Source: a virus (taxonomy: Duplodnaviria > Caudoviricetes). From it: a stretch of DNA of 64,000 nt. Below the pieces are notes generated by a model. That model saw only the letters and a program-made list of their open reading frames with translations, searched no databases and had not been told where the DNA came from. Where the stretch lies: positions 1 through 64,000 of the IMG/VR virus record IMGVR_UViG_3300002220_000003; one strand, written 5' to 3'. The translations under genes were made by a program, and so were the position numbers. Shown piece by piece: positions 1 to 64,000 of the stretch. The first letter of the stretch is position 1, and each line of letters opens with the position of its first letter.

Positions 1-8099: not shown

Positions 8100-9000
8100 A
8101 AAATTCCTCCCCGATAACTTGCGAAATTTTTTCTACTATTGACTCCTCAATCTTGTTATCCTTGATAAACTTCCATAGATTATCCATAAAAGAAACATCT
8201 CCACTCACAATATCTGTTTTAACACTACTAATAAATTGATCAAGAATGCTATCGGCCTCCTCTTTATAATCAATATGATCTCTTGATAAAACCTTCTCTG
8301 CGAGATCATGGGGAATCTCTTGCCAATTCATGTTTTCATCATCAATATCCCAAACCCAAAACCCGGGGCAATGTTTGTAATTATAAATATTTGCTTCCCG
8401 GCGGATCATCGGCCCGGCATTAACAATATGTCGATCTCCTATTTGAATATGAAATTTTTTATGGATATCGCCGCAAAGTATAATCCGATAATTTTTATGT
8501 TGAGCAAGATAAGTTTTCGCGTCTAAATAATCTTGTCCTGACCATAAACTTTCATCACATATTGCTTTATGAATAACCAAAATATTATTACCGCTATTAT
8601 TTAATACAGGGGGCTCCTGTCCATAATGACAACCATAAATATCATATCCCTCAATATTCTTAGGGTCAAATCCGAGAATTTTGACAAATCCGGCACCGGC
8701 AAGAGCACCAAGAATTGTCGCTTTTCTTGTCTGCTCATTATACATCACGGTATCATGCTGACCATAAATAGTATAGAATGGCTCATTGATCAAAAAAATA
8801 TGTTGCAGATCGCTTAATAAATGCCAACTCCGGGGCTTATGGGAAAGATCACCGGCATGTAAAATCCCTGCTCTATTCTTTTCTGCCCAGTCAAGAACAT
8901 ACTGCAATTTACGATACCCCGCCTCTTTGCAATCATCAAGACGCGCCCGTGGATTATCAACAGATAAATGCATATCACTGATCAAAACAAATTTATTCAT
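8089..9000 (-). CDS. Mre11/SbcD-like metallophosphoesterase nuclease
   Basis: SDMH, AGD, GQHD, IHK and GDIH motifs. Confidence 0.9.
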   Translation of the reverse strand: MNKFVLISDMHLSVDNPRARLDDCKEAGYRKLQYVLDWAEKNRAGILHAGDLSHKPRSWHLLSDLQHIFLINEPFYTIYGQHDTVMYNEQTRKATILGALAGAGFVKILGFDPKNIEGYDIYGCHYGQEPPVLNNSGNNILVIHKAICDESLWSGQDYLDAKTYLAQHKNYRIILCGDIHKKFHIQIGDRHIVNAGPMIRREANIYNYKHCPGFWVWDIDDENMNWQEIPHDLAEKVLSRDHIDYKEEADSILDQFISSVKTDIVSGDVSFMDNLWKFIKDNKIEESIVEKISQVIGEEFYGK

Positions 9001-10205
9001 AATTCCTTCTCAATCTTCTTAATAATCTTATCATCAATTTCACCTAAACAAGTAGGACATATTTTTTCGGAGCGGAGAAGTGCTATATACCTTTCCCGGT
9101 ATTTTTTCCTTTTATCTTGATCTTGATCCATCATATCAATTATATCCTGAATTTGATTAAGTCTGCGTTCTAAGCAATTTCTATCATCGATTGTTTGTTG
9201 ATATTGTAATAAATCCTCCAAATCCGCCTGAATAATCGAAAGATCATTTATTTTAATATCGATATCTCTAATTGTATATATCTGCTTCGAAAGATCCTTG
9301 GCCGATTGAGTAACTTCCTGCATCATAATCAGCCTGTCTATCGAATCACATAATAGCCTCAATCGATTTATATCTTGATCAAGGACATTTACCCTGTCGA
9401 TTGATCTTTTTTGCTGTATAAGCAATTGTAGATCAGTCTCCGCCCGGTTTATTTTCTCTACCAACCCCTGTAAATCATCTACAAGCGGAACAGCCTTCCT
9501 GATCTCGACATCAATATCTTCAATTTTGACCAAACAATTATCTATCGAATTTGCCATCGATGTATTTTTGGTATACTCAACATCAATTTCTTGGAGGCGC
9601 CTGATTAACAATTCAAAATCCTCAAACCCTTTATATTTAATCAATTCAGATTCGATCTCTTTTGCCTGATCAAGCAACATCTTTATTTCATGTTTTGCTT
9701 CATTGACCTGCTTCATCAAATCAGATTTCCAAGAATCCACTTTCTCGAGTTTTGTGATTCGATTGATAGTCCGGGCAATCTCTCCCGGAGATGATAAGGC
9801 AAGAAATGGAACATCAAACTGATTTTGAATATTGATCTCGCTAATATTAAGAAAATCTCTGATCTCCATCGGAACATCTGTACCCGGAGAAAATGTCTGT
9901 CCATCAAAACCATACTCAGTTCCCTCAAGTACTTTTGTTCCTTCTTTCGTCCGCTTAATGGATTTAGTAATCATCACCGATTTACCATCAAGAAAAAGTT
10001 TGATCTGAGTCTGTCCTTTTTGCGTAATAAAATTTGAGAAATATTTTGCTCCTGACGGCCGATTATAAATAACCAATCGCAATGCTCTAAGTATTGCTGT
10101 CTTACCCGCCTGCGACAATCCATATATCACATTAATGCCGGAATCAAAATCAATCTTCGTCTTACGATGAGATTGAAAATTGGTAATCGTTAAGGATTCA
10201 AACAT
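8997..10205 (-). CDS. N-terminal half of a split Rad50/SbcC (Walker A, coiled coil, zinc hook)
   Basis: NFQSH, Walker A GLSQAGKT, Q-loop QNQFD, and CPTC 16 residues from the C-terminus. Start re-called to 10205. Confidence 0.87.
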   Translation of the reverse strand: MFESLTITNFQSHRKTKIDFDSGINVIYGLSQAGKTAILRALRLVIYNRPSGAKYFSNFITQKGQTQIKLFLDGKSVMITKSIKRTKEGTKVLEGTEYGFDGQTFSPGTDVPMEIRDFLNISEINIQNQFDVPFLALSSPGEIARTINRITKLEKVDSWKSDLMKQVNEAKHEIKMLLDQAKEIESELIKYKGFEDFELLIRRLQEIDVEYTKNTSMANSIDNCLVKIEDIDVEIRKAVPLVDDLQGLVEKINRAETDLQLLIQQKRSIDRVNVLDQDINRLRLLCDSIDRLIMMQEVTQSAKDLSKQIYTIRDIDIKINDLSIIQADLEDLLQYQQTIDDRNCLERRLNQIQDIIDMMDQDQDKRKKYRERYIALLRSEKICPTCLGEIDDKIIKKIEKEL

Positions 10206-10812
10206 TCCTCTTCTCCAAAATCCATGAAGGATCAAATTTTTTCAAAAAAATCTCGAGCCTATAAAAATATAAAACATCATTCTCAATCAAGTCAAAAACC
10301 ATAATTTCAGGCTGCCTTGTCCATCCCGGTTTAAGCAAAAATTTATCCATGAAAAAATGATTAACCACTACAACTGGAACATGGAAATCTCTCTTAAAAA
10401 TAAGCAAAGGCATTTTCTTAACAAGGTTTGCTGCCTTGATCGTCTGTGTCCAAAATTTAGAAATCACCAAAGACGAAAAAACCAACCCATTACCATCAAC
10501 GACTTCAAGAAGATCCCATGGAATATTCTTAACCTTCTCTTTCACATTTGCTCTCTTCGCCTTTGTCTTGTTGGTTGGGCTTTTTTTGATCGAATATCCC
10601 GATTTACATTCTATACAAAAAAACTCTGTCAAAGGGATACCCACCTCTCTCACCGCTATGATATCTCCCTCCTGCATCTGTGCATTATAAGCCTTGCCTG
10701 TCCGGCGAAGTCGATTCCTCCAAAAACAATCATCCGATTTACCTTTTGTCCACCAAAGAGATAGCTCCCTTGCTACATCTCTCTCAAATTTACCGCCTTT
10801 ACCAACCGCCAT
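10198..10812 (-). CDS. Holliday junction resolvase (Hjc-like PD-(D/E)xK)
   Basis: GKGGKFERDVA, GDII, IECKSG. Confidence 0.8.
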   Translation of the reverse strand: MAVGKGGKFERDVARELSLWWTKGKSDDCFWRNRLRRTGKAYNAQMQEGDIIAVREVGIPLTEFFCIECKSGYSIKKSPTNKTKAKRANVKEKVKNIPWDLLEVVDGNGLVFSSLVISKFWTQTIKAANLVKKMPLLIFKRDFHVPVVVVNHFFMDKFLLKPGWTRQPEIMVFDLIENDVLYFYRLEIFLKKFDPSWILEKRNV

Positions 10813-10891
10813 TTTATTCCTCCCTAATACTATTATATCCCTTTTATCATCATCTTCCCGGGAATAGGAAAATGATCAATCAATCCCCCTA

Positions 10892-11782
10892 TCATCTGGA
10901 TCCTGATAATAAATTAAACAAGTTTCTCCATTCATCGATCTTTGTCAAAAAAGATGCAAAACCATATTTCTTAAAGGTCTCCATAAACTCTATTGTATAC
11001 AATTTGTCATCAACAGGATATTCATCAATTCTGATAGGCTTGATCCCTGAATATGGCAGGCTGACCAATCCCAAATTTCTTAAAATGATATCCTTTGAAT
11101 TATCAATCCGATCTTTTATCTTGCCGGCCGGCAAATCTCCTCTGATATATTGCACGGCTTTAATATCCCCTACTCCCTCAACTCCTTTTACAGTATCTGT
11201 ATTACAACCGGCGATCGCTTTAACCATTTTCCAATCAAAAGGATTGATGCCAAAAGCCTGACGAAAATCATCAATAGTCGTGAATCGCTTACCATTATAT
11301 AATCTTGTTTCCCTAACGGCCCCCCTGACCAATAATTGAAAAAGATCCTCATCATTGGAAATGATTGTATAATCGTCAGGGAATCTATAACACAACTCCG
11401 CTATCAAATCATCCGACTCATACCCGGGCTGGGAATAAATATTTTTAAATCCCATTGCCGGCAAAACCTTTTCTTCTATCTCTACAAATTGCTTTTTTGC
11501 CTGAATCAGATTTGCTATCTCCTGACTGGTTTTATTAGTATCTCTTTTTTTATAATCAGGATAAACTAACCGACGATATGACTTTGGTGAATCAAAACAA
11601 AAAACAAATTTACTCGATTCAAACTCCTCTGCGAGCTTCTTTATCTGATTTAAAAAACCATAAATAATATTCGTATCATGATCATCAAAAGAAAAATTTC
11701 TGGGCATGGTATAAAAAGATTTATAACATAAATAAAATGAATCGATAATCAATACCCATTGTTTATCTTTTTTGCCAGACAT
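10892..11782 (-). CDS. 5'-3' exonuclease / flap endonuclease (Pol I 5' domain, T4 RNase H-like)
   Basis: LIIDS, FDSPKSYRR..YPDYK, ESDD, SNDEDLFQL, GCNTDTVKGVEGVG. Confidence 0.92.
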   Translation of the reverse strand: MSGKKDKQWVLIIDSFYLCYKSFYTMPRNFSFDDHDTNIIYGFLNQIKKLAEEFESSKFVFCFDSPKSYRRLVYPDYKKRDTNKTSQEIANLIQAKKQFVEIEEKVLPAMGFKNIYSQPGYESDDLIAELCYRFPDDYTIISNDEDLFQLLVRGAVRETRLYNGKRFTTIDDFRQAFGINPFDWKMVKAIAGCNTDTVKGVEGVGDIKAVQYIRGDLPAGKIKDRIDNSKDIILRNLGLVSLPYSGIKPIRIDEYPVDDKLYTIEFMETFKKYGFASFLTKIDEWRNLFNLLSGSR

Positions 11783-12877
11783 CTATCCCTCAAACTTCGG
11801 AGCTCTATCAGGAGCAACTTCCGCTTCCATTTCCTGCCATTCCTTCTCGACCAATACCCGGATCTCATCAACAAGATCATTTTTTTCTACATAACCAATA
11901 AAATCAACCCGGGACATCCTTTCATCATCAAACTCTATTTCTTTTGCTTTCGGCCCCCAATACCAATTTATCATACTGGTAAGATCGTCAATGCCATAAT
12001 CATAAACAATCGTGATATCTCCTTCACGATATGGCTTTGCAACCTTGTTTCTTTTAAATCTCCCCCGGGAAATAATTCCCTGCACCCATGACTTTCCCCG
12101 AAATGTTCTTTTGATTTCGTCATACTCTGCCAACCAACAAACTTGATGAGTATAGAAATCAAGGCCCTTGCCCCCGGTTCGATAATATCTATCTCCAAAC
12201 ATGACATTGATCTTTTCCCTGACCTGAGAGATAATAATCAATGTTGCATCTTTTTCGTCCATTATACCACAAATATTTCCGAAGAAATCATTGGCATACT
12301 TCTGCTTCTCCATTGCATAGGTGCCCTTTTTCTTATCACTATCATCATCTTCTCTCTGCCGGATCGCCTCATCCATTGCCTTTTCAAATCTCTCAATACC
12401 CACTTTAGATCGAAGCGCATCCCATGAATCGACAATATATAACAAATGTTGACCTGATTTCAAACGATCTGTCCGCCGGCCAAAATCAGCACCAAATTCT
12501 TCAATAGTTTTCGTGGCAATCCATTCCACTCCCTTAACAAAAGATTCACCATACATCTTTTTAAGTGGAAAATCCATCACCCTCTCAGGATTATTATATA
12601 CAATCTGGATATCTTTAACCGGGGCAAATATCTTTGATTCCTTTTTTCTTATCTTATAAAAATCATGCGCCGCAGTCTCAAGAGCAAGAATCGTTTTGCC
12701 GGATGATCCATCACCAACAATATTAACAATGTGCCCCCGGGCCCATCCCCCATTTATTCCTTTTCCGGATCCCGCGAGATTTAAAATAGTGGAGCCCGTG
12801 GTGATAAATTCCACAGGCTCTTCTTTGATCTCTTTCTTCGCGGCTTGTTTAATCTGATCTGTTTCTTTTTTTGCCAT
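11783..12877 (-). CDS. recA: RecA/UvsX-like recombinase
   Basis: ITTGSTILN, Walker A GDGSSGKT, IVDS, IISQVRE, TGGKGLDFY, RNKVAKPYR. Confidence 0.92.
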   Translation of the reverse strand: MAKKETDQIKQAAKKEIKEEPVEFITTGSTILNLAGSGKGINGGWARGHIVNIVGDGSSGKTILALETAAHDFYKIRKKESKIFAPVKDIQIVYNNPERVMDFPLKKMYGESFVKGVEWIATKTIEEFGADFGRRTDRLKSGQHLLYIVDSWDALRSKVGIERFEKAMDEAIRQREDDDSDKKKGTYAMEKQKYANDFFGNICGIMDEKDATLIIISQVREKINVMFGDRYYRTGGKGLDFYTHQVCWLAEYDEIKRTFRGKSWVQGIISRGRFKRNKVAKPYREGDITIVYDYGIDDLTSMINWYWGPKAKEIEFDDERMSRVDFIGYVEKNDLVDEIRVLVEKEWQEMEAEVAPDRAPKFEG

Positions 12878-12884
12878 CGCCGCC

Positions 12885-13139
12885 TCACTTTTTATCGGAT
12901 GTTTTTTCCTGCTTTTCCTTCTCTTTTGTTTTATTGATTTCCTGCAATTTTTTTATAATGCCCTGCAGTTCGGAATCTTGCCTCTGAAACTCCTGACTTC
13001 TCTCTCTTTGTTCACATTGAATCGCCCGGCCCTTCCATGTCAAATAATCTTCTTCGGTAATATCTTTCGCCGTCGATATCCCTGTGAACAAAATAGTCAT
13101 CAATATCAATGCCAGAAATACAAAACAAAATCTTTTCAT
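12885..13139 (-). CDS. Secreted or membrane-anchored coiled-coil protein
   Basis: Signal-peptide-like MKRFCFVFLALILMTILFTGISTA. Confidence 0.6.
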   Translation of the reverse strand: MKRFCFVFLALILMTILFTGISTAKDITEEDYLTWKGRAIQCEQRERSQEFQRQDSELQGIIKKLQEINKTKEKEKQEKTSDKK

Positions 13140-13261
13140 ACTACCTCCTTATTTTTGGGGAGAGCATGTAGCCGGCCCAGAACATCAAGTCGCTGTTCAT
13201 CTTATCGGCTCTTTTTAGACTCTGTGGCATTTATAAATATGCCCTCCCTGTATATCCGAAA

Positions 13262-14422
13262 TTACATCCGCCTGCGTCTTGCCGGGGGATTGTCTTTACC
13301 TTGATCATCATCATCAGCCGGCCGCCTTCTCCGTGGAGGCTCTTCATCTTGATCTGATTGTTTTTGCTTACCGCTATCACCTGCGCCACCTTGATCATCG
13401 TCATCAGCCGGCCGCCCTCTCCGTGGAGGCTCTTCATCGGCCTCTTTTGCTATCCGGGCAGCTTTATCGGCAGCAGCCTTCTTGGCACAGGCATCCCAAA
13501 CTTCGCACCGGCCACATTCTTTATAAACATCAACCGCGCCGAACTCATATCCGCTCGGACAATCTGTTTCCGATTTTCTTTTACCCGGAGTATCTTCCTC
13601 TCTTTTGGGTTTGCGATAAGATACAACATCTTCCGCAGGTTGATTTTTGCCTGTCCCTCTAAATGCGCCATCGGATTCCTCAGCCTCTTCGCCATAATAC
13701 CATGTCATTATGTCTTCGTATGACGGGATATCAATGAGGGTATCAAGCTGCGGGGCCTGACTAATCAGATTAGGATCAAGATCGTAATCACGATCCTCAA
13801 ACCGGATGCCGATGAATTTCGTTTTATCCCTTTCGCCTTCTTTTTTGAAAACAATCGTTTTGCCCTTTTCGATATCCATAAAAGGGACAAGAGGATCAAC
13901 ATTTCTATCCCCGGGCCTGATCGCTCTCTTTGCCATCTCCCTCAAATACATTTCAAGAAGATAGAATGAGGTATGAAATACCTGAATCCCTTTTGCCTCT
14001 TCCTGACGGGTATCATAGCAAATAACATTGTAGATTGTCCGGGGGTATCTACTCGGTGTCAGGAGCTTTATGATCTTCTCAGATCCCTCTTCTCCTCCCG
14101 CCCTTTGCCGGCGGATCCGATCCTCACATACCGGGCATTTCTTGCCATAGGTCTCAAGAAGACATATCTTTATCCCCTCTTTTACACCGCAGTTTTGATG
14201 AACAAATAGCTCAAGAAGATATGTTCCCTCTCCTTCTTTGCAATTTGGATCATTCGGACCGGCGATATATGGGATTATATCGAACATGTGCTGACCATCC
14301 CCCGGCGACCAAAAATTGATACCCGTAAGGCCCGACTTAAAAATCCCCAATGACACTTTACCACCCGATTGCATTCTCTGCAACAATCGGTCTCGCATTT
14401 CATTACGATCTTTCATTATCAC
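13262..14422 (-). CDS. Single-stranded DNA-binding protein (gp32-like) with a long low-complexity charged tail
   Basis: HQNCG..C..TYGKKCPVCE zinc motif, YNVI..D, DLD-type core; next to recA; RRR/DDDD repeats at the C-terminus. Confidence 0.72.
   Translation of the reverse strand: MIMKDRNEMRDRLLQRMQSGGKVSLGIFKSGLTGINFWSPGDGQHMFDIIPYIAGPNDPNCKEGEGTYLLELFVHQNCGVKEGIKICLLETYGKKCPVCEDRIRRQRAGGEEGSEKIIKLLTPSRYPRTIYNVICYDTRQEEAKGIQVFHTSFYLLEMYLREMAKRAIRPGDRNVDPLVPFMDIEKGKTIVFKKEGERDKTKFIGIRFEDRDYDLDPNLISQAPQLDTLIDIPSYEDIMTWYYGEEAEESDGAFRGTGKNQPAEDVVSYRKPKREEDTPGKRKSETDCPSGYEFGAVDVYKECGRCEVWDACAKKAAADKAARIAKEADEEPPRRGRPADDDDQGGAGDSGKQKQSDQDEEPPRRRRPADDDDQGKDNPPARRRRM
13298..13438. repeat. 51-bp intragenic duplication (period 90) in the SSB tail
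   Basis: ACCTTGATCATC(A/G)TCATCAGCCGGCCGCC(T/C)TCTCCGTGGAGGCTCTTCATC at 13298-13348 and 13388-13438; encodes DEEPPRR.R.PADDDDQG twice. Confidence 0.85.
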
Positions 14423-14585
14423 TTCCTCCTTTTCTTTTAAATTTCGTTAAAAAATTATGCCGTGCATCAAAATAACTCCTGAAAATCGCCGACGAGAAAA
14501 TCCTAATCGCCAGATACAAAATTAACAATCCGGCAATTCCCATAACTACATATTTGAGGGTGTCATATAATGCATTAATCACCAT
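14403..14585 (-). CDS. Small membrane protein
   Basis: 60 aa with one hydrophobic helix and a basic tail. Confidence 0.6.
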   Translation of the reverse strand: MVINALYDTLKYVVMGIAGLLILYLAIRIFSSAIFRSYFDARHNFLTKFKRKGGSDNERS

Positions 14586-15141
14586 TTACCCTCCTTCTAT
14601 TTAATCCCTCTCTTAACTCACCTCCTATCTGTTTTGCCCTTCTCAATCGATCTTCTTGGTATCCTGAAGGTTGTTTTGGTTCGCTATGATAATTATTCAT
14701 GTACAAAGCAGCCAGATTTTCAAGGCTTTTTTTCCTTGCCTGCATCGCCTTAACGGCTGCGGCATACATCTTCTCTTCCTCAACCGCATCAATAAAGTCA
14801 TCAACAGCACGTTTTATCAATTCCTGTTGATCATTTTGCATCTTGATAAATTCAGGATCGGTAATGATAGCCGAATCAATTGCCCTCTCGCTCGGCGGAT
14901 TTGGCAAATCATAATCATTGGGGTATTTTCTAATATCAATATCGATCATCGCCCGTAATTTATCAATCTTAGTTTTTGCCTCCGCTCTCACTATCTTCAA
15001 ATTTTGTTCCCTTTGATTAAAAACCTTGAGGGAATGAGCGTGCTTCAAACTCCATTTCATCATTAGGGATGGTTGACGATCCCATTCATAATCAAGATTA
15101 TTTTCATCAATAATAATGTCCTGCTCGTAAGAAGTATCCAT
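14575..15141 (-). CDS. UvsY-like recombination mediator (coiled coil)
   Basis: IIIDENNLDYEWDRQP..W and C-terminal R...LENLA.LY...Y.S.P pattern; lies near SSB and RecA. Confidence 0.6.
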   Translation of the reverse strand: MDTSYEQDIIIDENNLDYEWDRQPSLMMKWSLKHAHSLKVFNQREQNLKIVRAEAKTKIDKLRAMIDIDIRKYPNDYDLPNPPSERAIDSAIITDPEFIKMQNDQQELIKRAVDDFIDAVEEEKMYAAAVKAMQARKKSLENLAALYMNNYHSEPKQPSGYQEDRLRRAKQIGGELREGLNRRRVNGD

Positions 15142-15155
15142 ATATATATTATATC

Positions 15156-16076
15156 CTATTTCTTATTAACAGATCGATAACATGCCAATGTAAGACCTCC
15201 TTTTTTTGAATACATAAAAGAGGACAAAAAATTCGCTATGATATCAGCGGCCCGGGAATTATCTTCACCCAATAAAACCACATTCATATATCCAAGAACA
15301 GCATACCTGACACTTTCCGGATCATCTTGTATCCCGGCCAATATTTTCGATACTTCTTTCCACGATAATCCTTTCAATAGAGCCTGACATAAATCTTTGA
15401 TATTTGCAGCATTTGCATTATAGGTCATGATCGCATTTATCAAAGCATTATCATCATCAATATCAATCACGGTATCGAGCATAACCAATGCTTCTCTCGG
15501 ACTACCTTCAGATAATTTTATTATCTGTTCGATTGCCATATCCGGGATATCAACCTTTTCCAATTTCAAAACTTTCTTGATCAACTCCCTCATTACCTTG
15601 CTTGAAAAAAGTTTTACCTCGCATATCGAACACCTACTCCTAACCGTCGCCAAAACCTGTTCGGGATTAGTTGTAGCCAAAATCAAAGTTACATGGCTTG
15701 GGGGTTTTTCAAGGAGTTTGAGAAGTGCATTCTGGCCCTCATTTGTGATCTTATGGCATTCATCAAGAAAATATATTTTTCTCACTCCATTGATAGGAGC
15801 AAATTGACTTGTCATTCTTATCTCCCTGATAGTATCAACGCCCCTTGTGCTTGCCGTATCGAGCTCCACAAAATCCCTATTATCGACTTTCAATTCTCCC
15901 TGAATAATTCCTGCAAGGGTCGTCTTGCCGCAGCCACGGGGACCGATTAATAATATTGCAGGTGGCGGCCCGCTTGCTCTCCGGCAAAGGTTTTTCAGGG
16001 TAACGATTGTATCTTCATTTCCAACAAAATCATCAAACTTTTTTGGCCTGTATTTTTCTTGTAACGGCTCTGCCAT
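15156..16076 (-). CDS. dnaX: Clamp loader AAA+ subunit (DnaX gamma/tau-like, short form)
   Basis: LQEKYRPKKFDDFVG, GPRGCGKTT, LDECHK, NALLKLLEKPP, TVRSRC, GSPREA. Confidence 0.92.
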   Translation of the reverse strand: MAEPLQEKYRPKKFDDFVGNEDTIVTLKNLCRRASGPPPAILLIGPRGCGKTTLAGIIQGELKVDNRDFVELDTASTRGVDTIREIRMTSQFAPINGVRKIYFLDECHKITNEGQNALLKLLEKPPSHVTLILATTNPEQVLATVRSRCSICEVKLFSSKVMRELIKKVLKLEKVDIPDMAIEQIIKLSEGSPREALVMLDTVIDIDDDNALINAIMTYNANAANIKDLCQALLKGLSWKEVSKILAGIQDDPESVRYAVLGYMNVVLLGEDNSRAADIIANFLSSFMYSKKGGLTLACYRSVNKK

Positions 16077-16368
16077 ATCGTATTCCTCCCCATTTATTTA
16101 AATCTTTGATCGTTTGATTAACCCTCTCTACAATAATCTTTTTTATACCATTTTGCATCAGAGGGCAATTCTCTATTGAATCAGAAGGACATTTCCTTCT
16201 ACAATTATCCGGGCAAGGAGAATCATTTTCCGAATATACTATGTCTCCTAAAAAATTGATAAGAGAAGAATATCCCAATGATTCATATTTGAACGGCAAC
16301 AATTCATCATTTTTTGTCTTCTCATAAAAATCAATATTTAAGTCTCCGACAAGATTTTCCAAAAACAT
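16033..16368 (-). CDS. Hypothetical protein
   Basis: 111-aa ORF between dnaE and dnaX. Confidence 0.5.
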   Translation of the reverse strand: MFLENLVGDLNIDFYEKTKNDELLPFKYESLGYSSLINFLGDIVYSENDSPCPDNCRRKCPSDSIENCPLMQNGIKKIIVERVNQTIKDLNKWGGIRYGRAVTRKIQAKKV

Positions 16369-19300
16369 TTATATCACCCCTTTTCCTATCTGATATATTT
16401 TATCAGCAAAAACCTTAATTCCATCAAAAAAGATTTGTTTATTATTTGGATTGTGCAAAACGGCTGATGGATGAACGCACCAGCAAACCCATGCCCCAAT
16501 ATCTTCGATCCACTCGATTGTACCACTCTTATCCATAATACCCTTATCTCTGCCAGCAAGAGCTTTTAATCCTGTATTACCAAATGCCAATATAAAACGA
16601 GCATCAATCATTTTCAATTCATTCAAAAGCCATGGTTTACAAATATTGATCTGCTCCATGGTTGGAGTCCGGGTCAGTCTCGGATAACATTTGACAATAT
16701 TTGTAACATGGAATAATTCTCTCGGGAGATCATATTTATCAAGCTCACCCCAAAGCAAGTCGCCAGATCGACCGACAAATCCTTTACCCTGTTCATCCTC
16801 TTCTTTACCGGGGCCTTCACCTACAATGGCCATATTAAATTTACCCTCTGATGGCAAAACCGGCCCTTTGCACTCTTGTCTTAATGGACATTTAGTGCAA
16901 TCGGCAAGCGATCTATCACTGAAGCTCGCTGTCCTGATCAACCCTTTCATAAAAAAATTCATCGAAATAAGATCGTCTAAATTATTGGAATGACCTCTTG
17001 TTAATCGCTGAAGTTTGATATAATTATCACTACGAACAAGATCAATATCGAAGGTAAAATAAGATTGAAGATCCTTTGCCTGCGGGGTATTTCCGAAAGC
17101 ACCAATATCATTTAAAATCTTTGTAATTTTTGTTGATCTTACTACCGTATTTTTAGCGGCGAAAAATCCCGAAACAGATTTTGATTGTTTTGAATCAACG
17201 CATTGCTGCGCCCCCTTATCACCGATCCCTTTAATCTCGAGAAATGGAGCATATAAAACATTTTCTTTAACGATCCATTTATCGGCCTGAGAAACACCAA
17301 CTTGAGGCAACATAACTTTACATCCCAATCGCCTTGCCTCCCTGACCAATTCTTCCTTTTTGCTTTCGGGGCTATATGTAAGGGCGGCACAAATGAACTC
17401 AGTAGGATAGTAATGCTTCACCCATGAACACCAATATGCAAGCATAGCATACGCAACCGAATGTGATTTATTAAAACTATATGATGCATGTGCTTCGAGC
17501 ATTTGCCAAAAATCCTCAGCCTCTATCCCATCAAACATCCCCTGCTTCAAACATCCATCAATGAAAGATTGCTTATATTGAGCAAATTCCTTAACATCTC
17601 TTTTTTTACTTATAATCTTTCGAATCTTATCTGCCGTAGGATATGAAAGCCCTGCAATCTTATGGATCACCTGCATCACTTGCTCTTGATAGATAATAAT
17701 TCCATATGTATCCTTAACAATCTCCTCATATTTAGGGTGTTTTCCTTTCCATTTCTTACCATTGTGACGATCAATATACTCCTGAGTCATACCCGAATCA
17801 GACGGGCCGGGGCGGACAAGTGCAAGGATATCTGACAACATATCAAAATCCTCAACCTTCACTTGTTGACACATCTTTGTCCCGCCATAGGTATTTACCT
17901 GAAAAACTCCAACGGTATTTCCTTCCGCCAGATCCTTAAAAACATCTGGATCAGTAGGTTTAAGCAAAGCAAAATCCAAATCTATCTCTATCAATTCATC
18001 TGTAAGATCATCTCTATTGCCGGCCAAATAACAACAAGACTCAGGATGGTATAAAAATACTTTTTGATCACTTTCAGATATTAGCCTTTTAACCTCATTC
18101 AAAACCGTCAAAGTATTAAGCCCGAGAATATCGAGCTTCATCAAACCAACATATTCACTATCTTCCATATCCCAATTTGAAACAATCATTTGTGATCTTA
18201 TAGCAAGATTGCCCCTGGATCCCTGAGTAAGATCATCGGCGGATACCACGCAGGCTGCGGCATGTTGCCCGGCCCCCCTGATCTGTCCCTCCAATTCCAT
18301 TGCCAGATTAGTCTCATCAGAATATTTTTTATAAAATCTTCGCCCTTCCGGAGTATCAAGAGCACTCTCAATAACACCCTCATCTTTATCAGAGGCATCA
18401 AGAATCTTTGCGAAAGGATCGACATCTTCTAATGGTATATCAAACACGCGGGCGACATCTCGTATCGCAGCCCGGCCCTTCATTGTCAAAAAAGTAGATA
18501 TAGACGAAATATTATTTTTACCATACAATTCTTCAAGATGCTCCCGAATCAAGGCCCTTTTATTATCGGGAAAATCCATATCAATATCAGGATAATCAAT
18601 CCTTTCCTCTGATATAAAACGGGAGAAAAGCAAATTATATTTTATTGGATCGATGGTTGTAATGTCAAGTAGATAAGCCAATAAAGAACCACCAACCGAT
18701 CCTCTTCCCGGCCCCATCATAATCCCCTGATCATTACACCAATCTACAATCTCCTTAACGATCAAAAAATAACCAACAAATTTCTTACTCTTGATCAACT
18801 GCCACTCATCCATCAAACGATCATAATACATATCATATTTTTTTTGCGGCCAGTTTGCCGATTTATATTCAAGACTGGCCCGTGCTTCGTTCAATAAATA
18901 CGACTCGACATCCTTCCTTTCAAACCCGGGAACTATCGGCAAATAAATATCCTGCTTTTTAATTCTAAAATCACAACATTTTTTGGCAATATCTATCGTT
19001 GATCGGATTCCTTCATTGATTTCTGATTTAGTTAAAATCCCCTGCTTCTCAAAAGCCTTTACCATTTGTTGCTCTGATCTGAGAAATAAGCCTTCGATCC
19101 CAAAACGATATCTTGCCGGATCCGACCATTTTGCCTTTGTTTGGATTGCCAATAAGACCTCTTGTGTTTGGGCCTGAGTCTCAAGAATATAATGACAATC
19201 ATTTGTCGCAACCAACGGGACATCATACTTATCTGCCAACGATACACATAATTGATTAACTCGTATCTGATCATTAATAGAATGAGGCATAACCTCTAAA

Positions 19301-19794
19301 TATAAATCATCTCGAACAACCCTCAATAAATCCCTGAAAAAATCTCTTCCTCCTGGTTGATTCAAAAAAGTCATTGCACAGCCGGTCATAATCACCAGCC
19401 CCCGACAATAATTAAATAGATCCTGATACCCTATCCGGGGTTTATAATAGAAACCATCAAGATTAGCAATCGTCAATAATCTACAAAGATTTTTCCATCC
19501 CTGATCATTTTTAACCAGCACAACTATATGGCCTCTGACATCGCCCTTTTCTTTAATCGATGCATCCGGGACAATATATAACTCGGATCCCAATACTGGC
19601 TTAATGCCCTGCTTATCACAAGCCTTTTGAAATTTAATAAGCCCATCAATCGATGCATGATCTGTACAGGCAAGATATTCCATACCGATCTCTTTTGCCC
19701 TATCAACATACATTTCGGCACTTCCAAATCCATCTAATAAAGAATATTGGCTATGAAGATGAAGATGACAAAATTTCCCTGTCGTCACGATCAT
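16369..19794 (-). CDS. dnaE: DNA polymerase III alpha (family C) fused to a C-terminal family-4 uracil-DNA glycosylase
   Basis: PHP HLHLHSQYSLLDG/TDH/NDCH, GPGRGSVGGSL, PDIDMDF, HAAA, KLDILGL, YSFNKSHS, HhH IKGIG. UDG4 follows: CTKC..C, VGEGPG..E....GFVGRSG, TNIVKC, HPSA. Confidence 0.95.
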   Translation of the reverse strand: MIVTTGKFCHLHLHSQYSLLDGFGSAEMYVDRAKEIGMEYLACTDHASIDGLIKFQKACDKQGIKPVLGSELYIVPDASIKEKGDVRGHIVVLVKNDQGWKNLCRLLTIANLDGFYYKPRIGYQDLFNYCRGLVIMTGCAMTFLNQPGGRDFFRDLLRVVRDDLYLEVMPHSINDQIRVNQLCVSLADKYDVPLVATNDCHYILETQAQTQEVLLAIQTKAKWSDPARYRFGIEGLFLRSEQQMVKAFEKQGILTKSEINEGIRSTIDIAKKCCDFRIKKQDIYLPIVPGFERKDVESYLLNEARASLEYKSANWPQKKYDMYYDRLMDEWQLIKSKKFVGYFLIVKEIVDWCNDQGIMMGPGRGSVGGSLLAYLLDITTIDPIKYNLLFSRFISEERIDYPDIDMDFPDNKRALIREHLEELYGKNNISSISTFLTMKGRAAIRDVARVFDIPLEDVDPFAKILDASDKDEGVIESALDTPEGRRFYKKYSDETNLAMELEGQIRGAGQHAAACVVSADDLTQGSRGNLAIRSQMIVSNWDMEDSEYVGLMKLDILGLNTLTVLNEVKRLISESDQKVFLYHPESCCYLAGNRDDLTDELIEIDLDFALLKPTDPDVFKDLAEGNTVGVFQVNTYGGTKMCQQVKVEDFDMLSDILALVRPGPSDSGMTQEYIDRHNGKKWKGKHPKYEEIVKDTYGIIIYQEQVMQVIHKIAGLSYPTADKIRKIISKKRDVKEFAQYKQSFIDGCLKQGMFDGIEAEDFWQMLEAHASYSFNKSHSVAYAMLAYWCSWVKHYYPTEFICAALTYSPESKKEELVREARRLGCKVMLPQVGVSQADKWIVKENVLYAPFLEIKGIGDKGAQQCVDSKQSKSVSGFFAAKNTVVRSTKITKILNDIGAFGNTPQAKDLQSYFTFDIDLVRSDNYIKLQRLTRGHSNNLDDLISMNFFMKGLIRTASFSDRSLADCTKCPLRQECKGPVLPSEGKFNMAIVGEGPGKEEDEQGKGFVGRSGDLLWGELDKYDLPRELFHVTNIVKCYPRLTRTPTMEQINICKPWLLNELKMIDARFILAFGNTGLKALAGRDKGIMDKSGTIEWIEDIGAWVCWCVHPSAVLHNPNNKQIFFDGIKVFADKIYQIGKGVI

Positions 19795-19942
19795 TTACCT
19801 CCTTCAAATATCCCAACCAATCAATATGAAAATGGGCTTGATCATTATGATAATAAAACGAGAACAATCTATTGGCCCCATGTTCTACTAATTGCTTATC
19901 TCTTGTCGGTGTTGCGGTATTGCCTGCGAAATATATTATCAT
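19751..19942 (-). CDS. Small protein paralogous to the N-terminal module of the DpdA-like protein
   Basis: MIIYFAGN...NRLFSFYY. Confidence 0.6.
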   Translation of the reverse strand: MIIYFAGNTATPTRDKQLVEHGANRLFSFYYHNDQAHFHIDWLGYLKEVNDRDDREILSSSSS

Positions 19943-20081
19943 CTTTTTGAGAATCCTTTTTCCTTAATTCAAGTTCACCTACATTGGATTTGATCCAATA
20001 ATATGACATCAATCGATTAACAGATAAAAGTAAATTGCGATGCCATGTCGCTGTCACATTTGCCGCGAAATAAAGAATCAT
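19896..20081 (-). CDS. Small protein paralogous to the N-terminal module of the DpdA-like protein
   Basis: MILYFAAN...NRLMSYYW; ATGA-coupled to the dnaN stop. Confidence 0.65.
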   Translation of the reverse strand: MILYFAANVTATWHRNLLLSVNRLMSYYWIKSNVGELELRKKDSQKDDNIFRRQYRNTDKR

Positions 20082-21100
20082 TTATCCGCCATTTTAACTA
20101 CAACAAGATGGCGGAAATTCTTAGAGATAAAAAGTATCCGCCCCGATCCATACATAACTTTACGCGTCTTCTCAAGTATTTTAAGAAGAAACAATGGATT
20201 GATGGAAAATCTTATCGGCTCTTTCAATTTGATACCAGCCTCAAACATCAATTCCAACCATGCAATATTATTTTCCCCCCGGCAGACAATAGATCCTTCT
20301 GCAATTTCGATTTCAATAAGTTTCTCGGCATCGGTCTCTCCCTGTGCAACCGTTAAGGTCGCCTCCGCAGCCGCCTTTAACTCTTCAGGCAGCTCAAATT
20401 TGACTCCTTCAAAATCAAAATAGACATCTGTTTCCGGATACTCCATACCTGCCAACAATTGAGCACAAAACAGGGTTTCATCTTTGGCTTCAAAAAACGA
20501 CCATCCATCAACGATGCAAAATCTGACTATCTCGTAATTAAGAAGCTCCTGAACGATAGTGGCCGGGATGAGAAATGATTCCCCGATATCATCTTTGAAA
20601 ATATATTGGCTGATCCTCAAATTATCACTCGAGATCACTGCATCATGATCGACATACAGGCCAGTCAACCGGGGATTGCTCATATCTTTGGACGCAGAGA
20701 AAACACATAATTCTAATCCCTGCATGAAATCATCTGTAATCGATCTCCACTTTTTCTTTTTTGAAAGAAGAAGGCTGATCTCCTTCGTCAAATCTTCGCC
20801 TGTCTGCGTTAATATACCTCCCCGGGTTTTGCCTGCCCGGATGACCATCTTATCATTTTTTAGGGAAATATCCATCTCACCGTCAGGGATTTTATCAAGG
20901 ATTTTATAAAATTGTTCCGCCGGAATCGAGCAGGCAAAGTCCGTAGGAAATTTATGGACAATGCAAATATGATCATTGAAAGTACAAATCTCATCTCCGG
21001 TAAAAATGAAATGGGTTTGCTGCTCGACAATCGCTTTTTTTGCAAGGCCCGGCCTCACCATCTTCAATGCACTAATCATTTTTTCTTTTTCTATTTTCAC
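20078..21100 (-). CDS. dnaN: DNA polymerase III beta sliding clamp
   Basis: Three-domain beta-clamp pattern (SASKDMSNPRLTG, SSDNLRIS, FSINPLFLLKIL). GTG start at 21100 after SD AGGAGG. Confidence 0.8.
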   Translation of the reverse strand: MKIEKEKMISALKMVRPGLAKKAIVEQQTHFIFTGDEICTFNDHICIVHKFPTDFACSIPAEQFYKILDKIPDGEMDISLKNDKMVIRAGKTRGGILTQTGEDLTKEISLLLSKKKKWRSITDDFMQGLELCVFSASKDMSNPRLTGLYVDHDAVISSDNLRISQYIFKDDIGESFLIPATIVQELLNYEIVRFCIVDGWSFFEAKDETLFCAQLLAGMEYPETDVYFDFEGVKFELPEELKAAAEATLTVAQGETDAEKLIEIEIAEGSIVCRGENNIAWLELMFEAGIKLKEPIRFSINPLFLLKILEKTRKVMYGSGRILFISKNFRHLVVVKMADK

Positions 21101-21263
21101 TTTTTCCTCCTTTATAAAATCCATCTCTTACATAATTCTCAACAAAATCCCGGGTAGCATCTCTGAGAAAATAATATGACATCAATCTTCGAGAAGCCTT
21201 TACTTTAGTTAAAGTTACCCCTTGATCGCCCTCCAACCACGTAGCAAAATATATACGCATCAT
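21072..21263 (-). CDS. Small protein paralogous to the N-terminal module of the DpdA-like protein
   Basis: MRIYFATW...RRLMSYYF; ATGA-coupled to the dpdA-like stop. Confidence 0.65.
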   Translation of the reverse strand: MMRIYFATWLEGDQGVTLTKVKASRRLMSYYFLRDATRDFVENYVRDGFYKGGKSENRKRKND

Positions 21264-22369
21264 CCCTCCTGCAACAAACCAAATCCTTTAACTCCCCTGC
21301 GGGTATAGGGCCACGGCCACGGCGGCAAACTCTTTTCCAAATCGCAGAAAAAAATTATATTCATCTCGTCCCGCTGTTTATAATCATTAAACACACCGGG
21401 CTCAATAATGATCTCGACATAAGGTTCACCTTTTTCATTTTTACCATGGATAAGATATTCCCCCGGGACATACTCGCCTGCATCTACAACATCTTGTCTG
21501 AGTAATTGGGCATCTTCAACATTATACCATCTCTCATTCTCCTTGAGCTTATATCCCTTCTCAACAACCTTGAATTCCGATTTACCCATTTTAAAACCCT
21601 TGCTCTCGATATAATTCAAAATCATTCTCTGTTGGCTTGCACTCAAAGTAGAAAAATGCTGCCCTTCGACTTTCTTACCCGGCGACTGGGAAGATACGGT
21701 AATTTTCCAAGTATTTTCATCATAAACCCATTTGCCATTTTTATAAACAGGAACATAAATCGATCCAAATCTTCCCGTCAAAACCCAACTCGTTGAATCA
21801 GCGGAATACCACGGATATTTAACCATAATCTCCAATGATGTGATAGCAAATCCATGAACCTTAACTTTTGGCAGCCTGTCAGGAGTATCACAGATAATAT
21901 CCCAACAATCGTTCATCCATTGCTTGAGATGAGAACGATCTTTATCTTTTGCTACACCCCCGAGTGCAAGATAATCATAATTCTTAATGTAATAGTGCAG
22001 GTATTTCCAATCTTCCCCCCGATGAAAACAAGGCAAAGGTGTCAGTCCTGCGTCTTCCATTATCTGTTGATTTTTAAGGGTCTGTTCTGCATCACCAATA
22101 ACATCAAGGTTAGAATATATCGTAATGTCCTCTTTATGATTATTGATAAAATCAATGTAGTCATAAATATCGATCTTCGCCCCCTTGCTCATTGCAGAGT
22201 ATGCACCACTGTCCAAAAAGAGAGAAAGTTTTTTCATCGTTTTCCTCCTATACTCAAGTTCTCTTGTATTTTTATTAATAAACACAAATGAAAAAAGCCT
22301 ATCAAATTCAGACAAGATTTTAATCGTCTGCAATTTAGGATTATTGTTCCCGGCAAAATAAATCTCCAT
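21260..22369 (-). CDS. dpdA: TGT-fold DNA/tRNA-guanine transglycosylase-like protein (DpdA-like 7-deazaguanine insertase)
   Basis: LFLDSGAYS, NLDVIGD, PCFH.GE, LALGG, KVHGFA, SADSTSW; clustered with que genes. Possible second start MKKLSLFLDSG after an internal SD. Confidence 0.72.
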   Translation of the reverse strand: MEIYFAGNNNPKLQTIKILSEFDRLFSFVFINKNTRELEYRRKTMKKLSLFLDSGAYSAMSKGAKIDIYDYIDFINNHKEDITIYSNLDVIGDAEQTLKNQQIMEDAGLTPLPCFHRGEDWKYLHYYIKNYDYLALGGVAKDKDRSHLKQWMNDCWDIICDTPDRLPKVKVHGFAITSLEIMVKYPWYSADSTSWVLTGRFGSIYVPVYKNGKWVYDENTWKITVSSQSPGKKVEGQHFSTLSASQQRMILNYIESKGFKMGKSEFKVVEKGYKLKENERWYNVEDAQLLRQDVVDAGEYVPGEYLIHGKNEKGEPYVEIIIEPGVFNDYKQRDEMNIIFFCDLEKSLPPWPWPYTRRGVKGFGLLQEG

Positions 22370-22523
22370 CCTTTATTATATCATGATTTTTTTTAACCCA
22401 GTCAAATATTATATCTTCCCGGCATTCTTGTCTGTCGATCTCATAAAAATCGACCTTAAAAGAAATAGTCCCCGGATAATTTTTCTACCTCTGGAATAGT
22501 GTGTCGAATAGTAAAATATGTTA

Positions 22524-23000
22524 TCATTTCTTTTTTGGCCAGATAAGAGGCAAAACCAACAATCCTGATGCATATTTAATCACCGCCTGTCCCCAAATTG
22601 CCGGCCACACCCAGCCAAATGCAAGGGTCACAAAAACTATCGAATCCAATGGACATGAAAATATATTCGAAATATAAATCCTCTTATGAAATGGAAGCCC
22701 TGATACCTTAAAAACAAACCAATCCACGGATTCCGAAATAACAAATGCGGCAAAAGATGCAAGGGCCAAATGAAGATTAAAACAAACCGTAATCACCGAT
22801 GCCAAACCCATCCATATCCATGTTTGCCAATCGCCCCAAAACCTCTGAACAAAATCGCGAAACGAAAAGGTCAAACCAATAAAAACTACCCCGGCGGGAA
22901 AGGTCAGCCCGGCAACCTTTATAATCCCCAGCCAATTAACAAAAATATTGCCGAGCAGTATGCTTGCCAGATAAAGAAACCCCCAATACCATTTATTCAT
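22524..23000 (-). CDS. yhhQ: Queuosine-precursor transporter (YhhQ/VUT, DUF165)
   Basis: Multi-pass membrane protein with PAG..F.GLTF..RD..Q, AS..AF..SE..DW and SN......DS..F..LAF. Confidence 0.85.
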   Translation of the reverse strand: MNKWYWGFLYLASILLGNIFVNWLGIIKVAGLTFPAGVVFIGLTFSFRDFVQRFWGDWQTWIWMGLASVITVCFNLHLALASFAAFVISESVDWFVFKVSGLPFHKRIYISNIFSCPLDSIVFVTLAFGWVWPAIWGQAVIKYASGLLVLPLIWPKKK

Positions 23001-23026
23001 TTTTACCTCCAATCATTTATTATCAT

Positions 23027-23971
23027 TTATCCCCTGTCTATCCTTGCAAGAAATTCCATCTTGCAATTATTTCTATTCTCGGCGAAATATCCCCTGACGG
23101 CAATAGCCTCATATGGGGAATTCCATTTTTTGACACCCCTCATTTCTTTGCAAAGATGCCGGGCCTTCATGATCAAGATCAATCCTTTTGGATTGAGCTC
23201 TTTTTCAAGATCCCTGACAACCTCATCAACGAGCCTCTCGGCGATCTGCAACTTGCCGGCATAATAATCAATGATACGAGATATCTTTGACGCACCCAAA
23301 ATCCACTTATCTGGAATATATCCAAAATAATATTGACCAAAAAATGGAATAATATGATGCTCGCAAAATGAAAAGAAATACCCTTCGTCCCGGAGCATCT
23401 CATCATATTGCACCCCATCCTGACCATTCGGCACTACTGTCATCTTTGGCCGGCGAGTAGGATCATAACCCTGAAAAAACTCCTCATACATCCTTATCAC
23501 CCTACCGGGAGTTTCTACAAGGCCGGGTCTCATCGGATCATCCCCAATAAACTCAATAAGCCTTGTAATAATGTCTGTGCCGGCGATCTCCTGCATTTCC
23601 CACGGATAAATGATCCATTGATCATCAATAATATTTGCGGATAATGTTAAACGATGTGATAAAGATGCAGATTTAATATCATCCTGCAATCTTCTGGAGT
23701 GCAGACAAATGAAATCATGATGAGGAAACTTAAACCGGGTTTTTCCCGAATCAACGACATCATCACAAACCAGAACAAAATCCTGATTTGCCAAGGTCTG
23801 ATCAAGATCAAATATGGGTAAATCCAACCTCTCCGACAAAGCAACCGCAAGGGATACCCCTCCACGCGGAATCCCATAAACCCCAATATACTTACCACGA
23901 TCAATTTTCTTAATCAAAGTATCAACATCTGAACGAAAATTATCCCATGAATAAATCAACTTCTCTCCCAT
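23027..23971 (-). CDS. folE: Type I phosphoribosyltransferase (Gpt-like) fused to GTP cyclohydrolase I
   Basis: N-terminal GIPRGG and VLVCDDVVDSGKT (PRPP loop); C-terminal GLVETPGRV, FSFCEHHIIPFFG, GASKISR, ARHLCKEMRG. Confidence 0.9.
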   Translation of the reverse strand: MGEKLIYSWDNFRSDVDTLIKKIDRGKYIGVYGIPRGGVSLAVALSERLDLPIFDLDQTLANQDFVLVCDDVVDSGKTRFKFPHHDFICLHSRRLQDDIKSASLSHRLTLSANIIDDQWIIYPWEMQEIAGTDIITRLIEFIGDDPMRPGLVETPGRVIRMYEEFFQGYDPTRRPKMTVVPNGQDGVQYDEMLRDEGYFFSFCEHHIIPFFGQYYFGYIPDKWILGASKISRIIDYYAGKLQIAERLVDEVVRDLEKELNPKGLILIMKARHLCKEMRGVKKWNSPYEAIAVRGYFAENRNNCKMEFLARIDRG

Positions 23972-23973
23972 CT

Positions 23974-24648
23974 CTACCTCCCAATAGATAATAAAGGATC
24001 AACAATTCCATACTCGGCAAAACCTTTTGCCCTGAGTTTGCACGCAGGACATTCACCACATGGCGGCCGCTTCCCATTATAACAAGTATGGGTATAGGCA
24101 TACCAATCCAGATTACCGGTCATCTCCATACAAGCAATTATTTCTGCCTTCGACAGATTCATCAAAGGGGTATGGATCGTCATATCAGGCGCAGACAATC
24201 CTTTTTGCAATGTCTCCTGAAGCGACCTTATCGTTGAGTATCGGCAATCAGGATATCCGGAATAATCGGTCTGACAAACTCCCGTAAAAATATCCCGGAT
24301 TCCCAAAGTATATGCAAGGGCGGCGGCGAAAGTAATAAAAACAATATTTCTCCCGGGAACAAACGACGAAGGCAAGGATCGATCATTGGGATGTTCGGCA
24401 TTAATGTCCGTATCTTGATTTAAAAGATTGCTCTTGATTAATGAGGAAAAACTATTAATCGGAACGACATGATGAATAGCACCTGCAAGAAAGGATAATT
24501 TCTCCGCACACTCAAGTTCTATTCGATGTCGCTGTCCATAGTCAAATGAGATCGTATGAATTGGTTGCCACGCATCACTGCTTTTAATAATCGATAAACA
24601 AGTAGCCGAATCCTGACCGCCAGACAATACAACAACCACTCCCTTCAT
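23974..24648 (-). CDS. queC: 7-cyano-7-deazaguanine (preQ0) synthase
   Basis: VLSGGQDSATC, FDYGQRH, VPGRNIVF, DYSGYPDCR, TCY.G..PPCGECPAC..R. Confidence 0.96.
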   Translation of the reverse strand: MKGVVVVLSGGQDSATCLSIIKSSDAWQPIHTISFDYGQRHRIELECAEKLSFLAGAIHHVVPINSFSSLIKSNLLNQDTDINAEHPNDRSLPSSFVPGRNIVFITFAAALAYTLGIRDIFTGVCQTDYSGYPDCRYSTIRSLQETLQKGLSAPDMTIHTPLMNLSKAEIIACMEMTGNLDWYAYTHTCYNGKRPPCGECPACKLRAKGFAEYGIVDPLLSIGR

Positions 24649-24699
24649 CGTTCCTCCTTATCAAAATTTTATTGAGATCATCTTATATTATATCCTAAA

Positions 24700-24735
24700 A
24701 ATAAAAAGGCGATCAAAAAATCTGATCGCCTTTTC
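24700..24735 (-). terminator. Rho-independent terminator
   Basis: AAAAGGCGATC / GATCGCCTTTT inverted repeat with a U tract on the minus strand. Confidence 0.8.
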
Positions 24736-24750
24736 CATGAGGAAGGATCG

Positions 24751-25374
24751 TTACTTTGTCTTCAGGGCCAATGTCCCTTTTTCATCGTCACGGACAAACT
24801 TGATCTTGCGCTCTTTTTCCATCCGCGAAGGATTGCCGCCGAGCTGCACCGCAACCGTTTTCTTCATTTTGTCCTCTTCGCGATCGGGGAACAATTTGAC
24901 GAGCTTTGCAAGGATCTTGTCCTTTGTGACCGGGCCATCTTTGGTGATAATATCGAGAATGCTTGAGATCACACCAGGACCTTTTTCTTTCTTGTCCTTC
25001 GGAGCCTTCGGGGCTTTAGGGGCCTTGTCCTTCGGAGCCTTCGGGGCTTTATCGGCCTTATCGGCAGCCTTTTTGTCCTTGCCCTTGTCGGCGACGGCCT
25101 TTTCTTCCTGATCGATGATATCGTTGTACAAAGTCAGAGCGGCTTTAGGGCCGGGAAATTTCCCGTCAACATCTTCGATCTTGCCCATTGCAGCCATGAA
25201 GCTCTTCAAAATCGTCTCTTTGTCAACACCAACCAACTTGATCTTCTCGCCGAGCAACCCTGATTCGTTCAGGGCCACAACCGCTTCCCTTAAATCTTTG
25301 AATTTTACATCTACCGCTTTTTCCATAATGATGCCTCCCTTTGATTTGATTTTATTTTGTTTCTCCTGCCTCAT
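24751..25374 (-). CDS. Lys/Ala/Pro-rich histone-like protein with a C-terminal winged-helix-like domain
   Basis: KAPKAPKD repeats (28-bp duplication at 24991-25018 and 25024-25051). Has its own promoter and terminator. Possible starts are a leaderless ATG at 25374 or an SD-led ATG at 25326. Confidence 0.65.
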   Translation of the reverse strand: MRQEKQNKIKSKGGIIMEKAVDVKFKDLREAVVALNESGLLGEKIKLVGVDKETILKSFMAAMGKIEDVDGKFPGPKAALTLYNDIIDQEEKAVADKGKDKKAADKADKAPKAPKDKAPKAPKAPKDKKEKGPGVISSILDIITKDGPVTKDKILAKLVKLFPDREEDKMKKTVAVQLGGNPSRMEKERKIKFVRDDEKGTLALKTK

Positions 25375-25440
25375 GTTATAATTATATCATGTTTTAAGGG
25401 AATGTCAACACTTTTTTTCACTTTTTTTAAACTTTTTTTT
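25375..25440 (-). promoter_or_regulatory. Sigma70-type early promoter P2
   Basis: TTGACA (25408-25403), 16 bp, TGATATAAT ending at 25381; same design as P1 and P3. Confidence 0.8.
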
Positions 25441-25469
25441 ATGTGTCATAACTCCCTACAATCATTAAA

Positions 25470-26156
25470 CTATTTAGGTTCATCAAAATTAACAACCTTA
25501 TGCAGCTGAATGTTTAAAACCATTTTGGGGCTTGAAAACTCCATCATCCATCTCAATAAATCGGCCGCAAAATGACACTTTTTATCAGCATCAAACACGG
25601 GAGAAAAGGCGAAAAGGGCCAAACAACCCAGCCCTTCTAAAATACCCATTATCTTAACCGCCCTGTCAAAATCGGCCCGATCTGCAATAACAAACTTAAC
25701 AAAATCACTCGGCAAAAGATTGTAAAAAACTTCAGGATCCATCATTGCGCCCTGCCCTGACGACGGCAATTTATAATCAACAATGAATTTTGTCCCCGGC
25801 CACCTTGATCTTGCAGGCTTGAATTTTATCGATCCATTTGTCTCGATTGTTATCTGTCGATGCAGATTACTCAGCCTGCTACATAATCTCCATACCAAAT
25901 CTTGCTGAAGAAAAGGTTCGCCGCCTGTGATTGTAACTTTGCCGATTCCCCGATAAGAAACAATAGTATCAATTATCGAATCAATCGACATATCTTTGCC
26001 ATCGTTTAATCCTGCGGCATACTGGGTATCGCAATATTTACATTGAAGATTGCATCCGGCCAGCCGGACAAAAACAGTTAATCGTCCTTGATAAAAATGA
26101 TTAACCTCTCCATCGATACTCGGAAAAATACTATACACTCTCAAATATTTTTTCAT
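25470..26156 (-). CDS. queE: 7-carboxy-7-deazaguanine synthase (radical SAM)
   Basis: IF.SIDGE, FVRLAGCNLQCKYCDT, TITGGEP, IETNGS, VDYKLPSS, QLHK. Confidence 0.94.
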   Translation of the reverse strand: MKKYLRVYSIFPSIDGEVNHFYQGRLTVFVRLAGCNLQCKYCDTQYAAGLNDGKDMSIDSIIDTIVSYRGIGKVTITGGEPFLQQDLVWRLCSRLSNLHRQITIETNGSIKFKPARSRWPGTKFIVDYKLPSSGQGAMMDPEVFYNLLPSDFVKFVIADRADFDRAVKIMGILEGLGCLALFAFSPVFDADKKCHFAADLLRWMMEFSSPKMVLNIQLHKVVNFDEPK

Positions 26157-26186
26157 TTCTCCTTCTCCCCTCTCTTCTATTTTTTG

Positions 26187-26378
26187 TTATTCTTTTTTTA
26201 CCTCTCTCCATACAATAGGGATTTCCTGCGGCTCTACTACCAATATCTTCTCCCAAATAGAAACCTCTATATTTAGATGTTTGCATATCCTTTCAGCTTC
26301 CATCTTTGCATCCGAAATATTTTCATATGCACGTCTCTCTATTCCCCCTTGTTGATAAGATATAAGATATTCCTTCAT
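26187..26378 (-). CDS. Hypothetical protein
   Basis: 63-aa ORF between queD and queE. Confidence 0.5.
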   Translation of the reverse strand: MKEYLISYQQGGIERRAYENISDAKMEAERICKHLNIEVSIWEKILVVEPQEIPIVWREVKKE

Positions 26379-26759
26379 CTACCCCTCCCTTTCAAAAATG
26401 GCGCAGGCCCCTTCCGTCTCCCATACCTTAACCCTAAAAAGATGTGTTCGCATCAATTCAGATTTCGACATTAAAACATCAAAAATCCACTCGACCATAT
26501 TCTCGGCGGTCGGATTCTCAAGCCCGGGAATGCCATTGAGAAGTTTATGATCAAGCTCATCAATGATGAACATATTTACCAGTTGTTTTAGCTTGCCAAA
26601 ATCAAGTATCATGCCTTGAGCAGGTCCCCGATCTTGCTTCTTGCCAATTAATGTAATCTCAATTTTATACGCATGTCCATGAAGATGCTTGCATTTACCT
26701 TCATGATTAGGTAAAAAATGAGCAGCCTCCAAAGTAAACATCTTGCTGATCGTCAACAT
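26379..26759 (-). CDS. queD: 6-carboxy-5,6,7,8-tetrahydropterin synthase
   Basis: FTLEAAHFL..H.GKC..LHGH.Y, DFG.LK, LDH..LN, NPTAEN, WET. Confidence 0.95.
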   Translation of the reverse strand: MLTISKMFTLEAAHFLPNHEGKCKHLHGHAYKIEITLIGKKQDRGPAQGMILDFGKLKQLVNMFIIDELDHKLLNGIPGLENPTAENMVEWIFDVLMSKSELMRTHLFRVKVWETEGACAIFEREG

Positions 26760-26768
26760 ATTCTCCTC

Positions 26769-28361
26769 CTATTTTTTCTTTTTTATTTTTGTCCTTCCAT
26801 AAAATCGCTTGTATGTTTTCGGACAATATTCTGCGTCAAGATACGGTTGACCAATAGCTAATGATTGTAAAATCATTACCTTGTTAAGAAGATTAAAATC
26901 GTCATGACGATAAGCCATAATATTAACCCTCATCACACCAGCCAACTTTTCTCTTCTTGTCTGATTGAGGCCCATATACAAATCAACATGAGCCATCTTT
27001 CGAATATCCTCCGAAGTATCCTCTTCATCAAGATTTTCTTTCATAAATGATGCTCTGCCAGACTGGCTAACCGTCGCAACAAGACAATGTTTTTGTTTTG
27101 CTAATCTCTTACCTTTTTTCCATCGTGCATCAATTTGCCCTCTTTGATCCAATGATCCGGGCTCATCTCCCATAATATCAAAATAATCAACAATCACAAC
27201 ATCGGCAACAAATCCCTCCTGATATTCAAGCCCCTCAATATCTGATATGATTTGATCAAAGTTTGCACCAAAAGGAGGATAAGAAATAACACGCAGATTA
27301 TCTTGAAACATACGGTGATAGGAATCTATTTTATCAAGAACCAATTCCGGAGTTAATTTCTTTGCCTGATGAATATCATACCAAACGGCAGGAATATAAT
27401 CAGGCCGGCGCAATCGTCGACAATAAGTACAAGGTAAATACTTATCTATCATCAATGGATCATACGATGCAATATATACATCTTCATTATCATCATCTTC
27501 GAATCTGAGTTTGGTTTGATTAATCCTTTCTGGTAAAATACAATCTCCGGTCTGATTACTCAGACAATCAAAAACAGGAATAATAATTGGACCTTCTTTT
27601 TTAGCACCGGCCGTCAGACGAGAAAAAATTCTTTTTCTCAATTCCCTATCTGACATTTCAAGGGAGATATAACTAACCTTAAATCCATTTGTTAATGCCT
27701 CAAAACAAATATCTTCCTGTATCCGATAACTCTTGCCCCTTTTTGCAGGCCCCATATTTGCAACCAGCCAGCCTCGCTTCAAAGGATCCCCCACCAATTC
27801 ACCAAGAAGCCCGGGAAGTTTGAATAAATTGTCCGCCTCATCCTCTTCAAATGCTTTATATACCCCTTTGGGGTCAAGAGGATTAATCCATTTGCTTGTT
27901 GTTGATAAGACATGACCAAAATTTTGAACCAATTCTGTTGCTTTGTCTTCCCGTCCCTTAGAAATAAAATCGTCAACCTGATCGACCAACATCAATAAAT
28001 TTTTTGATTGACAAAATTTCTTTGTCCTATCAACCAAATATTGAGTATTAAATGTTGAAGGATCAACATCGGTATACCTCTCAGAGATATCATTCAATAA
28101 CACTTCTATTAAATCAGATTCCTCTTGTTTTAGTTTTACTTTTTCTTCATCAAAAATCCCGGCAATATCTCTAAATGGGGCGATCTGATAATTGTTGTAA
28201 TATTTGATTATCCACGATACTACCCGGCGAAGATATCCAGAGGTAAAATGCTCCGCCTTGAGCATTCTCGCAAGAACCTCTTTTCCAAATCGAGTATCAA
28301 TAATCAAACCTATTACAATATCTTTTTCGACATCATTGGACATGTTCATTCTCTGATACAT
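26769..28361 (-). CDS. dnaB: Replicative SF4 helicase (DnaB-like) with a Cys4 insertion
   Basis: Walker A GPAKRGKS, YISLEMS, Walker B VVIVDY, TVSQ, SEDIRKMAHVD. Confidence 0.82.
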   Translation of the reverse strand: MYQRMNMSNDVEKDIVIGLIIDTRFGKEVLARMLKAEHFTSGYLRRVVSWIIKYYNNYQIAPFRDIAGIFDEEKVKLKQEESDLIEVLLNDISERYTDVDPSTFNTQYLVDRTKKFCQSKNLLMLVDQVDDFISKGREDKATELVQNFGHVLSTTSKWINPLDPKGVYKAFEEDEADNLFKLPGLLGELVGDPLKRGWLVANMGPAKRGKSYRIQEDICFEALTNGFKVSYISLEMSDRELRKRIFSRLTAGAKKEGPIIIPVFDCLSNQTGDCILPERINQTKLRFEDDDNEDVYIASYDPLMIDKYLPCTYCRRLRRPDYIPAVWYDIHQAKKLTPELVLDKIDSYHRMFQDNLRVISYPPFGANFDQIISDIEGLEYQEGFVADVVIVDYFDIMGDEPGSLDQRGQIDARWKKGKRLAKQKHCLVATVSQSGRASFMKENLDEEDTSEDIRKMAHVDLYMGLNQTRREKLAGVMRVNIMAYRHDDFNLLNKVMILQSLAIGQPYLDAEYCPKTYKRFYGRTKIKKKK

Positions 28362-28400
28362 TCTTCCCCCTGACCTACCTTATCAAAAGATTATATCCTA

Positions 28401-29564
28401 TCAATAAAGAAACAAGCCTTTTTTTACCATATATAAATGTACCCTGCGTGCAAACATTGCATCTGAAGCAAGCCATGCAGTTGTAACTATTTTTGGATCC
28501 GAATTTCCTAATGAATCTTTAAGGGCGGGAAATAAATATCTCGCGACAAATGCAACGGGGTCATCACTGATAATATCGTATCTATTTTTATTCACATCCA
28601 ACCAATCATTAAGTTTATGTGCAGCCTTACGAAAATTATTTTCATCTGCAACCGTAGGAGTCCCGATATAATATGGGCTTTCGTTCCACAGTCGTTTTAT
28701 CTTTGCAGTCGTATCCGGACAATCATTTTCTATTGTCACAACATATTTATCAATCAAATAATCCAGCCCGTTAAGACATTCATCAAACCATGATACTATA
28801 TCGGCAATAATGTTATTCTTATTTGATTTAATTTTTGCCTTTGTAAAATCATCAAACTTAAAAAACCTATTCATACCAACATAATGTCCTGATATATTTT
28901 TATCGAGTCGAGATGGTTTGCGTGACCACAAACTATGATAATTTCCCATAGAGTCAGCAATCTCGTCCTGAGTATATCCTCTTTTTAACGACAGGTCTAT
29001 CGCATTTATTACTATCTCACAGGCTTTTGATCTTGTCTCTTTTGTCTTTGGTAAAATATCCCCGAGCAAATTATTCCAATAATCCAACAGCTCTTTTGTC
29101 TCTTTTGGATAAACACAATTTTGATACAAAATACCGGAAGGTGCGTGAGCACCTCCTATTTCTTTAGAAATAGGATTATTATATATTATATTTATATCTC
29201 CTAAAAAAGAAGAGAGGGTCTCCTTTTGTTTAGGAGAGGGGGGCATCGATATTTTATTATTGTATTGATCAATAAGATATGTGTATTTTTCCCGATGACC
29301 TTCAACCATTCTGATCTGTCTCATATTATTTTTATCATAGCTTGTCGTGATATATCCATGATCCACCAATCTATTAATTCCATTTGTAACGCTTGATGTA
29401 GAGAGATCAAGGTGATCCTCGAAATATTTGTTGGTGGCCCAACAACCCTTCTCCTGATCTTGCAGGCTTTGAATTAGCCAATATAAAAAGCAATCATTCT
29501 TTGTTAATTTAGGATTATAGAAAACCTCAATAGGGATTATGATATATGTAATTTTTGGTTTCAT
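28401..29564 (-). CDS. Replication initiator/organiser-like protein (N-terminal winged HTH)
   Basis: IIP......KLT..D..LY..I, CWATNKYF..HL..S..SV...I..L...GYI; lies between primase and helicase. Confidence 0.65.
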   Translation of the reverse strand: MKPKITYIIIPIEVFYNPKLTKNDCFLYWLIQSLQDQEKGCWATNKYFEDHLDLSTSSVTNGINRLVDHGYITTSYDKNNMRQIRMVEGHREKYTYLIDQYNNKISMPPSPKQKETLSSFLGDINIIYNNPISKEIGGAHAPSGILYQNCVYPKETKELLDYWNNLLGDILPKTKETRSKACEIVINAIDLSLKRGYTQDEIADSMGNYHSLWSRKPSRLDKNISGHYVGMNRFFKFDDFTKAKIKSNKNNIIADIVSWFDECLNGLDYLIDKYVVTIENDCPDTTAKIKRLWNESPYYIGTPTVADENNFRKAAHKLNDWLDVNKNRYDIISDDPVAFVARYLFPALKDSLGNSDPKIVTTAWLASDAMFARRVHLYMVKKGLFLY

Positions 29565-29571
29565 TATTCTC

Positions 29572-30513
29572 TCACCCCAATAATTCTCTCATTAAAATTC
29601 TTGCAGAGTCCTGTGATAGATCAGCAGGATCACCCTTGTCGAGTAAAATAATCTCCGTAGACATCAAAACCGATAAATCACGGGCAACCCGTTTCGCCTT
29701 AATAAATGCATCAGGATCATATAGTACAAATAATTTTTTGATACCCCTCTTAACCAATAATAATTTTTGTTGAGATGTTAAATTGGAGGTAAATGATCCG
29801 ATGGATCCCGGCCCCAATCGCCAGACATCAGTAACACCTTCTACCAATACCGCTTGCCTGCCGGCATTATCGATATTATATAAAGTATGCTTGACGGGTA
29901 TGATTGCTTCGGATTCCGGACAATCGATATAGGGAATAGTCGCCTGATTTGTGATATCTCTGGTTAAATATGATACGAGTTTACCATCTAAAAAACAGGG
30001 AATAATAAGCCTTCCCCGATATTGTCCGATATTATAGACCGCTCTCAAATGATATTCTTTTTGCAATTTATCAGGATCAAACCTCCGGGAAGTAAGATAT
30101 TGTCGATGCATTGTAGGCAGGATATTTGTAGATTCCCGGGGTAAATAGCAGGCTTTATGCCCTGTATTTTCAATTTGTATAGGGTTATACTGCGATTTTC
30201 TATCTGCCCCCCTGTCATTATATAGATCAGGATCAAAAAGCGTCGTATATGCCGTTTTTATCGCCTTCGCCTGCGACCATGAGCAATCTTCGATCTGACG
30301 GATCAGTTTAGTAATTGATCCTTTTTCGGAGCATATCCAGCAAGAAAAAAGGTCTGTCGCCCGATTGATTCCCAAATGCTTTGATGAATCCGAGCAACCG
30401 GGAAAAGGACAGGCTATACCTATCCATCCCTTACCAACATTTTTCCCGCCTTTGTCATACTTAATACCTTTATCTTCAAGATATCGTATGGCATCAAAAA
30501 AATCAGTTTTAAT
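29572..30513 (-). CDS. dnaG: DNA primase (zinc-binding domain plus TOPRIM), probable AUU start
   Basis: Frame is open upstream of the track ORF to ATT at 30513, restoring the CPF..C..H...CW.C zinc finger. Also RLIIP, LYNID, LVEGVTDV, YDPD, DPAD. Confidence 0.85.
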   Translation of the reverse strand: MKTDFFDAIRYLEDKGIKYDKGGKNVGKGWIGIACPFPGCSDSSKHLGINRATDLFSCWICSEKGSITKLIRQIEDCSWSQAKAIKTAYTTLFDPDLYNDRGADRKSQYNPIQIENTGHKACYLPRESTNILPTMHRQYLTSRRFDPDKLQKEYHLRAVYNIGQYRGRLIIPCFLDGKLVSYLTRDITNQATIPYIDCPESEAIIPVKHTLYNIDNAGRQAVLVEGVTDVWRLGPGSIGSFTSNLTSQQKLLLVKRGIKKLFVLYDPDAFIKAKRVARDLSVLMSTEIILLDKGDPADLSQDSARILMRELLG

Positions 30514-30956
30514 TACTTGTCCTCCCCAAGGAAATATGAAGCCATAACTCGTTCAAAATAATATCTGGCTCCGCCGGAGTAGCCCTGCAATGCCCGGCGA
30601 AGATCACCCTTTGCCCATTCATGATGTTTTGCCAGAATGTATTTCCCGGCGGTCTTGTTTTTTTCCGGATGAAATAAATCCCTATAAGAGTATATCCCAA
30701 ATTGCCTTAATTCTTTTTTCCAAACCGAATATCTAATCTGCATGAGACCATAGGCCCCTTTTTTACTGACGGCCTTATGATCTCCCTCCGATTCAATATT
30801 TATGATGGCCCGTATGAGTTTTGGATCATCGATCATCGGAAGTTTATAGGTCGATCTGATATAGATGTATTCCGATATCGATATTCCTTTACAAATCCAC
30901 CCTCCAATAAATCCTATTACAAAAAATAAAATCAACCCTAAAAATATTTTTTTCAT
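30513..30956 (-). CDS. Membrane-anchored lytic transglycosylase (SLT domain)
   Basis: N-terminal TM, AIINIESEG, S.KGAYGLMQI, N...G..IL, AL..YSGG. Start re-called at 30956. Confidence 0.85.
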   Translation of the reverse strand: MKKIFLGLILFFVIGFIGGWICKGISISEYIYIRSTYKLPMIDDPKLIRAIINIESEGDHKAVSKKGAYGLMQIRYSVWKKELRQFGIYSYRDLFHPEKNKTAGKYILAKHHEWAKGDLRRALQGYSGGARYYFERVMASYFLGEDK

Positions 30957-30964
30957 AATTCCTC

Positions 30965-31147
30965 CTATTTGGCAAAAACCACTTTGCCATTCAATGTCGT
31001 TTCCCGACCTGAAATAGTGTTCCTTATGATCATGATTTTTGGTAATTGACATTTATTCCTGAAGATCAGATTATACTCATTATCAACATAATGCAAAACA
31101 CCCCTTGCATCCATTTTTGATTCTATTCTTTTTCTCCATATAATCAT
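30965..31147 (-). CDS. Hypothetical protein (60 aa)
   Basis: SD GAGGAGG before ATG at 31147. Confidence 0.5.
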   Translation of the reverse strand: MIIWRKRIESKMDARGVLHYVDNEYNLIFRNKCQLPKIMIIRNTISGRETTLNGKVVFAK

Positions 31148-31161
31148 AATTACCTCCTCAT

Positions 31162-31240
31162 AAAAAGGCGGCCCCTCTCTTTCCGGGGGGGGTGTGGAAA
31201 GAAAATCACAATGGGGGGTTGTGATTGAGGGGCCGCTTTT
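31162..31240 (-). ncRNA. Intergenic three-way-junction RNA with two C-rich loops followed by a U tract
   Basis: Outer stem GCGGCCCCTC/GAGGGGCCGC; inner stems AATCACAA/TTGTGATT and TCTTTCC/GGAAAGA. Confidence 0.6.
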
Positions 31241-31241
31241 A

Positions 31242-32612
31242 TTAAACACCTTTCATTGTCCATTTATTATTAACATATACCTGCAACCTCATCACAGTAT
31301 GATAATTAAGATATTTGTAAATGTCAATAAAATCTTTGATGATAACCTTATTTTTTGTCTCGGTAGCCCTGAGTCCACGACCAATATTTTGTAATACCGA
31401 TATCTCTGATTTACCCCCGGCCGCATTAATAACACAATCAAGTGATCGAATATTAACTCCTTCTTTCCAAACGGTTGATGCAATAATACATTTTTTATCC
31501 TTTGACTCCAATGCCTCTTTAAGAAGCAGCCGATCTTGTTTATCTGTCCCTGACCAAACAAAATCAATAGGTAGATCCAAAATCTCCGCCATCTTGAGAA
31601 GATTTTTTGCGTGTTCGACCTCTTTGACCAATATCAATACAGATCGCCCTTGAGATATTTCCGTCAAAGCCTCCGTTATAATAAGCCTGTTGCGTATTCG
31701 ATTATTGATAATTGCCTCATTGTATATATCCCGATACTTTGTTAAATTAAAAATGGAAGTATCTTCCGGAACATTGATCCAATGAATTTCAGGCTTAGAA
31801 AGAACGCCCGCTTTAATGCCTTGATCAACAGTAAATTCACCTATCATCGGCCCGAGATATCCTTCAAGAATTAAACTTTTCGCGCCGTCAATCTGATCTG
31901 TCGCCGTCAATCCGATCCTAATCGGAGCAAGACTTGTCTCAAGTATTTTTGCATATGTGCCATTTCTTGATGTTACATGATGACATTCATCGATAATGAT
32001 CGTAGTAAAGGTAAAAAGAAAGTCTTTCCAGTCTGATATTTTCGACCAAGTCTGAATTAAGGCAATAACTACCGCGTTTTCAGACAGGGTCTCGATTTTT
32101 TTATTACCCGCACCAATTTCCACAACATCGAATCCTAATTTTCTAAACTCATCGGCCGTCTGCTGAAGAAGGTCGATCGTATGACAAAGCATTAATGTCC
32201 TGCCAGAAATCATCGAATGAATTGCGGCGGCAAGCAAGGTTTTTCCTGTGCCTGTTGCAGATTTAAGATATCCTCTATGTAGGCAAGACACCCCTTTTAG
32301 CAATTCTATTTGATCACTACGGAGGGTAATCCCCGGTAAATCAGGTTCCCGGAAAGACGCATCAGAATTAAATCCACTTAACTCATACGATATTCCCTGA
32401 CGATCAAGATCCTTACATACCCTTTGTAAAAACCCTGTAAGGAAAGTTCCTATCCTTCTATCAAGAAATGATCGATCTTGCATGATTTTTTCTTTTGCAT
32501 ATCTCCCTTCGATCCACCGGGGCGATTGATAAGCAAGTATTGCCGCAACGATAGGATAATCTTTTTTGTTTGCTACCCTGCAATAAATAGGGTCTAAAAT
32601 TTCTATTTTCAT
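31242..32612 (-). CDS. SF2 DExH helicase (UvsW/XPB-like)
   Basis: LRSDQ, SATGTGKT, IIDECHH, GLTAT, EGVNI, QNIGRGLR. ATGA-coupled start at 32612. Confidence 0.92.
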   Translation of the reverse strand: MKIEILDPIYCRVANKKDYPIVAAILAYQSPRWIEGRYAKEKIMQDRSFLDRRIGTFLTGFLQRVCKDLDRQGISYELSGFNSDASFREPDLPGITLRSDQIELLKGVSCLHRGYLKSATGTGKTLLAAAIHSMISGRTLMLCHTIDLLQQTADEFRKLGFDVVEIGAGNKKIETLSENAVVIALIQTWSKISDWKDFLFTFTTIIIDECHHVTSRNGTYAKILETSLAPIRIGLTATDQIDGAKSLILEGYLGPMIGEFTVDQGIKAGVLSKPEIHWINVPEDTSIFNLTKYRDIYNEAIINNRIRNRLIITEALTEISQGRSVLILVKEVEHAKNLLKMAEILDLPIDFVWSGTDKQDRLLLKEALESKDKKCIIASTVWKEGVNIRSLDCVINAAGGKSEISVLQNIGRGLRATETKNKVIIKDFIDIYKYLNYHTVMRLQVYVNNKWTMKGV

Positions 32613-32998
32613 GACCTGATAAATTGCCTTATTTCCTTCATGACAATATTGATCGTCCTTTGATCTCCTTCCCACTGCCGTTTAAGATATTTAGTAATTT
32701 TGGGGAGAGTCAATCGATCCGTTGCGGATTGTTTCATTGATCGCCTTCTTGTACCAAGGATATCATAAAGGACCTCGGCCGGACAATTAACAATCAATTC
32801 GATCACCTGCTTTGTCTCTTCCCTGAGTAATTCCCACTTTTCCTTTTTAAGAAGGATCTGTTCAGGATTCATAGGGCCGTAAGATGACATATCAACAATG
32901 TCTTCCGCAAATTCCGGATTCTCGATCCTTTCAAAAGATAGATAATTGTCCGGGTTGGCCGCCTGAATAGCCGCCAGATAAAACCATTCATTCTTCAT
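32609..32998 (-). CDS. Hypothetical protein, possibly a transcription regulator
   Basis: 129 aa; NPEQILLKKE resembles a sigma-factor region 3-4 linker, which is weak evidence. Confidence 0.45.
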   Translation of the reverse strand: MKNEWFYLAAIQAANPDNYLSFERIENPEFAEDIVDMSSYGPMNPEQILLKKEKWELLREETKQVIELIVNCPAEVLYDILGTRRRSMKQSATDRLTLPKITKYLKRQWEGDQRTINIVMKEIRQFIRS

Positions 32999-33374
32999 TG
33001 TCGCCCCCTATTATATTATATCGTATATTCAATCCATTAATCATGTGATTTAGAAGTTTGCCGCTTTTGCATTTTTTACACGCATCATGATATTCGCCAA
33101 AGGTACATTCTTTTGTCTGGCGATGCAAACAATTTTCAAGAAAAATCACCTGATTAAATTCCGAGCAATAAAAGACCTGTCCTAAATCGAAATGCCTACA
33201 TGCAGGAGTATCATCAAGAATCCATCTATCGGCCGGTTCGCAATAATACCCCTTGATTCTATCATGATTCATTCTGGCATCTCTAAAGCAAATACAAAAT
33301 TTGCAATGGATCCCCGTCCATGGCCTATCCTTTTTTACATCATCTCGATCTACTACGACCTTTTCTTTTTTCAT
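32988..33374 (-). CDS. Cys-rich hypothetical protein
   Basis: CKFCICF, CEP, CRHF, CSE, CLH and CKKC in 128 aa. Confidence 0.55.
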   Translation of the reverse strand: MKKEKVVVDRDDVKKDRPWTGIHCKFCICFRDARMNHDRIKGYYCEPADRWILDDTPACRHFDLGQVFYCSEFNQVIFLENCLHRQTKECTFGEYHDACKKCKSGKLLNHMINGLNIRYNIIGGDNEE

Positions 33375-33585
33375 TCTTCCCCCTCTTCTTTGAAGAAGCT
33401 AATATTGCCGTAGCCCGTTTGATTCTCAGCTCTCGACAATAGTCTTCAAGAATATAAGATGATATCGCTGTCCCGGTTCGAAATCCCGCCTTCTTTGCTT
33501 CATCTGCAAGAAGGGCAGCATCGTCACGGGTAATCCATGCTCCCTGCACTACCTTATTGATCTTTGCCTTTATCAATTTCATCAC
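33340..33585 (-). CDS. Ribbon-helix-helix-like DNA-binding protein
   Basis: VQGAWITRDDAALLADEAKKAG...ISSYILE. Confidence 0.55.
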   Translation of the reverse strand: MMKLIKAKINKVVQGAWITRDDAALLADEAKKAGFRTGTAISSYILEDYCRELRIKRATAILASSKKRGKNEKRKGRSRSR

Positions 33586-33647
33586 CTCCTTGTTTAAGGT
33601 CTTTAAATATTTTAAAAGATACCGCTAAAAAAATCAAGCATTTTTTA

Positions 33648-34592
33648 TCATTCATATAAAGGAATGATTTTATCGCGCCAGTTATTTGCCACAAATCGAA
33701 GAAGGTCTTTATGCACTCCCTCGTCTTGTTTTGCCTGATTAAAAAGATCATCAAGACGATACTCATTGACATTCTTGATAATAAGATCATGAATTACCCG
33801 TGGATCCAATGCATCTAATTCCCAACTTTCTTCTCCATACTGCTCAAGATATTTTTGAAATCTTGAATCTGTCACTTTGGCTGGATTTGGAGGAGGATTA
33901 TATTGATCAATTTGATCTTGATTAAGAGCAACCCTTTTAAAGGTCAGGCTGTCTTGTTCCTCTCCCATAAACAGGCATAACCTCTCTTCGATATCTCTCG
34001 ACATATCAATTCCCGAAGGATCGTGATCACCAAAATGTAGGAGAAGGATCTGTTGTCCTGATCGCGAATATTCCTTGAATCTCATACCCGCCTGCCACAT
34101 CGCCGTTTGGCTGGTATATCCTCTGCATGAAAAATAACTGATATCCAATTGCCGGGCAGCTTTGCCGACAACTCCCTCAAGAGCATCCTTTTCAACCCAT
34201 ACCTCAATTCGATATGGTTGACTTTCCCACTTATCGATTTGAAATTGTTCGGCGCAGGCATTAACGATATCAATAGGTGAATCCCAATGGGGATTTTTAA
34301 GCAGCTCCCGGGTTCGATCTTCAAGGGCAAACCAGTCTATATATCCCCCGAGTCTCGCATCATTTATGATCTTGCCGAGCTTCATATAGCTTTTTTGATT
34401 ATTTGTGCTACCCGTTTGTTTATCGGCCCATGATGCAGGCAAAAGATCCCGGGCAACAAACTGATAATAAAGCTGCCGTAAGGTCAAGGCATATCCCTGT
34501 CGGATATATTCATTTATAATCGCCTCCGCCTGATCGACAATTATTTTCTTTTTTGGGGTCATCGAAATTTCCTGATATTGTATTTTCGGCAT
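33648..34592 (-). CDS. Topoisomerase VI-A/Spo11/JetD-like protein (winged helix plus TOPRIM)
   Basis: LTLRQLYYQFV, EVWVEKDAL, RGY.S, FGDHDPSG.DM, ALN.DQI, WELDAL.P. Confidence 0.75.
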   Translation of the reverse strand: MPKIQYQEISMTPKKKIIVDQAEAIINEYIRQGYALTLRQLYYQFVARDLLPASWADKQTGSTNNQKSYMKLGKIINDARLGGYIDWFALEDRTRELLKNPHWDSPIDIVNACAEQFQIDKWESQPYRIEVWVEKDALEGVVGKAARQLDISYFSCRGYTSQTAMWQAGMRFKEYSRSGQQILLLHFGDHDPSGIDMSRDIEERLCLFMGEEQDSLTFKRVALNQDQIDQYNPPPNPAKVTDSRFQKYLEQYGEESWELDALDPRVIHDLIIKNVNEYRLDDLFNQAKQDEGVHKDLLRFVANNWRDKIIPLYE

Positions 34593-34611
34593 TATTTTTT
34601 TCCTCCATTAA

Positions 34612-34641
34612 TAATAAAAGGGGCCGGGATCGCCGGCCCCT
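34612..34641 (-). terminator. Rho-independent terminator
   Basis: GGGGCCGG-CGATC-CCGGCCCC followed by TTTTATT on the minus strand. Confidence 0.8.
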
Positions 34642-34650
34642 AATCATCTA

Positions 34651-35406
34651 TTATTCGATAACATCAGTAGGGGTAATATCAATCACCTTGCCACAGATAT
34701 GATCGAACATGCCGTAGAGCTTGATTGTCCGCTTTGGTAAATCTGTAACGGGAAATCTCTTTCCGACCTGAGTAAAAGCATTGAAAAGGCTCCATGCAGT
34801 ACGATCTTGAAAATCTTTGTAGGTGGGCTCTCTCCACTCTTTGAGGACGGCCGGGATCGCCTGATTCGGAATGACCTTATAATCAACCGCTTTGATAATC
34901 ATGTCATGTGCGTCATAATCATCGAGATAAAATTCCCGGTATGCAGCAATTCTTTCGTCCTGTGCATGTTTGGCAATCGCTATCTTGCCAACGGCCCCGA
35001 CAACCAGTCCGGGAAGATCGTCCATGATATGAACCGTATGTTTGCGGGCGATTGCAATCTCACCAGAGAAGGCGAGATTATCACAGATAAAAACATTTGT
35101 CCCGACAACAAGTCCCGCCGGGAAGACCTTATCATGAGAATTACGAAGACCAACGGTCATTGCATAATCAGGATTGTCTTCGCGGATTCTCATAAGGGCA
35201 AAAAATCTTGCGCCATCTTTCGCAACACCGGTCTGCATAAAATTGATTTCAAGACCATTATCAATAATAGTCTTCTCAACAAGATCAAGAAGTGTTGCAT
35301 GGGGAATTGGATGCCAGATTCCTTCCGGATTAGGGGTCGGAATTTTCCCGAGCAATTCCCTTTCAATCAATTTGCCGCCTGCATGTAACATTAATTCTTT
35401 TGCCAT
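34651..35406 (-). CDS. DUF932-family phage/plasmid protein
   Basis: WHPIPH, DGARFF, GLRNSHDK, FICDNLAFSG, RKHT. Confidence 0.75.
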   Translation of the reverse strand: MAKELMLHAGGKLIERELLGKIPTPNPEGIWHPIPHATLLDLVEKTIIDNGLEINFMQTGVAKDGARFFALMRIREDNPDYAMTVGLRNSHDKVFPAGLVVGTNVFICDNLAFSGEIAIARKHTVHIMDDLPGLVVGAVGKIAIAKHAQDERIAAYREFYLDDYDAHDMIIKAVDYKVIPNQAIPAVLKEWREPTYKDFQDRTAWSLFNAFTQVGKRFPVTDLPKRTIKLYGMFDHICGKVIDITPTDVIE

Positions 35407-35422
35407 AATTTGTTCCTCCCTT

Positions 35423-35653
35423 TTATTTTATATAGTTCTCTTTGTAAAGCCGCATATCTTCTTTCAGATCATTTATATTAGCAGGAATTTGATCTAATCC
35501 CAATTCATGAAATGATTCAAAAATATATTCCTTGATCAGGGCGAAACTCCAGCCTTCCGCAACACCGATTAAAAAACAATTGCCTGCAAATTCCCTCCAT
35601 TTCTTTGTTGATTGAATCATCAAGCCCGTATAATATTTGTCTGAATTTTTCAT
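35423..35653 (-). CDS. Hypothetical early protein
   Basis: 76-aa ORF, coupled to its neighbour. Confidence 0.55.
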   Translation of the reverse strand: MKNSDKYYTGLMIQSTKKWREFAGNCFLIGVAEGWSFALIKEYIFESFHELGLDQIPANINDLKEDMRLYKENYIK

Positions 35654-36036
35654 TATTTCCCCAGTCCTGTTCTGACCATTTGCGATGAAAATTTGAATCT
35701 CTTGCCATCTTCCCTCTGACAGATAATCGGATACTTCTTGGATGAGGGCTTGATCTCGATGATCTTGTACATTTTACAATTAAATCCAAAGGATTTCCCC
35801 CTATCATCTTCTTCAAGGCCGAACATTGGGGCATAAAACGCAAAATCATCTTTAACACCCTCTTCCTTGCCTTCGGTCGTTCCGGTCAGGCGGCAGGTAA
35901 ATCTTGTAGGGGTAAAGGAAATTGTACCAATTTCCAAATTGATGCCATATTCATCCTTGATCATATCAAGAACGGCTTGCAATTCCGGGCGAAGCATTTT
36001 CATTGAATCTTTACTAAATGATGTGATCTTACCCAT
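35653..36036 (-). CDS. Conserved phage hypothetical early protein
   Basis: 127 aa, YGINLEIGTISF..GKSF...Y.I.......KYPI; TAATG coupling. Confidence 0.65.
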   Translation of the reverse strand: MGKITSFSKDSMKMLRPELQAVLDMIKDEYGINLEIGTISFTPTRFTCRLTGTTEGKEEGVKDDFAFYAPMFGLEEDDRGKSFGFNCKMYKIIEIKPSSKKYPIICQREDGKRFKFSSQMVRTGLGK

Positions 36037-36263
36037 TATTCCCTCCCTTTGGAAAATTTGTCGATCAGGCTCTCGATGATCGCAAGCCTATCACAAAGCT
36101 CCTGTCCTTCCGGATCATCTTCATCAACCTGCTGGATATCATCGGCGACCGCATCCCTCTTTGTTTCGAGTCCCTGCAAAACCTCCTCAATCTCGTCTGC
36201 CATTAATTCAAATAATTTTTTCCCCTCCACTCCTGCCTCCTTATATGATTTATTGGATTTCAT
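36036..36263 (-). CDS. Acidic hypothetical early protein, probably leaderless
   Basis: ATG is 7 nt downstream of the P3 -10 box. Confidence 0.6.
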   Translation of the reverse strand: MKSNKSYKEAGVEGKKLFELMADEIEEVLQGLETKRDAVADDIQQVDEDDPEGQELCDRLAIIESLIDKFSKGRE

Positions 36264-36335
36264 ATTATAATTATATCATATATTTAGGGAATGTCAAGTG
36301 TTTTTTTAAAGAATTTAAATTTTTTTTCCCGAATG
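36264..36335 (-). promoter_or_regulatory. Sigma70-type early promoter P3
   Basis: TTGACA (36297-36292), 16 bp, TGATATAAT ending at 36270; about 85 bp of similarity to P1. Confidence 0.8.
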
Positions 36336-36384
36336 ATTTCAATAGGTTATAAAACCAACGATCAAAAAGGCCCATTTTAAAGGA

Positions 36385-36423
36385 TAAAAATAGCGGGGCG
36401 GTAAAGGGAGAAATCCGCCCCGC
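36385..36423 (-). terminator. Terminator ending the late (structural/lysis) operon
   Basis: GCGGGGCGG / CCGCCCCGC stem followed by TATTTTT on the minus strand. Confidence 0.75.
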
Positions 36424-36446
36424 CGGAGTAGCCCCGATGGCAGGAA

Positions 36447-37175
36447 TCAAGGGCTCTCTTTTGCATCCCAATACTCCTGCAACATCACACATCCTTCCTC
36501 GTGCAATCCAAAGGATTTTGCTCTATCAGGAGTTGTATATTTTGACGCCCATACAATCTTAAAATGAGTGGATAGATAGGCGTCTGGCATGATTACATCC
36601 CTACCTCTCATTTTTGTCCTATATAATCCAAGTTCGCGGCGATGACCAACATAGCAAAGGGCGACCATTTCCGTACATGATACACCGAGGCCATATTTCC
36701 GCATATTAATTAATGCCGTCTTTTTATCTTGAAATAGATCGCTCTCAATTTCAAGATCAAAAGTAAAGGTATCATCATAAGGACATCCAATCATTAAATG
36801 TGCCCTATCCACAGCGTCATAGCGGGCGCGTTCTGATATCAAAGGCTTAAGGATTACTGCATAATCGGTATGTAAAGGATAATATGGAGAACGACAAACA
36901 ACACCTTCGCTTACCGCTTCGATTATTTGAGTTGTATTTTTTTTATCTATCAGCCATGCATGTTTCATAAATCCCTTAATTGCTACATTGCTCAAATCAC
37001 CTCTATTTCGATGCAAGCCAATATACCCCGGATATGATCTTTCGATGGCGATTACCATTTCATCATAATCAATAAAGCGTTTATATTCCCCCCATGCAAA
37101 ACCGAGAAGACAATGTTCTCTTCTGATATCACCTGCAACAAAAATAATTTTTTTCTTAATGTCTCGAATATTCAT
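36447..37175 (-). CDS. Permuted papain-like NlpC/P60 enzyme (YaeF/YiiX-like)
   Basis: His before Cys: FMKHAWL, IIEAVSEGV, IGCPYD..F, SCTEMV..CY. Confidence 0.7.
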   Translation of the reverse strand: MNIRDIKKKIIFVAGDIRREHCLLGFAWGEYKRFIDYDEMVIAIERSYPGYIGLHRNRGDLSNVAIKGFMKHAWLIDKKNTTQIIEAVSEGVVCRSPYYPLHTDYAVILKPLISERARYDAVDRAHLMIGCPYDDTFTFDLEIESDLFQDKKTALINMRKYGLGVSCTEMVALCYVGHRRELGLYRTKMRGRDVIMPDAYLSTHFKIVWASKYTTPDRAKSFGLHEEGCVMLQEYWDAKESP

Positions 37176-37429
37176 TTTTGATCTTCTTTTTGGAATGGAT
37201 TTGGTATTTCGTATACTCTATGACAAGCCAATAAAGTACATTGCACTCCTATGTAATCTGTATACCATTTTCCATCTTTGCACCATATAGATCCCGAACA
37301 GGTATTACATCCATCTCCGGCTGGAAAAGTATATGGGCAAGGATTGTCCCGGGGGCATTCGATGCAGTCTTTAGCCATGACCGGAGAAACTAATAAACAG
37401 ATCAAAATAATAAAAATAAATTTTTTCAT
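37172..37429 (-). CDS. Small secreted Cys-rich protein
   Basis: Signal peptide MKKFIFIILICLLVSPVMA, then 8 Cys. Confidence 0.6.
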   Translation of the reverse strand: MKKFIFIILICLLVSPVMAKDCIECPRDNPCPYTFPAGDGCNTCSGSIWCKDGKWYTDYIGVQCTLLACHRVYEIPNPFQKEDQK

Positions 37430-37938
37430 GATGTTTTTCTCCTATCAAATTCAACATGAACATAATCTGGATTTGGTTTGAAATCGGCCCCAACCCGAAA
37501 ACCAACAGACCGGGCAATATCCGCTGCCTCCTGATAGTCCGGGATCTGATCATGATCGATATCTGCTTTTAAATCCCACGTCGGTTTATTATTCTCTTTC
37601 AATATTGCATAATCAAACGCCAGACATTTACCCTCCCATTCGGGATGCAATCTACAGAGAGGATCCTCTTTTCCAAGAGGAAAATGTCTACTATTCAAAG
37701 TCCATGTCACCTGAATATTTTGCTCTTGAGTAATAATTGACATTTTGGCAAGCCTTCTCAGCTCATTAACAACAATCAATTTTTCCCGGCCCATTGAATA
37801 TAAAGCAATCTGCTCATCTTTTGTCCGTTTAACGCAAGTGATCATAAATTGAATATTTGCCTGCGACATACCAATTGAAAATTCGTGATAGAGGATTTGT
37901 GCCGGGCCGATAAGATCATTAATATCTCTGCTTGCCAT
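37426..37938 (-). CDS. Endolysin, M15-family (L-Ala-D-Glu) peptidase
   Basis: R..DEQ..LY..GR, VTWTLNSRH, AFD, D..HVEF. Confidence 0.82.
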   Translation of the reverse strand: MASRDINDLIGPAQILYHEFSIGMSQANIQFMITCVKRTKDEQIALYSMGREKLIVVNELRRLAKMSIITQEQNIQVTWTLNSRHFPLGKEDPLCRLHPEWEGKCLAFDYAILKENNKPTWDLKADIDHDQIPDYQEAADIARSVGFRVGADFKPNPDYVHVEFDRRKTS

Positions 37939-38339
37939 TATTTACTCCCTATCACTTTTATTTCTTTTTGAATGGTATACAATTTTTCCCGATTGACATT
38001 AATCGCATCCCAAATGTCCTTTTGTTCTATCTTACAATCAGAAACGAAAACTTTGGCATTCAAGGATTGAACGATCTTATCAAGAGTGTTTTTAATTGTA
38101 CATTGAGTATTTGCATATCGATCACGCCAGTCATTAAGTTCTTTTTCTCTCAAAACTCGATTTTCCTCAAGCAATAATAATCTTTCTTTTTCTTTTTCTT
38201 CCCTGTATTTTTCCCGAAGATGTTCTCTCTGCTCTCTTTTTTTATCAAGCCGATTAAGCCACCATCCCAAAATAACAATACTTATAGGAACAATAATAAC
38301 CGTTACAAATAAATTCCATGTCATAATCGGTTGATTCAT
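37938..38339 (-). CDS. Single-TM coiled-coil protein (holin or lysis-associated candidate)
   Basis: TM WNLFVTVIIVPISIVILGWWL; immediately upstream of the endolysin. Confidence 0.5.
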   Translation of the reverse strand: MNQPIMTWNLFVTVIIVPISIVILGWWLNRLDKKREQREHLREKYREEKEKERLLLLEENRVLREKELNDWRDRYANTQCTIKNTLDKIVQSLNAKVFVSDCKIEQKDIWDAINVNREKLYTIQKEIKVIGSK

Positions 38340-38357
38340 TTCTACCCCCTCCATTTA

Positions 38358-41300
38358 TTAATATAGATACCCGAACAAATGCACATAATTAGTTGCCCCG
38401 CCCGCATGGTTAGCCACGTTCATCTGTATCACCGTTCCGGCTGCATATGATTTACTCTTTACCGATGTCGCCGCAGGTACGGGCTGCAAAATGATTGCAT
38501 CGTTCTCGGCATCCAAATTGTCGCATTGAGTAGCCCCTATCCAGTCCGTTTCCGCTGTGTCCTGCCCGATGGATATATCTGTGCTTGCCGCATCTGCCCC
38601 CGCTATGACGATTGCCTTTGTCAATACAAGCCGCTTCCCTGCCGGTACGGTATAAAGCGTCGTATCCCCGTCCGCCGCAAATGATACGGTAGTTACTGAT
38701 AGGAGACCTTCCGCATTGTCTGTTTTGATAGGGCGCAGGAACGAGTAGCCGCTTGCAGGATAAGAAGCGTTTAGACCATTGGTTGTACTGTCTTTCCAGC
38801 CGTCCCGCTGTATCCCTTCACCTTCAAGGGCGAGGGTCGCGCCGATTTCGACAGCGTTCACATCATCAAACTCAAAGGCAATTCCGTTAAAACCAGTCGT
38901 TGCTACACCAATATAAATTGGGCCATCAGCTGTTGGCAGTATTTCGCCACTATATGTTGCTTCTATTCCGGTTGGAGTAAATGCAAACGCATTACCTTCG
39001 GCGGGTGAACTTGAAAATGCCTGTCGCCCTGCATAAATTGTTGTTGATGCACCCGCATTTAATCTGGCCTTCAAAGATATTCTATATCGTTTCCCTTCTT
39101 TGAGGGGATTAGGTGTATTCAAATATATTAAGTCATTTCCTCCATCACCAAGAACATAAGCCTTCCCTGGTACGGTAGTATTTACATCAAAGGTGGCGCA
39201 TCCAGTGTTTACCCAATTCCCAGCTCCACTAAAATCAGCATCAGTTCCCGTTACGATATTCGTCTGACTCCCCCACTTATCAGCATAGGCGATACCATTC
39301 CTATACAGGTCAAGCACTTCTGCTGCGGTGAGGGCACGGTTATACACAATACAAGAATGGATTACCTCAGCACACCTGTAACCGCCGGGGAGTGTCGCCA
39401 GATATAACGGCTCAGCATTGCTGATGTCTGCCGTAGCCCCTGCGGTTATAGGAACTGCATCGCCGAGCTGAACACCGTTGACGGTGAATATCACCGACCC
39501 AGCCGTTGATGCTGTCTCACGGGTTATTATTACCCCCACTTGAGCTTCAGCACCATCGGGCAACCCCGTTGCGACAGTAGACATAGCCGATATGGTGCTG
39601 GTAATCCTCACAAAAAGCTTGCCATCCGGCAGGACAACAAACCTGATGCCCTTGATATCTACTTCGTACTTATCAACAAAATAAGTAGTTGCGCTTGGTG
39701 TCCAGTCGGCAAGGCGTACCTTATAAAATACGGCAAAGTTGTTTGTTGGATTGTCAAGATTAGCGTTGTCGGCAACCGATGGGCCATAATAAGAACCGGC
39801 AGCATAGGTCGTAGCTATCGCCTGACTCATTGCCTTTGGATTGCTCATTATTTCCACTTCTGACAGCAATGCCAGTGGTGATGCCGGAGTATAGGTTACA
39901 TTTTCAGGTCTGCTATGGAGCCGTGCATATCCGGCTACTCCATTATGATCTGCTGTCCATATTTGAGCCATGTCAGCGGGGGAAGATGTAGGAGCGGTGC
40001 CGGAGCTTATTGCTAATACTTTAGCAGCAGATGTACCTACTGCTGTAGATGTACCAAGAATGAGATTACCACCACCGAGAATAGTGAGCAAATCTGTAGA
40101 GTAATTACGAATATGTAAGACCGTCTCTGCTGCTGCAAGTGCTTGGTGAGTTGTACCACTCTTTTTACTCCCACCAAGAACAACCGCTCCATTTGTATCA
40201 GCAGGATTATCAGAACCAAATACTCCATATATCTGCAATGGATTTGCGTCTGTATCTGTAAGTCCGAATATACTTAATCCACCAGCAGTGGTGTTTGTTG
40301 CATATATTTTCCCATAAGCATCCGTAGGAGCTATGTCTGTCATACCATGGTCTACTCCAGCCGTTCTAAGATAAAATTGGTCTGCGTTTGTTATAGTAAA
40401 CTTTTTATCAGCTATTGTAGCTTCAGCAGTATCTGCAACCGTATTAAGAGCTACATGAAAATCTCCCCTATAGTTATTTGCTGTTCTCTCAAAAAATATA
40501 GCTCCTTTTCTTGTACCTGCATATCCAAATTCTATTCCTGTATAATTGTTTAGTGCTGCAAGACTTGAAGTTATTGCCAAAGCACCTACATCATTTGTAG
40601 CAGTATATATCTGTATAGGTCGTTCTGGTGCTGTATAACCAAATCCTGTATTGCCATTACCAAGAATGGTTAATAATGCAGTTGAGGAATTTAATACCTG
40701 AAATGCAGTTTCAGCATCAGCCAATGTTGTAACATCAGTTCCGCCTGCATCTTTTTTAAGAGCATGAATCGACATGGCTGGCACGGTATCTGTAGGATTG
40801 TTGTTGCCAATAATACCCCAAATCTTTACTCCAGTAGCATCACCATCAGAAAATCCTGTAAAAGACACACCACCTAATGTAGCAGAGGCTTTTTTGAAAT
40901 AAGCATATGTGTCCGTTTCGGTATTACCTGTTATTCCATGAGCAACATCACTTGATTTAAATGATATAATTTCATCATCGGCAGCAAGCTGGTTGATCGT
41001 GAATCCATAGGTATTCTTTGTGTTGGCAGTATCCTGCCACATTAAGGAATAGCCAGTTTGGTATAATAAACTATTCTCTAATCCCGTAGCGTCAGAAGTA
41101 TGTTTTGGAATATAGTTGTCGGTCAGTCCAGTAAGTTTGACAGTCGTTAGCGTTGGAGATCCCGACCACGATGGATCAGCGCCAGTATTTCCAATCAAGA
41201 CTTCTCCGGTCGCACCAACAGCAATCGGTGTTATTGCCGATGTCCCGGATCCAACCAAAACCCCGTGATCAGTAAGGGTTGCCGCGCCGGATCCGCCGAG

Positions 41301-41423
41301 AGTCACAGATAATGGTGCCTTAAAACTATTTACCGTCGTGCCCTGACCAAAGGATCCGCCGGCAAATAATCCGATTATCAATATTGCCGATAAAAATGTT
41401 GATGCAAATTTTCCTATTTTCAT
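38358..41423 (-). CDS. Tail fibre / receptor-binding protein with internal duplication and a LamG/ConA-like domain
   Basis: G/T/A-rich beta repeats; IVYNRALTAAEVLDLY LamG motif; last gene of the tail module. Start re-called at 41423. Confidence 0.75.
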   Translation of the reverse strand: MKIGKFASTFLSAILIIGLFAGGSFGQGTTVNSFKAPLSVTLGGSGAATLTDHGVLVGSGTSAITPIAVGATGEVLIGNTGADPSWSGSPTLTTVKLTGLTDNYIPKHTSDATGLENSLLYQTGYSLMWQDTANTKNTYGFTINQLAADDEIISFKSSDVAHGITGNTETDTYAYFKKASATLGGVSFTGFSDGDATGVKIWGIIGNNNPTDTVPAMSIHALKKDAGGTDVTTLADAETAFQVLNSSTALLTILGNGNTGFGYTAPERPIQIYTATNDVGALAITSSLAALNNYTGIEFGYAGTRKGAIFFERTANNYRGDFHVALNTVADTAEATIADKKFTITNADQFYLRTAGVDHGMTDIAPTDAYGKIYATNTTAGGLSIFGLTDTDANPLQIYGVFGSDNPADTNGAVVLGGSKKSGTTHQALAAAETVLHIRNYSTDLLTILGGGNLILGTSTAVGTSAAKVLAISSGTAPTSSPADMAQIWTADHNGVAGYARLHSRPENVTYTPASPLALLSEVEIMSNPKAMSQAIATTYAAGSYYGPSVADNANLDNPTNNFAVFYKVRLADWTPSATTYFVDKYEVDIKGIRFVVLPDGKLFVRITSTISAMSTVATGLPDGAEAQVGVIITRETASTAGSVIFTVNGVQLGDAVPITAGATADISNAEPLYLATLPGGYRCAEVIHSCIVYNRALTAAEVLDLYRNGIAYADKWGSQTNIVTGTDADFSGAGNWVNTGCATFDVNTTVPGKAYVLGDGGNDLIYLNTPNPLKEGKRYRISLKARLNAGASTTIYAGRQAFSSSPAEGNAFAFTPTGIEATYSGEILPTADGPIYIGVATTGFNGIAFEFDDVNAVEIGATLALEGEGIQRDGWKDSTTNGLNASYPASGYSFLRPIKTDNAEGLLSVTTVSFAADGDTTLYTVPAGKRLVLTKAIVIAGADAASTDISIGQDTAETDWIGATQCDNLDAENDAIILQPVPAATSVKSKSYAAGTVIQMNVANHAGGATNYVHLFGYLY

Positions 41424-41436
41424 AAACCCTCCCTCT

Positions 41437-42180
41437 TTAGGTTGTCGTCCAAATATTACTACCATATGTTATCCATTTTGTTGCAGATACAAGAACGACA
41501 TTTAAAATAGCAATCCCTGTATCGGAGCAATACATTGTTCCGGATGCCGAACTATCTTCGATATAATCTCCGGTATCAACGCTCAAAGTCAGTTTGCCTG
41601 ATCCCAATTTAACAACTTTAAAATTAACCCCTATATTATCAATGGTTACTGCCGGCAGATTCAATACTTGATCAGATCCACTATCTACAATAATCAATTT
41701 ACCGCTATCTCCGACAGTTAAAGTCCCTCCGGTCGCCATTGTCGCATGGGGAATAATAAGTCCTGTTGATGATTCTCCATTCGCTACAATCCTTACCTGA
41801 GTAGCAGAAATGGCGATTGCTATAAGATATGGTGTTGATGTCGTCGTCAAGGCCCCGGCTGCGGTCGCATATAATTTATTCCCGGGAGTCCATGTCCATG
41901 AAGCATACGTCATTGTACCATCAATCTGACCATATCCTTCGGCATCAATTTCTGTTGATGTAGATCGCCATAATCCATGACAAGGTGTTGCATTTGTTGA
42001 TTTATAGGCCTTACCATCGGCGGCGACATAAAAAGGATCCCTGATCGCCAATGCCGCACCAGCCGTTAATTTTAAAGTGCGGCCGCCTTCGATCTTTGCC
42101 ATTACATCATTCCATAGGGCATTCCATTCGACTGTTCCCGAAGGTATCAATGGAAAATTGTTATTTGTCGTATTGCTCAT
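41437..42180 (-). CDS. Minor tail / fibre-associated protein
   Basis: 247 aa, WTWTPG..LY....G.LT motif and a C-terminal beta-rich segment. Confidence 0.6.
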   Translation of the reverse strand: MSNTTNNNFPLIPSGTVEWNALWNDVMAKIEGGRTLKLTAGAALAIRDPFYVAADGKAYKSTNATPCHGLWRSTSTEIDAEGYGQIDGTMTYASWTWTPGNKLYATAAGALTTTSTPYLIAIAISATQVRIVANGESSTGLIIPHATMATGGTLTVGDSGKLIIVDSGSDQVLNLPAVTIDNIGVNFKVVKLGSGKLTLSVDTGDYIEDSSASGTMYCSDTGIAILNVVLVSATKWITYGSNIWTTT

Positions 42181-42191
42181 CTCCCTCCTCC

Positions 42192-45100
42192 TTACACCAA
42201 ATTAACTGTGATAACATAGACATCACTAAATTCTCCTCCGCTTCTCTGATAGACATTAAATTTATAAGTCGAAAATGGCCCGCCGTCCTCAGTCTGTAAT
42301 GCTTCCGTATATGAGTAGGTCTTATCTGATTGAAATATCGTTCTCAAAACGGTATCATCATCTTTAGTTATCACGATTTTAAATTCGATGAAATCAACAT
42401 CATCCGGGGTATCTGCAACATATGTGCTGAATCCCTGATTTTTTCTATTTCTGGTGTAGAGGGTTAAATCAATGTCGCCGGTATCCACGGTAATCGATCC
42501 GGCATTTGTAACAAAAACATCGTTGATCTGTATATTTGATAAGGCAAGAGGCTTATCACAAAGAGCGAGAATTTCTTTTGTCAATACATCTACATCACTC
42601 AAATCTTGCTCTTGTCCCCGGAAATTAAATGAAGCAATCTTAAAATACAACTCTCTATGCTTGTCGCTCTCGACCATTTCCGGGAAAAATTGAACCTGAT
42701 TATATAAGGAAATCAAATCCCCCGTCGCCATCGATCCTGTCGAATTTAAGAGGGTCAGTCCGGTACAATCAAATATAATCCCGGAGAATCTCCATTTCAT
42801 CGTATCAACAAGAGTGGCATCTTGAAAACGAAAATAGACATCTCCATAATCTCCTTGAGCAACAAAAAGATTAAGTTTAGGTGATGTCAATAAAGTATCA
42901 AGATCAGAAGCTGAAGAGAAGGTATAATCATAAGTAAATTGTGCTTCTATATAAGCATTACCATCGTCATCTATTCCAACATCGGTAATCTCTCCGACAA
43001 CTCCCGAAAAAGAAGCCCGCTTATGAGAGGCAAAAGATCCTGTATTAATATATGATTTATACAATGTCGCTCCCGCCCATTGTATTTCGTCAGGTTTGGA
43101 AGAATTGATTGCAAGAATACACTCTCCCTGAGTATAATGAGGATGAACTTCGATCATTATAGGATTGACTACCCCCGATGCTTCGGCGCATAAATCAGGA
43201 GTCTCGGTTGATACAAAAGTATCTTCTCCATAACTCACAACATCATGTATTCCATCTCCCTCTTCTTCGGCTTCAACCTCTATTTTATAATCATCTCTTT
43301 CGCCGATCGAAAGAATACGAATATCAAAATCAATCAATTCAATAAGAGCATTGGTATATGTGATAACCTCTCCGGGTTTTAGACCAAGTGATTTAGGCCC
43401 AAGAATAAAAGATAATCCCCGGGGATTAAATAAAGTTTTTCTCAACATAAGGGTCGCCATCACCTGCGCCCTCTCCTGCGTCATAAGGCCATCAAGTTTT
43501 ACGGTTTGAGGCTTGAGGCCAAATCGTCTTATGTCAAGAGAATCATCATCAATAGCCGTTGCGATATTATAATCGTTTGCCCTCTTTGTAAATTCAACAA
43601 TAATTTTATTAAAAAGGTCTCTTAGCCCCTTCTTTGTAATATCAATAGGAAGGGTATTGCCATCTTTAACAGTATACTCATCTGTATAAGATGCAATAGG
43701 AGTTTCGGCTTTAAGCTGATTGTGAGAAATCATTCCATCATAATAAGTGATGTATCCATTATGATGGCCAATAATATACTCGAGAACATCCAATATTGAC
43801 ATTTGCTTTTCAAATGACATTGAAACAAGCATATCATTGTCTACGCAATATTCCTGAGTATCAAGAAATGTATCCGTTTTCAAATAAGTGCTTTCATCCC
43901 AACCCAACCCATACAAAGAATTTGTTAAAATCCTACGAGAGACAAAAGTGGGAGGAACATCCCTTGCAATATATTGCCGGAGTTTAATTTTTTCTCCTTC
44001 CTTATGCTCCACTATCCAATATTCATTATTATCCTTAAAAGCAACCCCAACTTCATAAACCCCAGTTTCTGATACTCTTGATTTATAAGTAGGATCAGAA
44101 GTAGATATATTAAGTTCATAAAGTGCATTTTCAAGAGGATATTCAGGGGGATGATAATAATAACTCGGTAACAATATCTTATTTTGCCTCATATCAAATT
44201 TACTCATTAATGGATAGCAATTTGTTCCATCGATTTTTTCATCGGTCCAAATCACAGATTGATCACTTAATTGAAATTTAATTAAAAAAATACCATTATA
44301 CCATTCGCCAGCCATCAAATATAAATACCCATTATTGTCAGCCAAAACCGCACCACTGGAATACATATAATGAGAAGTATTATTGAGGGTATCCGAAACG
44401 GACATTGTAGCCTTATCTAATCTTCTAACCGTATTATTTCCCGATGCCCAGCCACCGAAAGCAAAATACAAATAATCATCATCTTGAGTAAGTCCTGATC
44501 TCCCATAAGCTGTCGCCCCCCAAAGACTTGTTGCATCTTTGAAAGTCCCATCAGAAACATAATATCTAAGAATAGACAATCCATATGAATTGGTAGTCAA
44601 ATATATGTAAGTATCATCAACAACCATTCCTCTATATGCACCATCATAATCCATTGTATATGTCGCAACTAAAGAGAAATCAGACAAACTATACTTACAG
44701 ACTTTTTGACGATAATTAAACCAAAGAAAATTTTTCCAAATATAAATGGTGGTTACTCCATGTTCTCCTACGGAAACCGATGAATCTTCAGAAGTTTCGA
44801 TCGTCTCTATATTTTGATATCCAAGAAGAGAAAGAGAGTCTACCTCATCATCGGAAATCTCTCCTCTCACTTCAAAAGTAAAATTCGGTACATTGCTTGA
44901 TCCACCTAAATCAAAATTTGGAAAAACAACATAGCATAGATTTTTCCAAACAGGGAATCTTGTCTTCCCTTCGGCAGTCATTGCAGATACTAAATTGCTA
45001 TCAGAAGTTATTTGTGTTCCATCATAAACCGTATATGCGGATTTATCAATGAGGGTATTACCGGCCCATATCCTAAGAACATCTGCCGGTCCCATGCAAA

Positions 45101-45491
45101 GACCAATGGCAAGAGTTACGGAATAGGTATAATGAGTTGTATAAGTTGTCGATCCTCCTCCACCACCACCCTTACCTCCTGCTTCCGTTTCTGTAACATG
45201 AGGGATCGTTTGAAAATTCCCGTAATATAATAAATTACCACCAATCTTTTTTGTCCCGAATACAACGGCTATTGGAAGACCATAAGAAGATGATGTTATC
45301 TGGATCCCCGATGGAGAAGGCTTTTGTGCATCCGGGACATCTGCGGTTGTCGGAAATAAAGCACTTCCTAACATAGCCCCGGCCATGAATCCGATCTTTG
45401 CACCTAATAAAGGATTGCCGGTAAGAAATCCTATTCCAATACCTATTATCGCCCCGCCGGCAATCGATCCTATTTGTCCTGTATTAGCCAT
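42192..45491 (-). CDS. Tail tip / central fibre (lambda J-like host-specificity protein) with an inserted beta-propeller-like region
   Basis: SSYGLPIAVVFG..KIGGN, LC.GP, P.WKNLCYVVF, PNFTFEV and a phage-tail_3-like core. Confidence 0.8.
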   Translation of the reverse strand: MANTGQIGSIAGGAIIGIGIGFLTGNPLLGAKIGFMAGAMLGSALFPTTADVPDAQKPSPSGIQITSSSYGLPIAVVFGTKKIGGNLLYYGNFQTIPHVTETEAGGKGGGGGGSTTYTTHYTYSVTLAIGLCMGPADVLRIWAGNTLIDKSAYTVYDGTQITSDSNLVSAMTAEGKTRFPVWKNLCYVVFPNFDLGGSSNVPNFTFEVRGEISDDEVDSLSLLGYQNIETIETSEDSSVSVGEHGVTTIYIWKNFLWFNYRQKVCKYSLSDFSLVATYTMDYDGAYRGMVVDDTYIYLTTNSYGLSILRYYVSDGTFKDATSLWGATAYGRSGLTQDDDYLYFAFGGWASGNNTVRRLDKATMSVSDTLNNTSHYMYSSGAVLADNNGYLYLMAGEWYNGIFLIKFQLSDQSVIWTDEKIDGTNCYPLMSKFDMRQNKILLPSYYYHPPEYPLENALYELNISTSDPTYKSRVSETGVYEVGVAFKDNNEYWIVEHKEGEKIKLRQYIARDVPPTFVSRRILTNSLYGLGWDESTYLKTDTFLDTQEYCVDNDMLVSMSFEKQMSILDVLEYIIGHHNGYITYYDGMISHNQLKAETPIASYTDEYTVKDGNTLPIDITKKGLRDLFNKIIVEFTKRANDYNIATAIDDDSLDIRRFGLKPQTVKLDGLMTQERAQVMATLMLRKTLFNPRGLSFILGPKSLGLKPGEVITYTNALIELIDFDIRILSIGERDDYKIEVEAEEEGDGIHDVVSYGEDTFVSTETPDLCAEASGVVNPIMIEVHPHYTQGECILAINSSKPDEIQWAGATLYKSYINTGSFASHKRASFSGVVGEITDVGIDDDGNAYIEAQFTYDYTFSSASDLDTLLTSPKLNLFVAQGDYGDVYFRFQDATLVDTMKWRFSGIIFDCTGLTLLNSTGSMATGDLISLYNQVQFFPEMVESDKHRELYFKIASFNFRGQEQDLSDVDVLTKEILALCDKPLALSNIQINDVFVTNAGSITVDTGDIDLTLYTRNRKNQGFSTYVADTPDDVDFIEFKIVITKDDDTVLRTIFQSDKTYSYTEALQTEDGGPFSTYKFNVYQRSGGEFSDVYVITVNLV

Positions 45492-45921
45492 TAAATCTCC
45501 AAATTGATGATAAGAGATCATTATATTTTTGTTTGTGCATATTTGCCACTTGCGATAATTTTACTTTTTCTACGCCATTCTTAATGTGTGAATGAATCAT
45601 TTGTCCATTTCCAACATATATCCCTGCATGAGAAGAGGTCTTGCCGTAATGAAATAACAAAATATCTCCGGACTGCATTTGCATAACATCCACCCGAAAA
45701 CAAAATTTCTTTATCTCCTGCTCCAATATAGAGGCATCATTATGAAGGGCCCAGTCCCTTGTATATCTCGGAGGCCTATATGATTGAGGAATCTTATTTA
45801 TCTTTTTTCCGAGCAAAACCACCCATTGAATACAATCGGTAGAATCTCCTCTTAATGCCTGACCATGCCGCCACTTAGCACCAATCCACAATTCGGCCTC
45901 TTGCACAATAATATTATCCAT
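45484..45921 (-). CDS. NlpC/P60 tail assembly peptidase (lambda K-like)
   Basis: W.GAKWRH, DC, GDILLF, HAGIY.G.G.MIH. Confidence 0.85.
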   Translation of the reverse strand: MDNIIVQEAELWIGAKWRHGQALRGDSTDCIQWVVLLGKKINKIPQSYRPPRYTRDWALHNDASILEQEIKKFCFRVDVMQMQSGDILLFHYGKTSSHAGIYVGNGQMIHSHIKNGVEKVKLSQVANMHKQKYNDLLSSIWRFNG

Positions 45922-47302
45922 ATAAAGTCTCCGGTTTTGGGATTGTTTCAAATCCAAAAAAATTAGCATAATTGGAAATTTGAGCTCCCCACCATTCAAT
46001 ACATAAAACAGGACAAACATTATCTCCTGCTGTAATCGTATGATACCATCTTGAAGCACTACAATCATCCCCCATCTTAATAACTATAATAATAGAATTT
46101 CCACTCACCCATCCCGGACGATTAATTACAGACTCGAATACGTCCTTGAAATCTATTGAATAATATTCTTCGTCCTCTTTCCATATTTCTACGTTATTCC
46201 ATTCTTGTGATAATTCGGTAAGAGATAAAGCAAAAAATTCTTCAAAACTCGTAGGGGCGGCCGGGTCATCTGCATCAACACAATAAATAACAGCATTACA
46301 AGGAGGAGTCTCCCCGGCAATGGGAGACTCTGCCTTAAATTTAATTTTAATAGAAGTAAATTTTATCATTTCTTCTGAAATAGTTACATGAGGAAATCTT
46401 ATAAAAGCATGTCTGAATCCAAGAAAATAACCAAATGCCGATTTAACATTATTTGTATAAAAAACAGCATGGACATACCCTTCATCGGTTCCTACCGCCG
46501 GTTTAAATTCATCAATAGTATTCCCTTGCCATTTTATAGCACAAGTCTCTCCACTTTTATCACAGCCGGGCCATATTCTAAAGGTATCTGTCGTGGCAAC
46601 GGTTGCGGGAAGGGGAATATTTAATGTAACATATCCATCAAAATGCTGTTTGATCGTCCGGCTAATATTTATATTGGCCCCGGAGGTTATCTTTATTTCT
46701 CCCTTTGTCCAATATCCTTCCGGATGATTAACAAACTTTAAAAGGACATCATCATAAATAACCTTGTTTGTCGATCCATCTGTGCAGATCCCCGTGAAGG
46801 CATAATCGCCGGTTGCCAGAGTGCAATATTCGTCAAAAAGATTGTGATTGCAAAACTCAGAATAAATAAATTTTGGAAATTTATCCTGTAATTTATCAAG
46901 AATTGAACCAAAAGAACAAGTGATCGATCCCTGATTATAAATTATATCGCCTGTTAGATATCCCTCAAACCGGGTTGATAATAAAACACTATTTTCCCAG
47001 TCATACAAATAAATACATAAATGGGCATTTTTAAGATAATCTCTTTCTATGATTTGAGGAATTGTTAAAGTATCATCTCCGATTGTTATCCCAACAATAC
47101 CAAAAGTAACATCTACTTTATCTACCTGCAAATCGGAATGATATGAAATATTGGATCTTTTGATAGGAATCGATTGATAGGTCGCGCCGTTGTAAGAAAT
47201 GTTTTTATCATGAGGAGTAAAATAGGCCGACGCAACATAATTGCCATCAAGCACTATCTTATATAATTCGGCGGCCGCAATCTTTGTATCTGTCAATCCC
47301 AT
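45914..47302 (-). CDS. Tail hub protein (DUF2163/BR0599, lambda L-like) with an inserted domain
   Basis: FCNH.LFD..C, GCDK...TC, and NFFGF..IP.PE at the C-terminus. Confidence 0.8.
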   Translation of the reverse strand: MGLTDTKIAAAELYKIVLDGNYVASAYFTPHDKNISYNGATYQSIPIKRSNISYHSDLQVDKVDVTFGIVGITIGDDTLTIPQIIERDYLKNAHLCIYLYDWENSVLLSTRFEGYLTGDIIYNQGSITCSFGSILDKLQDKFPKFIYSEFCNHNLFDEYCTLATGDYAFTGICTDGSTNKVIYDDVLLKFVNHPEGYWTKGEIKITSGANINISRTIKQHFDGYVTLNIPLPATVATTDTFRIWPGCDKSGETCAIKWQGNTIDEFKPAVGTDEGYVHAVFYTNNVKSAFGYFLGFRHAFIRFPHVTISEEMIKFTSIKIKFKAESPIAGETPPCNAVIYCVDADDPAAPTSFEEFFALSLTELSQEWNNVEIWKEDEEYYSIDFKDVFESVINRPGWVSGNSIIIVIKMGDDCSASRWYHTITAGDNVCPVLCIEWWGAQISNYANFFGFETIPKPETLYG

Positions 47303-47383
47303 GCTTCTTCCCCCTAAATTCACCCTCTGATATCATGGGAATTGCCATTACAAATGATTTTCCCTTATCAAAAGGGTATTTGC

Positions 47384-47917
47384 CTATCCAGCGACTTGAA
47401 TAAACTCCACAACCCCAAATTTATATAGATTGAGCATAAAATAATCCATATTCAATTGATCCTCTACAAATCTTACAGTATAGGTATTTTCCGCCCAAAT
47501 AATTGTATTATCACTGACCGTCGCATTTGTCCCTGTCGGAAATATTGGAGCAGATCCCCCGGATAAGCCGGCCGTTGTACATTTATAGCTATGTCCATTT
47601 GCCACTATCGGCCTTATGATCTGATTTAAGGAATAAGTTGTATTTGTAGCATGTACCACATTTCTGGTTGCCTCATCTTCTGCCTTGAGATAAAAAGCCG
47701 TATATGCACCCTTGCAAGTTTCAAAAAATGCTTGAATCAAATCGGCATCACTCGGTCTCAATCGAGAAAAAGTTAATTTGAAATGATACTGAGGATCCTC
47801 ATCAAGAGAAATTCTCTGTTCGCTCTTATTGCCATAGTCAATAATATTTGTCCTAAACTTTGGAATCTTGATCAATGAATATTGTGATTTGACTTCCGGA
47901 AAAGAGGTTAATGACAT
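47384..47917 (-). CDS. Distal tail protein (DUF2460-like) with a small carbohydrate-binding-like insert
   Basis: SEQR, FF....G....F, VRF.ED; insert NGHSYKCTTAG.SG...P. Confidence 0.65.
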   Translation of the reverse strand: MSLTSFPEVKSQYSLIKIPKFRTNIIDYGNKSEQRISLDEDPQYHFKLTFSRLRPSDADLIQAFFETCKGAYTAFYLKAEDEATRNVVHATNTTYSLNQIIRPIVANGHSYKCTTAGLSGGSAPIFPTGTNATVSDNTIIWAENTYTVRFVEDQLNMDYFMLNLYKFGVVEFIQVAG

Positions 47918-50862
47918 TATCTCCTCCCTCTCCTTGTAGGATGATTATCTCTTACAGCGGCCTGACCGGCACTGGCAAAAATTGTCTTATTTTCATATGC
48001 AAATGAGGCAAAACTTTTTGCATCCATCGCAGAGATATTAAACTGATTGACGATAATAGATTCTTGTCCACTACCTGACATAACTCCTAAATTACCTGAC
48101 GCATCCCGGGCAAGCGGCATTATGGCCTCCGCCTTATTTCCCTCCGCCATCGATCCGATAGGGAAATATGTTTGTTTATCAACAATCCCTCCCCGCTTAA
48201 ATGGAACAATCCGACCATTACGAAAAATATTTCCATGGGCACTTCCCACATATCCCGACCAATCTGTAGGATAATCAGTAGTATTTGCAACCGCGTTACC
48301 ACCTCCTGATAATCCGAGCATCCCGGCAAGCCCTCCAAATAAACTCGTTAGACCTGCTCCACCAGCCTCAACTACCGGCTTAATTACTTGAATTCTTAAA
48401 AACTCCTTGAGAATATCATTCGCAACATTTCTTGCCAGATTGCTCATATCCATAAACCCTTCACTCGTCGAATCAAAAAAATCAAGAAATGCATCTTCGA
48501 TAGTTGAAAGGGCATTATCATAAAATTGCACCCATGACTTCGTTGTATTCTCAGAATCAGATTTATACATATCTTGTCTTGCCTTGAGGGCATCCCACAC
48601 ATTTGAAGAATTATCTATGATATATTGATAATACTCTTTGAGGATACTTTTGTTCTGCTCAATTTCCCATTGATCAGCCCCGGGTAAACCCATCGATTTC
48701 ATATCATCGGAAATATTTTTGATCTGCTGTTTTTTATAAGTAAGATAATTCGGATCTGCATAGCCAATGGCCCCTCTTAATTTCTCTTTATAGGTCTGCA
48801 TTTCAATATCCTGCATATCTTTGAGCACATTTTTTTGTTTAACAAGGATAAAAAGTTTCTGCTCTTCCACTCTCATTTCTTTTGTATCTGCTTCATATGA
48901 TCCCGCTTCTGCGGCCGCTATATTGAGTTTTAGAGTTTGTTCTTTTATCTCCTGATCAAGGATCCTTTGCTGGATATCAAATTTCTCCTCCAATGCAATC
49001 TTCTCGGTTTTATCTCCTTTGAGGATACTCAATTCCATCAACTTCGCCTGCAAATCTGTTTCTATTTTGAGGATCTTCCCGGCGGCCTGCTCTTTCGCCA
49101 TCACATATTCATCTTCCATTTTTTGCTTTTCTTTATCTGTTTTAAGAAGCTGATTGTTAAGTTCGGTTGCCTGCTTAACCTTATACTCATCGACCTTCAA
49201 TATCTTCCATTGATTAACAAGGGCCTGATCAACTCCTTCTTTAGCGTATTTGGCCGCTTGTAACTCGATCAATCCCAATGTATCATGCGTCATCTTTTCA
49301 ATTTCTTCTCTGAGTTTTTCTGTTGCGCCCTTTGCTTTCTCGTCTGCATCTTTTGGTTGAGGATTTTGTTGATAATCACGGCCCTCAAATTTTGTAGGTG
49401 CCCGGTAATATCTTGCAACACCTTCTTCGGTATACATTTTTACATGGCCGTATGATTCCGGAGGGGCCGCCATATTTTCTAATTCTTTCTGGGAAACGGG
49501 AATTAATCCTGAATTTGCTTTCATCGCCTGATCAAGAAGGGCAATGTCTTGTTTATTATATCTATCTTGAAACATCTTATTTTTCTTTTCCCAATATCCG
49601 GGCTCAACTTCGCCCGGCGACTCGGCAATGCCCATTTCCTCTGCCAAACTCCGATATCCTCTTTTGTGCCTCTCTCCGGAAACGGTAGCCATTATCGTCG
49701 TCAAGGTGCCTCCGACCTTATCCAAAAACATTGCCAGCCGGCGAACCTCTGCAACAACATAATCAATCACTGCTTTGAAATCCTTGATTCCCTCTACCAA
49801 GTCCTCACTCCATTTTATTTGCTTAACGGTTTTACCAAATTTATCAGTTACCTCTTCGATCGTGATCAGAGAATCTGTTACATCCATCAACCATCCTTTA
49901 ATCATTTCAAAAAGGCCTTCAAAAGCCTTGCCGGCGGTCATCATGACTATATCTCTAAAATTTGACCATAGGCCCTGCCACGTTTTTTGAGACTCAACCC
50001 CGGCGATAGTATAAGCCGATAATTTTTCCATCAGAAAATCGTATAACTTACCCTCTTTCTGCAATTCAATAATTCTTTTATTATCAGCAGAAGACAATCC
50101 CATAACGGTTGCAATTCTTGTTGTCCTTGGATTGATTACTCCCATTAAAAGAGATCGTGTTTCTTCTGCGAGCTGATGTAATAACATAGGATCGATTGCC
50201 CCGGCGGCCTGCACCATTGCCACCGTAAAATTCTTTGCCTGCTCTTTACTGAATCCTCTCGACATAGCGACCGGCAACGCCTGAGAATAAGCAACAATCA
50301 ACTGATCAAGGGTCGCAATTGTTTGAAGGTTTGCGATCTGCAATTCCTCAACCATCTTTTTTGCATCCATTTGAGCCGCAGCCAGTGCATCAGTCCCTTG
50401 TAATGCTTTGCCGGTGAATTGATCGATATATTTTCCGTTCATCATAAATGATGTTGCGATACCAAGTGTCGCGCCTTCAATTTTTCCGAGATAATTTAAT
50501 GCAGGAGAAACAAACATTTTAATTGCTACCGCTGCCCCGGCAATGGCAAATCCTACTTTCATAAAAGCCATACCAAGAGATCCAGTAGATTTCTCCACCT
50601 GCCCTAAAGAACCGACATCAAGATCCAATTGTTTAGCGAGCTTCGAAGCCTCTCCCCGGGTAAGACCTAACATCTTCGACATATCCTGAAACCCTTTGGT
50701 TGCTTTTTCAGTCCTCGCCATTGATAGCATTTGTCGCTCAAGGTCTTTAACTTCCCTCTGGGTCTTTATCGCCGATGTTCCTGTTGCGGCAAGATTACTC
50801 CTAAATCGTGTAAGAGCGGCATTTGCTTCGTCGGCCGTTAAGGCGATTCTCATCCCGGGCAT
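47917..50862 (-). CDS. Tape measure protein
   Basis: 981-aa helical protein after the chaperone pair; C-terminal AHGN.F..G....F..GG and AEG..AEAIMPL.R...G.LGV. Confidence 0.9.
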   Translation of the reverse strand: MPGMRIALTADEANAALTRFRSNLAATGTSAIKTQREVKDLERQMLSMARTEKATKGFQDMSKMLGLTRGEASKLAKQLDLDVGSLGQVEKSTGSLGMAFMKVGFAIAGAAVAIKMFVSPALNYLGKIEGATLGIATSFMMNGKYIDQFTGKALQGTDALAAAQMDAKKMVEELQIANLQTIATLDQLIVAYSQALPVAMSRGFSKEQAKNFTVAMVQAAGAIDPMLLHQLAEETRSLLMGVINPRTTRIATVMGLSSADNKRIIELQKEGKLYDFLMEKLSAYTIAGVESQKTWQGLWSNFRDIVMMTAGKAFEGLFEMIKGWLMDVTDSLITIEEVTDKFGKTVKQIKWSEDLVEGIKDFKAVIDYVVAEVRRLAMFLDKVGGTLTTIMATVSGERHKRGYRSLAEEMGIAESPGEVEPGYWEKKNKMFQDRYNKQDIALLDQAMKANSGLIPVSQKELENMAAPPESYGHVKMYTEEGVARYYRAPTKFEGRDYQQNPQPKDADEKAKGATEKLREEIEKMTHDTLGLIELQAAKYAKEGVDQALVNQWKILKVDEYKVKQATELNNQLLKTDKEKQKMEDEYVMAKEQAAGKILKIETDLQAKLMELSILKGDKTEKIALEEKFDIQQRILDQEIKEQTLKLNIAAAEAGSYEADTKEMRVEEQKLFILVKQKNVLKDMQDIEMQTYKEKLRGAIGYADPNYLTYKKQQIKNISDDMKSMGLPGADQWEIEQNKSILKEYYQYIIDNSSNVWDALKARQDMYKSDSENTTKSWVQFYDNALSTIEDAFLDFFDSTSEGFMDMSNLARNVANDILKEFLRIQVIKPVVEAGGAGLTSLFGGLAGMLGLSGGGNAVANTTDYPTDWSGYVGSAHGNIFRNGRIVPFKRGGIVDKQTYFPIGSMAEGNKAEAIMPLARDASGNLGVMSGSGQESIIVNQFNISAMDAKSFASFAYENKTIFASAGQAAVRDNHPTRRGRR

Positions 50863-50865
50863 TAT

Positions 50866-51195
50866 TTATTCTCCTTCTATCTTTTTACAAAAAAGCATCG
50901 GATATAATTTTTCCTCCAATAAAATCATCTTCTCCAAATCACCCGTTGTCGCATCATGCCTTTCACAAATATCAGTCATCGTAAGTGATGACAATGGCAA
51001 ATACCCGGTAAGCCCAACCGGGCGATCAAACTTTGAGGCAAGTGACCAAAGCTCCCACGCAGTTTCATTTTCATACATAAGATCCGGTTTATTGCATTCA
51101 TCACAAGGCGGCTCACCATCATAAATTTCCTCACACTCATCACAAGATACAATGCCGGGCAGACAAATCCATTCTGCCCAGCCTATGAGTTTTTT
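50866..51195 (-). CDS. Tail assembly chaperone GT extension reached by -1 frameshift
   Basis: The -1 frame is open from the slippery site into track ORF 50866..51078 (KLIGWAEW..C..C..C..C..WELW). Confidence 0.75.
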   Translation of the reverse strand, partial: KKLIGWAEWICLPGIVSCDECEEIYDGEPPCDECNKPDLMYENETAWELWSLASKFDRPVGLTGYLPLSSLTMTDICERHDATTGDLEKMILLEEKLYPMLFCKKIEGE

Positions 51196-51566
51196 GTTTC
51201 TTCTCCTTTGGCAACATTTCTTATATCAGCAAGTCGATCAGCCTCATCGAGAACCTCATCAATCAAGTCTCGATTATAATTATAAACGGCTTCTTTATTG
51301 ACAGCAGTGCATTTAATCGAATTGCCATCCTGATCCTCAACCCCTTCCCAGTCGATTATTGTCTTGTCGATTCTGGCGACCTTGAGCTTATACATAGTTT
51401 CACTATCAAAGATATCTTTGCTCTTACGCCCTGTCGATTGATTTGTAACTTGAGTAACGAGTTTTGAATTTTCTTTTGGAGTCAGAAGATCAACGAGAAA
51501 TCTCGCCGTTTCCTCGCCATTGGTTTTCTCGATCCATACCTGTTGTTTTTCCGTCCTTAATTTCAT
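51183..51566 (-). CDS. Tail assembly chaperone G
   Basis: Lies between tail tube and tape measure genes; IIDWEGVED.DG motif. Confidence 0.82.
   Translation of the reverse strand: MKLRTEKQQVWIEKTNGEETARFLVDLLTPKENSKLVTQVTNQSTGRKSKDIFDSETMYKLKVARIDKTIIDWEGVEDQDGNSIKCTAVNKEAVYNYNRDLIDEVLDEADRLADIRNVAKGEETKNS
51189..51195 (-). other. Programmed -1 frameshift heptamer A AAA AAC
   Basis: GAA ACA AAA AAC TCA TAG at the end of the G gene; the frames match. Confidence 0.78.
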
Positions 51567-51674
51567 AAGGCCTCCTCTTTAGATTTTTGATCACCCGGGA
51601 AAAAAGGAAGCACGGAAGGACTCCGGGAAAATCCTTGTCGGCCGCTGCCAGCCTATCCGTGCCTTGCAGGGACA

Positions 51675-53051
51675 TTATTTAAACACAATCTCCAAACTAT
51701 CCTCGCCTTCTGTTCCGAGTGCCGTCAATGGGATTGACAATTCCATTGCCGGCGGGGCAAAGGATATCTCGGGAACCTGAAGTTTTGTCCGGGGCATATA
51801 AATTTCCATCATATACCCTTGCGTATCGCCGAAGACAAGCCTTGTCGCAACTTCATTACCATCATACCCATCCTTAAAATGCTTTGCATCTTGTCTGCGA
51901 AAATACAAGGACAGATTTGAATTGATATCCCGGACATCTTCAAGATAATCAGTAGGATATTCATCTCCCACCTCATCTACGGGATATTGTTTCGGCGTTC
52001 CGATATTCAATGTTCCTCTCCTGATCTTTGTTGATACTTCATCGATATAAGCAACAGAGTCTTTTGCTTCTATTGCTGTGCCGATTACCGTTTCGGAGGG
52101 AACATATCCTTTGATGACATCACTGGTTGCCCATGCCGCACCGACGGCCGAATTCAAGGTAATAACATTTGTCGTTGCATTCGATGCACTGATCAGAAAT
52201 CCGGCGGATGATTTTGTATAATTATACAAATACATCCCTACACAATATCTCTTTGCGTCGGCAACCGTTATCGTAGTCTGACCCGCCGTCGCATTTGATG
52301 CAAGAGCATCGGTGCCGGCCCATTTCATCTGCATTCCCTGACCGGTAAAAGTTATCGCCAGACCTCCCTCATTCGTTATCTCAAGAACGGCGCTGACGAT
52401 CGAGCATCCGGACATGGCCTGAATAAAATGATCACTTTCTATCCATAACGAAAATGATGGAGAGGTTGTTTGCTGTTTATAAAAGATACTCGTCAAAGTA
52501 CAGAGGGCATCAGTAAGCTGTGCCGTAGCCGTTGTTGCTGCATAGGCCCTTGTCAATCCGGTAATCGTCCCGGTTGATGAGGATGCCGCCTTGATCAAAT
52601 TCGTATATGCTATCTTTTCCGAACCTATCGTGATAACTCCGGTATGAGGAAAATTGCCTGATATCGCCTTGAGAGATGCTGTTGCAATAGATGATGATAT
52701 TCCAGCCGAAAGAGACGCGGTCGTTGCAGACTGGACACATCCCTGCAATGATCTGAAAAGGGTATTGCCTTGAGGCGGGCTTGAAGTGGCAAGGGTGCCG
52801 GACGGCCTTATATACATTTTCAAGGTAAAATCACCGGCCGGGGTCGCATTTTGAAATTGATCAAGAACATCAAGCGTATCTCTCAACTCTTCGGAACTAA
52901 CGAATGTTGGACGCTGGTTCATGACCGCATTGCCGGCAGGCCTGATAAAATCGGTCGTACCATTTGGAAATTTTAACGTACCGACGACTGATTCCAATGT
53001 CACAAAAACCTTCTGTTTCCGGGAAAGACCAATTTCTGATTGTATACTCAT
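51675..53051 (-). CDS. Major tail tube protein with inserted beta domains
   Basis: 458 aa, S/T/A-rich; tube-like N- and C-terminal parts; upstream of the chaperones. Confidence 0.78.
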   Translation of the reverse strand: MSIQSEIGLSRKQKVFVTLESVVGTLKFPNGTTDFIRPAGNAVMNQRPTFVSSEELRDTLDVLDQFQNATPAGDFTLKMYIRPSGTLATSSPPQGNTLFRSLQGCVQSATTASLSAGISSSIATASLKAISGNFPHTGVITIGSEKIAYTNLIKAASSSTGTITGLTRAYAATTATAQLTDALCTLTSIFYKQQTTSPSFSLWIESDHFIQAMSGCSIVSAVLEITNEGGLAITFTGQGMQMKWAGTDALASNATAGQTTITVADAKRYCVGMYLYNYTKSSAGFLISASNATTNVITLNSAVGAAWATSDVIKGYVPSETVIGTAIEAKDSVAYIDEVSTKIRRGTLNIGTPKQYPVDEVGDEYPTDYLEDVRDINSNLSLYFRRQDAKHFKDGYDGNEVATRLVFGDTQGYMMEIYMPRTKLQVPEISFAPPAMELSIPLTALGTEGEDSLEIVFK

Positions 53052-53076
53052 TTCCTTACCTCCTTCTCTCTTTTAT

Positions 53077-53658
53077 TTAAGTATCTTTTCCATAAATCTT
53101 GTTAACATAAAATTTGATACTTGCATCCAAAACAATAACTTCACCGCTTATCCCGGATCCGGCGGAATTAGCAATTCTCCTTATTCTACCGGCTATATAT
53201 TCACCTGCAACCAAACTGGATAATGTAAAAGGAATGCAATAAGTAAAGTAAGCGGAGGCCGTTGCAAGAGTATCTGAATCAACATTAATATCACCGGAAT
53301 CAACAGAAGTCACGCTTGAGCTTGCCAGACTTGCACTTGTAATACCATCCCATGAACAATTCAACTGGAATTTTGTATCGGCCGTTTCAGAACTCGATAA
53401 GGCCACGAGTAATTCAAGAATCGCTGAATCAACATCGTTCCATTGATCCGGGACTTTTGAACGAAAATATATTTCTTCAGTGGCCGTCGCTCCCGTTGAC
53501 CAAACCGGCAGGGAAAGACCTTTGAAAGCACCCAATTTTACAACACTTGGTGTCGACATAGTAGCCGATTCAAGATTCAATCTTTCAATCATCCTGATCC
53601 GGCCAGACATATCAAGCTGTGGGACCTCTTTCAATAATTCTACATAATCTCTTTTCAT
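53077..53658 (-). CDS. Virion structural protein, unknown function
   Basis: Beta-rich 193 aa within the neck/tail operon. Confidence 0.55.
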   Translation of the reverse strand: MKRDYVELLKEVPQLDMSGRIRMIERLNLESATMSTPSVVKLGAFKGLSLPVWSTGATATEEIYFRSKVPDQWNDVDSAILELLVALSSSETADTKFQLNCSWDGITSASLASSSVTSVDSGDINVDSDTLATASAYFTYCIPFTLSSLVAGEYIAGRIRRIANSAGSGISGEVIVLDASIKFYVNKIYGKDT

Positions 53659-53678
53659 TTATTTCCTCCTCATTATAA

Positions 53679-54077
53679 TCATTCCCCTACCCAACAATGA
53701 AAATCAACAGACATCATAATATGATAATACCCATTTGGATCTTGTCCCGCAGGATTACTTGAAGGCTCATCAAACCAAATACCGCTCACATCGGCCCTTC
53801 TAAATATTGTCTCCAATCGATCCGCAAGTTTATTTAATGTCTGTGATCCATTTCCTTTTTGATCAAACAATGATACCATCAACAATCCATCACGAAGACC
53901 AACCCCATCATCTCCGAGTTCACCCACGATTGTCGAAGGGATCTTGATAACTGGCCTGATCCAAGGAGCATTATCCGGCGGAATGAAATTATGATTTGGC
54001 CACTCAATCACAGAAGCGGTCGCCCATGATGTCATCAACTGGGTAAAAATCGCTACTGATGCCGATGCTAATGTCAT
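53679..54077 (-). CDS. Tail terminator-like protein
   Basis: WPN..F.PP..APWIR, G.L.V.LF...G.G, AD.L...F. Confidence 0.72.
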   Translation of the reverse strand: MTLASASVAIFTQLMTSWATASVIEWPNHNFIPPDNAPWIRPVIKIPSTIVGELGDDGVGLRDGLLMVSLFDQKGNGSQTLNKLADRLETIFRRADVSGIWFDEPSSNPAGQDPNGYYHIMMSVDFHCWVGE

Positions 54078-54553
54078 TTAAAAAACCCCGTCACTTTTAA
54101 TTGAGTAATCTGTTTCTGCATAATCGCTTCAACTTCCGTCATCGCCTGACGATATATACCTTGAGGAGCCTGACCGCTATGGCCATTTTCAAGGGGTTCG
54201 GCATAGGGAAGATTATTGAAAATAAAAATCGTACCGCTACCGACAGACCAAATCCATCCTTGAGCTTTGGCAAGGGCTAATGCTTGTGCGCTCCCCGGAT
54301 TACCACCTTTAGGTATCTTGATTATTCCTTCATCACCGGCAGGCTCATGATTTGCAATACCATGGCTTGCCCTATATGAGCCCGTATCAATCGGCGATCT
54401 TCTCACAATATTACTAAATAAATCGAGAACAGTTTTTCTAACAACTTTCTCGAATTGATTTTGCAATATTCCCCCCAATTCCATTAAGGATTTGGAAAAA
54501 GATTCGGCTGATTGATTCATCTTGTCTTGTAATCCTATGTCGTAAGCACCCAT
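54074..54553 (-). CDS. HK97 gp10-like tail-completion/neck protein
   Basis: SPIDTG.YRAS, FNNLPYA..LE.GHS.QAP.G. Confidence 0.78.
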   Translation of the reverse strand: MGAYDIGLQDKMNQSAESFSKSLMELGGILQNQFEKVVRKTVLDLFSNIVRRSPIDTGSYRASHGIANHEPAGDEGIIKIPKGGNPGSAQALALAKAQGWIWSVGSGTIFIFNNLPYAEPLENGHSGQAPQGIYRQAMTEVEAIMQKQITQLKVTGFFK

Positions 54554-54912
54554 TACACAATCCAAATTTTAAAAATGACAGGAGTGCCACCGGGCTGAAT
54601 AGGCTCAATTTTTGTCGGCTGATACACCTTGTCATCATATAGGATCTTCAATTTTGTCTGATCATCAAGAGCAGGAAGATCCTTTGCAGGGAAAAGAATT
54701 GCTCCATTCCTGATCTTTGCCAAAAATCCTGAATCATCTTTTCTTATGATACTGGTAAAAACTCCTTTTGCTTCATATCCGGCCGTTGCCATTGTATAGG
54801 AATCTGTTGCGGGATTAAATGATGATAGAGTAGCAACCTCTATCACCATATCAATCCCGTATTTATCAATCATTCGCAAAGACCTATCTTGCAATCTTGG
54901 ATAATCCATCAT
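54553..54912 (-). CDS. Head-closure (head-tail joining) protein
   Basis: 119 aa; typical position and composition. Confidence 0.62.
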   Translation of the reverse strand: MMDYPRLQDRSLRMIDKYGIDMVIEVATLSSFNPATDSYTMATAGYEAKGVFTSIIRKDDSGFLAKIRNGAILFPAKDLPALDDQTKLKILYDDKVYQPTKIEPIQPGGTPVIFKIWIV

Positions 54913-55397
54913 GTCCTCAAAACGCTTGCTAATCGATCTCCGCCAGAATCAATGATAGGAGATAACAGGGCAAGGATTTTTGTAAATACCTTATCGGAAG
55001 GTCTCGATGTAAAATATTCCACTTCGATGACATCGATCTTTTCACTTTTTATATTATCATCCGATGTCGGCAATAAACAATCAGGGGAAAGAGATTCCTC
55101 ATAGGCTGCATGACACACCCCTCTTTTTAAGGGTTTGGGTATCTCATCGTCGTCATAATATGTTCCAAAACGCGGCCACTCCAAAGGATTATCATAATCT
55201 TCTTTTTCTCCCTTGAAGTGCAGGGATTCGATGAATACCATTGCTCGCAAAATCGCCGTCTGTTTATCTGTCGTAGCAAGACTCGCCCATGCCGAATATC
55301 CCATATCATCACAATAAGTATCTACTTCATCAACGGTAATATAGGAATTGGCTGATGCACTGGCGGCTGTACCATCTTCGACGATTATTTCCGGCAT
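54909..55397 (-). CDS. Head-tail adaptor (often annotated DnaT-like)
   Basis: IIVEDG....ANSY, LEWPR, IP..LK......A, KSEKIDVIEVEY. Confidence 0.75.
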   Translation of the reverse strand: MPEIIVEDGTAASASANSYITVDEVDTYCDDMGYSAWASLATTDKQTAILRAMVFIESLHFKGEKEDYDNPLEWPRFGTYYDDDEIPKPLKRGVCHAAYEESLSPDCLLPTSDDNIKSEKIDVIEVEYFTSRPSDKVFTKILALLSPIIDSGGDRLASVLRT

Positions 55398-55411
55398 GAC
55401 TGCCTCCTACC

Positions 55412-55693
55412 TTATTGTCTTTTCTTGCGCCCTTTGCCTTTGTCCGTATCGATCTCGCTTTCCTGATCATTTGCCGGGGGATTATTTGCAGGCGGAGCCG
55501 CTTCCTGCGGAGATTCGCCTTGTTTCTTATCGATATCCTGACCGACCGTCGGGGCCACTTTCTTTTCTACGGGAGGTTTTTGTCCCGGGGGAAGAAAAGA
55601 AAAATTACCGGATCTGACTGCTTCTTTCGCATCAACCATGTGATTATGAAAATGTTGATTTCCCTTTTTATCATACACTGCTATTTTCGCCAT
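55412..55693 (-). CDS. Hypothetical protein
   Basis: 93 aa with a low-complexity C-terminus. Confidence 0.55.
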   Translation of the reverse strand: MAKIAVYDKKGNQHFHNHMVDAKEAVRSGNFSFLPPGQKPPVEKKVAPTVGQDIDKKQGESPQEAAPPANNPPANDQESEIDTDKGKGRKKRQ

Positions 55694-55697
55694 TTGA

Positions 55698-56945
55698 TTA
55701 CCCTCCTATAGTTTGAGTTACAAGATTGATAGATTGATTTTCCTTTGATGGCGGCGGAGGCGATCCCACTTCCATCGACAAAGGAATCCCTGCATTATCA
55801 ATCGTTGCTTTAAAATCACGCAAGAAAAGCCGCCTCAATTCAGGCGGGAGTTTCTCAAGAACCTGCAATAATGCCCTGAAGGAATTTACTCCTTCGATCA
55901 AATGGGTCAATGAACGATGATACAAAACATATGCCAGACCATGAGCATTATGGGAATATATAAATCGATTTCCTTTTATTGTAGGATCTTGAGATAGTTT
56001 ATTAAAAATCTCAAGATATGCCTTCGCGCCCTCAAGTTTTATATCAACGTCATTATCAAAAACCCCAAACTCGAGAACTCCAAGAGCAAGATCAATATCG
56101 CCCGGGATGGCTTCAAGACCTAAAGCCAAAACCCTTTTTGCATCATCTCTTTGCCTTACATGAAGATGCAAACGAAACAGGGTAAAATAAATTGATTTGT
56201 TAAAAAGATCCGGATCTATATTTTCTCTTGCTGCCAGATACCTTTCGCCCCACTTAATAGCTTCTTGATTGTCCGTTCCACCTTCGGCATTTAATTGACA
56301 AAGATAAAACATGGCATCATAATCATGAATATTTTCCTCAAGCCTTTTTCTAAGCAGGGTATTTGTTCTTGTATATTTTACTTTCTTCTGATCAGCGGTG
56401 AGATCATATCCATAATGATTGATATAGATAAATTCACACATCACCGACTCAAGACTTCCTCTTATAATCTGAGGATTATTATGAACAATTCCCTGATAGC
56501 GCAAATCACCTTTTCGAGATAATCTTGTGGAATTAAATGTCATGATCTCGTGGCCCTTCTGGATATCATGAATTACCACGGCGCTGGCAACATGCGTATC
56601 GGGAATATTTTCAAGGAAAGAGAAAAGCTGTTCTCTTGTCTTTTCTTTATCTTGTATATAAGATTTGAATTCTTCATCGGCATCGATGATCAAAACCCAC
56701 TTCCCTTCGGCATAATCGATACTTTGATTACGATGAATCGAGAAATTGTTTTCCCAAGGATGCTCAAAAATACGGGCTCCATACGACCGGGCGATTTCCA
56801 TCGTCCTGTCTGTAGAGCCCGTATCAACAATTACAATCTCATCGACAATACCCTGAATCGACTTCAGGCATTTCTCGATGTTCCGCTCCTCATCTTTTAC
56901 CATGAGGCAAGCGGATAGAAAAGGTCTTCCCGGATTCTTTTCCAT
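55698..56945 (-). CDS. GT2 glycosyltransferase with TPR-like C-terminus
   Basis: LSACLMVKDEE, VDEIVIVDTGSTD.T, W..NFS..RN, DADE, R...VH, HYGY. Confidence 0.9.
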   Translation of the reverse strand: MEKNPGRPFLSACLMVKDEERNIEKCLKSIQGIVDEIVIVDTGSTDRTMEIARSYGARIFEHPWENNFSIHRNQSIDYAEGKWVLIIDADEEFKSYIQDKEKTREQLFSFLENIPDTHVASAVVIHDIQKGHEIMTFNSTRLSRKGDLRYQGIVHNNPQIIRGSLESVMCEFIYINHYGYDLTADQKKVKYTRTNTLLRKRLEENIHDYDAMFYLCQLNAEGGTDNQEAIKWGERYLAARENIDPDLFNKSIYFTLFRLHLHVRQRDDAKRVLALGLEAIPGDIDLALGVLEFGVFDNDVDIKLEGAKAYLEIFNKLSQDPTIKGNRFIYSHNAHGLAYVLYHRSLTHLIEGVNSFRALLQVLEKLPPELRRLFLRDFKATIDNAGIPLSMEVGSPPPPSKENQSINLVTQTIGG

Positions 56946-56956
56946 TCCCTGTCTCC

Positions 56957-57433
56957 TTACTTTTTGCTCAAGAAGGCGCTGAAGGTCGGCCCGGTTACAA
57001 AGGTCCCGCCGAACATGACCTTAACCCTCAAATACTGATATATCGTTCCGCAAAAATCATTTGTCCACGGAAGGACATATCTGCCTGTCGATGGAGAGCC
57101 GTTTGAGGCACCAAAGGATCCACCCATCTTGATTGATTCTGCCGCGAAGGCAATGCCAACACCCAGCCGGGCAAGCGTCTGAAATCCCTTATCAAAGCTC
57201 GAAAGATTCGATCCTCTGACGCAAAAGAACAATGCCTGACCGCTGGCAACCGTCGTAAAGTTGGTATCAACGGCCGAAATATCAACGATCAATTTGCCCT
57301 CAGTAAACCCGCCGCCGGTATCAATCGTAACCGGAGCAGCTGCCCCATATGTGCAGTAGGCCGCCGTGGCCAAAACCGCTGAAGCTCTTAACATCAGGTC
57401 TTCATCTACGATATGTTTTCTCTGATCCAACAT
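56957..57433 (-). CDS. Capsid decoration/cement protein candidate
   Basis: Beta-rich 158 aa directly after the MCP gene; ends QYLRV...G.....AFL. Confidence 0.6.
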   Translation of the reverse strand: MLDQRKHIVDEDLMLRASAVLATAAYCTYGAAAPVTIDTGGGFTEGKLIVDISAVDTNFTTVASGQALFFCVRGSNLSSFDKGFQTLARLGVGIAFAAESIKMGGSFGASNGSPSTGRYVLPWTNDFCGTIYQYLRVKVMFGGTFVTGPTFSAFLSKK

Positions 57434-57474
57434 GTCAAAACCTCCTTATAAATTTTTTATCCCGCACATAGCGG

Positions 57475-58407
57475 TTATGCAGTTGCCGTTGTGTTCTGGA
57501 TATATCTCAAGCGGGCAATCGCTCTCGGACGGAGAACAGCCAGAGAAATATACCATTCAACCCTTGTCCTGAAAGCAGGCTTCTCATCAAGCTCACCGAG
57601 ATCCCTGACCTGCATCTCCTGATTCTGGAGACCGACAACGCCATTTTCCGCGAAGGATGTGCAGTAGATGGAACAACAAACCGAACTTCCCGATGCAGCC
57701 GCTTCGTCAAAGGACATGATGTCGGTATTGGTATTGTCCTTATCGACAATGAGAATTGGCAGATCGTTATACTGCGTAACCCGGCGACCGAAAGCATCAA
57801 CGGAATATGTGATATATCCGCCAACCGTGCTTGTCCTTGCCGCCTGCGTCAGCCGCCTTCTCATCGTTTTATTCATGACGAGATGTGTCGGCTCTTCGAC
57901 GACATCAATCAATTCGTCGAGTTTGATGAGAGACAGGCCGGCCCCTGATGCAGCAGAGCTGTTATCCACCAGATTATCACCCGTGCACCTGACCTGAAAA
58001 CCGTCCATGCCCTTCGGGGTCGTGGTAACATCGCCCTTGATTATTTCCTTTGTCATGGAGAGGGCAAGGGCCTTGATCTTGAGTCCTTCCTGAATCGCTC
58101 TCTGATCATCACCGCCGGTATCAACAAGGAATTTGTCAACATCAATATCACCACCGGCGATGCAGAGCGCCTCAGTGATATTGTCGACTTCCCCTGTCCC
58201 TTCAGCAAAGGCCTCGTTTACTGCCCTGAAGGCGATGTCCGGCAGGGTCTTTTCTCTGTTGAAAGAGAGGGCATTACCCTGAATGTTTTCGAATGGGAGC
58301 GACTGCAAAACATCGGAGCTTTTGGCATAAAGCTCCATGATCGTTGCTTTCAGCGTCTCATCCTTTCCCATAGCAATTTTCGCAGATTCGATAAGTGTTA
58401 AAGCCAT
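57475..58407 (-). CDS. Major capsid protein (HK97 fold)
   Basis: MALTLIE.AK, LPF.NI.G, G.IDVD, FDG, MN...RR, YRTRVEW-like end; follows the scaffold gene. Confidence 0.88.
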   Translation of the reverse strand: MALTLIESAKIAMGKDETLKATIMELYAKSSDVLQSLPFENIQGNALSFNREKTLPDIAFRAVNEAFAEGTGEVDNITEALCIAGGDIDVDKFLVDTGGDDQRAIQEGLKIKALALSMTKEIIKGDVTTTPKGMDGFQVRCTGDNLVDNSSAASGAGLSLIKLDELIDVVEEPTHLVMNKTMRRRLTQAARTSTVGGYITYSVDAFGRRVTQYNDLPILIVDKDNTNTDIMSFDEAAASGSSVCCSIYCTSFAENGVVGLQNQEMQVRDLGELDEKPAFRTRVEWYISLAVLRPRAIARLRYIQNTTATA

Positions 58408-58439
58408 GATCTAACCTCCTTTTGTTTTTTATGTCCGTG

Positions 58440-58555
58440 GATAAAAAAATCCCGGACAGATTATTTAACTTCTAATCCCTCCGGGATTCGATACTCTATC
58501 ACCGATAGATATCTAATTTTTTTGATCTCCCCGCGTCAGCCCGCCGGGCTCAAGG
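58440..58555 (-). other. Structured intergenic leader of the capsid gene (three hairpins, last with a U tract)
   Basis: TCCCC/GGGGA, CTATC/GATAG and AATCCCGGA/TCCGGGATT stems, then T7. Confidence 0.5.
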
Positions 58556-58566
58556 GGAAATCAGAT

Positions 58567-59337
58567 TTACTTTTTCACACCTCCTTGACTATGAATATAT
58601 TTCAATCTCTCTTGAGGTGGTAATTTTGCAAGATCCTGTTTTGTCCCAAATCCCGCACTACCGCCACTTTTATCACTTCCGCCCGCGCCGCCGCCACCCG
58701 AAGATTCAAAAAGAAAAGGAGCAGTTGTAACCAAGGCCTGTGCCCATTCAGTAAATGTCAAGGCCTCTTTTCCATCCTTACCATACAATAATCTATCGCC
58801 TTCTTTTGGAACAGGTTTATTATCTTCAAGCCTCCATGTCTGCCGGCCTCTGGAAAGTATGTCCTGCATGGCTTCTTTTCGAACAACTCCTACCGCATTA
58901 ACGGCCTTTGTAATTTCGCTGTCTATCAAAACTTCCGAGAGCCTCTGGGTCGTACTCGTCAAATTCTTTTCTCTTTCATCGATGGCGAGCTTGAGCTGTT
59001 TGATCTGCTCATCATAATCAGCCTTCATCCGTTCGACTTTCTGATTGACAAGCTCATCGATCTTACCGGCCTCAATCAACTTTTTGTCGTCAACGGCCTG
59101 TAGTTTTTTCTTCATCGCCTGCAATTCATCAAGGTCGACACCATCAAACTTTTTCTTCATTGCTTCCAATTCTTTCTGTAATTTGATGTTATTTTCCCTG
59201 AACTCGGCGATCTTCTGCTTTGCTCCTTCATCCTCCTCCGTCTGCAAATGAAACTTGCCGTCTCCACCCTGCTTATACAAAGCGGCAACGGCCTCTGACA
59301 GACCTTCAAGATTCTCTACAACCAGTTTTAACGCCAT
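58567..59337 (-). CDS. Capsid scaffolding protein
   Basis: MALK...L..L......LY....DGKF.L; coiled coil; SGGGG.GG tail. Confidence 0.8.
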   Translation of the reverse strand: MALKLVVENLEGLSEAVAALYKQGGDGKFHLQTEEDEGAKQKIAEFRENNIKLQKELEAMKKKFDGVDLDELQAMKKKLQAVDDKKLIEAGKIDELVNQKVERMKADYDEQIKQLKLAIDEREKNLTSTTQRLSEVLIDSEITKAVNAVGVVRKEAMQDILSRGRQTWRLEDNKPVPKEGDRLLYGKDGKEALTFTEWAQALVTTAPFLFESSGGGGAGGSDKSGGSAGFGTKQDLAKLPPQERLKYIHSQGGVKK

Positions 59338-59380
59338 GATCTCCTCCCGGTTTATTTACTTACCCTGCATCATTATATTT

Positions 59381-59410
59381 AACTATAACAAATATAATAA
59401 CTGGAGTCAA
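59381..59410 (-). promoter_or_regulatory. Sigma70-like promoter upstream of the scaffold gene
   Basis: TTGACT-17 bp-TG.TATAGT. Confidence 0.55.
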
Positions 59411-59431
59411 GAAAAAAATAGAATTTTTTGA

Positions 59432-59797
59432 TTAGGAGGAAAGATTATTTTCTTGTTTGAATAATGCTATTTCATCATTCTCAAGGAGGGAATAAATCAA
59501 TTTTGCCACCATCTGTCTTGTAAGACCATTTTCCTTTACCGCTTCATCCCATTGTTTATATCCCGGATACAATGGATCGTCAGGAGAAATGATCATGATC
59601 TGACAATCTCCAATTTTCCATGGCCCTTCACCCTCAATCTCTCCGGGAACAAAATGAAAGGGATGAAAAGAGGCTTCATACCATCCCACATCGGCAAACC
59701 ATATTCCATCCTTACCCTTGAAAAGTTCGGCGATAATCCTTTCTCCACCAATAGGATGAATGATCTTTAATGGTTTATTGATCTGAAACAGATCCAT
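59432..59797 (-). CDS. Hypothetical protein, candidate immunity
   Basis: 121 aa, downstream of the toxin-bearing head gene. Confidence 0.5.
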   Translation of the reverse strand: MDLFQINKPLKIIHPIGGERIIAELFKGKDGIWFADVGWYEASFHPFHFVPGEIEGEGPWKIGDCQIMIISPDDPLYPGYKQWDEAVKENGLTRQMVAKLIYSLLENDEIALFKQENNLSS

Positions 59798-60000
59798 TAT
59801 TCCTCCTTCTCATATACGATTTCATTTAATTGATCATCCGTCGGAGTGAGATGTTTATCATTCCCATAGGCAATATTATTAGGAATTCCTTCTGGAAATG
59901 CTTCACAAATTACAATCTCTGACCTCTCTGTTCCGTCAGGCTGATCAACTCCTATAAAATACTTACATCGACGGATACTACATTTTGGTTCTTCGATCAT
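59797..60000 (-). CDS. Small Cys-containing protein (C..C...CEAFPEGIP..I..G..H), candidate immunity
   Basis: Directly downstream of the MuF-like gene and preceded by a TGATATAAT motif. Confidence 0.6.
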   Translation of the reverse strand: MIEEPKCSIRRCKYFIGVDQPDGTERSEIVICEAFPEGIPNNIAYGNDKHLTPTDDQLNEIVYEKEE

Positions 60001-60041
60001 TTTATCTCCTGATATATTATATCATATTTTTAAGAATACTT

Positions 60042-63000
60042 TTATACTCCATATTTTTTCTTAATAACTACCTGTTGTAAAGGTCGGCCGTCAGGAAATT
60101 TTGTATAACCATGGTTTCTAAAAACATTTATAACATTATCTACTTCGCTCTGATCATCACAAATTATATATTTGAGTTTCTCAAAAATACTAAGGCTATT
60201 TTTAAAATTTGTTTCATTATATCTATCAGCGGTCGCACCTTTCCATTGTTGAATATTGCCCCGTAATCTATTATTGGCTATATACTCTTGAGACGACACT
60301 CTTCCATATGAATCCCCTCCATAGCTTATAGCATCAAGCCTTCTAAGAAGATCAGTATCCCATACAAGTCCTTGTTGTTTTTCAGCCATTCCAACCTTCC
60401 ATATCCTTGTAAAAACATAATCTGCACCACCGGATGACATATCTCTCTCCGGGGACATTCCGCCCCATTTTATTCCCGTCCTGATTTTATCCGTCGTTGA
60501 AATAAGGCTGCCGCCGGAATTGAGAACGGCATCCATGCTTTTTACCATATCGCCTGAGTGTAATGAATGATATATAACATAATCTTGTCTGAATTGATCA
60601 AATTCCGGAGTGCCAACAAGATCCGGACGCCATCTTCTTGTCATTCCTGTATCAAATGGCCCCCGTGATCCCGCCGGATTATATCCGGGAAGACTTGTCA
60701 CATTATCAACCCCCAATCTTTGACTAACCTCCTGCCGGAGAGCAAGGACCTGATTTTGAGGAGGAAGATTTTTAATTGATTGAATAAAAGACAAACTATT
60801 TGAAGCATTTTCCTGATACAAAATCTGCTTCAGATATAAGACCTCTTCATCAAGGACCGACGGAATCGAAACATCGATATTTAATTTTTTAAGGATCGAA
60901 ATAACTTTATCCGATACCTCTTTTCCTTCACCTTCGGCAATAATCTGTACTTTGCCTTTGAGGGCAAAACTTATTTTCCCGTCTTTAGCCGGCCAATATC
61001 TTATTTTAACGCCTTCGATTTCACCTTCGTAATAATGAACATATGAAGACGTTCCATTAAAAGTAATATGTTCCCCGGTATCAACGGCAAATCCTCTTTG
61101 CAATTTTCTCTCTTCAAAAAATCCTTTTACCTTTTTCAAAAATTGATCAGATTGTTTAGTTTTTACCTTTTTAATAATTTCAGAGATATCTCTAAATGCA
61201 TTTAACTTACTCACCAAAACATCTACCCTACCACCAACACCAACATCTTCCACCTCTTTCAAAAAATTTATCCACTTGCCAAAATGATTTTCAAAAGCAA
61301 TTATGTCCTCATTTAAAATTAAACCCTCACTACCCTTTGATACCAATGTTGAATAAATCTGATCGTATGATTTAATAGCAGCCTTTGCCCTCGTAACATC
61401 TACCTCTCGAATGGATCCCGACGCAAGATTATCCATCTGTTTATTGATCCCTTTGATAGCCATTATCGTATCATTATAAATTTTATTGGTAGAAATAACG
61501 GCGGGTTGATCAGCCTCTTGTTCTGCAAATTTAACAAATTTATTAAGATTTGTCGCTCCTTTTTCTCTGACCTTCAAATTAACCCATGTCCTCTTATTAC
61601 CAGACGGATCAGTATCCACATAAAACAAAAGATTATGATCTTCGATATCTTCTTTATCAACTCTAACACTATATCCGGAAATACGGGAATTGGTTATCTG
61701 CTCCTGCTCAAAGGTAGTAATTAATTGGCCCGCCTGTGATGGAGGGGTAACAGGTTTTGATAATTGCTCCGGTTTAATATGAGGAAATTTCTTCGCGATA
61801 TCATCCCTTCTTGCAATCAAAGTACTAACCAATTCTTTTGCATCTCCCGGGTCTGTCGGTCCAAATTCATTTACCAATGATCGGATCCGAGCATCAGAAA
61901 TAGAAATTACTTTTCTCACTCCATTTTCCAAATCGCCTTGTTTAATATTACCAAAGACTTTTGCCGCTTGTGCATTACTCCCGGGATTTCTCATACTATC
62001 AAGTTCGGTAACGATATTTCCAAAAGACTTTCCTTTAAGCCCTCCCTGTGCACGATATCTGAGTGATCCGCCGACATCAATTCTGATAGCCCTTGTCCCC
62101 TTTTGCAAAAGATTATCAAAATTTAATCCAACAACATCCCAATCCCCTAACCATGCATCAACTACAAAATCATCTCCGATCCCCGATATAAAACTTCTTT
62201 TAACACCCTGCATATCAAGTGATGAAAGATCATCAATAATCCGAGATGCAATTCCAAGTTTATCCCCGACCTTGACATAACTTAACTCAGGCACTTCAAC
62301 CCCTGCGGCCTGATACAATTTACTTGCAAGCATTTCATTCCTTGCAACATCAATGCTATCCGGAATCTTAACATAATATCTATCGGCGGGATTATCTTTC
62401 ATATGATAATATCCCCCGGTATTAGATCCCTTTTGTTCTCCATACTTAATCATGTCATCAAAATTAAGCATTGGAGATTGTGCTTTGGTATACGTCCATT
62501 TTGAGGGCATGTCGCCAGGTAAATCAAATTTTCCTGCAAGAAATTCCCATTTGTCTTTCGCGCTTGATTTTAAAAAGTCTTCTATCTCATCATCATATAA
62601 AGAATTCAATAAGTCTTTACCTGTCGGAGTTGAAAGAATATCATCGATCTCTTTAATCCCTGATGTCCCTATTTTTGGGAGGCCCCCGGGCTCAGGAGCA
62701 GTAACTATTTTTGGTGGCGGAGTCTTGCCTATTTTACCGAGAGCTTTTTCTATCTTGAGATCCCACAATTCCTTTTCTGCTGCCGATAAAGAATCATAAG
62801 CAGCCTGCCAGCCGGGGGAAGGCGGCTGCCCTGCTACTTTAGCCGCTTTGTATTTTTGCAAATAGGCATTCTTGATCTTTTCATACTGGACCTTTTCTAT
62901 CGGATCCGTTAGATCATAAATCTTTTTACCTCCGAGAGTGGCCGTAGTAACCGTTTTTTGCTTGATAAGATTTTCAAGTTGTCCCTGAATAAACAAAATC

Positions 63001-64000
63001 TTATCATCACCATTCGGCATGGCGGTAACCTGTGATATGATATCTGTTAAATCCTTTGTTGATACTTTACCGGAATACTGCTCAATAACTGCTTTAAGAT
63101 TATTTGAATAAGTCAATAAATCTTGTTTATATGTCGCAAGAGAAGATTTAAGTTTCGCAAGTCTTTCCTCTATCGTACCGAGATTATATATTTCTTCCAT
63201 CAAACCTTGATTTTTGGCAAACATTTGAGCAGCCTCGGCGGTAGAGGCCAGATTAACAAATTCATTGCCAAATTTTGCATCCTTGACTACATTACTTAAA
63301 TATTCATATTTTTCTTTTTGGGCTCCAAAAGAATTTGCTATGTTTAAATATTGCGTATCTATACTATTAAATAACGCCGGATCTTCTGCTATCAAATCAC
63401 TTATCTTATTTTTATAAAGAATTTCCTCGTTTTTATGTTCTTCGATAGCCCTTTCAAGTTTGCTTATTTTCTTATTGAGATCAGCCTCTTTTTCTAATTC
63501 ACCTGCAAGATTAGGATTTTTGGCCAATATTATATGTGCTTCATCTGTCATTACAAGTTTATTATATTGTGCTGCGGGGCCTTGAGTTAAATCGGTCATT
63601 TTATTCTTGATCGCCTGATATCTGATTTTGTAATCAGCCGGCAGCAAACCTTCCGCCTTTAAGGCCTGCTCTGCTTCAATTGCCAACGGATCAGCCTGCT
63701 TCAATTTCTGCATTGCCTTGAAATATTTAACAGTGGTATTATGCTTTTTCTCCATGACAAAATTATAGGCTTTAACGGGGTCATCACCAACAGAGCCCGC
63801 AAATTTTTCAAGCGTCTCCGCTTCTATTCCCCCCGATTGCAACCATACTTCGAGTTTAGCCGAAGCATGTGTTTTCATAGTCTCTTGTGCAATCACAAAC
63901 TTTGTCTTTGTAGATACGTCATCAAATGTTTCAAGCATTTTATTGGCTTCTTTTGCCAGACTCGGATGAACTTTGCTTAACAGATCATCAAGCTCTTGCG
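60042..64000 (-). CDS. Large MuF-like minor head / ejected protein, 5' end beyond window; carries HipA/PI3K-like kinase and C-terminal ART-like domains
   Basis: Frame is open to 64000. Kinase motifs YYVK, NEMLASKLY, DAWLGDWD, DN, IDVG. C-terminal YH..GGSLIST..SGGADYVFTR. The MuF call is positional only because the N-terminus is not visible. Confidence 0.65.
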   Translation of the reverse strand, partial: QELDDLLSKVHPSLAKEANKMLETFDDVSTKTKFVIAQETMKTHASAKLEVWLQSGGIEAETLEKFAGSVGDDPVKAYNFVMEKKHNTTVKYFKAMQKLKQADPLAIEAEQALKAEGLLPADYKIRYQAIKNKMTDLTQGPAAQYNKLVMTDEAHIILAKNPNLAGELEKEADLNKKISKLERAIEEHKNEEILYKNKISDLIAEDPALFNSIDTQYLNIANSFGAQKEKYEYLSNVVKDAKFGNEFVNLASTAEAAQMFAKNQGLMEEIYNLGTIEERLAKLKSSLATYKQDLLTYSNNLKAVIEQYSGKVSTKDLTDIISQVTAMPNGDDKILFIQGQLENLIKQKTVTTATLGGKKIYDLTDPIEKVQYEKIKNAYLQKYKAAKVAGQPPSPGWQAAYDSLSAAEKELWDLKIEKALGKIGKTPPPKIVTAPEPGGLPKIGTSGIKEIDDILSTPTGKDLLNSLYDDEIEDFLKSSAKDKWEFLAGKFDLPGDMPSKWTYTKAQSPMLNFDDMIKYGEQKGSNTGGYYHMKDNPADRYYVKIPDSIDVARNEMLASKLYQAAGVEVPELSYVKVGDKLGIASRIIDDLSSLDMQGVKRSFISGIGDDFVVDAWLGDWDVVGLNFDNLLQKGTRAIRIDVGGSLRYRAQGGLKGKSFGNIVTELDSMRNPGSNAQAAKVFGNIKQGDLENGVRKVISISDARIRSLVNEFGPTDPGDAKELVSTLIARRDDIAKKFPHIKPEQLSKPVTPPSQAGQLITTFEQEQITNSRISGYSVRVDKEDIEDHNLLFYVDTDPSGNKRTWVNLKVREKGATNLNKFVKFAEQEADQPAVISTNKIYNDTIMAIKGINKQMDNLASGSIREVDVTRAKAAIKSYDQIYSTLVSKGSEGLILNEDIIAFENHFGKWINFLKEVEDVGVGGRVDVLVSKLNAFRDISEIIKKVKTKQSDQFLKKVKGFFEERKLQRGFAVDTGEHITFNGTSSYVHYYEGEIEGVKIRYWPAKDGKISFALKGKVQIIAEGEGKEVSDKVISILKKLNIDVSIPSVLDEEVLYLKQILYQENASNSLSFIQSIKNLPPQNQVLALRQEVSQRLGVDNVTSLPGYNPAGSRGPFDTGMTRRWRPDLVGTPEFDQFRQDYVIYHSLHSGDMVKSMDAVLNSGGSLISTTDKIRTGIKWGGMSPERDMSSGGADYVFTRIWKVGMAEKQQGLVWDTDLLRRLDAISYGGDSYGRVSSQEYIANNRLRGNIQQWKGATADRYNETNFKNSLSIFEKLKYIICDDQSEVDNVINVFRNHGYTKFPDGRPLQQVVIKKKYGV

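Follow-up and report, generated by a model that had tools for sequence, protein, structure and literature searches.

The window, a stretch of 64,000 nt from a virus of the Caudoviricetes (IMG/VR record IMGVR_UViG_3300002220_000003), carries on its minus strand a gene for a DpdA-like protein of 369 residues, followed by three very small genes that are interleaved with those for a sliding clamp and a DNA polymerase (Table 1). DpdA swaps guanine for a 7-deazaguanine in DNA, and phages thereby hide guanines from restriction enzymes. A preQ0 pathway adjoins dpdA at 22524-26759 and comprises FolE (fused to a PRT domain), QueC, a radical-SAM QueE-like protein, PTPS/QueD, and a Vut/YhhQ transporter.

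Table 1 Features of the dpdA region, in window coordinates.
Feature	Position	Strand	Remarks
Extended -10 element TGATATAAT	22375..22383	minus	ends 5 nt before ATG 22369; candidate promoter
DpdA-like ORF	21260-22369	minus	369 aa; cis module plus core
cis module copy	22238..22369	minus	residues 1-44 of the 369-aa ORF, in frame with the core
AGGAGG Shine-Dalgarno	22244..22249	minus	6 nt ahead of the internal ATG at 22237 (M45)
DpdA core	21260..22237	minus	325 aa from M45; strands β3-β8, large insertion, helix α8
Mini at 21263	21072..21263	minus	'ATW' type, 62-63 aa; ATGA-coupled to the DpdA stop; GGAGG just upstream
Sliding clamp gene	20078..21124	minus	between minis; phrog_947, E 6e-30
Mini at 20081	19896..20081	minus	61 aa; ATGA-coupled to the clamp stop; HMM E 1e-9
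Mini at 19942	19751..19942	minus	63 aa, '...NRLFSFYYH' type; HMM E 2.5e-15
PolIII-alpha with C-terminal UDG	16369..19794	minus	downstream of the last mini; Pfam PHP, DNA_pol3_alpha, finger, UDG

The N-terminus of the DpdA-like protein and the three small proteins, hereafter minis, share the pattern M-x-[IL]-Y-F-A ... R-L-[FM]-S-[FY], which occurs in four minus-strand copies, at 22369, 21263, 20081, and 19942. This count of one fused and three free-standing modules, made in the original prediction, is borne out by the ORF list, by the alignment, and by a profile search of the complete 84,136-bp genome, which returned exactly four module sites (E 2e-13 to 2e-17, the cis copy at 2e-13) and no others. 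In the four-copy alignment, M1, Y4, F5, A6, R24, L25, and S27 are invariant and pairwise identity is 34-40%, and no repeat-element-like nucleotide conservation was seen when the copies were aligned as DNA. All four also fit a broader pattern, M-x-[IVL]-[YFW]-[FLM]-[AS], a spacer of 10-26 residues, then [RK]-L-x-S-[FY], and an HMM of the free-standing minis scores them from E 1e-5 to 3e-18, the latter for the mini at 21263. Each copy is intact, is provided with start signals, and finds its nearest relatives in other phages, not in the same genome.

The individual copies differ in detail. The mini at 21263 belongs to an 'ATW' family of 56 members, in which T7, L17, R25, L26, and S28 are invariant. 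The mini at 20081 has a tail like that of the cis copy, and tails common to two copies (INKNTRELEYRRK and IKSNVGELELRKK) are present as had been noted. The 3' tail of the mini at 19942 overlaps the Shine-Dalgarno sequence and start of the polymerase gene. Both ATGA couplings are real 4-nt overlaps. The minis had no match in a PHROGs search, and dinucleotide-repeat switches, sought in the window, were not found.

As judged from sequence comparison and structure models, the 369-aa protein is a member of the TGT/DpdA superfamily of the phage DpdA1 type, with 7-deazaguanine insertion into DNA as its predicted role. The protein and its core match phrog_887, 'queuine tRNA-ribosyltransferase' (E 3e-54 to 5.6e-56), the top Foldseek matches are TGTs throughout, and the core is 44% identical to the DpdA of phage CAjan, aligned from FLDSG on. 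Pfam, the TGT family included, matched neither the 369-aa protein nor any of the minis. Sequence searches of the PDB brought up nothing useful, and the one made with a profile of the 369-aa protein had no match. The AF2 model of the core has a pLDDT of ~90 and six barrel strands; VIA-align superposes it on bacterial DpdA 7ui4 with a Z of 14.3 and an rmsd of 4.0 over 250 aligned residues, and on TGTs with a Z of ~14.

More specifically, D53, S54, Y57, D89, H116, G138, G139, and D191 of the core align with D63, S64, F67, D105, H132, G153, G154, and D206 of CAjan DpdA, so that both catalytic aspartates and the guanine/preQ0 pocket are present by this alignment. D53, S54, D89, H116, G138, and D191 are invariant among 72 homologues, a list that does not include Y57 and G139. 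All positions that match the catalytic and base-pocket residues given for CAjan DpdA (PMC7544227) lie within the core, from M45 on. The structural zinc site of TGT and bacterial DpdA (CxCx2C...H) is absent, no CxCxxC occurring anywhere in the 369-aa sequence or in that of CAjan DpdA. Since the zinc site defines bDpdA/TGT, we file the protein as phage DpdA1-like and not as bDpdA.

The repeated module is the first (βα)2 quarter of the TGT/DpdA TIM barrel. It consists of strand β1, a variable loop or helix, strand β2, and, in some copies, helix α2; in the cis copy, β1 (EIYFAG) and β2 (DRLFSFVF) are separated by a loop/helix. The core starting at M45 opens at strand β3 (FLDSGA), and in structural alignments residues 55 and 1 of the model correspond to TGT residues 96 and 40-54, respectively. 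In bacterial DpdA, the DSG aspartate D95 is located just ahead of Ins3, the β3/α3 loop (PMC10164549). In the AF2 model of the window's own 369-aa protein, the cis module has a pLDDT of only 38-46. A fused relative (P0023), modelled from a fused-only alignment, shows strands at residues 5-7 and 25-27 and helices at 12-21 and 36-53, followed by β3, with a module pLDDT of 64-80. The structural alignments, the start of the core at β3, and the model of P0023 all support the earlier assignment of the module to the first β-α-β(-α) unit of a TGT-type barrel. Homologues occur with 0, 1, 2, 3, or 4 such modules fused.

The large gene appears to have two starts. An AGGAGG Shine-Dalgarno sequence before an internal start, right where the module ends, had been predicted and is confirmed (Table 1). 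In the closest relative, L008, the AGGAGG is kept with a stop codon after it, and the cis module is a separate 38-aa ORF ended by TAA. Of 44 fused homologues, 42 have Met at the M45 position (33% expected), and M45 is also the start picked by a gene caller (P0001). As for the first ATG, its leaderless look fits the position of TGATATAAT, which ends 5 nt upstream, and the same layout is found in L008, with TGGTATAAT at this place. The promoter scan of the window did not list this extended -10 element because it has no -35; the window holds 17 occurrences of the extended -10 pattern, more than the 5.3 expected. We infer from the sequence that TGATATAAT acts as a promoter and that the module-bearing mRNA is leaderless or near-leaderless.

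We compared the locus with about 90 related phages, taking strand and architecture counts from 80 related viral loci. Free-standing modules form a large family, with 286 cluster representatives (E<=1e-3), mostly of 40-75 aa and starting at residue 1. Across the 80 loci, the HMM of the minis gave 241 matches (median 3 per locus), all on the dpdA strand and 0 on the opposite one; with the profile search above, this speaks against a chance resemblance. In these loci, as in the window, the minis adjoin dpdA and share its orientation. The spacer between the two strand motifs varies from 10 to 26 residues. The module is fused to the core in 25 loci, is a separate ORF just upstream in 22, and occurs only downstream in 28, none being detected in 2; the remaining 3 of the 80 were unclassified, one at a contig edge and two where the core pattern failed. 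Where modules are fused in tandem, the partner is in every case DpdA and in none the clamp or the polymerase. The number of copies per locus ranges from 1 to 6, which argues against four quarters forming a barrel of their own. A C-terminal '[DE][DE]NI[FS]' tail was considered as a family motif and rejected, as it is the start of the next mini, ATGAAAATATATTT, read out of frame.

Docking was modelled for one of the three minis, that at 21263. The complex model with the core reached an ipSAE of 0.87-0.88 in three runs, with 0.00 for the best of three controls; the mark applied is one that 58 of 80 solved complexes and 2 of 110 mismatched pairs attain. The docked mini has a partner pLDDT of 75-76, and at least 90% of its contacts agree between runs. 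It sits between core strands β8 and β3, pairing residues 24-29 with core residues 50-54 (β3) and residues 2-4 with core residues 189-191 (β8). This result may echo single-chain TGT/DpdA structures already known to the model, a common effect when the halves of a split protein are docked. The suggestion that the barrel is completed in trans is thus supported by one mini modelled as closing it with high confidence, and by the many relatives in which core and module are separate genes.

The models and the comparison of relatives together point to small proteins that complete a "headless" enzyme, and we consider the following account probable as a whole. The catalytic part of DpdA (β3-β8, with all known catalytic and pocket residues) would be made in two forms. 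The first, of 369 aa, would carry a quarter of its own and start at the putative leaderless ATG; the second would probably be a headless core of 325 aa that starts at the internal ATG behind AGGAGG. The minis, of 61-63 aa, would be paralogous quarters, each of which would insert between β8 and β3 of the headless core and close the barrel non-covalently. The differing loops of the four quarters may correspond to Ins1 and Ins2 of bacterial DpdA, on the DNA-facing side, and different quarters might then give enzyme forms with different DNA-context preferences, so that more guanines would be replaced.

Alternatively, only the fused cis quarter might matter, the three free copies being redundant or decaying duplicates, subject to birth and death around dpdA and with little or no function. 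Decay is indeed seen in relatives: an in-frame deletion has removed β2 from the L008 version of the mini at 21263, and the L009 and L010 versions are frameshifted, which indicates that some phages can do without this mini and that the copies are not all essential. L008 lacks an equivalent of the mini at 20081, and 37 of the 241 matches span only half a module. Modules are also less constrained than the adjoining enzymes, with a dN/dS between window and L008 of 0.25-0.55 for modules vs 0.06-0.14 for enzymes (0.25 for the mini at 19942, which is 65% identical to its counterpart at 8602-8796 of L008). Nevertheless, purifying selection acts on the modules, as estimated from 74 orthologue-like pairs: the median dN/dS is 0.21 and no pair exceeds 1, so the value near 1 of degenerate remnants is not observed. 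The paralogues predate the phage lineages, and the four window copies have retained their start signals. A fused quarter is missing from about two thirds of the related dpdA genes, yet free-standing quarters are present in every locus except two or three. We therefore regard decaying duplicates as an unlikely explanation.

The minis could also be regulators that compete for the core's open seam and keep the core inactive, or folding helpers that time DpdA to replication. Such proteins would be expected to dock with the same geometry as plug-in quarters, and the mini genes lie inside the replication operon, where their translation is coupled to that of clamp and polymerase. However, the quarter holds no known catalytic or pocket residue, so that a bound mini should give a complete, not a dead, enzyme, and two loci (L005 and L006) have a single free module next to a headless core, which would need it for activity. 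A regulatory role consequently seems quite improbable to us.

We give even less credence to minis that tether something to the sliding clamp. One mini does precede the clamp gene directly, and N-R-L-x-S-F-Y-Y resembles a PIP-type box. We rejected this clamp-binding reading because the same residues are modelled as the buried strand β2, paired with β3 at the core interface; they belong to the barrel in fused enzymes, and the tandem fusions involve DpdA alone. The replisome tether of the original prediction hence finds no support. Finally, that the small ORFs are mere upstream leaders coupling translation of the next gene, as their 3' ends overlapping the next SD and start and the out-of-frame origin of the recurrent tail might suggest, is scarcely credible given the protein-level conservation (two strand motifs kept across a spacer of variable length, at the low dN/dS given above) and the fusion of the same peptide to DpdA.

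Returning to the plug-in quarters, one could go further and propose that a single core is served by interchangeable subunits whose DNA-facing loops set the guanine contexts, as specificity subunits do in Type I restriction-modification, allowing several motifs to be modified with one enzyme, and that in relatives these subunits are switchable at (AG)n repeats. This extension, drawn by analogy, is possible but rather doubtful. The likeness to HsdS, in that a single catalytic machine is combined with any of several small parts, is one of function and involves no homology. Likewise, some module genes of related phages are broken at (AG)5-7 repeats, in analogy to phage contingency loci; the window modules carry no such repeats.

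CAjan DpdA (Escherichia phage, Seuratvirus; YP_009196829) modifies two unrelated motifs, GA and GGC. It has both aspartates and the pocket residues as in the window core, and its gene order is also that of the window (folE/queD ... dpdA - clamp - polymerase). Its single fused N-terminal stretch (MNVFMAA...HILESYHYV) shows a module-like pattern, a likeness by eye only, since the mini HMM does not detect it, and the motif is absent from gp36 and gp34, the small ORFs flanking dpdA. CAjan has one fused quarter and no free copies, whereas the window encodes four quarters; its dpdA gene also has an internal start led by a Shine-Dalgarno sequence and codes for a longer C-terminal region. Deletion of dpdA in CAjan abolishes dPreQ0 (PMC7544227).

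Bacterial DpdA (Salmonella Montevideo, PDB 7UI4) and TGTs have the same (β/α)8 fold as the window core, with the aspartate of DSG on β3 and the nucleophilic one on the final strand, and in bacterial DpdA the loops after β1 and β2 (Ins1 and Ins2) are on the DNA-binding, active-site face. Unlike the window protein, each of these enzymes is one polypeptide chain and has the CxCx2C...H zinc site. Bacterial DpdA requires DpdB. To our knowledge, a first quarter that is split off or present in several copies has not been reported for bacterial DpdA or TGTs, and a literature search for split DpdA found no paper describing the arrangement, in agreement with the original prediction. Gene callers annotate such dpdA genes as lacking their N-terminus, and the mini-genes are often passed over or disregarded.

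If the proposed assembly is true, it would offer a simple handle on DpdA specificity, since cores and quarters can be mixed in vitro, and would be a rare natural TIM barrel assembled from sub-domain pieces, which bears on TIM-barrel evolution. In engineered fragment complementation and in quarter- and half-barrel models of TIM-barrel evolution (HisF halves, sTIM11 quarters), a (βα)2 piece of ~45 residues likewise serves as a separable block from which a barrel is reassembled. Those are laboratory constructs or evolutionary inferences, whereas the split described here is natural and widespread, with several paralogous alternatives per core.

The 369-aa ORF, which had no match in a Pfam search, matches PHROG 887 ("queuine tRNA-ribosyltransferase") with an E-value of 5.6e-56, and its AF2 model adopts the TGT/DpdA fold (Z of 14.3 against bacterial DpdA 7ui4, about 14 against TGTs). 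Just upstream lie genes for FolE, QueC, a radical-SAM QueE-like protein, QueD, and a YhhQ-type transporter; the phosphoribosyltransferase-FolE fusion is also found in L008, the closest related locus. The motif M-x-[IL]-Y-F-A...R-L-[FM]-S-[FY], originally noticed in the N-terminus of the 369-aa ORF (residues 1-44, the cis module) and in three small ORFs (the minis, named by their start positions), is borne out by alignment, with seven invariant columns and pairwise identities of 34-40%. The ATGA overlaps, shared tails, and internal AGGAGG-6 nt-ATG described with it are all present; that the small ORFs merely couple translation is a less likely explanation. Aligned as DNA, the four copies are not a repeat element. 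They are exactly the four found in the complete 84,136-bp virus genome, which has terminal repeats.

Features of the dpdA region and frame-split module genes of related phages
Feature	Position	Strand	Remarks
DpdA-like 369-aa ORF	21260-22369	minus	N-terminus carries module
63-aa mini ORF	21072-21263	minus	module motif
Clamp gene	20078-21124	minus	
61-aa mini ORF	19896-20081	minus	module motif
63-aa mini ORF	19751-19942	minus	module motif
PolIII-alpha/UDG gene	16369-19794	minus	PHP, NTPase, finger domains; C-terminal uracil-DNA-glycosylase-family domain, Pfam E 2e-22
GTP cyclohydrolase I (FolE) with N-terminal phosphoribosyltransferase domain	23027-23971	minus	Pfam E 2e-46 and 4e-7
Frame-split module gene	L019:6507-6687		break exactly at (AG)5-7
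Frame-split module gene	L030:7855-7990		break exactly at (AG)5-7
Frame-split module gene	L032:4167-4329		break exactly at (AG)5-7
Frame-split module gene	L068:6562-6727		break exactly at (AG)5-7
Frame-split module gene	L080:158-324		break exactly at (AG)5-7
Frame-split module gene	L080:2137-2324		break exactly at (AG)5-7

In bacterial DpdA, Ins1 and Ins2 follow β1 and β2, and the DSG aspartate D95 immediately precedes Ins3, the β3/α3 loop (PMC10164549). The FLDSGA segment is therefore β3, and a protein begun at M45 would lack β1 and β2. In structural alignments, model residue 1 falls at TGT residue 40 and at 7ui4 residue 4, and residue 55 of a second model falls at TGT residue 96. The core (M45 to the end) is modelled by AF2 with six barrel strands, and the fused relative P0023, modelled with a fused-only alignment, shows strand 5-7, helix 12-21, strand 25-27, and helix 36-53 ahead of β3 (module pLDDT 64-80). 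Together these findings indicate that the module is the first (βα)2 quarter of the barrel, in agreement with the original prediction of a first barrel unit.

For the proposed docking, a complex was modelled from core residues 45-369 and the mini at 21263, with alignments of 72 and 56 rows, respectively. In this model, the mini docks into the barrel with an ipSAE of 0.87-0.88 in three runs, against 0.00 for the best of three controls. The score expresses model confidence rather than a measured interaction, and split halves of a fold may reach it because the model remembers solved single-chain structures. Of 80 solved complexes, 58 reach the ipSAE mark, as do 2 of 110 mismatched pairs; these counts hold only roughly because custom alignments were used. 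Partner pLDDT is 75-76 and contact agreement between runs at least 90%. The best-determined contacts pair mini residues 24-29 (RRLMSY) with core 50-54 (LFLDS, β3) and mini 2-4 with core 189-191 (SAD, last strand), precisely the pairings that would close the barrel. Roles as regulators or as clamp tethers, the minis flanking the clamp gene, are less likely. We consider it probable that the minis are real small subunits which would give β1-β2 to a headless DpdA core, the phage making both this core and a self-contained 369-aa enzyme.

The window copies are more similar to their best relatives in other phages (0.43-0.72) than to each other (0.35-0.39), so the paralogues are old. Against L008, dN/dS is 0.48 for the cis module, 0.55 for the mini at 21263, and 0.25 for the mini at 19942, compared with 0.06-0.14 for neighbouring enzymes. 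The modules do not centre near 1, the value expected of degenerate remnants: the median of 74 orthologue-like pairs from different loci is 0.21 (IQR 0.17-0.28), and none exceeds 1. Redundant or decaying minis are thus less likely, even if the family is not immune to decay. The L008 counterpart of the mini at 21263 (L008:7477-7617) has lost β2 through an in-frame 18-codon deletion, keeping its ORF and tail, and the counterpart in L009/L010 is frameshifted. Seven modules in related loci are split between frames, and in 6 of them the break falls at (AG)5-7, a run encoding RERE; runs of four or more units occur in 26 of 204 intact modules. These splits fit repeat-driven on/off switching. The window has its four copies intact and no dinucleotide run above 3.5 units.

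The mini-ORFs recur in related phages. The best 120 DpdA homologues are mostly 295-325 aa and begin at the core, about a quarter having one fused module; the window dpdA is itself called from M45 (P0001). A search of 1.84 billion representatives with a 17-module profile gave 286 clusters at E<=1e-3, nearly all 40-75-aa proteins matched from residue 1, and some being two-module minis. Several DpdA proteins (P0136, P0172, P0123, P0155, P0187, P0126) carry 2, 3 or 4 tandem N-terminal modules in a single reading frame, each beginning with Met. An HMM built from free minis was run on another 80 viral loci and matched 241 times on the dpdA strand and never on the opposite strand (median 3 per locus). 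The module is fused in 25 loci, separate just upstream of the core in 22, first found right after the core in 23 or further downstream in 5, and undetected in 2; of the other three, one lies at a contig edge and in two the core pattern failed. The single-module phages L005 and L006 combine a headless core with a free-standing module, and in L008, whose core is 76% identical, a 38-aa ORF of its own encodes the cis module, with a conserved AGGAGG and then TAA. No paper on a split DpdA or on module mini-genes turned up in literature searches.

Other features of the relatives were also observed. Two DpdA homologues of about 645 aa (P0005 and P0092) are interrupted by some 320 intein-like residues, Cys first, right after YPWY and immediately ahead of the nucleophile-aspartate strand. 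Relatives whose polymerase belongs to family A (L009) have the UDG domain at the N-terminus, versus C-terminal on the window PolIII-alpha. On L009, a 155-kb viral contig, a DUF5591 (ArcS-type) gene (L009:7183-8004) directly precedes and overlaps the headless dpdA, suggesting that in this virus the inserted base is tailored further.

An extended -10, TGATATAAT at 22375-22383(-), ends 5 nt ahead of the first ATG of the 369-aa ORF, and the layout is matched in the sister phage L008, making a leaderless start plausible. The extended -10 TGNTATAAT occurs at 17 sites in the window versus 5.3 expected, a count reached in 0 of 100 shuffles. Another, at 25381-25389(-), ends about 6 nt before an ATG, that of the gene at 25374, suggesting that several of the phage's transcripts are leaderless. 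Of 44 fused homologues, 42 have a Met 3-16 residues ahead of FLDSG, versus 33% expected, suggesting that the internal start is retained even after fusion.

The strands that would form the interface are conserved in all four window copies, whereas the residues after each strand differ and the spacer after β1 ranges from 10 to 26 residues across the family. The corresponding insertions of bacterial DpdA are on the DNA-binding and active-site face (PMC10164549), and a role in tuning specificity is thus a reasonable, if rather doubtful, possibility. The core shares 44% identity with DpdA of Escherichia phage CAjan, whose dpdA deletion abolishes dPreQ0 (PMC7544227). The CAjan residues for catalysis and base binding, D63, S64, F67, D105, H132, G153, G154, and D206 (PMC7544227), align in order with window D53, S54, Y57, D89, H116, G138, G139, and D191, all of which fall after M45.
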